In this document: positions 1 through 64,000 of the stretch, one piece after another
Position numbering within the stretch: the stretch's first letter is position 1
How the letters are laid out: each line of letters starts with the position of its first letter
From: Harriotta raleighana
Taxonomy: Eukaryota
Assembly: GCA_050575255.1 (NCBI GenBank)
Contig: JBNZDD010013726.1
Coordinates: forward strand, 806,001-870,000
DNA: 64,000 bases
Reading direction: 5' to 3'
The notes under the pieces: generated by a model
The model's input: only the letters and a program-made list of their open reading frames with translations
The model's database searches: none
What the model was told of the DNA's origin: nothing
Made by a program: the position numbers and the translations under genes

Positions 1-320
1 ACGTTTTGGAGCCAACTGTTCTGAACTGCATTTATCTGCCTCCTCTTGGGAATATAGTGATAAGAAGTCTTTCATGTCTTTATGATTTAGTTCACTAATC
101 ATTTCTTAATATTTTCAACAACAGGAGTAAAATATGGTTTGCAATGTAAATTACAAATGCAATTAGGATTGTCTTGACAATAATAATCCAAGCATTGAGC
201 ACTTTGATTGTAGAAGTTAATAGCTATTTGGGGACATTGTAATGTGACTAGATTGAAACCATATGTCAACTTACTGTGGCCTGGATCCTGTTATATTTGA
301 ATAATGATTGGAGGAATTTT

Positions 321-629
321 TAATAATAATAATAATCCTTCCAGTTGACATAGTGCTTTTCACTTTTTCTAGGTGTCTCAAAGTGCTTCGTAGAATATAC
401 TGTAAAGTTAATTAACTGTATATTTGTGAAGCAAAATGTGGTAGCCAATTGCACACAGTAGTGCCCCACAAACAATTGTGGATTGAAGTGACCAATTTAT
501 TATTTTTTCTTGAAGATTAACATCAGGTATGTAGAGTAAGGAGACTTGCCCAAGGTTTTGCCCTGCTGGGAATCAAACCCAGGTCTCGCTTGTGAGGCGA
601 GTTTATAAGCACTGAGCTACACTACTCCA
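321..629 (-). mobile_element. tRNA-derived Deu-domain SINE (diverged copy, SGPL1 intron)
   Basis: Reverse complement of the family at 45162: (TAT)n tail, CAATTGGCT core and tRNA-like head. Confidence 0.85.
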
Positions 630-1511
630 CAGTCTGAAGTAGTTTTTAGTTTAAGTTCTTTATTGCCGAGTGCTTCATCTTACGGCTATGAGGTGGAGAT
701 TGCTCTTTGCAAGATTCTTTAATATTCTCTTAATTTCACATTTCAAGCAGTGACTCCTGCTGGAAGCAATATATTAATTGTTCTGATTTAGATTGTTGTA
801 CTTTGTTTCATTTAGTTGCCAAAGTTATCCTTCTAGCTCCATCTTGTGGTAAACTGTGATTGCCACAGATTGTTTGCAAAACAAAACTCTGCCTTTCCCT
901 CAAATTCTTACAAATTCAAGGTTTCTCTTTCTTACAAAAAAGGACTAGAGTTTCACAAGCAGATAATAATAATAATATCCTTATGGTTCATAACTAATTT
1001 ACTAATTGAGTAGCACAAGTGTTTTTTTTTGGCAATCGGGACTCTGGGTTTGTGTGACAGAAAATCAGGAAACTTTTTCCGAGAATATGAGAAAATAATT
1101 TCTGAGAATTATTTTGTGCAGTGCTTGTTTCCTTTTTATGTTTTTCTGCATAAATTCACAAATGCAGCAACACTGTATGGAAATGAGTATTGAATTAATT
1201 ATGTATCCATAAATAGCAACAAAAACAGTGTGGGTACCGCATAAGCACTTATAATAAGCACTGATTTAATTTGAATGGTATGTGCAGATCACATACAGCA
1301 AATCAGGGACCCCATTTTTGCAATCGGTTGGAATACAGTGGGAGCACAAGCCTTAGGGTTAGGGTAGTGTTAACATTTTCCTTTTATTCTGAAACTTTTT
1401 TTTCCCCTTTCAAAATTCAGTAATGGGTAATCATTATTCATGTTTGTTTGCTTCTATTAAGGCTGTGTGTTCACCCGGCACAGGAAATAATTTTTAGGTG
1501 TATATTTCAAT

Positions 1512-1848
1512 TAATAATAATAATAATAATCCTTGCATTTGATATAGCGCTTTTCACATCTTATCAACGTCCCAAAGTGCTTCACAGAATATACTGTAAA
1601 GTGAATTGACTGTATATTTGTGGGCGGAACGCGGCAGCCAATTGCGCACAACAGTGTCCCACAAACAGTTGTGGATTGAAAATGACCAATTTTATTATTA
1701 TGTTTTTTTTTGGAGGGATTATTATTAGGCATGTGGAGTAAGGAAACTTGCCCAAGGTTTCGCCCTGATCTGCCTGGATTCGAACACAGGTCTCATGCTT
1801 GTAAGGCATGTAAGGCGAGTGCTCTAACCACTGAGCCACAGGAGCTCC
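1512..1848 (-). mobile_element. tRNA-derived Deu-domain SINE (young copy, SGPL1 intron)
   Basis: Very similar to the copies at 7913 and 45162, with A box TGGCTCAGTGG and B box GTTCGAATCC on the minus strand and a small internal duplication near 1800. Confidence 0.9.
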
Positions 1849-2110
1849 AAAATTGGTTCTATTTACCAATTTATGTGTTTGTAGCATTTGCATAGATTGT
1901 TTTGTTTGGGTAATGTGACATATGATTACTTGTAATACAGAATATTTGATTAGCTGGATGTTATAATGTCTTTATTTTGTGTTCAATTCCCAAAGGCCCC
2001 TCATATTGGAGGAACCTTCTTTAATCTCAAGCATCTTGCCTCCCTTGCAAATCATTATCGTGTTCTTTCCAGTAAATACTATAGTTCCTAAATTGCTCTG
2101 TTCTTCTAAG

Positions 2111-2257
2111 GTTGAAGAAGGTGCCGGGAATCTTTGTCTTTGGAAAGCCTCAAGTGTCAGTAGTCGCTCTTGGATCCAAAACCTTTGATATTTTACGCTT
2201 ATCAGATGTACTGACGTCCAGAGGCTGGAATCTGAACACATTGCAGTTTCCTTCCAG
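2111..2257 (+). CDS. SGPL1: Sphingosine-1-phosphate lyase 1, internal coding exon (third from last, 147 nt)
   Basis: Bounded by ttctaag| and |gtagga. Hand translation gives [48 protein letters not shown](S), which matches the SGPL1 segment GIFVFGNPQLSVIALGS...GWNLNQLQFP. Phase is consistent with the next exon. Earlier exons lie upstream of the window. Confidence 0.95.
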
Positions 2258-2306
2258 GTAGGATTAATTTCAGCAGTATTTAGATCATATCTGTGATTTG
2301 CATATA

Positions 2307-2831
2307 TAGTAAAAACCTGTTTATCCGGCACCCACTGGACCTGGCTAGTGGCGGTTAAACGACTTTAAAAAAAAAAAAAACTTACAAATTATTTTAACGT
2401 ACCATATTAATAATAGACTAAATAATAACAGATAATAACAATATTGTATGGGTATTTTATTGTAAATATTATACTCTGTACCATATAAATAATAGAGTAA
2501 ATACAGTAATAACAGATACTGTAATAACAGAATATTGTATGGCTACTTTATTATAAATGTTGAACACTACTATATAAATAATAGACTAAATACACTAATA
2601 ACAGATACTATAATAACAGAATATTGTATTAGTACTTTATTATTTATACTTAACTTCTGCAATGGCCACCATGGGTGGAAAACAAAACGGCAGTAGCGCG
2701 ACTATTTAAAAAAATGGCAGTAGTGTGACTCAAATCCTCCCATCCCTAAGAGTAACATCCAATAATCCGACATATTTGCTAATCCGGCACCGTCTAGGTC
2801 CCGAATGTGCCGGATTATCAGAATTTTACTG
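2307..2831. mobile_element. Tigger/pogo-like (Tc1-mariner superfamily) MITE with about three internal 80-90 bp AT-rich tandem units
   Basis: Imperfect TIRs (T/C)AGTAAAA...ATCCGGCAC and GTGCCGGAT...TTTTACTG, each flanked by TA. The unit starting aataatagac/gtaaat repeats at ~2410, 2488 and 2577. Confidence 0.7.
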
Positions 2832-2835
2832 TACC

Positions 2836-3049
2836 TATTATTACTATATTTACTCTTATTATTTATATGGTACAGTGTACAACATTTACAATAAAATACC
2901 CATACAAAATTGTTATTCTTTATTATTTAGTCTATTATTAAGATGGTATGTGTTAAAATTTAAAATAATTTTTTAAAAAGTTGACCCGGAAAGCCGTTTA
3001 ACTGGCACTGGCCAGGTCCCATGTGTGCCGGATAAAAGGGCTTTTACTG
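2836..3049. mobile_element. Partial inverted second copy of the same MITE (left ~210 bp)
   Basis: Its reverse complement aligns by eye to 2307-2515. It ends in CTTTTACTG|TA. Confidence 0.7.
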
Positions 3050-3192
3050 TATCATGGAGCTTTTTGGGATAGTGGAGAAAATACAAGTTAAGTTAAAAAT
3101 TCTTCCAAACGTAGCATTTCTAAACAAATGAGCAAAAGTTCATCTATTGCAAAACAAATAGGGACATTAACGTAGTCAAAATTTTCTTTCAG

Positions 3193-3313
3193 CATTCACA
3201 TATGTGTGACACTTTTACATACAAAACCTGGAATTGCCGACTGTTTTGCAAAAGATATACGAGAATGTGTGGCTGAAATAATGAAGAATCCCAGACAGAA
3301 AACTACTGGCAAG
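3193..3313 (+). CDS. SGPL1: SGPL1 penultimate coding exon (121 nt)
   Basis: Bounded by ttctttcag| and AAG|gtaagt. Translates IHICVTLLHTKPGIADCFAKDIRECVAEIMKNPRQKTTGK, matching SGPL1 IHFCITLLH...[20 protein letters not shown]. Confidence 0.95.
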
Positions 3314-3622
3314 GTAAGTGTGCAGTGTAACTTGGTTATATGCTGCAGGTATTGAAAAATGCAGAAATATTTTCCCCAAATTGCAGATGGTTTGGCAAAT
3401 TTTGCAAATAATTTGATAGCTTTGTGGAAAATTGTGGAAGGTTGATTTGTACTCTTGAGAGGCACGTTGACTGAAACATCCCAGATTAAAACTTTAGGCA
3501 TATTTCCTGAACATGTAGTTTTGGTTAAAATGCTAAGAATGTTAATTTGAATAGTACCCCAGTGTAGGCAAAGCCCACCTGTGAGATATGCCTTATTACA
3601 CATTTTTTTTCTCTGCCACCAG

Positions 3623-3766
3623 GGTGCTATATATGGCATGGCACAATCCATCCCAGATCGTTCCTTGGTGACCGAGATAACACAAGGATTCTTGGACTGT
3701 CTGTATTGTACAGACCTTCCTGGTGAAAACAAAAAGCACATGAATGGAGCATCGGCGCATCATTAG
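3623..3766 (+). CDS. SGPL1: SGPL1 last coding exon, ending in TAG
   Basis: Polypyrimidine tract then ccaccag|GGT. Translates GAIYGMAQSIPDRSLVTEITQGFLDCLYCTDLPGENKKHMNGASAHH*, the SGPL1 C-terminus (GAIYGMAQ motif). Confidence 0.96.
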   Translation, partial: GAIYGMAQSIPDRSLVTEITQGFLDCLYCTDLPGENKKHMNGASAHH

Positions 3767-6700
3767 TAACAAACAAACAAAAATCTTGGTTTGATGATAA
3801 TACTGTATTGGGAAAGTGATCTGAATACTGATGATAAGAGAATTGATTTCTAGTTTTTGATTTTGCACAATCAATGCAAATCTGGGAAAATGCAATCCAA
3901 GATTTAGTTGGACCACTCCCGTGATATTTGTACCATTTTCAAAACCCAAATGCCTTTGCTTTTCCTTTCGTCACCCCTATAAGCCCCAAATAATATCTTG
4001 GTTAGAAATCCTTATTTTCTGCCATTGTTTTTGAAAATCATGAAATATTTAGAAAGATTTCAAAATGTGGTCCAGTAACTTGACCATTGGCTTACTTATG
4101 CACTGATAAATTGGAAGATGCAAAAGACAATGGCATTCACCTCAATGCCTTCTAAAAATGTCTTGATGGAAATCTCTTGAAGGAGCGATTTTACATACAA
4201 TTACTAAAAATGCTGCTATTTGTGATTATTTACCTAACAAAAATTGGGGATAATTTTGCAGCAAAAGAGAAACACCAGGTTGGTGCTCCAATGTAGTTTC
4301 CTATTTTGTGGCAGGTTGAAAACTTTCCATCTCAATTTTGCTTTCAGGGAAAATGCCAAGCAGAGGCTTGTACAAGGGAAAATGAGTAGTTGGATCACAT
4401 GAGCACACTTCCTTGCAACCTGAATGATGTTGATAAAGGCCAAAAAACTGGTTGCTCAATTGGCATCCCTCTCGATTTCGGAATCATGGGGAAAAAAAAT
4501 TACAAAAACACTAAAATTGAAACCAGAGATGATTACAGTGAATGATTGCTATTTGGAGGGCTGGGGCTAAAGTGAGGGTAGGAAGTAACCCAAATTGCTG
4601 GTTCCCTGTTGTGATTGACAGAATTGCACAAGACCATTATTAAATGCAATCAGGTTGCTTATTGTGTTTGATACCATGATTGATCTTGTCTTAATTTGGG
4701 ATGTGGAAAAATACTGAGGCCGTTTAACCCTAAACATACTTATAATTGTGAAGGAAAGAAACATGACTCTTAGTAGGTGTGAAGGTCAGTGTGATTTTTA
4801 ATTAAAAACAATATCGCTCTTTTAAGATACAAATACATCAACTCATTAAAAAATTATCCATATCTGTGCCTAAGTACCCTCTTTAATATTGAATTCAAAA
4901 GATGGATCTCTTTAGATTTTCTGATGGGGATTTTGGTTTGCATTTGTTTTTCAATTCCTTTGTTATTTTCTGTGACCAGTTGCTCCAGGACTATAACAGG
5001 TATAAATAACATCTGTGGGAAGGGCATTGATGTTTTGAAAAGCTGTTTTTTGTTTATTTGTACTGTATCAATTGCTAGGCTTTGACACGCACCAGTGTAC
5101 GTTTTACAAATGAGTGTGCTGAAAATTAACGGTACTTTAGTCATATTTTAGTCTTGCTGATTCTTATTAATCTTTATCTTTGAACATAGAGTTTTTGTTA
5201 ATCGGTTCTCATGTGCATATAATAGTAATATTGTTCTTCATCCATTTTCAGATGTACTTTTCCATGGTTAATTCCATCATGGAAAATCACCCCTTACTCT
5301 ATTGTTTGGTTAGTGATTGATACTGGAGGATTTTTGCTATATTGTTTTAATAATCTAGTAGTCACAATCGATAGCAGACAAACAAACCTGAGAAAACAAG
5401 GTTGTGCTAATTAGAATTTGCATCTGCTTGAATCGGCCTCAAGACTGGCCTGTGGCATTATGGATGTATCACAATTTAGGCTAAATATATGCACAAATGT
5501 CTTCAGAGCAGTTGAATTTCAACTATCGCAGTCGGCTACCACTTATTCTTTCCCTCTCCCATGCATTCTCCCTCCCTAATGTTCTCTGGAGTAAGGAAAA
5601 TGTTAAATGTTTTTTTCTAAACGGTTGTTGCATTACCTATACTGATTTACTGTACCCATGGTGTGGAGATGATATATGTGCTTCACATTCCACTGAGAGA
5701 AAGTGCAGTCTTATTGATGTTGATGTACTTAAACAAGACTTGCAGGACAAACTTGTTTTTCAGAGAAAGCTAACTTAAAACAGTTTTTAAACCAGAAACG
5801 TGACTGCTGTGGTTCTCAAAATTGGAGGAGGTGTATTTTATACTGCTGTGGTAATATCTTACAAGCGTTTTTAAAAAAAGATTCTGTAGAATATTTGATT
5901 TGATTATCATGACAACAGTGAGAACCATAACTTATACATTTTCCTGTAAATAAAAATGTACAATACAGGTGTTTTGGGAACATAAGAATGAATCATGTGT
6001 AAGTACAACTTTTCTTCCAGATCAGAACATTCTTTTGACAGTTATTAATCTTCCAGTTTCCAGTGTCTAAATGAGTAACTGGAAACTGGCTACAGTGGCA
6101 ATTTTACTTCCATTATCATCGGTAGGAACTAATAATAAAATGTTTAGTGTGTAGACAAGACATCCCTTCTGTGCCCATTACACAAGATCAGTACATCCAT
6201 TGTTTCTTCCCATTTCCTTATTAAATCATGTTTCTAATGCAATATACTACAATCAAGTGATTATTTTCACTATTCAAAAGGGAAGACAGGCCTCCTGTTC
6301 ATCTTTGTTTCGGACATATTATGGCACTGGTGTTATTAGGAAAAGAGAGCTCATCACCTTATTTTAATGAGATGTCTTGCATCCTGTACACCTACTGTAA
6401 GCCATTAATAGATCAGAGGTTGCACAACTTAGCCATTAAGAATGTGTGTGGTACCACTTTGATATTTAAATTTGGTTCTAAGAACATGGAAGGCTCCAGG
6501 GAATTAATGCCAAACGGTTAGATAATTGGGTCGGCCTTTTTAATTGCGAATCTACTAATTGGATGCTATGTCTCCATAGACTATTTAAGATCAAGCTTAT
6601 GTGTATTACAAAACTTGTTAAATTATAAGAGTCTTTCACACAAGTCGGAGGATTATTTGTTGGACCTGACTGAACCCTGTATCTTCTGAAAAACTGAAAT

Positions 6701-6790
6701 TGTCTATGACCTGAATAAATGTATCATGAGATTATGTATTAACAAGTTTGTAATTGAGATTTGGCAATAAACCTAATTTGTTGAAGCCCG
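3767..6790 (+). other. SGPL1: Probable long SGPL1 3' UTR with candidate poly(A) signals (AATAAA at 5949-5954, 6714-6719, 6766-6771)
   Basis: Follows the stop codon, is AT-rich and has no recognisable SINE/LINE copies. The hexamers at 5949 and 6766 are each followed by GU-rich tracts. The true 3' end is inferred. Confidence 0.55.
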
Positions 6791-7238
6791 ATGTGTTTGC
6801 GTGCGTTGAATTCAGTCTCATTGAGCAAACTGCAACTCTTTACTCAGTACTTCCATCTGTGGATGTGTATGCCCTGGAGTGACGTGCTTTCATTTACTTC
6901 CTTCCCCTTCATTCTATACATTACGGAATAGTAATAATGTCATACATAGATTTGAATTAGTAATGAAATCAGAATGGATGAAGAGTTTTTGTTCCCCTTC
7001 CCCTCAAAGAAAGCTGTCACTGGTTGCTCATTTGATATCTGACAAGTGCGGGTTTGAGCCCTCAGAAGGTGGATGGCTGGTACCCGGGAATTACTTAGTA
7101 GTGAGCTTCTTGATGAGCAGCTCAGCATTGGAGCTCCTAGATTTCCAGTCACTAAGAATTGACACAAGTTTTAGGTACATTTCCAAAATCTTGCAGCTCA
7201 GTATGCACGACTAAATATGACAAAAATGAAACCATATT

Positions 7239-7256
7239 TTTATTTTTATTTTTATT
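7239..7256 (-). terminator. PCBD1: PCBD1 polyadenylation signal (three tandem AATAAA on the minus strand)
   Basis: (tttatt)x3 on +, about 215 nt beyond the PCBD1 stop, followed on the minus strand by a U/GU-rich tract. Confidence 0.65.
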
Positions 7257-7471
7257 CACAGAAGCCACAATTTCTCCAAAAAATATACGCTAATCATGTT
7301 TGATTATTAATGTTTGATTGGAGTAATCTGTGGTAAACTTTAAATATGAAGTACACTTTTAAAACTTTTATCACAATATAATTTAAACATTGGAATGAAA
7401 CACATTTGAAAGAGCAAATTAAATAGTTAATCGAAGCCTTTTGGTTTTCTGAATATTTAAGTCATTGAATT

Positions 7472-7567
7472 TCATTGAGAAACTGTAGCTTCTTCAATGA
7501 AGGTAGCCAGGTTAATATCTCGCTCTGACAATCCTCCACAGTCATGTGTGCTCAGTGTAATATGGAC
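7472..7567 (-). CDS. PCBD1: Pterin-4-alpha-carbinolamine dehydratase / DCoH, exon 4 (96 nt including TGA)
   Basis: Minus strand ttatcttttgcag|GTC. Translates [31 protein letters not shown], the PCBD C-terminus with the STH catalytic histidine. Not in the ORF track. Confidence 0.96.
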
Positions 7568-7912
7568 CTGCAAAAGATAATGGAAAATAGATAATGACAT
7601 TCCCAGTTGAGTTGGTGCATTTATATGGCCTATGTTTCCAACTGTCTGGTTAGTATATGCAGTAGTTTACACAACTTCTCTATGTCCATATTTTTTTCGG
7701 AATATGATAGCAGGAAACACCTATGCACTTGTGTGCAGCATTTACAAGTCAGCAATGGCAACTTTCAATGCTGTCGCCAAATATACCGTGAGATTGGCAG
7801 AGACTAGGCCAGTAATAAGAACACTACTGCTAACCCAGCAGTACCATCCACTTACTAGTCCTACCACTGAAAGCAGAACTGCAATGCAAGAGCCCTGGAA
7901 ATGGCACAAAAT

Positions 7913-8239
7913 ATAATAATAATAATAATAATCCTTGCATTTGATATAGCGCTTTTCACATCTTATCAACGTCCCAAAGCGCTTCACAGAATATACTGTA
8001 AAGTGAATTGACTGTATATTTCTGGGCACAATGTGGCAGCCAATAGCGCAAAGCAGCGTCCCACAAACAGTCATGGATTGAAATGACCAATTTTATTATT
8101 GTTGTATTTTTGGAGGGATTATTATTAGGCATGTGGAGTAAGGAAACTTGCCCAAGGTTTCGCCCTGATCTGCCGGGATTCGAACACAGGTCTCATGCTT
8201 ATAAGACAAGTGATCTAACCACTAAGCCACAGGAGCTCC
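7913..8239 (-). mobile_element. tRNA-derived Deu-domain SINE in PCBD1 intron 3
   Basis: Full-length family copy from GGAGCTCCTGTGGCT head to (TAT)n tail. Confidence 0.9.
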
Positions 8240-8458
8240 ATAGCTGTTTAGAGAGAGGCTATTTGTTGGGATTGTAACTTTCTGAGTTGAGGCTTTCTGA
8301 AGTGTGAACACCTTTGCCTAACAAAACTAGTCGCTGTACTATACAGTAAATCCTGTGAAATGCTTTGAGACACATCTGAGGCAAAAGCGCTACATCATAG
8401 TGCAGTAACGAGTGCATATTTTCATTTGGCAAAACACAAATATCAACACGTACATTAC

Positions 8459-8539
8459 CTTAGAATAAACATTAAACCATTCTGGGTGGTGGTCCATTTT
8501 TTCAGCCTGTAAAGCGACTCTTGTCATGAAACCAAAAGC
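8459..8539 (-). CDS. PCBD1: PCBD1 exon 3 (81 nt)
   Basis: Translates [27 protein letters not shown] with the diagnostic [10 protein letters not shown] motif. Donor is AAG|gtaatg; acceptor is ttttatccgag|. Confidence 0.97.
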
Positions 8540-8648
8540 CTCGGATAAAAGTAAATGAGAAAATAAACACGGAATTACTACCATGTAAAAGTTGAACTTA
8601 AACATCACTATTTATCCATTGTTAATTTTCACGTCTTGTTTCTCTCAC

Positions 8649-8780
8649 CTGATTAAAATTTTTAAAGTTGAATTCTTTATAAATTGCATCACGCCCGTCT
8701 ACTTCAACCCAACCAACAGCTCGGAGGTTGGTAAGGAACCGCTCTCTTTCCTCGGAGTTCAGCCTGATTGCCTTTCCTGT
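8649..8780 (-). CDS. PCBD1: PCBD1 exon 2 (132 nt)
   Basis: cctag|ACA...CAG|gtgaga. Translates [44 protein letters not shown]. The xGKAxRL...NLRAVGW segment and SGPL1 adjacency favour PCBD1 over PCBD2. Confidence 0.95.
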
Positions 8781-9598
8781 CTAGGACGGGCAAAAATAAG
8801 ATGAAAATATCATTCAAATTCTTAGTGTCATTTAGATTTCTTCTTTGAAAAATTGAAATGATCCTTTATTAGTTAGAAAACTCTTTCAGGATCACAAGCT
8901 TGGTTTGGCTTATTGTTCTTTAACTCCTTCTGTCTCCCCGCTATATGCAAGTTTCTTTTGCATGCAGAGTATAGGGACAAGCACAGATTTGAAAGCTACA
9001 ACTCACAAACAAAAATGCTTCCAGTAACTATTTTTTAGAATGAGGTGAGGATCATCTTACGTAGCAAGGCTTTTAGAAGGGTTTGTGTTGACTTTAGGAA
9101 CTTTGCAAATCCCATGTCTGTTTCCCTTTGCTACTTGCCCAGGAAAGAAACTTTTTTTATCAAACTGTTATTGATCTACAAACATTTAGTTAGTATAACA
9201 ACAACAACAAAATTCCATTTGTATAGAGACTTTCACATCGGAGGACATCCCAAACAGTCAGCGTTTCAGATCGATGTAAGATCGATGGATGTATGTAATG
9301 AGACTTGTTTCTTAGATAATGCGGAATTCAAATCACTTAGTCACCTTACCTGGTTTCATAAAATGCTTACATTTATTATTATTATTCCACATTTAAGATT
9401 AAATGCAGGGTACTGTATTGTGTTTTCAAAGTTCTTTAGAAAAGATGTGATGGATGTAGCGGCTTCAAAGAACACAAAGTTGTGGCCTAACCCTGTTCAG
9501 TCAAGCACACTGGAAATACCTGATTTCAGACGTCTGCCTGACTTTAATTGAATTACATATCAAATGCAAGGATTATTATTATTATTANACCCCCTGTG

Positions 9599-9764
9599 CA
9601 ACACACACACACACACATACACGTTTTGTGCAATTATCTGGTTGACGCAGTGGCAGGTATGTAGCGTACTTGAGCGTTTGGAAATGTCATTAAAGATTGA
9701 CAAAAAAGCAAACAAGCCACAGGTTGATCCTCCGCTCACTAACCCCTTTGCCTCCCTCTCTCCT

Positions 9765-9797
<33 letters not shown>

Positions 9798-10255
9798 GAG
9801 ACACACACAACACACAAAACACTCACTTCCTGAGCCAGTAACATAGCAACAGCTGCTGGGATCAGGGCAAAGGATCAGAACAACGACAGCCTCTGCCTTT
9901 GCAGTGGGTCCAAATGAAAGCAGAAAGACACAGCGACATTTATAACGATTGCTGTTAATATTCTGCAGAATATAAATCCCACACACAGACTCGATTCTGA
10001 AACCCACAACTCAGCATCTTATTTTTCAGAACAGTTTGAAATGGAGGGGAGGGGGTTGGACAACAATCTTGTAGGGATATTAAATGATCTAGTTACACTG
10101 AGCAGACTAAGACCTCAGATTTTGTTTCACACACACACACACACCCCCCCCCCCACACACACACAGTTGTTACACGAGAAATATTTAAGGAAAGGAACTT
10201 GCTCAAATTGGACTCGAAAGTTAAGAGAGAATAATAATAATAATAATAATAATAA
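9599..10255. repeat. Cluster of microsatellites, (CA)n, (CT)n and (AAT)n, in PCBD1 intron 1
   Basis: Directly visible at ~9600, 9765-9815, 10128-10164 and 10230-10256. Another (CA)n lies at 10608-10631, upstream of the ATG. Confidence 0.9.
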
Positions 10256-10561
10256 TGACACGAACGAGCAGACAGAGTAACTAACGTGTTGGCGTTTCTA
10301 ACGCTGACGCAAATGGATTTCCAAGTGTCTTCGAATAAAACCTGTCCGGCTGGGAAAAGATAAGTCTTGTTAGCTTCCAAATTAAGCTTCAGCGAGGATT
10401 TTCTTTTTAATGATGATTATTTAAAAAAAATTAAAAAAAATTATTTTTTAAAAATTAAAAATAGTTTAAAAAATACCATAATCAAAAAATAGTCAATCAA
10501 GGGAGGGTGGAAGGGGGGGAGGGTGGGGGGGGGGGGGGAGAAGCTTTGAGAGAGAGCTTAC

Positions 10562-10564
10562 CAT
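10562..10564 (-). CDS. PCBD1: PCBD1 exon 1 coding part (ATG only)
   Basis: Minus strand ctcactATG|gtaagc: A at -3, strong donor, phase 0. This matches the ATG-only first coding exon known for mammalian PCBD1. Spliced product is 103 aa. Confidence 0.8.
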
Positions 10565-10984
10565 AGTGAGGGAGATGTTGTCGATCAGTCTCTGGCTGGG
10601 GTTGTGTCACACACACACACACACACACACAGCCTAGAGGGCTGTACTCCACCCCCTGTAAACACTGAACAAGCCCTACACAGGATCACAGGGAAACCCG
10701 CCTGACAGCAGCCACACAAACACACTGTGAGCAGCTCACTGAGAGGGGCCACCGCACCTCTGTGCTTGGCTTTCCAAACACCAGTGTGTTAGGCTGCTGC
10801 TCTCCCTATTGCTGTGCAGTGCTGTCGGGAGTCAGGCTTTCAGCTCCAGCAGGATTGAAGGGCACCTAAACCAGGGTCCTCAACTCTTATCTCTAAATCA
10901 GAGCTGTTTGCACATCACTACGTTGTTTATTTCAATAGGCAATCTAATTATCATCATATTATTATTATTATTATTATTATATGC

Positions 10985-11302
10985 TCCATGTCGCCTGACT
11001 CACCCGCTCCACCATCGGTGGGCGAGCCTTCAACCACTCTGCCTCCAAGATCTGGAATTTGATCCCGCAATCCCTCTGCCTCGCCCTTTCCCTCCCTGGC
11101 TTCCTTCAAGTCCTGCTTCCAAACCCTACTCTTCGACGGCGCCATCGATCACCGCCCTTTCCCTCCCTCCCTCCCTCCCTCCGTCCCCTCCACTCTCCCT
11201 GATCCAGACTCCAGCTTGGATCTGAAACACTGACTGTCCAATGCCTTGGGACGTCCTCCCAGTGTGAAAGTCGCTATCCAAATGTAATTTTGTTATTGTT
11301 AT
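10985..11302 (+). mobile_element. L2 LINE 3' fragment upstream of PCBD1
   Basis: Similar to the 3' ends of the L2 copies at 44460-44718 and 51440-51748, including the GTCCA..GCCTTGGGACGTCCTCC...GTGAAA...(TTG)n tail. Confidence 0.8.
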
Positions 11303-26117: not shown

Positions 26118-26345
26118 CCAACAATAACAACAATAAAACTACATTTGTGAAGCACCTTTCAGGTCGGTATGATGCCCCAAGATGCTGGACAGTCAGTGTA
26201 TCGGATCCAAGCTGGGATTGGGAAGGGAGGAGACTGGGTGAGGTGGAGGGATTGCAGGGTGGAATTCCAAAGGTTGGGGGCAGAGTGGCTGAAGGCTCAC
26301 CTGCTGATGGTGGGATGGGTGGGTTGGACGACCAGCTGGTTTGGG
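26118..26345 (-). mobile_element. L2 LINE 3' fragment
   Basis: Reverse complement of the L2 3' end seen at 10985-11302 and 44460-44718. Confidence 0.75.
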
Positions 26346-29300
26346 TGAGGGAAGCCTTTCAAACTCTATGGAGCCCTGGGTAGCATAACGCTCCACTTTC
26401 AGGAGAGGAGGGAGGGAACATTCACTGGAGATCTTTGTACGGAAATGTCTTTATTGACAATGCACTGAGTCAGAACTGATTTTCAGAGAAAAGCCTCGAC
26501 TTCTGCTACATTATAGTTATTAACAGGAGACTGGAATATCCACTGATGCAAATACTGAATAGTTTGGAAAAGTACTGCCTGACAGCTTGTTCTCTTAATG
26601 AACTGCACTTTTGAAGAATCCAGTCCCGAAAATGAAATTGCATTGTTGCTTCTATTTGATATTTGGTGCTTTGTTTATTGAGGTCTTTAACACCTTTGAG
26701 TATGAAATGTGCAGTGATGGTCAAATAACTTTTCTTGATCCGTGCCTTTTCATGATTCTTATTTTGCTAAGATTTTACTTGGAATAAATTAGATGTTTTC
26801 TGTAAAACTTAAACCATTTTAGAAGTGTTATTAGTTTTGAATGATCCAGTGATTTGGAGACTCCGTGGGAACTTGGATAATAGTATTGAAAATGATTGTG
26901 TGAGATATGGTATGTCAATTTTGGTTTACTTTTAATGTGTTTTGCATGTAAGATTCTCGTTGAAGTTTTTATTCCTGCCCCACAGATCATTTACATCAAA
27001 AGAGCACCTTTTAAAATGGCTGCTTAAACTCCCACTTCCCACCAATGCAGCATTGTAAACTAACTCTGGGATGGCTAACCTCTGACTGTCCAGCGCCCTG
27101 CGCCCTGGGACGTCTTTCCAAAGTGAAGAGCGCTATTCAACTGCAAGTTGTTGGTTTTGTTTGTTTTAAACGCTCCTTCATTCATCTTCTTGGCAAATCT
27201 CCTGGTAATATGGTGCTGTGGATCAGGAGAGCAAATCAAATTTCCATGCGATGAATTGTGAAGTTTGTATGGACATCCCAATGGCCGTGTTGAGTAGCTT
27301 TAAAATTGAGGAGCCAGTGGACTATCGCTATAGTACATTCACATTGATGTTCCTTTCAGTTCCAATTCTGCATGAAAAATGCACTCTCTGGTTGTCTCAA
27401 CTATACTAAAATAAAACAATAGTTTTGATACAGGCACCTTTACAATGACATCATTCATTATATGTGCATTTCATCAAACATAATGCAACCTATCGGTGAG
27501 GTACACTGTGTCAAACCTTTCCGCAATAAGCTTCTTTTTTTTGCTAAATTGGATCTAATGTTGAATGCAGTGCTGGCTAACTGACTCAGGTGTAATGACT
27601 GGTAGAAATGTTTGCATTATAATTAGATGGATCCCACACTTTTAACTCTCACAAGCAATTCTCAGCATGCGTCTGGGTTTAGTTAATAAATCATTTCTCC
27701 TAGTCTGTTATAATGGAGCTGAACACCAATTGATTAATTCAAAATTTAGTTATTAAAATATCAGTTTGAAAGCTTAGCAACTTTCTATGTGGCTGACCAT
27801 ATCGTTTGCTTTAAATATCCTTAAAATCCATACAATCAATACAATCAGTACAATCTGTCTGCTTTGTATGAGGAGGAATGTTACTGTCATACAACATTTG
27901 AATTAATTGCTTTCATGCTGAGTGACTCGTCAAGCATTTCCCCGGTCCAATATTGCTCTAATCTGCTATTGTCTTGAACAATGGATGAAAGTTTGTTCTT
28001 TCTGATTTCTATATCATACCTGAACAAGTTTTGAATTGTGTTGATTAATACAATACAATTTACATGTATATAGTGCCTTTCACATCAGGAGGACATCTCA
28101 ACTTTTCACACAGCTGGCTGGGGATCCGAGTCAGTGGGGGTGGGGGGTCAGGGTAGAGAGAGAGAGAGAATATAATATTATATTTAAAAATAAATTGGAG
28201 GAATTCGAGAGTCCTTTACTCTATGATTTGATATGCTAAGACATGGTTACACTTTTGAATTTCTTTATTTTTCTGGTGTGAACTTATTCTCGTTTTGATC
28301 TGCCAAACCACACGTGCCTCAATTACTTTGTTGCATGAAATCCTAAATTTGAGGCTGATCTCTTATTCTGTGTCATCCTTGCACTCCATCAAACAGTTGC
28401 TAAATGAAACCATCCCTACAGTGGAGAAAATAATTCTGAAACAAGTTTACGGTATGTACGGTATGTGCATTTAGTTCTTGAGCCTCCAGCAATTTGTGTT
28501 CCTCATCAATTCAGCAGCTCCTCTTAGTTTCTTGGTTGTCAGTTTATTCTGAAGAATCTTTTGGACACGATTTTGGTGGGGAGATGAGCCACAACAGCCA
28601 ACATTTTGTTGAATCAACACAATGACTTTCTGTGTTGAGATTGTTGTTCCATTATGTGTTTGGCGAACCTTCTTTAATTGGCCTGCAACATCTACTTGTT
28701 TAAAACATTCCCACATACCAGTCACTACATTTGCAAAGTACCTTGGTGTATGCACATCTTTGATATAGCCTGCCATACCGAGTACAGTATTATTTTTATA
28801 GTTTGTAGAATGGGGTTAACTAATACTTCAAAGATGCTGCAAGGAGCCTTCAATTTTATGAGCCTTGGTGCTCTGAGGGTTCAATACTGAAGCAAAGCTA
28901 GTGTTACTATCTCCAAGTATATAATTTACATCAAGCCTCCTGCTCTTCAATAAACAATCACATTTAATATTTTAAGCAGATTGTTTGCAGCAACTTTATT
29001 TTCCTCCAAATTCAAATTAATTCCACACACAGTCTTGAGCCTGCAGCATACATGTGGAAAGTGTGTCTTTGTGACCATTTCTCCTGTCTTTGACCCTGAG
29101 TGTGCAGCTCTGCGGTTGTTGTCACTGTTGGATTCTGGGAGCAGCCCAGCAATAAAATGTCATCATCTTCATTTCAATTTAGCAAACTATCCATTTTCAT
29201 ATTTCAAATTGGAAATCAATTTGTGTGGGCGCTTCACAATTTGGGTGAATGTTTTGTTTTCGACAAATGACATTTTAATCAGATACTGGGTCACTTTTTG

Positions 29301-31917
29301 AGCAATATCTACAATTTGATTGATTTCAAATCAGTATTTTTCATTCAGATTAAAAAAAAATTCTGATTGCATTAACTTAATTCGACTTGTATCTATCACG
29401 TCACGCTAAAGCAATGACTGATATGCTGAAACTTCATAGTTCGACCAAAAATAAGTACTCTTACCTCAATTTCTCCAACTCTTGTTGTTTATTTAATGGT
29501 AATCTATTGGCATCTTTGCTTTTTATGAATAGTGCAATTGTGATGAATATTGCACAAATGAGTTCCCAAATAAAGACAGCATTGAAACAATGTTTTGAGA
29601 CCTTTGCCTTTTGTGCAGCTTTTAAAATGGAAATAAAACTAGTTCTGTCCTCATTTGCCAAAACAGGAGGGCCCAGAGAAGGAGGAGCCTCGGTCACCCC
29701 AGTGACTAGATGGAGAGAGGAAACAGAGTTGTTCTATTTCATAGGCTGCAGAGATGAGTATCTCTCTGGTGAGGAACCATATGGAATGGATGCTGCGCAG
29801 GTGGAACTGGCACAAGCAGTCACTCGGAATCAGGGCCATGAATCAACTAAGTGACAGCCTCCAGCTGTGTTTAATCTGTCACAGGTACCAAGGTGCTTTT
29901 TCACCCGTGAATTGTGAACACAAAAATGAAAACAAAATAGGTCTGATTTAAAAACTGAGTAGAGCTCACGAGGAATGATTTATCCTTTCTGCTCCAGTAT
30001 TCAGTCCTGCGATTAGCCATGCAAAAGAGCAAGCTTCTAGTCAGAGATTGATGAATAGTTGCAATGTTCTTTGTTGTTCATTCTGAAGATGCAAGTGCAA
30101 TTCTAATATTGTGTCTAGCTAAGGACAGCAACCACCTCTTCTAAAGATGTGTTTAATTTCTTTGTATCTTTGGGCTTCCTATACCACATGATTGTTGGTC
30201 CAAGAAGTTGCTGGGTGAACTTGTCTGTCAGTAGTTTCTCTGTAATAGCTCTGAAGAGATGGTGAGAGTGGTATCTGGGGGATTTTTTTATTTTTTTTTG
30301 CCAAGTAAATGTTTTATTCATAAGAAAATTAACTTTTTTTTTCTTGTGCTGCTGAACATCACTCTTGGGCTTCTAAACAAGTTATTTTCAGATGCATTGT
30401 TACCCCCTCCCCAGTTAATCAAATATATTTTGCACTCTCGCTTGCTGTTAAATTTGGGCTATTAATCATCCATCAAGGATACACCTTCCTTGTGTCATCC
30501 AATCACATTTTTCACATCTTTGGGACCACACCACCACCATCTCCATATTTTAGAAATTGTTTCTGAGTCACAAGATTAGTTTGGATGAAGAAGATACTTT
30601 GGGCAGTTTGATCTCATCCTCCATAGTATCTCACCCTGCCATCTCTCTGTCACAGCATCAACCTTTTATTTAAAAAATGAGTCCGGCATTCTAGCTTGAG
30701 CCACCCTTAGTACTCCAATAATTAATTATCTTCTTGATAAAGCAGTACTTCCTGGTGTCTGTCGTGAAACTAATGTTTGCGACTCTACTGCCTGTGTCCT
30801 CTTATACCACTGCCTTAATACATCTGGAAATATTCTTCTACCCTACTACTCCACTCTGCTTGGCGATCTCAGGCTTGCACAGGCTTATCCTCCCTAACTT
30901 TCTCTCTGCACCATTATCGATAGCTGAGCCTTCATGCTGACTCCTTTGTCTGGTCTAAAACATTCCTGGCTCTTGAAGCATGGACAAATAATACTGCATA
31001 ATTTTGTGTATGTGTATGTGCACGTGCGAGTGTGAGAAATTATTAATAGATTTATTCAGTAGCTCAGAACAGAAATACAATCTATTTAATTTGTTGCAGG
31101 TATAAATTAATAACCACATTAATTCTGATTATTTATTTAACGTATTAACACAGCAGAAATTGCAAGAATATCTAATAAATAGGTCTGAGAATTGGCAGGG
31201 TCTCTAAACCTGTATTGACTTTAGCGCTTGAGTTAACAAAATTCCTTTTGTGATTAAGTTGTAATTCCCAATGTGTAACTTATCGTGTACTGAACCGTGA
31301 CTGGTTAAATTTAATGTGAGTGTATTCTTAAATTCATTCTGAGCACAGTTGTGTGATACAATATGCAGTTTTTAAAAGTACAGATGGGGAAGTTAATGCA
31401 TGTGCTGAACTGTGACTGATGAGACAATTATGTTTTCCTGAATCGAACAACAGATGATTCAAAGCCAACATGACACATCTAAAACAATGCAGCAAAGTTG
31501 CTCCCAAGCTGCTTTTGTCTGAGATCGAAATTGCAGCCTCTGTTTCCCAAAGAACATTTGTTCTGAACCAGAGAGAACACGGTTTTACCCAGGGGCGGGT
31601 GGAGGGGATTGGTGGGGTGGGCGGGGGTGGGGAGGTCGAGGAGGAGAAACAAAATCTGAGATTCAGAACCTGAATCGTCCCTAAGGCAATGAATCTGAAA
31701 TTTCTGTTGAACAGTTTGTAGCAGTTTAAAGGGATGTCGCTGGTATTTTCCATCACATAGCTATATCTGTTTGATGAGAATACAAATTAAATTCATGATT
31801 ATGTAACTCACCTTGATAGTTGGTTTTGGTGACTTTAGTTTTTGGTCTATCCGAGAGTTTCCAACAAACCTGATGAATGCCATATAACTGAAAAGAGAAT
31901 CACGCCCCATTTTCAAT

Positions 31918-32100
31918 GTCACAGAATCTTACGGCACAAAAGGAGGCCATTCGGCCCTTCGAGTCTCTGCTGGCTCTTTGAAAAGAGCAATTCAATCCCA
32001 CTCCCCAGTTCTCTCCCCATAACCGCTCAAACCCGTCCTCCCCAAATAAATGTCTAGCTCTCTTTTAAAAGTTGTTATCGAATCAGCCTCCACCACCTCA
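31918..32100 (-). mobile_element. CR1 LINE 3' tail fragment
   Basis: Closely matches 60728-60915 (CGGCACA.AAGGAGGCCATT.GGCCC.TCGAGTCT). Confidence 0.8.
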
Positions 32101-33984
32101 ATCTTTCAAATGTCCAGGTAAGGCTTTGGCTCCAGCCAGTCTTATGATTTGAATCGTATTATAGGAAAGGTGCAAAACAAAATGCTGGTGCTCAAATTGT
32201 GGTTCAATACAAACCTAGCACATGCATTACCTCAGTGAAACAAAAATCCTCATTGCCCTATGACTTCCTCTTTCTTGTGGCAGACCTATTCTACAAAGAT
32301 AATTTGTACAGTACATAAAACTGCAGGTTCTGTCCCTATTTTACGTAGAGTGCATTCTACACAAGCTGACTAACCCTTGCATTTAGAAAAAGTGGCCATT
32401 TTTATAGCAACTTAACATATTGATGTCCCATAGTAAATTATAGTTAATTACTAATGAGTGTATTCAGTGTTGTTACAACTTGGACAACACAGCAATTTGT
32501 TTCTGTGTCTACAAACAGTGGTGAGCTGAATGACCAATTAATCTGCAAGACTGTCTCAAACACCCTTATTTTTCAAATAGTATTGTAGGATCTTGGTTTA
32601 ATGATAATTAAAAGACAACTCCTCCAAATATGCAACCCTCCCCCAATACTGGAGTTCTTAATTATGAGCTCAACTTCCATTGTGAGGTATACATCTACAA
32701 CCTTTGATCTGGTGGTGGAAATATAACTAAATTGAACCAAGTTGCCACATGTAGGAGGAAATCTAAAGTTACATGTGAATTATAAACCTTCGATAGTGCT
32801 ATGAGGGGATTTTTCCTTTTGTCTACAAATAGGTTTTGTTTTACTGTTCCCTTTTAACGTTGGACGTTTCCAGTGTCAGTGCAATAAAATAGATAAAAAT
32901 CCACTATTTCTCCTGACACTTGAAATTCGCAACATAACATTCTCGGATTTAAATTAATAAAACATTAATGTACTGTATAAAGGATAAATAAATGACATGT
33001 CACTTTGCAGTAATTAGCTAAACATTTAGAAACCATGGCTTTGGTAGCTGAAAACAGATTACTGTACCAAGAGATCTAATTTCTTTGTGAAATCCCTCCT
33101 ATGATTAGCAGTGAAAAAATAGCTGTGCTACTTGCAGTTTGAATTCACTGTCTGCTTTGTAACACATAAATGCTCTTCTGTTATACCAGTCATGGCTTTG
33201 GCCCCTGACCTCATTATGCCATCTGTTACTCTCATCTACCTGAAGGAATATTATTAGCTGTTTTGGGAGAAGCAGCTCCACATTTGTTGGATATGATTAA
33301 TTAAACGCTATATACACTATATTGTTTCACCATTAAAGTGTTTTCCTGCTGTAGGTAGAGTTGCACTGATGTGCCTACTGGGAACAGTGTCAAGATTGCC
33401 AAAGTTCACTTTACATTGCCATCAATCTGGTTTGAGATTGAACGTGGTTACCAGCGATGTAAAGACACTCCTTGTTTTAAGATCTATTTTCTGTCATTGT
33501 GATATTGCTCGTCCTGTATTATTTTATTCAGGTCACTATTTTTCCATATGTGAGTCGAGACAGTGAATGTTAACAGCAATGAGTGGGAACTCGCAGCCAA
33601 AGCTGATGCAATACATAGTAGCAAGGGTCACTTGATAATGATTAGAGGAAGATTCAAGTTCTTTTTTCTCTCTTTCACTTAGAATACCGAGGCCAAATGC
33701 AACACTTCATGTCTGATTTTCAACTAACTTTGCACAAAAACTTTCTGACAAACACAGAAAACCATTGCCATTCGTGACTCTATTCAAACCATTTGCATGC
33801 CCCTTGAATGTGGAAATTTCCCAAATAATACTAGTGGTGTTCATTTTATTGCATGACTAGAACATTTTATTCTATGACTCCATGATGGATTGCTCTTGTA
33901 ATAAATTGTTACTTTGACAGAAATGCAAATGGTCCAAGATCTCATTTTGACTTCAGACATAAATTGACCAAAATGTATGATATT

Positions 33985-34375
33985 TCATTACATTTGCAAT
34001 AGTGCCTTTCACGTTAGGACAATATCTCAAAGTGCTTCTCAGGAATTACTGCAAAGTGGAGTGATTATACATTTGTAGGTGAATGTGGCGGACAATTTGC
34101 ACACAGCAATTCCTACAAATGGCCATGAAATAAATGACCAATTTTAGTTGGGGGATTGTTGGTCAGAACACCAGAAGAAAATCCCTTTATTTAAATTGTG
34201 TCATGGGATCCATCATTGAAGGGCGACATCTCAAATAATGCAACACCTTGTCCCCCCCGTTGTCATCCCCCCAGCCACTGTATTTGATTTGGAGTGCTAA
34301 CCTAGACGATATGAGTTCAAAGTCCTGATGTGGATCTTAAAACCACAAATCCTTGTGCTGCTAAATGAGCCAGTC
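33985..34375 (-). mobile_element. Old long Deu-domain SINE remnant (similar remnants at ~32380-32750, ~37555-37955 and ~45970-46325)
   Basis: Degenerate reverse complement of the family seen at 11900 and 58890. Confidence 0.55.
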
Positions 34376-37300
34376 CAATGGAAAAATCAGCATTTAAGAT
34401 AGAATTCAAGAGTAATTGAAACAATATGCATTGTTCAATTTGGGCATTAATTGTAGTGTTTAGCTTTTTTAAATACAGTATTTGGAGTGATGTGCTGGAA
34501 AATTCATACTGGACTTTTTTCTGAAATACGATACTGCATTTTGTCTTAAAAAGTCAAATTATATATCTGGCAGCTAAAATGCTGGATGTTCTGTCAGTCA
34601 GATAGTGTTTGAAAAAGTTAGCAAAGTTTCATACATGTTCTGGAATCAACAAGTTTATTTTGTGAAATTCTAATTAAGGGTAATACTTCTGTGCAAAAAG
34701 AAGCAATTAAACATTAGAAAAGAAAGAAAATGAACTCCAGTTAAGATGGGAGTTAACAAGCAATTGATAGAGTATTTTGGCTGTTTTGAAGACAGTCATT
34801 ACATTTTAATTCTGAGACTTGCCACAAGGTTTTCAATTGTATTAGTTTTTGGTTAAGTCAGAATTCTGCTGAACTTTAGAAAAAAGTGGAAATGTTCCTT
34901 TTATTTAAAAATGGGACTCCACACGGTGAAGAAATACCTCAATCTTTGCAGTTCCTCTCACGTTGAATGTGTTGGTGATATGAATATTAAAATTTTCAAT
35001 TTAATTTTCAACAGCTCAATTTTGAGTGAAACTTTCATGTTTAAATATGAAAACAGCTATAAATATTTCTAATAATAAAAGTAATATCAGATACATTATT
35101 AAAAATATTGCCAACAATATTGGCTGCCACATGCAGGTGGCATAGTATTATTCAGTATCAGAATGCAAAACCCTATAGGTATGCTAATAGCATCACTTGA
35201 CTGAATGCTGAAGCTGCAGTGAAAAAGAATTATTATCCAGTATTTTAACTGCATGCATCACAAATTGTTCCCCACAGAGGAATCAACAGTCAAGCAAACA
35301 AAGTGTAATCTTTCTGCAATTTTTTTTCACCACTGCCAATAGAGATATTATACTTAATAACCCTTCGTCTAATCCATCTCTAGCCAGGTACAGCATTTTT
35401 AAGATTTGCCAATATTACTAAATGTGTCCAGCAGGCCCAGTAAAATTATTCAGTAATATAATATTAAAACTGTCCAGATATGGTAATAGCATTTCTGACT
35501 GACTGCTGACACTGGGGAAAAACAAAGAGATGAAAAACATATTATTTCAGATTTTAGCAGCATCACAAATTGCTCCCCGTGGATGGTTTGCCATTCATTA
35601 CAAAGTAAACAGAGTCAAAGCTTTCTGTGATAAGTCTAACACTGAAATTGATATTATTCACAGATGATAAAAACATTGTTGGATAGTAAATTGGAAGTCT
35701 TGACATTATTTGCCCCATTACTGTTGCAGATGAAAAACTTGTATTCATCAAATTGTAATTAACCTGTTTAATGCTGAGCTCACTACGTGAATTCCTGTCT
35801 TGTTTGATAGCATTTGGTAAAACTTCCATTAGTTGGATTTTCACAAGCTCACGGCACAATTATATGTCTATAGTATTCATAGCTATAGCGTATCTGTAAC
35901 AATCTCACTCAGACACAGCACAAGAAGAACAATGTTGCATGTGAACAGATTCAGTCTGATGGAATTGGAGATTCTTCTGAAGTTTGGATTAAGGCATAAT
36001 GCTGATGGAGACAGCTTGTTAGCAGTTAAAGGGTCATTTCTTACAAAGTGCGTCAGTCTAGCTGTTGGTAGTACTTGAGTCTGAGTTGTATTGAAGTCAC
36101 AGGACAAAACTTGAACACATATAGACTAGGCTGACATTCCAATGCAGTCCTGGGGAAGCACTGCATTATTCGAGCGGACATGCTTTACCACAACAAGATA
36201 ATCACACTTCACGTCAGGAGGATGTCCCAAGGCGCTAGAAAGTCATCGGCTCAGATCCGAGTTTGAGTTTAATTAAGAATTTAAACTGAGTTTCCATCTA
36301 TGTGTTCAAGAGGACCTTAAGATTCCATGGCACAATTTGAGAAGGGAGTGTGCTCCCAATGTGCTGGCCGTAATCCACCAGGCATTTGCTTTGTGGCCGT
36401 TTCTGGGGCATTGCTGTGCTCAAATTGGTTGTTGACACAATATATTATTTTACAATGATGTTTGTGAAGAGATCTGAGATGGCTTCCCAGTACAAAAGGA
36501 GCTATATCTAATGCAAGGATGATTGTATTTGCTGAGAATATTTCAGCAGTATTATTCAAAATAGGGTAAACCAGATGAATCCCGATATTCCCCATTGTAG
36601 CTCTCCCATTTTGTTGTAAGGACTAACAGGCCATGATGGAAACCTTTCCAATAATCATCTTTTTTGTTCCCTTCTGATTGTTTTCATTAAAGTGAAAGAT
36701 GTACAATATTGTGGACAGCTTTTCAATTTTTCTGCATTGAATTAATCCAGCAGGGATAGCCTAGGTCAGGGGTCAGCTCGCTTAATTTTTATTGCAAGCC
36801 AAAGGTCAAGCTGTCTTTTACCTATTTAGTGAGATAACATATTATAATAATAATCCTTGCATTTGATATATCACTTCTCAAGTTTTCTAGATGTCTCAAA
36901 GCAGAATATACTGTAAAATGAATTATATTTTGTATCTTTCTTACATTTAAGAGTATAAAGAGTCAGCTGATAATTCTGCACGTGGCTACCAGTCTGATAG
37001 ATATACACTTTTTTCAAAAATGTTTTCTAAAGACATTGCATTACAAGGCGATAAGTGAATAAATAGCCTGTTAACAGAAATGTTTCCTCTGAAATGGGTG
37101 GATTCTGGTGAGATAAAAGTGAATTGAAGACTGTAAACAACTTGGCAGATGGTGCTGCAAACCCATACAGGAGGTATATTCTGATTTCTGATATTGTGTT
37201 GAATTTGTTTTTGTTTATGTTGGATTGAAATTATATATGTGAGGTTAGTAAACTTCCACTGAGCACCCACTAGTTAACTTATGGGGCATTGCAGGGTCAC

Positions 37301-38296
37301 TTCAGCTGAGTTCTCAAGCATGTCTGCAGGAAAAATTATGGTAGATCACTAGCCCTCTAGTGATAGCAACCATTGCCTTATTTACCTCCTTCCATTAGTG
37401 GGGCCGTCACATGGAACATTTGTAAGGCAAATGCAGCATTTCTGTATTTCCCTGTAAAGTGAATTTTATTGAATAGATACTGTGAACATTGTGGTCTAAG
37501 AAACAAATCTAGCATCATTTTAGCAATTGATAGAAATTTGAAATAAGAAATGTAAGAATACTTGAATTTAATATAGATCTTTTTTCATTGGGAGGATGTC
37601 TCAAAGCACATCATAGGATTTATAGTTAAGTGTAGTGACTGCATTTTTAGGTACTTACAAATAGTGCTACAAATAGTTATGAAGTGAATGACATGATTTT
37701 ATCTTAAGGATTGTTGGCCATGAAACTGGGAGAAACTCTCTTCACTTTTTTTGAGTTTATCATTGACTTGAATAGACTGATGATACTTCTGATTAACAAT
37801 TTATTTGAAGGATGGCATCTCTGACAATGCAGCACTCTGGCAGCACTGCACAAATAGTGTCATCTTGAACTATGAGTTCAAAGTTTCAACATGGGGCTTG
37901 AACACCCAACCTTCTGACTCTGAGGCAAGAGTACAACTAACCGAGCCAGGCTGACATGTTACGAATTGGGGACCATCTCAAGTTTCCTTTACAAGTTATT
38001 GAAGATGAACAATCTGAACAGTATTGATTATGTTTGCTGGCTTGGGATATATAACATATATAGTTTGGGACGTAATATGTCAGGGGACTGCCAGGATAGT
38101 GAAAGACAAAATAGATGAACCTTGATCTTCTTTTGCCTCGTAAATTCCTATGTTCACATGTGAATGAAGAGTCTGTAATGAATTTGGTTGGCCACAAATT
38201 ATACAGTCACTACAATTTACAGTAATACTATGAACTGCTTTGAGACATAATCCACTCAGTGTGAAAGGCACTATCAAATATAGAAAATATTTTTAA

Positions 38297-38434
38297 AAAT
38301 ACAAAATATTGCAGACGCTGGAAATCTGAAACAAAAACAGAAGTCGCTGGGAACACTCAACAGATCAGGCAGTATCTAATTGAGAAAGGAAAAGTGAGTC
38401 AACGTTTCGGGTCCACGACCTTTCACCCAAACTG
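38297..38434 (-). mobile_element. Penelope-like terminal repeat relic (degenerate hammerhead core)
   Basis: GCTGGGAACACTCA.CAG.TCAGG...GTTTCGGG.CCACGACC.TTC is shared with 25374-25476. Confidence 0.55.
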
Positions 38435-41400
38435 AAAATATTATCATAATTACCACTGCTCTTCTGCCTTTAGTTTGATGAATGTCTTTCTGCTTTATAG
38501 TTGGGAGGCCACAAAAAAAGTTTACTTGCAAATTTAGAACTTTCACTTGCATGTGCACTGAGCAACTCACAGACGGCCAGGCCAGTATGACCCACACATT
38601 ATATAAAACTGACAAGATGAAAAGTGTGCAAGGAGATATATGGCTTATTAAGGAATACCCACCCCCGCACACTCCAGTGGTGGAAGCAATTGAATGTTAT
38701 GAGTTTGCAGAAAACTAGGTACTTTCGATATAATTCACATCTTTGGCCATCATGAAGTTATATTGCTTCCAACAGTAGAGCTATAAAATAATCCGATCCT
38801 TGCATTTGATTTCACCCCCTTCACACGAGGAGTACATCTCAAAGTGCCTCACAGGAATTAATGTAAATTGTTATGGCTATATTTTGTAGGTGAACACAAC
38901 AGCCAACAATGTGCACAGTACTGTGGAACAGGAGGCATGATTCACGCATTTATAATTTGTTAGAAAATACTTCTTAAGAGTAGCTGATCTATCCATTGGA
39001 TTTCCAGGGACAATTTGGGATCAGAGCCCAATTTGATTTGAACTCTCTGTTCATACCACAGTGGTGCAAACTGAGTGGCTCTTGAATCACTGGGTTACAT
39101 CAATGGGAATCACCGCATGATTTATGGGAGCTCAATCCCGATTTTTACTCTGTACTCTTGCCAATTACTCAGTATAAATGCAGCTGACATGTCATAAAGT
39201 GATTATTGGTGATGGGATTTTCTATTTCAATATAATCCCTACACCTTGAAGTCTTTGTTGCAAACTTTATCATTTCAAATAAAATTGAAGAAGAGTGATC
39301 ACTTTTTGGGGGAACTAAATGTGACAAAATGAAATCATACCCAATTATGTGTGGATCTGGCCGTGACAGAAACCTGATGGGTTCTGTATATTTTGAGGTG
39401 TGCGGGGGGATTGCTGGTGAAGGACAGGTACAGCACTAGGGTTAGAATCTCTTCAAGAAGGGAATGCACTGATTGATGTGCTATTAATAGCCACAAATGT
39501 GCCATTAGCAGTTCCCTGTACTAATTAATCATATCTCAGTGACATATATTGACCATTAAACAGTTTTCATTTGCATCTTGTGGCTTGGCTGCATGGGTGA
39601 GCCCATCTATCTTCATTAGCTGAGAGCTCCAAGCTGAAGCATGGCCAGATGTGCTTGGCTGCCTTGCTGATGTACCTTCATTGCCAATAGTGTGTTTTTG
39701 GTAATTGTATTAGTAGGTGATGCCGTGTGAAGAAGGTGACTTAAACGTGTAGAGCTCAGGAATTATGTTTTAGGTCACAATTGTGTCTACACTTGCAGAT
39801 TCACTTGTATGGTATTTTGAATATACATTCATATTATTTAAGGTACCACCTCTTTGGTTTGCACTGAGAGTATTTGATCATTTGTATCACTATCGTTTTA
39901 AGTCTTCACTTGTATGGTATAGCTCTTTGGAACAGCTTCAAAGTGCTTTCCCCTAAATAATGTCTTAACCANGTATCTAATTGAGAAAGGAAAAGTGAGT
40001 CAACGTTTCGGGTCCACGACCTTTCACCCAAACTGAAAATATTATCATAATTACCACTGCTCTTCTGCCTTTAGTTTGATGAATGTCTTTCTGCTTTATA
40101 GTTGGGAGGCCACAAAAAAAGTTTACTTGCAAATTTAGAACTTTCACTTGCATGTGCACTGAGCAACTCACAGACGGCCAGGCCAGTATGACCCACACAT
40201 TATATAAAACTGACAAGATGAAAAGTGTGCAAGGAGATATATGGCTTATTAAGGAATACCCACCCCCGCACACTCCAGTGGTGGAAGCAATTGAATGTTA
40301 TGAGTTTGCAGAAAACTAGGTACTTTCGATATAATTCACATCTTTGGCCATCATGAAGTTATATTGCTTCCAACAGTAGAGCTATAAAATAATCCGATCC
40401 TTGCATTTGATTTCACCCCCTTCACACGAGGAGTACATCTCAAAGTGCCTCACAGGAATTAATGTAAATTGTTATGGCTATATTTTGTAGGTGAACACAA
40501 CAGCCAACAATGTGCACAGTACTGTGGAACAGGAGGCATGATTCACGCATTTATAATTTGTTAGAAAATACTTCTTAAGAGTAGCTGATCTATCCATTGG
40601 ATTTCCAGGGACAATTTGGGATCAGAGCCCAATTTGATTTGAACTCTCTGTTCATACCACAGTGGTGCAAACTGAGTGGCTCTTGAATCACTGGGTTACA
40701 TCAATGGGAATCACCGCATGATTTATGGGAGCTCAATCCCGATTTTTACTCTGTACTCTTGCCAATTACTCAGTATAAATGCAGCTGACATGTCATAAAG
40801 TGATTATTGGTGATGGGATTTTCTATTTCAATATAATCCCTACACCTTGAAGTCTTTGTTGCAAACTTTATCATTTCAAATAAAATTGAAGAAGAGTGAT
40901 CACTTTTTGGGGGAACTAAATGTGACAAAATGAAATCATACCCAATTATGTGTGGATCTGGCCGTGACAGAAACCTGATGGGTTCTGTATATTTTGAGGT
41001 GTGCGGGGGGATTGCTGGTGAAGGACAGGTACAGCACTAGGGTTAGAATCTCTTCAAGAAGGGAATGCACTGATTGATGTGCTATTAATAGCCACAAATG
41101 TGCCATTAGCAGTTCCCTGTACTAATTAATCATATCTCAGTGACATATATTGACCATTAAACAGTTTTCATTTGCATCTTGTGGCTTGGCTGCATGGGTG
41201 AGCCCATCTATCTTCATTAGCTGAGAGCTCCAAGCTGAAGCATGGCCAGATGTGCTTGGCTGCCTTGCTGATGTACCTTCATTGCCAATAGTGTGTTTTT
41301 GGTAATTGTATTAGTAGGTGATGCCGTGTGAAGAAGGTGACTTAAACGTGTAGAGCTCAGGAATTATGTTTTAGGTCACAATTGTGTCTACACTTGCAGA

Positions 41401-41572
41401 TTCACTTGTATGGTATTTTGAATATACATTCATATTATTTAAGGTACCACCTCTTTGGTTTGCACTGAGAGTATTTGATCATTTGTATCACTATCGTTTT
41501 AAGTCTTCACTTGTATGGTATAGCTCTTTGGAACAGCTTCAAAGTGCTTTCCCCTAAATAATGTCTTAACCA
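38372..41572. repeat. 1600-bp apparently identical tandem duplication separated by one N (probable assembly artefact)
   Basis: 38372-39971 repeats at 39973-41572 (offset 1601, identical ORFs in the track), with N at 39972. Confidence 0.9.
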
Positions 41573-43679
41573 AAATAGGTATACTAATAGAGTATATTTT
41601 TAATACTGACACATTTGGGCTTATCAACTATACCTGAAAAGGAAATAAATGAATATCCTAACATTTGTTAGAGCTCCTTGCCAAATTGAAAAATCTTCAA
41701 GCATGTCACAGGATTTACTACAACATGTCGTGCTTGTGGATAACACGGCAGATAATTTGCAAACAGCAAAGCCACAAACAGTCATGAAGTGAATGATCCA
41801 CTGTTGGCCCAGACACTGGAAGAAACATATTTCTCTATTCTCTATATTTTTCTTTTTCTCTCTAAAACTCAGAATCCATATGTACCTGTCCTCTACTTAA
41901 TTGCCACTTATATTGTTAATTCTAATATGCAACGCATCATACTTAAGTGGCAATCATGAGTTAGACCCTAAAACAGAAAATATAAGTTTCCAATGACTTG
42001 ACCTCAGCAAAATACTCCTGAATTGTAAATCCTCATTTTCTTCCCAGTTTCATCTCTCAATTGACATTTGAATATTCCCTCATCTCTTTAAATGGAGTAA
42101 GCCAATGGAAACCTAAAGGAATTTACCAGCTGAGTTAATCACCAGTCATGATTGAGTTGGCAATTTTAAATTAAATTTTACATTTAAAATGTAGTTCAGA
42201 TTTAACTGGATTAGATAGGAATGCATTGGAGATTACACTTCCAGATGTTTGATGAGGGGAATAAGCAGTAATAAAAGGTAATGAGCTCCAAAAGGGAAAA
42301 TGGAGATTAAAATGTAATTAATAATTCTTTAAAAAATATTTAATGATTTTACTTTCCAGTGGATTTTAATATCCTGTGGTGCTTTTGATGGAATTAGTGG
42401 TGAAGATCTGCAAGGTATACAGGCGAAAAAGTACCAGAGTGAGAAGGGTTAAAGATTATGAATTATAATGAATATGATTATGAATTATAATCTGTGATTT
42501 GAAGCATTTTATTACCAACATTAGGTATTAAAGGCTCCAGGATTGAGATCCTTTCACACTTTATCTGAGGAACAAGAGTAGGAGCTTTATTAAATGCTTT
42601 ATTATTTGTCTGGATATTCTCTTATTAGTCAGTTGATTGTGAGATAAAGTGAAAATCATTTTTTGGATGCAAGCATGAAAATCTATGCAATGGTATTGAA
42701 AGGTGGGGCGAGGGAAGAGGTGGGGGTTGGGTGGGGGGTAGGGGGGTGATGATCATTGTTGCTTTCTTCTTTTTTCTCTTAATATTTCATTCCATAACTG
42801 TCAATCAACAGCAATAACAACTTGCGTTTATACAGTGCCCTTCACACAGGGTAGCATCCCAGAATTTCCCAGACCTCCAAACTAATCCTTGTGACTAAAT
42901 GTACAACACATAACTTCTTCTGCAGCAGAGCAAAGTTTGAAAGATTCACAAGAAAAGTGAACAAGTGGCAAAAAAGGAGCCATGCTTTTAATTCTGTGTG
43001 AGTTATTGTGTTACAAAGGCGATACAACTGGTGACAGAGGAAGAACGTCACATACTCACAGGTTCTCTGGCAATTTAAATTTGCTTTACTTACACCATAT
43101 TTACAACTGAAACATGTACCATGATGTATTATATACAGGCAATTCACTTTACAGTATATTCTGTGAAGTGCTTTGAGACGTCTAGAAGACGTGAAAAGCA
43201 GTATATCAAATGCAAGGATTATTATTATTACCTTAGTGAAATGCAATGGAGAGGGTGAACATTATTGATCAATCTCATGGTATATTGGACTGAATATTAT
43301 CCTCTGGTAGAAGCAAGCAATATTCATTCTTCTATTTTCAGGGTTAAAGTTGGAAGCCATAACTGCACATAAAGACTGTTTACCTTTCAGTATGTTTGAC
43401 TGCAACTCACTTGCCCCCTGCAGTGACATTGCTGCCTCCAGCTATTCCAAGTACCACCCAGGGAAAAGGTGGAAATTGATGCCAACTATGGAAGTTTTAG
43501 GGGAGCAGAGTTACCCCAAAAAAGCCAACCATTTAGTTTTGTCCTGACTACAAGCTTTTCCAAAAGATTGAATATAGGTCCAGTGAACTGAAAAAAAATC
43601 ACAAACATAATCTAAACCCAGGAAACCCAAAGCAATTTTAGAATGCAGCAAGACAGAACAAAAATACATAGGTGTAGAG

Positions 43680-44718
43680 TTCTCCTCTAGCCCCCACACT
43701 GCCCCAGGCCTCTGTCCTTGGCCCCCTACTTTTCAATATCTATATGCTCCCCCTAGGTGACAGCATCTGCAGAAACGGGGTCAACTTCCACATGTATGTA
43801 TATGACACTCAACGCTATCTTTCTGCCTCTACCCTTGATTCCAGGACTACTGCTATCCTGACAGACTGCCTGTCAGACATCAAGTCCTGGATGAGAGCTC
43901 ACTTTCTGCAGCTGAACGTCAACATGTCTGAGGCCCTCCTGATTAGTGCCTTCACACCTCAGGCACTGGCAGCATGAACCTCTATGATTGCACGCTCCAT
44001 CTCACCAAGCCAGTCAGGAACCTTGGTTAGGAACCTTTAGCCTTGTTCAATCCTCAACTATCTTTCCTATCCACATCCAAGCCATAATCCACTCTGCCTT
44101 CCCTCACTGCCGCAACATTGCCCGATTCCGCCACTACCTCATCCCTCAGGCCATTGAAACCCTCATTCATGCCTTCATCACATCCTGGCTAGACTTGCCT
44201 TTTCCAATTCCTCCCTCCATAAGATGCAGATCATCCAGAACTCTGTGGCCTGGGTCCTCCACAGCTACAAGCATTCTCGCCCGACTCCATTGGCTCCCCA
44301 TCACCCAGAGGATTCAATTTAAGATCCTGGTCCTCGCCTACAAATCTCTTCACTGCTTCACACCCCCACCCCCACACCTTTGTGACCTCCAAACTGCTAT
44401 CAACCTGCCCGCTTCCTTCGCTCAGCGGGCTCCGACCTGCTTCATGACCCCAATCTATTCACGCTACCATCGGCGGGCGAGCTTTCAGTCATTCTGCCCC
44501 CAACCTCTGGAATTCCATCCCCCCCTCCCTAGCCTTCTTCAAGTCCCACCTCAAAACCCTTCTCTTTGATGGTCCCATTGGACCCCAAATCCCCTCCTTT
44601 CTCTCCACCCTCCCCAATCCCGACCCCAGCTCAGGTATGAAATACTGACTGTCCAGTGCCTTGGGACATCCTCCTGCTGTGAAAGGCAATATATAAATGT
44701 AATTTTGTTGTTGTTGTT
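43680..44718 (+). mobile_element. 5'-truncated, frameshifted L2 LINE (RT C-terminal half plus 3' tail)
   Basis: Motifs [29 protein letters not shown] (YADDTQ-like) and ILARLHWLPITQRIQFKILVLAYKSLH, followed by a (TTG)n tail. Confidence 0.92.
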
Positions 44719-45161
44719 GAGTTGCAAAGGACAATTTCAGGGCGGACACCAGGAGGGTAATTATTGACTAGAACAGGTTACCAGGATAGGTAGTTAAGAT
44801 CAAATTTCTGGATTCATTTGAAAAACAATGTGATGCAATGATGGGAAGACGGTGGGGTGGGTATTCTGGGAGGATGAGATCAAATGGGCCAAAGGATCTT
44901 CTTAATCCAGACCGATTTTGTGAATAGCTGGAAATGTGCAAGTTTGTACAATCATTGTTTGAGGATTGCCGATGATACTGCACTGTTAAATTTGCCCCAT
45001 GATGAGCAACTGAATTGTACAGAACTGGCATTTAATTGAGCAAGCTCTGCCACACCCTACAACACATACTATTTACATCAAGATCACTTTTGGAATTCAC
45101 TGGGTAATAGTTTAAATATTTCTGTTAAGATTTCCTACTTTCCAGTCAAACAAGATAATGT

Positions 45162-45483
45162 GGAGCTCCTGTGGCTCAGTGGTTAGAGCAGTCGCCTTAC
45201 AAGCATGAGACCTGTGTTCGAATCCAGGCAGATCAGGGCGAAACCTTGGGCAAGTTTCCTTACTCCATACGCCTAATAATAACCCCTCCAAAAAAACCAC
45301 AATAAAAATTGGTCATTTCAATCCACGACTGTTTGTGGGACACTGCTGTGCGCAATTGGCTGCTGCGTTCCGCCCACAAATATACAGTCAATTCACTTTG
45401 CAGTATATTCTGTGAAGCGCTTTGGGGACGTTGATAAGATGTGAAAAGCGCTATATCAAATGCAAGGATTATTGTATATTATT
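45162..45483 (+). mobile_element. Young full-length tRNA-derived Deu-domain SINE with 7-bp target-site duplication
   Basis: Intact A box TGGCTCAGTGG and B box GTTCGAATCC, a TAC anticodon-like loop (Val-like) and retained CpGs. ATAATGT occurs at 45155-45161 and 45484-45490. Confidence 0.92.
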
Positions 45484-48400
45484 ATAATGTATTAAGGGAC
45501 AACCAGGAAATACAAATCCATCTCTTCAAAGCAACCAGATTATGTGATGTCTCAGTATAAAACATTGCTGTGAGTTTTGAAAATCTTCTCGTGTTATTTG
45601 CTAATGCCTTCAGCTGGGCACTTGAGTATCTGCAAAGGCTCTGTCTGGCTGTTTGATTGCTGTCTCTAAAAGGTACCATTGTCTCTTGTGGATAATTCAT
45701 TGAAAAAATTATTTTGCAAAAATTCCTTTCGAAGTACATTTTATTTTATGCACATTTTGTTCTCAGACTGCGAAATGTTATTGATTTCACAAAGATGAGG
45801 AAATACCAAGGTGTACACTTACACCTGGCTTAATGCCGGATATAGTGTTTATGTTCAGACCTGCAGATCTGAGCCAGACAAAGGATTAAGAGCTAGATTT
45901 GAATTTTGATATGGTTTCAGCTGGAGTCTAAGAGAAACATTTTCAATTTTTAGCTATTAATAATACTGTAGTAACCCTTGCATTTGTTACAGCATTTTCA
46001 CTTCGGGAGAATGTCTCAAAGTGCTGCTCTCAGGATGTACTTTAAAGTGCAATAACCTTGTAGGTTGTGGGTGAAAGCAGCAGCGAATTTACACGCAGTG
46101 AAGTGTCCCAAAAATAGCCATGGAATAAATGGACTAGTTTTACTTAGAGAATTGTTGGCTTGGACAATGGGAGAAATTCCCTTTTCAAATAATGTCAATT
46201 TGAACAGGCAGGCGGAACCTCAATTTAATGACTCATTCAAAGGATGGCATCTTTGACAATAGAACACACCTTCAGCACTATAGAGTCAGTCTGGATGATC
46301 TGCTCAGAGTCCTTATGTGGATCTTTAATTAGTTCTAAAGGTGACTTTTGCTGTGGACCAATTTATAGATTGCACATCTCCTGTTAACAGATCTCAGTGA
46401 CATTTTGTTTGTTTAAGCATGGATTAAGTGAGATTTTACTTCTTTATCTGTGCTCATACAACCATCGATGCTCACAGAAATCCATACAACTAAAGTGCCT
46501 AAAACAAATCCAGGTCTTTCGGTGGCAAAGCACAGAAATATGTAAACTATGGCTGACATATTTAAAATGCTTTCCTTAACTTTGCATAGGTAGGTGCAAA
46601 TTTGCTACCTTTACAATAGTTGCTACACTTCACTGTAAATTCTGTGATGTATTTTACTATGTTCTCCTGACATAAAAGCTGCTATGTCAAATGCAAGGAT
46701 TAGTATACAGTATATGATTACCTTAAATGCAGGAGGCATTTGTGGGTGCACAGCATGAAAATAGTAGCAAAAGGCTACCAAGTCTTTCCGAAATGCTGAA
46801 ATACCTCCATGTTAAAGGAGTTTTATATGTTCCCACTCCTCTCCTTCCCCCACCCCAGTCCAACCAGTTAGGGTGAAAATTAAATACTTTTCAGTACTTG
46901 TTTGCCACCAAATATCATCAGTAATACTGTATGTGTTACTGAATGAAACAAGTGCACTTTTTCTGTTTGTTTAACTACACTTGCTGTCAATCCTGTTGTT
47001 TCCTATTTAATTTCCATTTTGAAATGTCCTTTCCAGCTATTCTGTTAGAATCTCTGTTATGCATTATTACTGTGTGGCCCTGAAGCATGGTTTAACAACT
47101 AATTGCTTTTAACAGTCTTTCTGGTAATGCACCATTTTTTTTGAGGTTGCAAATGTGCAGATTGAAGTGGGCAATTTATTGATTGCTTAAATGGAGAAAG
47201 AGGAGGAATACAACTCACCAATGTGCTGTTATATGGTTGTCACAGCTCATGCTGTTTGGCTTATCCCCACAAGCTGCAGTATAAATGATTTGTAGCGAGA
47301 TTAATTGAGAATGTGATTAAAGAAACATTTCATATCACTGCCGTAAATACGTTTACAAGAAATCATTGCATTATATCATTTTAAAAATCTATTGATTTGG
47401 ACTTATTGAATATAACATGAGAGGGCCTCCATACTCCTATTAATTTATGATCACTTTAGATGTCCTTTTGAATAACAATGTCAATACAGGAGAAGGGGGA
47501 GTTATTTGTGCTGACAGAAGCAAGACTGACTAAAGTATTACAGAGAGCTATTAACACTGATAGTGACATATGGATCGCCTGGATACAAACAATTGGCTTA
47601 AGAAGCTGCAGACGGATGTGGAGTATAAAATAGGAAAGCGCCTCGCTGGGCCTAGCCTGCAGCATATTCAGCTTGAAATTATGGTGTGGCAAGCAGTTTA
47701 CAACACACATTTACACCTGGCTTTTATCCATTGCCGAAGTACTGCCATCTGTTCTCTTTGGCTCCTGAAGAAATCTGTAATCTAGGCATTCTTTGCATAT
47801 TTCATTACTCTTTTGCAACTTGTAATTAATCTGCCACAAAGTTACTGCTTTGTTTTATTCCCCTTTGCATTCCATCACACAATAAAGTCCCTTGTTTGGC
47901 TTTAACTAAATAAATAGCTAAAATGGTAGATACTGTGTCTTGGAGTGATCTAAGGCAGTGAACTAATTCAGATGGTTTATTATAGAATGATGAATACCTT
48001 GAAGTGTGTACATGTCAATGTTTTAATTGAGGGATTCCAGCAACATCATAAACAACAGGAGCAAAGCTTAGATTGTATCAAGCCAAAATCTCGATCCGAC
48101 ATTGAGACCCCACAAGAATTATATCTTGGACTATATTCGGTATGAAAAAATGACACCAGGTTTGTATTCCAGTTTTGCTGAATAGTGTGCAATACTAACT
48201 GATCCAAATTGATGTCTCGATTCTGACTTTGCTCCTCCCCCACCTCCCCAAGTTCTTGATTGGATATAACCAATAATGGCAGAACTGGGAGGTGGGCAGG
48301 GAAGGCACGTGTTCACATCACCAATAAAAAAAAGTAGAGGTAGCAGATCCAGGTTGAAGTTAAGGATGTTCTTCTCCCTCCTCCAGTCTTGTCCAGGTGT

Positions 48401-48859
48401 TGTGGCTGCTATCAGCTTGCTGATGATGAGGATGATGTTGAGCTTGGTGATCACACTGGTGTTTTTGGTTGCCTGCCTGATGCTGGGAATTATTGAAGTA
48501 AGGCATGTGCTAATAACTCTCCCTCCACCCCACCCACCCACCCACATCCCCTCACCCACACTCCCCCCATCATAAAAATGCTTCTGTCACCTATACTAAA
48601 TGCTATGAATCTTAAAACATTGATTCTGCCTCTCCTTTCATTCCCTCATCTTCCTAGTTGTTTTGCACTCTGTACCGGTGAGTCAGTGGTCACTGTTTTC
48701 TTTAACTTGACCACTGCAAACTGCCTAAAAACTAAACAAGGTATATTTGGAGCTTGCGATTCAACAAGGGATTGCACTGAATCAAACACTTCCCGGAGGC
48801 ACAGCTGTGAGCAGAAGGGACGTAAGCAGAGGTGGTCACGCACTGATCTGGATACACAT

Positions 48860-49278
48860 ACTTACTCGCATCAAACTCCCATCTCACCAGTTCTGGCCAG
48901 GCTTCACTGGCTCCCCCATCACTGAATGTATCAACTTCATGATCCTCACACTCATGTTCAAATCCCTTCACTCCCTGGCACCTCCCTCAATCTGCAACCT
49001 CCTCTCCCACCGAGCATCTGCTTGACTGGCACTGGCCTCCACTCCACCATTGGAGGTCACTCATTTAGTCACTGTGTCTCCAAACTCTGGAATTCTCTCC
49101 TTTAATTCCTCTGCCTTGCCTTCTCTCTCTCTCCCCTTTTTCAAGTCCTGCTGAAAACCTTCCTCTTTGAACGTGCTTATGGTCACCTTCCCACCGTCCG
49201 CCCAGCTCGGTGTCAGGCTCTGCCACTGTTGTCCTCTTGGTGGAGGGTGTTATACAAGTGCAAGCTGTTATTGTTGAT
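48860..49278 (+). mobile_element. Old L2 LINE 3' fragment
   Basis: ISPVLARLHWLP and FMILTLMFKSLHSLAP motifs, with a degenerate tail. Confidence 0.8.
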
Positions 49279-51067
49279 CAATTGTTTCAGTGATTCCGAG
49301 CAAATGCAGGCTGCCACATACCTGAAGAAGCAAATGTGTTCGCCTCTCAGTCTTGGAGTCATGACATTTTCATCATCACTGCAGCTTCTGTGACACACCC
49401 CGAAGACTTTGATTAGACTCCTGTTGTATCCTATCATCCTACAAGATGACTTCACAATTAATTTCAGGAGGTTAACATTATTAGCTTTTACTGACTGCAC
49501 TCGGCTCTGGGACACACACTCCCTTAACAGTGTTTTGTTGTTAGAAAATTACTGAAGAAACACCCCTTTTAAATTGTAAGATAGGACTGTGCTCCCCTTC
49601 TTTGTATTTTAGATGTTCAGCCCTTGAGTGGTCAAAACCTGATTCTTGGTGCCCATTGAAAATAGAAGATAATGTTGTCATTTTCTGGGTGGGAACAAAT
49701 TAAATTCTTAGCCCCAAATTTCATATATTTTCATTTGCAATTGCAACAGGATGATCGTAAGAAACAGCTTACTGAGTATAATAGCTAATTTCACCAGGAT
49801 GTAACTAATGTAGCCTACTAAAAAGTAACCTATTCTTAAGCTCTGTCGATATGAAAAAGCTGCAATCCTTATCCACGGAGGAGAATGTACAAGAAGAAAG
49901 ATTTATTACAGGCCCGAAAGCTTGGGTGAACTGAACCCACTGGACCAGTCATTCCCTGGGTTCTGTGTCATTAATCTTTGAAAGTCTACCAGGTGCAGAT
50001 CCTGCCAAGTTTGCTTTGCATGTGCATTAGTTTCAACTTAATTATTTCCTGCTGGGGCTTCTGGACGAAGCATAGCCTGGAATTGCCTGGACACTAATGT
50101 AGGTATGCAGGTGGAGTGTGTATATGTATACGTGTGAGAAAATAAACAGCATAGGGTTTGTTTAGATTAGCAAGATGTGCCAAATTTGGATTCCAACGGC
50201 AGATTCGGAAGCAGAATTTTACTAAGTTCTCTGACGATTAGTAGCAGCAGTTTCACTGACATATTCTTGATTCAGATACAGTCTAAGTTGTTATACCTCC
50301 ATGCCATTTTTTTAATTAAAAAAAGAGCACAGGATCAACATTGTATGATTACTATTGATCAAATGGCCATTTGGTTAAGCATGGGCAGTGATTGTCTTCA
50401 TATAATTTGAAAGCTGAGGCCAAACTTATACTTGCTGAAGTTCAGATGTTCAGTAGATGTCACTGTACAATGATTTGAAAGTAGGATAATTCCCTTCCCC
50501 AGGCCTATATCTCCAGTTGTAGCACTCTTAATTTAGGATTGTTAATTCAACCTGGGATGGACCAAGTATCTTGTAGCTCAAATGCTTATCTGTTCATTAC
50601 AATAACTTCCAATACTCTGGACATGAGTAATCTTACTGTAATATGACTAGGAAAACAACAACAAAATTACACCTGTATAGTACCTTTCACATCAGGAGGA
50701 CATCCCGAGGTGCTGGAATAGTCTGACATATTTGAAGCAAATTTGAAGAGAAATTCCATCTTGGTGTAAATTTACTTTACTTACAGTAAGTAACATTTCA
50801 GGGCATTCAGAGTTTGGCAAATGATTGAATTCAGTATTGACAGTAGAGAGTTGACTTTCCACACAAATCAGTAATGTTTCATCATGGATAAGGAAACAAT
50901 GTGAATAATTTACTCAAAATACCAATTGGCTTCAGAAAAAATAATCTTCCATCAAAAGTTATACTGTCACTATAGTTATACAAAGCCAGCCCTTTCCTCT
51001 CTCCTGTTGGAAGATTATTTTTATTGGAGCCAATTTGTTTCCTGATCCATGATAAAACATAACTAAT

Positions 51068-51748
51068 CAGACTACGACACTGCCTCACCCCTTACGCTGC
51101 TGAAACACTAGTCCACGCCTTCATCACCTCAAGGCTGGACTATGGGAACTCTCTCCTCGTAGGCCTCCCGGCTACTCCATCCTCAAGCTGCAGGTCATCC
51201 AGAACTCTGCAGCTCATGTACTCTCCCGTACCAGGCTTCATGACCACATCACTCCCACCCTTGCCCGTCTCCACTGGCTCCCCATCCCCCAGAGGATCGA
51301 ATTCAAGATCCTCATCCTTACCTACAAGGCCATTCATGGCCTTGCTCCCTCCTACCTCTCCGACCTACTATCCCCCTATCTACCTGCCCATACCCTCCGT
51401 TCCTCTGACTCTGGTCTGCTCCACATCCCCTGCCCTAACCATCCTACCATCGGCGGCCGGGCTTTCAGCCGCTCAGCCCCCAGGCTCTGGAACTCCATCC
51501 CCCAGTGCCTTCGCCTCGCTTCCTCCCTTTCCTCTTTCAAGGCCAGTCTCAAGACCTTTCTCTTGCCTTCAGCTTCCCTCTCGACTCTCTACCCCCTCTC
51601 GACTCTCTACCCCCTCCTCGCTCCCTCCCTCCCCTTGCCCTGAACATTTCCCCCTGCTCGGGTCCTAAACCAACTGTCCAGCACCTTGGGAGGTCCTCCC
51701 GACGTGAAACGCACTCTATAAATGCAATCTTGTTGTTGTTGTTGTTGT
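51068..51748 (+). mobile_element. L2 LINE 3' fragment (relatively young)
   Basis: Reads AETLVHAFITSRLDYGNSLL...DHITPTLARLHWLPIPQRIEFKILILTYKAIHGLAPPYLSDLL across a frameshift, with CpGs retained and a (TTG)n tail. Confidence 0.92.
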
Positions 51749-53284
51749 AATCAGTGAGGGGAGTTGATTCTCTGTTGTAATGGGTTCACATTATTAAATA
51801 ATGATTCTGGGTGAATTACAAGACACAATGGTCTGTATGCAAAATATCCTTACGATATTTGCTTTTTTCTGAGCCCGCAACACATTGGTTTTTGTTTAAA
51901 ATGCTTCAATTTGACTATTTACAAATAGCAAAAATATATCAGCGGCTGAATCACAATCATCTGTTTGTTGACATTTGATGGATGAAATTAATCTGAGGGA
52001 ATACGGTCTAATAGATAAGAGATGAGTACATAGAAATGAAATGTCTTGTGCTGAACAGAATGTCAAAATGTTAAACAATAAACCATTAAAATAGTAATTG
52101 AACAATGTTACGGTTGATATAGATATATTATTGGTGGCAAAAATGGGAGTTTATCCTTGTACAGTATTTGAGATGCCCTCCAGTTCAAGGTACTGTATCA
52201 AAGTACTTCACAGGATTTTACAGTAAAGTGCAATGACTATGCATGTTGAATGAGCAGAATGGCAGCCATTCTGTGCATTGCAATGAAACATACAAAATAG
52301 CACCAAAAAGTGATGTAAAAAAACTTATGCCTGTTTCCGATTACTGGCTAAATGTATTCTGTTGTTCTAATTCTGAATCCAAACGTGAGGGAGAAAAAAA
52401 TAACCAGAGGAAAATTGTGGCAAACGTCAGAATCTGCTTCAATCAGCACATTGCTGGGATGTAATTACAGTGCTTCTGTTGTTTCATTTGACTCGCACAG
52501 TCAGGCATCAATGTTAAACCATATTAATCATCGCCCAGTTTCACTGCCTGTGCTGAAATTTGTTGAAAATGGAGCTAAGTTTCCAATTATGGTGCAAAAA
52601 AATACTACCGTACTTTGGTGTATTCTGCTGATCATTATGAATCCTGTGCCAGGATTTTAACACTGCCCACAAGGCGGGGAACAAGTGAGGGGGGGCTGAT
52701 TATTTTCTGACTCAAGTTATTTCTTTAAATTACCGAGCGTTCAAGTGCACTGTTTCGTGATTCTGCCATTGTTGCACACATCAGTGAAGATGATTCTTCC
52801 AAGATGTTCTACCTCAATCAGACTGCCGCCAGCAGTTTTCCTGAACCCCACCAGAGAGCTAAAGTAGATTTTGTTTGAGTCAAAATATCCTGGAGTCATT
52901 TATGCATAATAGGTTAAGCTATAAACTGAATTCATCATGTCATTTCTCAAAACATTACTTCTCATTTACTCAAGAGTTTTGCAAATAATCATACAAAAAA
53001 TAGTGTTTCGTGTCTCCTGCATATTTTGTCATTGTGAACTATTGTGCAGGTTTGAGCCCATGACAGCTGATATATCACCAGAGAAAGAAATGTTACTACA
53101 CGTCTTATCCGAGGATGGGGATCTTGTGGATCTTTTTTGCAGACTGCTGGTTCAATAGTGATTGTGGTATGGACTGACCCTATTGTTGGTCCCAGAATGC
53201 CTGAATGAAGACAAGGGAAAAAGAGAATCGAGAACAATTTTAAATTTATATCACGCCTTTCAATTCAGGAGGACATCTCAAAGT

Positions 53285-53592
53285 GGAGTCCTGTAGCTCA
53301 GTGGTTAGAGCACTTGCCTAGGAAGCAAAGGACCTGGATTCCTGGCAAATCAGGGTGAATACTTGGGCAGGTTTCCTTACTCCACACGTCTGATAATAAT
53401 TCCTCGGGAAAAAAATAACTATAATAAATTGGTCATTTGAATCCATGACTGTTTGTGGGATACTGCTGTGCGCAATTAACTGCTGTGTTTTGCCCACAAA
53501 TATACAGTCAATTCACTTTACACTATATTCTGTGAAGTGCTTTGTTATCCAGAATATGTGAACAACGCTAAATTAAATGCAAAGATTATTGT
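53285..53592 (+). mobile_element. tRNA-derived Deu-domain SINE
   Basis: Family head, body and tail. Confidence 0.85.
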
Positions 53593-53839
53593 TATAAAGT
53601 GTTTCACAGAGCCACAACAAAGAATTGTGATTTTAATTTGTCAACACATATCCATTAATTATTATTATTATAATGTTAATCCGTCTAAATGCATTATTAT
53701 ACTACAGTACTACCTATAATCCTTGCATACCATACGGTGCCTTCTCACGCCATTGAGATGCCTCAAAGAGATTCAAAGATATATTTTAAATAGGATTGAT
53801 TGTATCTTGTCAGTGAAATGCATCAGCCAGTTGTGCACA

Positions 53840-54060
53840 ACAGGATCCAATACTCCAGTTGAGACCTAACCATAATTTATAAAGGTTTAGCAGATCGTCC
53901 TTGCTTTTGTAGTCTTGTAAGTCTCTGTGTGTAAAGCATAGGATTCCCATATGCTTCTTAACAGCTCTATCAACCAGTCCCTCCACCTTCAAAGATCTGT
54001 GCAAGTGACCCCCCCAGGTCTCTCTGCTCCCAAACTCCTTTTAACATTGTACCATATAGT
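53840..54060 (-). mobile_element. CR1 LINE ORF2 fragment
   Basis: Translates HRSLKVEGLVDRAVKK...YKSKDDLLNLYKL, homologous to the CR1 at 61260-61480. Confidence 0.8.
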
Positions 54061-55316
54061 GTAAGAGACACAGGCACTGCTGGCCAGTAAAACCTGTACC
54101 CTTTACACCAAGACAATGGAAACCATGTTTGTAGTTCCAGCCAGATCATGAATGACCAAGAATTCTGTAGTAATCACAATGTGGGATCTCTCAATCTATC
54201 GTATTTCAATTTAATTCACCTTTTTAACAAATGAGGAGGAATGTCAAATAAAATAAATAGATAAAATTGCTCAGGCCTTGAACCGTTTTTTCACTACAAT
54301 GCTGACTGCGCAATTAGGAACTTTTGATAAATACAGAGCAGCCTGGCAATGATGCAAATGATTAACATTAATCAGTACTGATAACTCCTCTGGAATTAGC
54401 AGGTAATTCAAAGAGAGATATTTGTGGTTGGATCCTTCCTATACAACAGTATTGACTTCTTGTTGCCTTCAGTTTGCAATAATCTTTCCTTTTCTCCCAT
54501 TACCTTTTAAAATAACTCACAATGAAGTCTGTGGATAACATACATTTAGGCTTTTTTTTCTATTTCATTTCTGTTTAGGCATTTTGGCCTTGAGAATGAA
54601 AGGACATGAACTTAACTGGTTCATGTTATGCATTCAACTGATAAACAGCTGCAATAGATCCTAATGCACTGTGGGAAACCTTATAACGTAACTGTGGGTA
54701 GTTTGAATTCCCACCGCTTTACCTTATGGATTGGCACCTAAAGTATGGAATGCATCATTTTTAAATGACAAGGACCACAGGGTTATTCCTCGAATTTCTC
54801 CTTGGGGGCATTTAATTTTTTTCTTGCCAAACATAAGTATGCAAAATGCATTTGGAAGATTTTTAAAGATTCCTGGTGTGTTGAACATTACAAAGCTAGA
54901 ATTATACAGTATCATGAACTCATTGCTAAAGATGATCACAGTTCTGAACCCAAAGCACATTCCTTGGCAAAAATCTAAGAACTTCCCAGATAGTAAATTA
55001 AAGATCATTCTGTGCACTTGTGTTGATCTGAAGCAGCCTGTTAGTACAGTATTACATTACATCCCACATTAAATGGGAAGCGATTGAAATGAAGATAATG
55101 CACATTTATTCAATTTTATACTTTAATCTGGCCTAAAGGAGGGAAAGAAATCATGCAATGAAATTCATTGCAAACAGGAGTCAACAAATGGGAATCTTTT
55201 AAAATGCAAACTTTTTTTTTACTGAATGCTGATATGTTAACATGTTTCAGTTGCAAAGGACTTACTTTTGTGCATAAGATTTGTAATTGTAATGGTATAA
55301 TATGCAAATACTTCTA

Positions 55317-56478
55317 CAGTAAAGGCCCATTTATCTGTGACCCGATCAACTGTAACTTCCGTATAACCGGCACCTAAAAAAAGATCCCCATTCGAATAAC
55401 CGGATCTTATCCAGCAGAATCGCAGTGGCATATTTAATGAGTCGATAGTCGCACGAGAGTACAGTACGATTAGTTCTGAATGCTGCTAATTTTTGCTCTT
55501 AAAGTGGCACTGTCAGTTTTTCCTCTCCCTCTCCTTTTTTTCTCTCTCCTTTTTCTTTTTCTGTCTCTCCCTTTCTCTTTCTATCTCGTCCCCATTCTTT
55601 CTTTCCCTCTCTCTGATGGATACTATGTATTGCCTGTGTAGTCTGACTGTATAGTTGGTTTATACATTATTTTGGTGGGGGGTGGAGTGGGAGAAGGAGA
55701 GAGAGATAGGGAGAGAGAGGGTGGGAGGGAAAGAGGGGAGGAGAAAGAGAGAGGAGTGGGAGGAGGAGAGAGAGTTGGGTGAGTTGATTAATTTAGATGG
55801 AAAATGAGAGGAGTGGAGGGGTGTTNGTCTCTCCCTTTCTCTTTCTATCTCGTCCCCATTCTTTCTTTCCCTCTCTCTGATGGATACTATGTATTGCCTG
55901 TGTAGTCTGACTGTATAGTTGGTTTATACATTATTTTGGTGGGGGGTGGAGTGGGAGAAGGAGAGAGAGATAGGGAGAGAGAGGGTGGGAGGGAAAGAGG
56001 GGAGGAGAAAGAGAGAGGAGTGGGAGGAGGAGAGAGAGTTGGGTGAGTTGATTAATTTAGATGGAAAATGAGAGGAGTGGAGGGGTGTTGGGTTTTGAGC
56101 CATTGAGATGCCAGACTGACTGAATGTATGTGTGAAAGAGAGAGAGAGGGAAGGAGGGAGAGAAAGAAAGAAAAAAAGGGGGAAAAACCGCCAGTGCCAT
56201 TTTAAGAGGAAAAAACTCTTCCGTCCGCCATTGTAGAAGTTTGCTTTGTGATTGTGTGCTGTGGTTATAGACTGTAATTGATATTTATTGCTTTATTGGT
56301 AAGTATCCTTCAATAATCTGTGATATTTAGTCTTTTATTAATATGGTATGTTTAAAAAAAAAATCTTTTTTTGTGTTGGGTTTTCGGCGTCGATATTCGA
56401 CCATATTCGAATGTCTGGCATGCCGTTTAACTGGCATTGGTCAGGTCCCAAGGGTGCCGCATAAACAGGGTATTACTG
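55317..56478. mobile_element. Tigger/pogo-like non-autonomous DNA element related to the MITE at 2307 (opposite orientation), with an internal CT/GA-rich insert
   Basis: TA|CAGTAAA...TTACTG|TA termini. The right end TGCCGTTTAACTGGCATTGGTCAGGTCCCAAGGGTGCCGCATAAACAGGG matches 2993-3049. 55563-55825 is duplicated at 55827-56089 around an N (artefact). Confidence 0.65.
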
Positions 56479-58561
56479 TATTACTGTCCTCAAGAGAATG
56501 AAACATCATTGAACCTGAGGTAAAATGACTCATTTATACAGTTCCATCTGCATAATACAGCTCATTAATCAGAATTTTAGGTGAATGGATGTGGTTTCAG
56601 GCAACATTTCATTTAATTGCTGCAAGTTTAGGACTTTAAACTTGAAAGCTCCTAATGGAATTCAAGTGGAGACATTTTGCACATTCTTGAGGTCTAGACT
56701 CTAAAACCATCACATCGCTTAATTGTAATTGCCCCTTAGAAAGAAGATAACCACACATATTTTGTCATGTTTTGGAAATTATAATAATAATAATCTCTGC
56801 ATTTGATAACATTGTTGTTTTTTATTTTTGTTAGTATTTTATGCAGTTTTTCTGTACCCTTTGCTCTCCTTATGCTGCAGTGATCAGGTGGTGTGTTCTT
56901 GAGTGTCCGCTGATGTTATTCTGTAACCAGCAAGGAGATCCATAAAAATGCCCAAGGGTGACTATCATTTTCCAAATTGATTTGTATCAAATCCAAATTC
57001 ACTAAATACCTCTGAACTACACCTAAAACCCCAGGGATAGTTAATTTAATCTTGGGTATTGAAAGAGTAAAGAACCGCTTTTCATGTTTTCAAATCTGAT
57101 TTCAAGCATTTTGAAAAAATAGCTTGGGTTAATGGCTTTGACTTGTCAGCCAAAGTTATTTTTAGTCTCAGCTCAACAAAGGCTCCATTTGTGTACTGAA
57201 AGTTTTCAGACTCAAAATCCCCATAAAAAATGTTAATTATTCTCCCATTACATTGAGCAATAAATGTCTTTTCTAGCTTTTAGAAGGAACCAGTTATTAC
57301 AATGAAGCTCCATTAAAGCTTTTAAATGTTGCTGCTATAATGGTGCCTTCATAAATTTTTACAGATAAGCAAGCACAAAGATAACCCAAGGAAACCAAAC
57401 AGTTTTGGGAAAATATTCAAAATGTCTCCGTGTGGAAAAACTTCAGAACTGACATAACATATGTTTACAAAAAGATTTTATTAACAATTCTTTATCTAAT
57501 ATCTAAACCGGCATTTCAGGTTGTGAATAAAGCTCCAGTTTTGGGTTGAAGGTCCCAATCCAATTCAAAGATTAAGCTTCATATGACAATCAAACAGGCT
57601 CTCTTGAAATTGGACTGTTTGCAACATGAGGGAATATGTTTCCAACTTAAAAATGTACCTAACAGCGCAAGATTGGTTTGGATGAACAAGACCCTTCAGT
57701 CCATCTTGTCTCGTCCTTCCAGAATATCCACCCCACTGTCCTCGCATCACAGCATCAAGCTTTGTTTTTTTAATGAATCCATGTCCTGGCTTCAACCCAG
57801 CCACATTCAACAGAACAAATATAGTATTTTTAAAAGAAGGGAGTTTCTCTCAGTGTCTTGGCCAACAATATCCAAAAATAAAAACTGATCATTCAGTTCA
57901 TGGCTGTTTGTGGAAAATTGCAGTGTGCAAATTAGCTGCCATATTTTGCCCACGAAACAGTCACCATACTTCACAATGTGAAGTGATGACGTGTAATGTG
58001 CTGTGCCAAATATAAGTACTATTATTATTTATTCAACAGTGGAGATTACAAACCACGGCAGCAAACCCAAATTCATCTCAATGGTAGTCCTAGCATTTCA
58101 GAGGGTGTGTTTTTTATTCATCGTCTCAGATGGAATGCAATGCTTCAGTGCAAATATTCTATCGTTGAAGGTCTCTCTCCCACACCATTGCTAATAATTT
58201 CACAAACCTCAGTTTTAAAGGTCAATAACTATGGAGGACATCAGGAGTGGGAGCCTAAATGGGAATTTGGGAAGATTAAAAATATATATGTTATATACAA
58301 ATACAGTCACTTTTACACTTTACGGTAAATTCCTCTGAAGCACTTTTGATAACGTGATAGGGGGATATTCAAATATGATTAATGAATTATGTTGCAATTT
58401 TTCTGAACAATAAATCATATCTGTTTTATAGAATGAAAAGTATTGTCAGAACATTAGTGAAATTTGATTTGTGTTGCATTCAGTACCTGTGCATATGAGA
58501 TCTGTGTAAAGCAGAGAGGGGTATGTGATTATTTACTGTAACAATTTTGATCATGAACATT

Positions 58562-58872
58562 ATAATAACCCTTGCATTATAACATATAACGTCCTTCATG
58601 TCTTCTAGATGTCTCAAAGCGCTTCACAGAATATACTGTAAAGTGAATTGTCTGTACATTTTTGGACGAAATGTGGCAGCCAATTGGGCACAGCAGTGTA
58701 CCACCAACAGCGTTGATTGAAATGAAAAAATTCTTATTGTTTTTTTTTCTTGAATGATTATTAGCAGCCATGTGGAGTCAGTGAACTTGCCCAAGGTTTT
58801 GTCCTGCCTGGATTCGGACCCAGGTCTCTCGCTTGTAAGGTGAGTGTTCTAACCACTGAGCTGCATGACTCC
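58562..58872 (-). mobile_element. tRNA-derived Deu-domain SINE
   Basis: Reverse-oriented family copy. Confidence 0.85.
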
Positions 58873-58889
58873 ATATTAATCGTTTACAA

Positions 58890-59222
58890 GTACTCCATCA
58901 ATGCCATTAGTCAGAGGTAGGACTCTCACCTTTGGATCAGAAGGTTGTGGGTTCCAGCCCCACATCAAATTCACGTCTAAGCTGAAACACCAGTGCAGTG
59001 CTGGTGGTGCCTTTCTTCGCACAGAATGTTAAACCAAGGTTCCCATCTGCCTGTTCAGATGGATGGTAAAGATCCAACGACACAAAAACAGGAAGGAATC
59101 TCCCCTTGTGTCCAGCCAAAAATCCCCGGAAATAAAATTGGTTATGCATTTCATGGCTATTTGTGCGACATTGTTCAAACATGAAAGGTGCTACACCACA
59201 TGCAAGCACTATTATTATTTAT
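58890..59222 (+). mobile_element. Old long Deu-domain SINE (SacSINE1-like)
   Basis: tRNA-like head (TCAGAAGGTTGTGGGTTCCAGCCCCAC) followed by the GTTAAACCAAGGTTCCCATCTGCCTGTTCAGATGGA core. Confidence 0.65.
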
Positions 59223-60727
59223 TAGGTTCCTGATGCCAGCAGAAAATGTTTTGTGAGTTCTCATAAAAGTATAAGATAAAAGTAGCAGTGCTTGAAACCC
59301 ACTTTTGCACAGTTGTGCAAAAGATCCAAATGTTAGGTAATCTACAGTGATTATTACCCTGGGGCATGGCATTCTACTGGTTGAAATAATCACTATCAAT
59401 AAATCCCAATGTGGTACAGAGCCAAAAGACTGAATGCAGTCCTTGTAAAATGAGCCCAATATATGTTTGAATCTTAAAATGGTAGATTTGAATCTGTGAA
59501 GGGCATTATGATTTTGGAGCTTATTGGTGCCACAGCCAGAAAATCCTCCACTTGGTGGGGAGTTGGGTGGTGGGGGTGGTGGTTCTTAACAATTAATGGG
59601 TTAGCAGATGTGTGCATGGGTATTGGTAGAGTGATAACTGCAGAATTCGGAGATGTGAAGTACTTGCCCAAGTCCAGAGATCTCAGTTTTTAATTTAGAA
59701 AATTTGTTTTTTAATGACTTCTTTTTACGGAGATGGATTAACCTTTCACCATACAATGGTCCCCACAGAACACTGTATTAAACTTGTGCACGGTTTTATA
59801 TCCAAAGTTATTAAAAGCAGAACCAGACTTCTTTATTAAAAATATTCATCGATCAGCTTTAAAAACATTGTGTTACTCATGGGTGAATTTTCTACAACAC
59901 AAATTCTTGAATGCCAAATCCTAATACAGAAAATTAGATTTATTTTTATCAACAGAATAATTTAGTTTAAAACAATTTTATTGAGTGAATATTTTTGCTT
60001 CAGTTACTCCATAATCCTAAATGTTATAAAAGGAAATTGCCTCAGAGTTATCAATATCTCTAATCCAAATCCTACTGCCAAGTTTTAAATTTTAAATTTT
60101 ATTAGGTTTTACATTTCCGCAATCCAAGCAAAATCTCGTTAACACAAACAAAAGGCAAGTTAAATTACTTGTTTAATATGGTCTTTGTAGACCAAGAAAA
60201 TTCCCTGGGGATGGATAAACACTCTTGTGGTCTTGAACTTTCTTGAATTCACCTGCTGTGATATTCTGAAATTGTATTGGTCAGCAGTTTTCAAGCACAA
60301 AATGAAAAATACACACTGAAGAACTGTAGACAAATCATTCAGAGTCCCAGGAGTGGGCTGACCTGATAAATAAATGGCAAGTGATGAAATATTTGAATTA
60401 AGGTCAGCACCACAAGTGAAATATTGATCATATCCCATAGCTCCTGCTGCTGCATTCTGGTTGTCCCATGAGATTGGTCTCTCAATTTATTCTGATCAGT
60501 TGTATGTGGTTTCTAATTGGGTCTTGGAACTGATAGTAATTTAAGAGAACATTGAAATTTTGCATCGGAAGTATTCCAAAATTTCAAGATGAAAGGATTA
60601 ACCAGAATTGATTATATCACACAGCTTTATTAGTTAGCAAGTGTTGCCTTCTTCCAAATATTAAAATGATTTAGTTTCTACTTAGGACTGAGTTTGTTGG
60701 TATGTGAAAGTTGCTATACAAATGTAT

Positions 60728-62215
60728 TCATAGAATGTTACGGCACAGAAGGAGGCCATTTGGCCCATCGAGTCTGTGCCGGCTCTTTGACAGAGCAATG
60801 TCACTTTCCTTAACCCCAATCACCAGCTTTCTCCCCTTAACCCTGAAAACCCATCTTCCCCAGATATCTATCTAGTTCTCTCTTAAAAGCTGCTATCGAA
60901 TCGGACCTCACTACCCTTTCAGGCAGATCATTCCAAATTCGAACAACTCGCTGAGTAAAAAAAATTATTCTAACCTCCCCTCTGCTTCTTTTGGTAGATA
61001 TCTTAAGACTGTGATCACGGGTCACAGACACACCTACCAGGGGAAACAGCTTTTTCCTATCTAGCCTGTCGAAACCTTTCATGATCTTGAAGATCTCTAT
61101 CAGGTCCCCGCGTAACCTTCTCTGCTCTAATGGGAAAAGTCCTAACTTCTCCAGCCTGTCCTCATCATAGCTAAGGTTCCCCATTCCTGATATCATTCTC
61201 GTGAATCTCCTCTGCATCCATTCCAGTGCCTTAATGTCCTTCCTGAAGTAAGGTGCCCAGAACTGGACGCAGTATTCCAGCTGAGGTCTAAGCAGTGTTT
61301 TGTATAGATTAATCATAACCTCCCTACTCTTATACTCTATACCCCTATTAATAAAGCTCAGTACACCAAATGCCTTTTTTACTGCCTTATCTACCTGCCC
61401 TGCTACCTTTAATGATTCGCTTACTTGAACACCCAGATCTCTCTGTACGTTCACCCCCCTTAAGATTGAGCTACCAAGTCTATATTGCCTCCTATCATTT
61501 TTCCTACCTAAGTGTATGACCTCACACTTATCCACATTGAAATCCATCTGCCACATGTCAGCCCATTCCACCATTCTGTGTATTCTGCTTGCAGTTAGTT
61601 ACAGTCCTCCTCACTATTTACTACCCTACCTAACTTTGTATCATCTGCAAACTTGGAAATAGTGCTCTTTATCCCCAAGTCCAGATCATTAATATATATC
61701 AGAAAGAGCAGTGGTCCCAATACTGATCCCTGGGGGACACCGCTGCACATCTCCTTCCATTTCGAGAAACACCCATTAACCACCACCCTCTGCTTTCTGT
61801 CACTCAGTTCTTAATCCAAACTGCCACTGTCCCCTTAATACCGTGGGCCTCTCATTTTTTTATTAATCTCTTATATGGTACTGTGTGAAAAACCTTTTTG
61901 AAATCCATGTGAATAACGTCCACCGCATTTCCTTCATCAACCCTCGCAGTCACCTCTTCAAAACATTCTATTATATTTGTTAGGCAAGATTTGCCTTTAA
62001 CAAATCCATGTTGGCTATCTCTAATTACCTTGTGTTCCTCCAAGTAGAGATTTATTCTGTCCCGGATTATGGTCTCCAATAGTTTTCTTATTACTGAAGT
62101 AAGGCTGACTGGCCTGTAATTTCTGCCCCTTTTGTAGAGGGGGTAACAGTAGCCACTCTCCAGTCTCTTGACACCACTCCTGTGTCCAATGAAGATTGAA
62201 ATATAATGGCCAAAG
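60728..62215 (-). mobile_element. 5'-truncated CR1 LINE (RT domain with frameshifts and stops, plus 3' UTR)
   Basis: Motifs [69 protein letters not shown] and RPQLEYCVQFWAP, spread across three ORFs. Confidence 0.96.
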
Positions 62216-62358
62216 TTGTTCAAGGCAATTCTCCTGGGAGGGGGTGGGTGATGGGCAAACGAATAAGTGACAATGGAATGTCTGGCAATGTTTGATAGTG
62301 GAACGTCAGAATTGAGGGAACCCTTTGTGGTGGTCTTGGTAATCCGGTTCCTGACATG

Positions 62359-62727
62359 GGACACTGTGCTCCAGGACACTGTGCTCCAGGACACTGTGCC
62401 CCAGGACACTGTGCTCCAGGACACTGTGCTCCAGGACACTGTGCCCCAGGACACTGTGCCCCAGGACACTGTGCCCCAGGACACTGTGCCCCAGGACACT
62501 GTGCCCCAGGACACTGTGCTCCAGGACACTGTGCTCCAGGACACTGTGCTCCAGGACACTGTGCTCCAGGACACTGTGCTCCAGGACACTGTGCTCCAGG
62601 ACACTGTGCTCCAGGACACTGTGCTCCAGGACACTGTGCTCCAGGACACTGTGCTCCAGGACACTGTGCCCCAGGACACTGTGCCCCAGGACACTGTGCT
62701 CCAGGACACTGTGCTCCAGGACACTGC
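62359..62727. repeat. 15-bp minisatellite GGACACTGTGC(T/C)CCA, 24 units plus a partial unit
   Basis: Counted directly. There are two unit variants (16 T, 8 C) and no spacers. Confidence 0.98.
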
Positions 62728-63226
62728 TGATGACAGCCTAGCCAGGAATGGATCATAGGTAGGATTTGGAAAGGCAGATCGGTCATTGGGTAGGGACTGT
62801 TTCCAACTGCTCAGCTTTCACTCTTGCATTATCCTTGAAAAGGAAAGGGAAAATGAACACCTTGGGACGTCCTCCCAATGTGAAGGGGGCTCTATAAATA
62901 TAATTTGGATGTTGTTGTTGTATCCCTGCAAGCCAAAGTCCTCATGGGTAGGGTGATCCTAGCTGGACAACCGGCCAGAAAGCTTGCCAGACAGTGCTAT
63001 CAATGGCAAACTATACGGTTTCAGCTGGATGGACTGCAGCAGTATCCTGACACATGTAATGGAGTACCTTAGCTTTGGCGCTTTGGTACCTCTACCTAAT
63101 ACTCTCCAGAATTAGATAAACAGGATGCATCCATCCAGATAGAGAGTGCAAGTTCCATTCCAATTAATCTCTATAATTTCTATGTATAGGGGGATACATG
63201 TTTGGTTTGGATACTCATAAGCATGG

Positions 63227-63967
63227 TGTTGGGATATGGAGGTATTAATAATAATAATTATAGTTAGTTCCAATCAGACAACAATTAAAACAATCTATTA
63301 ACAACATAGGCATAATCAGTAATCTTGAGCAAAAGGGAGAGAAGCAACTTATCTGCACAAAACACCAGATGGATATCGGGGAGTAAAGGTTCAATTTGGG
63401 AAATTGCCAAGTGAGTAGCAGGAGAGCCATCTCAAGGTCTGGGAAAAGAAGGGAGGCAAACAACTCCCTACAAACCTGGCCTTTTAATTGTCTGGTTTTG
63501 ATATCGCTTCTGGACAATGTCCAAGTGATCAACTGGCTGAGTTAGTTATAATGAGGCTGGTGAGAAGTATAAAGATTGGAGAGAAAGAGTGGCTCATTAC
63601 AACAGTTGGGGATTGTCTCAAGGTAAACTGAGATCTCCAGCCTGCCACTGTTGTCCAGAACTACTAGAATGGATCATAGTTCCAGTTGTTCTGTTTAAAG
63701 ACAGGTAAGGGTCAGTTAGAGAAAGGAATACAGTATAATTGGGGTACCATCAGAGAAAGGGACAGAGAGGGTAAGTATTGTGAGAAGCCTGAATCTGATT
63801 TATGGTGTACCAGCTTGTAACTAGCTTTAACTGATAGTATGTTTTATTTCTCTTTCACTTTGTTTTAATTATTTGTATATCTCTCAAAAGTACTAATTGT
63901 AATAAAATCATTTACACCTGTACCAAGGATTGGTGGACCCTGACTCTCGGGATCTAGAATCCCAATA
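63227..63967 (+). mobile_element. 5' LTR (741 bp) of an endogenous retrovirus or LTR retroelement
   Basis: Terminal inverted repeat TGTTGGGAT...ATCCCAATA (8/9), TATAAA at 63568-63573, AATAAA at 63901-63906, and a PBS 3 nt downstream. Confidence 0.8.
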
Positions 63968-63970
63968 AAT

Positions 63971-63988
63971 TGGTGACCACGAAGGGAC
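63971..63988 (+). promoter_or_regulatory. Retroviral primer-binding site complementary to tRNA-Arg
   Basis: TGGTGACCACGAAGGGAC matches 17/18 to TGGCGACCACGAAGGGAC, the complement of the vertebrate tRNA-Arg(TCG) 3' end GUCCCUUCGUGGUCGCCA (tRNA sequence from memory). The mismatch is CpG>TpG-like. Confidence 0.85.
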
Positions 63989-64000
63989 CCAACAGTAGAT

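Follow-up and report, generated by a model that had tools for sequence, protein, structure and literature searches.

The snakehead retrovirus (SnRV), a complete exogenous virus, reportedly primes with tRNA-Arg. According to PMC2717909, its gag combines a coiled coil at the N terminus with a single zinc finger. Snakehead-retrovirus-like endogenous retroviruses (ERVs) are already known in chimaera genomes: according to the available part of Han 2015 (PMC4422223), CmiERV scaffold 2 of Callorhinchus milii belongs to CmiERV lineage I and clusters with the snakehead retrovirus. Non-autonomous ERV families have been described as well, among them zebrafish BHIKHARI (Bik-1/2) and chicken ENS-1, which the accessible part of a preprint (bioRxiv 10.1101/2024.03.25.586437) presents as families thought to be mobilised in trans.

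We have analysed an element at the right edge of a 64,000-nucleotide stretch of Harriotta raleighana DNA (JBNZDD010013726.1:806,001-870,000, from an assembly of 1.10 Gb in 13,732 contigs), to which we refer as the window. A first-pass annotation, made from the sequence alone, had proposed that a complete LTR and a primer-binding site (PBS) at this edge form the 5′ end of a provirus, with its genes to be looked for in the next 5-13 kb. We find it highly probable that the locus is a single LTR insertion of 1.4 kb that carries a primer site for tRNA-Arg, is flanked by a 4-bp target-site duplication (TSD) and lacks both pol and env, being likely a dead member of a non-autonomous family that arose from an ERV of the snakehead-retrovirus-like kind; the element likely descends from the type known in chimaeras. 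A search of the open literature, with Repbase and Dfam outside its scope, returned no description of an Arg-primed family of this kind in the available parts of its sources (including PMC4422223, PMC7947760, PMC5210030, PMC2717909 and PMC8672886).

As far as the available part of the published material extends, the window family resembles CmiERV scaffold 2 in having TGTT...AACA ends, a spacer of three bases between LTR and PBS and, ahead of the 3′ LTR, a similar TCAAGGTG junction. The two differ in that the PBS is Arg(UCG) in the window element and of the Ser type in scaffold 2, in that the LTR ends diverge after TGTT, and in that the scaffold 2 env is by eye of the gamma type, whereas the env-like open reading frame (ORF) of one relative of the window element, L155, has no TLV_coat match. 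Unlike CmiERV lineage I as described there, the window copy is without any pol or env. A possible likeness to SnRV lies in coiled-coil-like Pfam matches and a weak zf-CCHC match in the gag of the relatives and in reverse transcriptase (RT) motifs that look alike by eye; in contrast to the exogenous virus, the window copy is a deleted endogenous one. With BHIKHARI and ENS-1, in the accessible part of their description, the window family shares LTR boundaries, a lack of pol and a gag-derived interior, whereas BHIKHARI is lokiretrovirus-derived with an intact functional gag, the gag of the window family is in fragments, and the window copy lacks most of its 3′ LTR.

Structure of the insertion and its target site

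The features of the insertion are listed in Table 1. The 5′ LTR begins with TGTTGGGAT and ends with ATCCCAATA, and both termini, as well as a TATA box followed by a poly(A) signal, lie where the first-pass annotation had placed them. These inverted termini are complementary at 8 of 9 positions, with the 3′ end of the LTR reading TA instead of CA; the true right end of the element is ATCCCAACA, and the ends of the whole element are complementary at 9 of 9 positions, giving TG...CA with short inverted repeats. A repeat search of the window did not list the 9-bp termini. Elsewhere in the genome there are 39 long matches to the LTR at 84-93% identity and one fragment (40 scored of 1662 candidates), and 36 of the 39 begin at LTR position 1-4, which is more than chance would give.

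Table 1. Features of the insertion, its surroundings and a related subfamily. Plain numbers are window positions, extended past 64000 where necessary; L numbers denote separately retrieved loci.
Feature	Position	Strand	Remarks
Older high-copy repeat hosting the insertion	62830..63222	.	Resumes after the right TSD
Left TSD, ATGG	63223..63226	+	Partner at L021:1629-1632 (extended 64629-64632)
5′ LTR	63227..63967	+	741 bp; TATAAA at 63568, AATAAA at 63901; U3/R/U5 borders inferred
PBS, tRNA-Arg(UCG)	63971..63988	+	17/18 Watson-Crick pairs and one G-U
Start of leader	63989..64000	+	Runs on to L021:1391 past the window
Exact 147-bp duplication around a single N	L021:1094-1240 / 1252-1398		Within leader region; likely assembly artefact
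Remnant of gag start	L021:1392-1504		~38 codons; short reading frame from 64392
Last ~120 bp of 3′ LTR	L021:1505-1628		Tail from ~64505, right end at 64628; without polypurine tract or U3
Copies of young subfamily	L072:6044-~9370, L070, L073, L068+L069, L066+L067

The annotation had also recognised an 18-nt PBS 3 nt downstream of the LTR, and a spacer AAT (63968-63970) does separate the LTR from the PBS, whose sequence is TGGTGACCACGAAGGGAC. Its suggestion that the PBS be matched to the host tRNA set led to one host tRNA gene with a complementary 3′ end, found by pattern search and called as tRNA-Arg(tcg) by ARAGORN; the pairing given in Table 1 was scored with CCA added to the end of the tRNA gene. 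No tRNA gene was found in the window itself. Genome-wide, the 18-mer pattern occurs at 14 sites, compared with none for the reversed control; 12 of the 14 lie directly behind an LTR end of the window element's family and 11 of the 14 are perfect (18/18). The PBS is no sufficient guide to the lineage, because the published elephant-shark lineage member has a PBS of the tRNA-Ser type. We also note an unrelated LTR family with the same perfect tRNA-Arg PBS and a gag-like ORF of its own (L042 and L046; L083, L084).

Sequence past the window edge was read in the next 29 kb (L021-L023), where the position in L021 equals the extended position minus 63000. The view that this is not a solo LTR and that internal sequence lies beyond 64000 was borne out, since a leader, the start of gag and the tail of a 3′ LTR follow; the element ends 628 bases past the window edge, some 660 bases beyond the 5′ LTR. 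As assembled, the insertion is 1402 bp long including the 147-bp duplication, which, as an apparent assembly duplication, accounts for 147 bp of the ~540 bp of interior after the PBS. With this interior and ~120 bp of 3′ LTR, and with no pol or env, the locus falls far short of the provirus that had been expected. A search downstream for gag, pro, pol and env, which the annotation had proposed, gave nothing of a full-length provirus in the 29 kb except for the ~38 codons at the start of gag; tblastn with gag, pol and env queries had no match in L021-L023, a repeat on L021 had none either, and no ORF in the next 10 kb (L021) is longer than 162 aa. The second LTR that had been anticipated is present in its last ~120 bp only and the polypurine tract is absent, so that the two complete LTRs and the tract of a full-length provirus are not found. 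The TSD, by contrast, is as had been predicted from positions 63222-63226, with ATGG directly after the 3′ end. Over its initial ~20 bases the 3′ LTR piece is closer to another LTR subtype than to the 5′ LTR of the element itself, a feature that a simple deletion leaves unexplained.

The insertion lies within an older high-copy repeat, of which we checked 14 copies. Seven of these (two of them identical) run uninterrupted by eye from the left flank to the right flank, with blastn matches in three; 11 of the 14 align up to the junction, and among these one continues after a short gap and three do not continue. Because repeat copies cross the site uninterrupted, both flanks represent one site and ATGG is a true duplication. 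A tandem array nearby (62359-62726) contains 24.5 copies of a 15-bp unit with a 98% match, and adjoins a LINE fragment with an RVT_1 match.

The 147-bp duplication is likely to be an unmerged overlap, because sister elements hold the segment as a single copy and because the same artefact occurs at a single N at 55826 in the window, where an exact 263-bp duplication (55562-56090) flanks the N and is itself likely an unmerged assembly overlap. The duplicate halves across the N within the element are 100% identical, whereas other family copies are 83-89% alike, and both sides of the N therefore come from one copy. The deletion junction is known from this assembly alone. Public contigs (four runs, one study) are neutral evidence, as none among the pieces listed spans the deletion junction or the right end; 11 public sequencing runs match the locus, all at ≤0.43 of words, and no RNA run is among those listed.

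Sister copies and coding relatives

The sister copies of the window element are solo LTRs or two-LTR elements with decayed interiors of 1.4-2 kb. Nineteen LTR copies were fetched and both ends could be located in 15, of which two are 3′ LTRs; among 13 informative LTRs a 4-bp TSD is exact in four, has one mismatch in five and is lacking in four. Matches to the interior number 76 in the genome (40 scored of 269 candidates), and a search with the leader recovered seven other loci (eight candidates scored). Three copies (L034, L037 and L039) extend from the PBS to the 3′ LTR over 1.4-2 kb without retroviral ORFs, and in all three the purine-rich junction before the 3′ LTR is conserved, whereas the window copy is without it.

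A young pol-less subfamily of ~3.3 kb, whose copies are 93-99% alike and whose LTR pairs have a K2P distance of 0.017 (2 of 2 measured), shares its U3 and 3′ interior with the window family and has a different R/U5; in L071, the copy that was read, its PBS is of the tRNA-Ser(AGA) type. Its similarity to the window LTR stops at 63704, the first of two GGTAAG splice-donor-like sites (63704 and 63770) located upstream of the poly(A) signal in that LTR. On the minus strand of L071 (3887-4900) there is also a different LTR end with a 249-aa ORF that has a myristoylation-like start, fused to an element of the Ser subfamily, and part of this stretch is found in L074 too; the PBS behind this LTR end is presumably of the tRNA-Pro type.

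Lacking pol, the window copy can be assigned to a lineage only by way of relatives, to which ~50 bp of LTR end and PBS and a gag motif of ~20 residues connect it. Gag-like ORFs with the motif of the window reading frame occur behind the same LTR end and PBS at seven loci (L078, L149, L151-L154 and L156). A gag profile of these seven pieces, from which the window was excluded, recovers the window peptide with an E value of 3e-5, compared with 0.3 for the next best (3156 segments, 93 kb); the query of the final gag search had been trimmed of a LINE fragment. Over the LTR end and PBS the window element is 80-91% identical to L151, L078 and L152-L154, and its U3 is 83% identical to that of L156. 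The Pfam matches to coiled coils and zf-CCHC in the gag of these relatives are below cutoff and are accompanied by a CCHC motif; the window copy keeps the start of gag only.

L151, a decayed element, spans ~7.9 kb, retains remnants of an LTR at each end and has a 4-bp duplication (ACGG) and the order gag-pro-RT-RNase H-integrase (IN). It agrees with the window element in its LTR end and gag motif, and its PBS is a degenerate one of the type seen there. Its Pfam domains are RVT_1, RNase_H and rve, with the RNase H set apart from the RT, and the closest Pols carry two RNase H-type domains; MLVIN_C, TLV_coat and RVP, which are class I marks, are absent by Pfam from the L151 and L155 pieces and occur solely in the unrelated ERV whose gag holds nested pieces of the family and in the relatives of that ERV. 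The RT shares 49-53% identity with the five amphibian and coelacanth Pols nearest to it, compared with 32-36% for class I rows and 28-30% for Gypsy rows, the class I and Gypsy labels being our own and based on Pfam content and source names, and its best match in PDB is the foamy RT (6e-19), followed by Ty3 (2e-14) and an MLV-type RT (2e-11). The RT phylogeny that the annotation had called for could be built for this relative, not for the window copy, and gives the L151 group a support of 92/89 in a tree with no labelled SnRV row. The integrase has its best match in the Callorhinchus protein P0032 (57-62% identical), and the IN tree, which likewise has no labelled SnRV row, joins L151, P0032 and a Xenopus Pol with a support of 99/97. 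A match by eye identifies P0032 with the CmiERV scaffold 2 integrase, which ties L151 to CmiERV lineage I as given in the available part of PMC4422223; and in the available part of the supplement of Wang and Han 2021 (PMC7947760) the motif of the L151 RT before YVDD is by eye like the SnRV row and unlike the Loki rows. The pol of the relatives thus fits the snakehead-retrovirus lead of the annotation. No relative of P0033 was found in viral contigs.

From these relatives we infer that the window element is a retrovirus rather than a Gypsy element. The annotation had held that the lineage could not be fixed without pol; this stands for the window copy, which has none, and is relaxed to the extent that the choice of retrovirus over Gypsy can be made through its relatives.

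Helpers existed, because a genome search with the RT piece of L151 gave 71 RT matches in 150 scored. The same matches suggest that several further ERV families of the L151 type or of related clades are present. None of eight further RT-bearing loci shares the LTR end or the interior of the window family beside its RT; one of the RT-bearing loci, L172, holds an antisense piece of a window-family LTR.

In L155, pieces of an env-like ORF (3451-5186) follow a snakehead-like integrase, with a hydrophobic, fusion-peptide-like stretch before a long helix. These pieces have no Pfam match at E 0.01, no match to TLV_coat or gamma-type env and no useful match in PDB; a single-sequence fold has a pLDDT of 36, and there is a weak Atlas lead to negative-strand RNA viruses (score 0.76).

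Nested pieces and competing explanations

L085 shares its LTR end and interior sequence with the window element and has an exact Arg PBS; remnants of capsid, RNase H and integrase come after these, and relatives of its coding element carry MLVIN_C and TLV_coat domains. Mapping showed that in L085, L107, L108, L111, L112 and L114 the LTR and interior pieces sit between the matrix and capsid parts of the gag of another ERV, and that L109 and L117 have interior and the first part of the LTR at the same gag position. This host ERV has a leader different from that of the window family, and a different PBS too in L108 and L111, where it was read; the window LTR has no significant alignment to its gag (scores of 23-31, against a shuffled maximum of 38-41). 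The class I ERV of L085 was accordingly dropped as a candidate parent, and we regard loci of the L085 type as chimaeras formed by nesting or recombination. Since pieces of the family's LTR and interior lie inside the gag of an unrelated class I-type ERV without RT, the family is recombinant and its ancestry mixed. The loci L109/L110 make up a tandem array of 5.4 kb. A class I-type ERV family (L104:762-7381, L105, L106 and L116) contains gag, protease, RNase H, integrase and env pieces, with no RT motif found at these four loci; the LTR pair of L104 is 99% identical.

A 4-bp TSD is typical of class I ERVs, and this, together with the layout of L085, might point to a class I (epsilon/gamma-like) parent rather than a snakehead-like one. 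We consider such a parent highly improbable: the nesting between matrix and capsid largely refutes it, the window LTR fails to align with class I-type gag, and the start of gag in the window matches the type of L151, which has a 4-bp duplication as well. Derivation from a Gypsy-type retrotransposon or a lokiretrovirus is extremely unlikely, although the closest proteins carry the database names 'Gypsy retrotransposon integrase-like' or 'NYNRIN-like', Ty3 RT is second to foamy RT in PDB, and the env-like ORF of L155 is not of the gamma type and has its lead to negative-strand RNA viruses. Against this, the separation of RNase H from RT in L151 and the two RNase H-type domains of the closest Pols, the low RT identity to Gypsy rows compared with the amphibian and coelacanth Pols, and the distance of the Gypsy rows from L151 in both the RT and IN trees all speak for a retrovirus; the motif before YVDD sides with SnRV and not with the Loki rows, and in the available part of Wang and Han 2021 (PMC7947760) lokiretroviruses are present in none of three Chondrichthyes genomes.

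The short form could also be an assembly collapse or misjoin at what is really a longer two-LTR element or a full provirus, given the single N and exact duplication within the element, the similar artefact elsewhere in the assembly and the large number of contigs. This is quite unlikely, since the identity of the duplicate across the N exceeds that among other copies, the deletion junction is found ~260 bp past the N, the TSD and the two flanks agree with a single site, and the tail of the 5′ LTR is 88% identical to its own 3′ piece and ≤85% to the other loci giving a match (25 tried). Very unlikely, too, is the proposal that the deleted form of 1.2 kb is mobile in its own right, as a TRIM-like mini-element, or a recombinant of two family copies; the start of the 3′ piece does look like another LTR subtype, and in L036 an LTR, a short leader and the tail of a 3′ LTR follow one another in much the same way, with a different junction. 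The window junction recurs in none of the seven other leader-bearing loci (eight candidates scored), the polypurine tract and 3′ U3 are absent, and the intact TSD argues against exchange between distant loci.

Origin, age and significance of the insertion

Under the preferred explanation, a single insertion from a non-autonomous, snakehead-retrovirus-like family, transcription from U3 in the 5′ LTR of a short family member would have made an RNA for which a coding relative supplied packaging and reverse transcription in trans, with tRNA-Arg(UCG) priming at the PBS, and the product would have integrated with a 4-bp stagger into the older repeat. A later deletion would then have taken out the remainder of the interior together with the polypurine tract and the U3 of the 3′ LTR. 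The replication steps are those of standard retroviral replication, in which reverse transcription yields two complete LTRs; because of this, and because the left LTR is complete, the deletion is placed after integration. Without a polypurine tract and 3′ U3 the window copy would be unable to make new copies, and its LTR could at most still serve as a promoter.

Between the tail of the 5′ LTR and the 3′ piece there are 13 differences in 103 sites (K2P 0.138, with a raw interval of 6-19%), and the LTR divergence of coding or gag-bearing relatives is 0.071-0.115 in five and 0.203 in one. The LTR-LTR dating that the annotation had proposed thus provided a divergence, but an absolute date was rejected as unconstrained, being 31 or 314 My depending on which rate in the available part of Han 2015 (PMC4422223) is applied. 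The insertion is old and undated.

A broader and more speculative scenario, which we regard as rather unlikely, is that of a long-lived pol-less swarm that swaps U5/PBS modules (Arg, Ser and Pro-type) and recombines across retrovirus classes, with snakehead-like LTR and gag pieces coming to lie inside class I-type proviruses without RT. Its Arg-primed parent would have had a non-gamma env, perhaps related to negative-strand RNA virus fusion proteins, giving a loki-type env on a snakehead-type pol in a cartilaginous fish.

As a dead fragment, the window locus is of little importance in itself. It does, however, mark an Arg-primed, snakehead-retrovirus-like family in a genome of the cartilaginous-fish type, in which both primer-site swapping and cross-class chimaeras are seen among pol-less elements, and it can be used to study how non-autonomous ERVs recruit their helpers and which envelope the snakehead-like clade carried.
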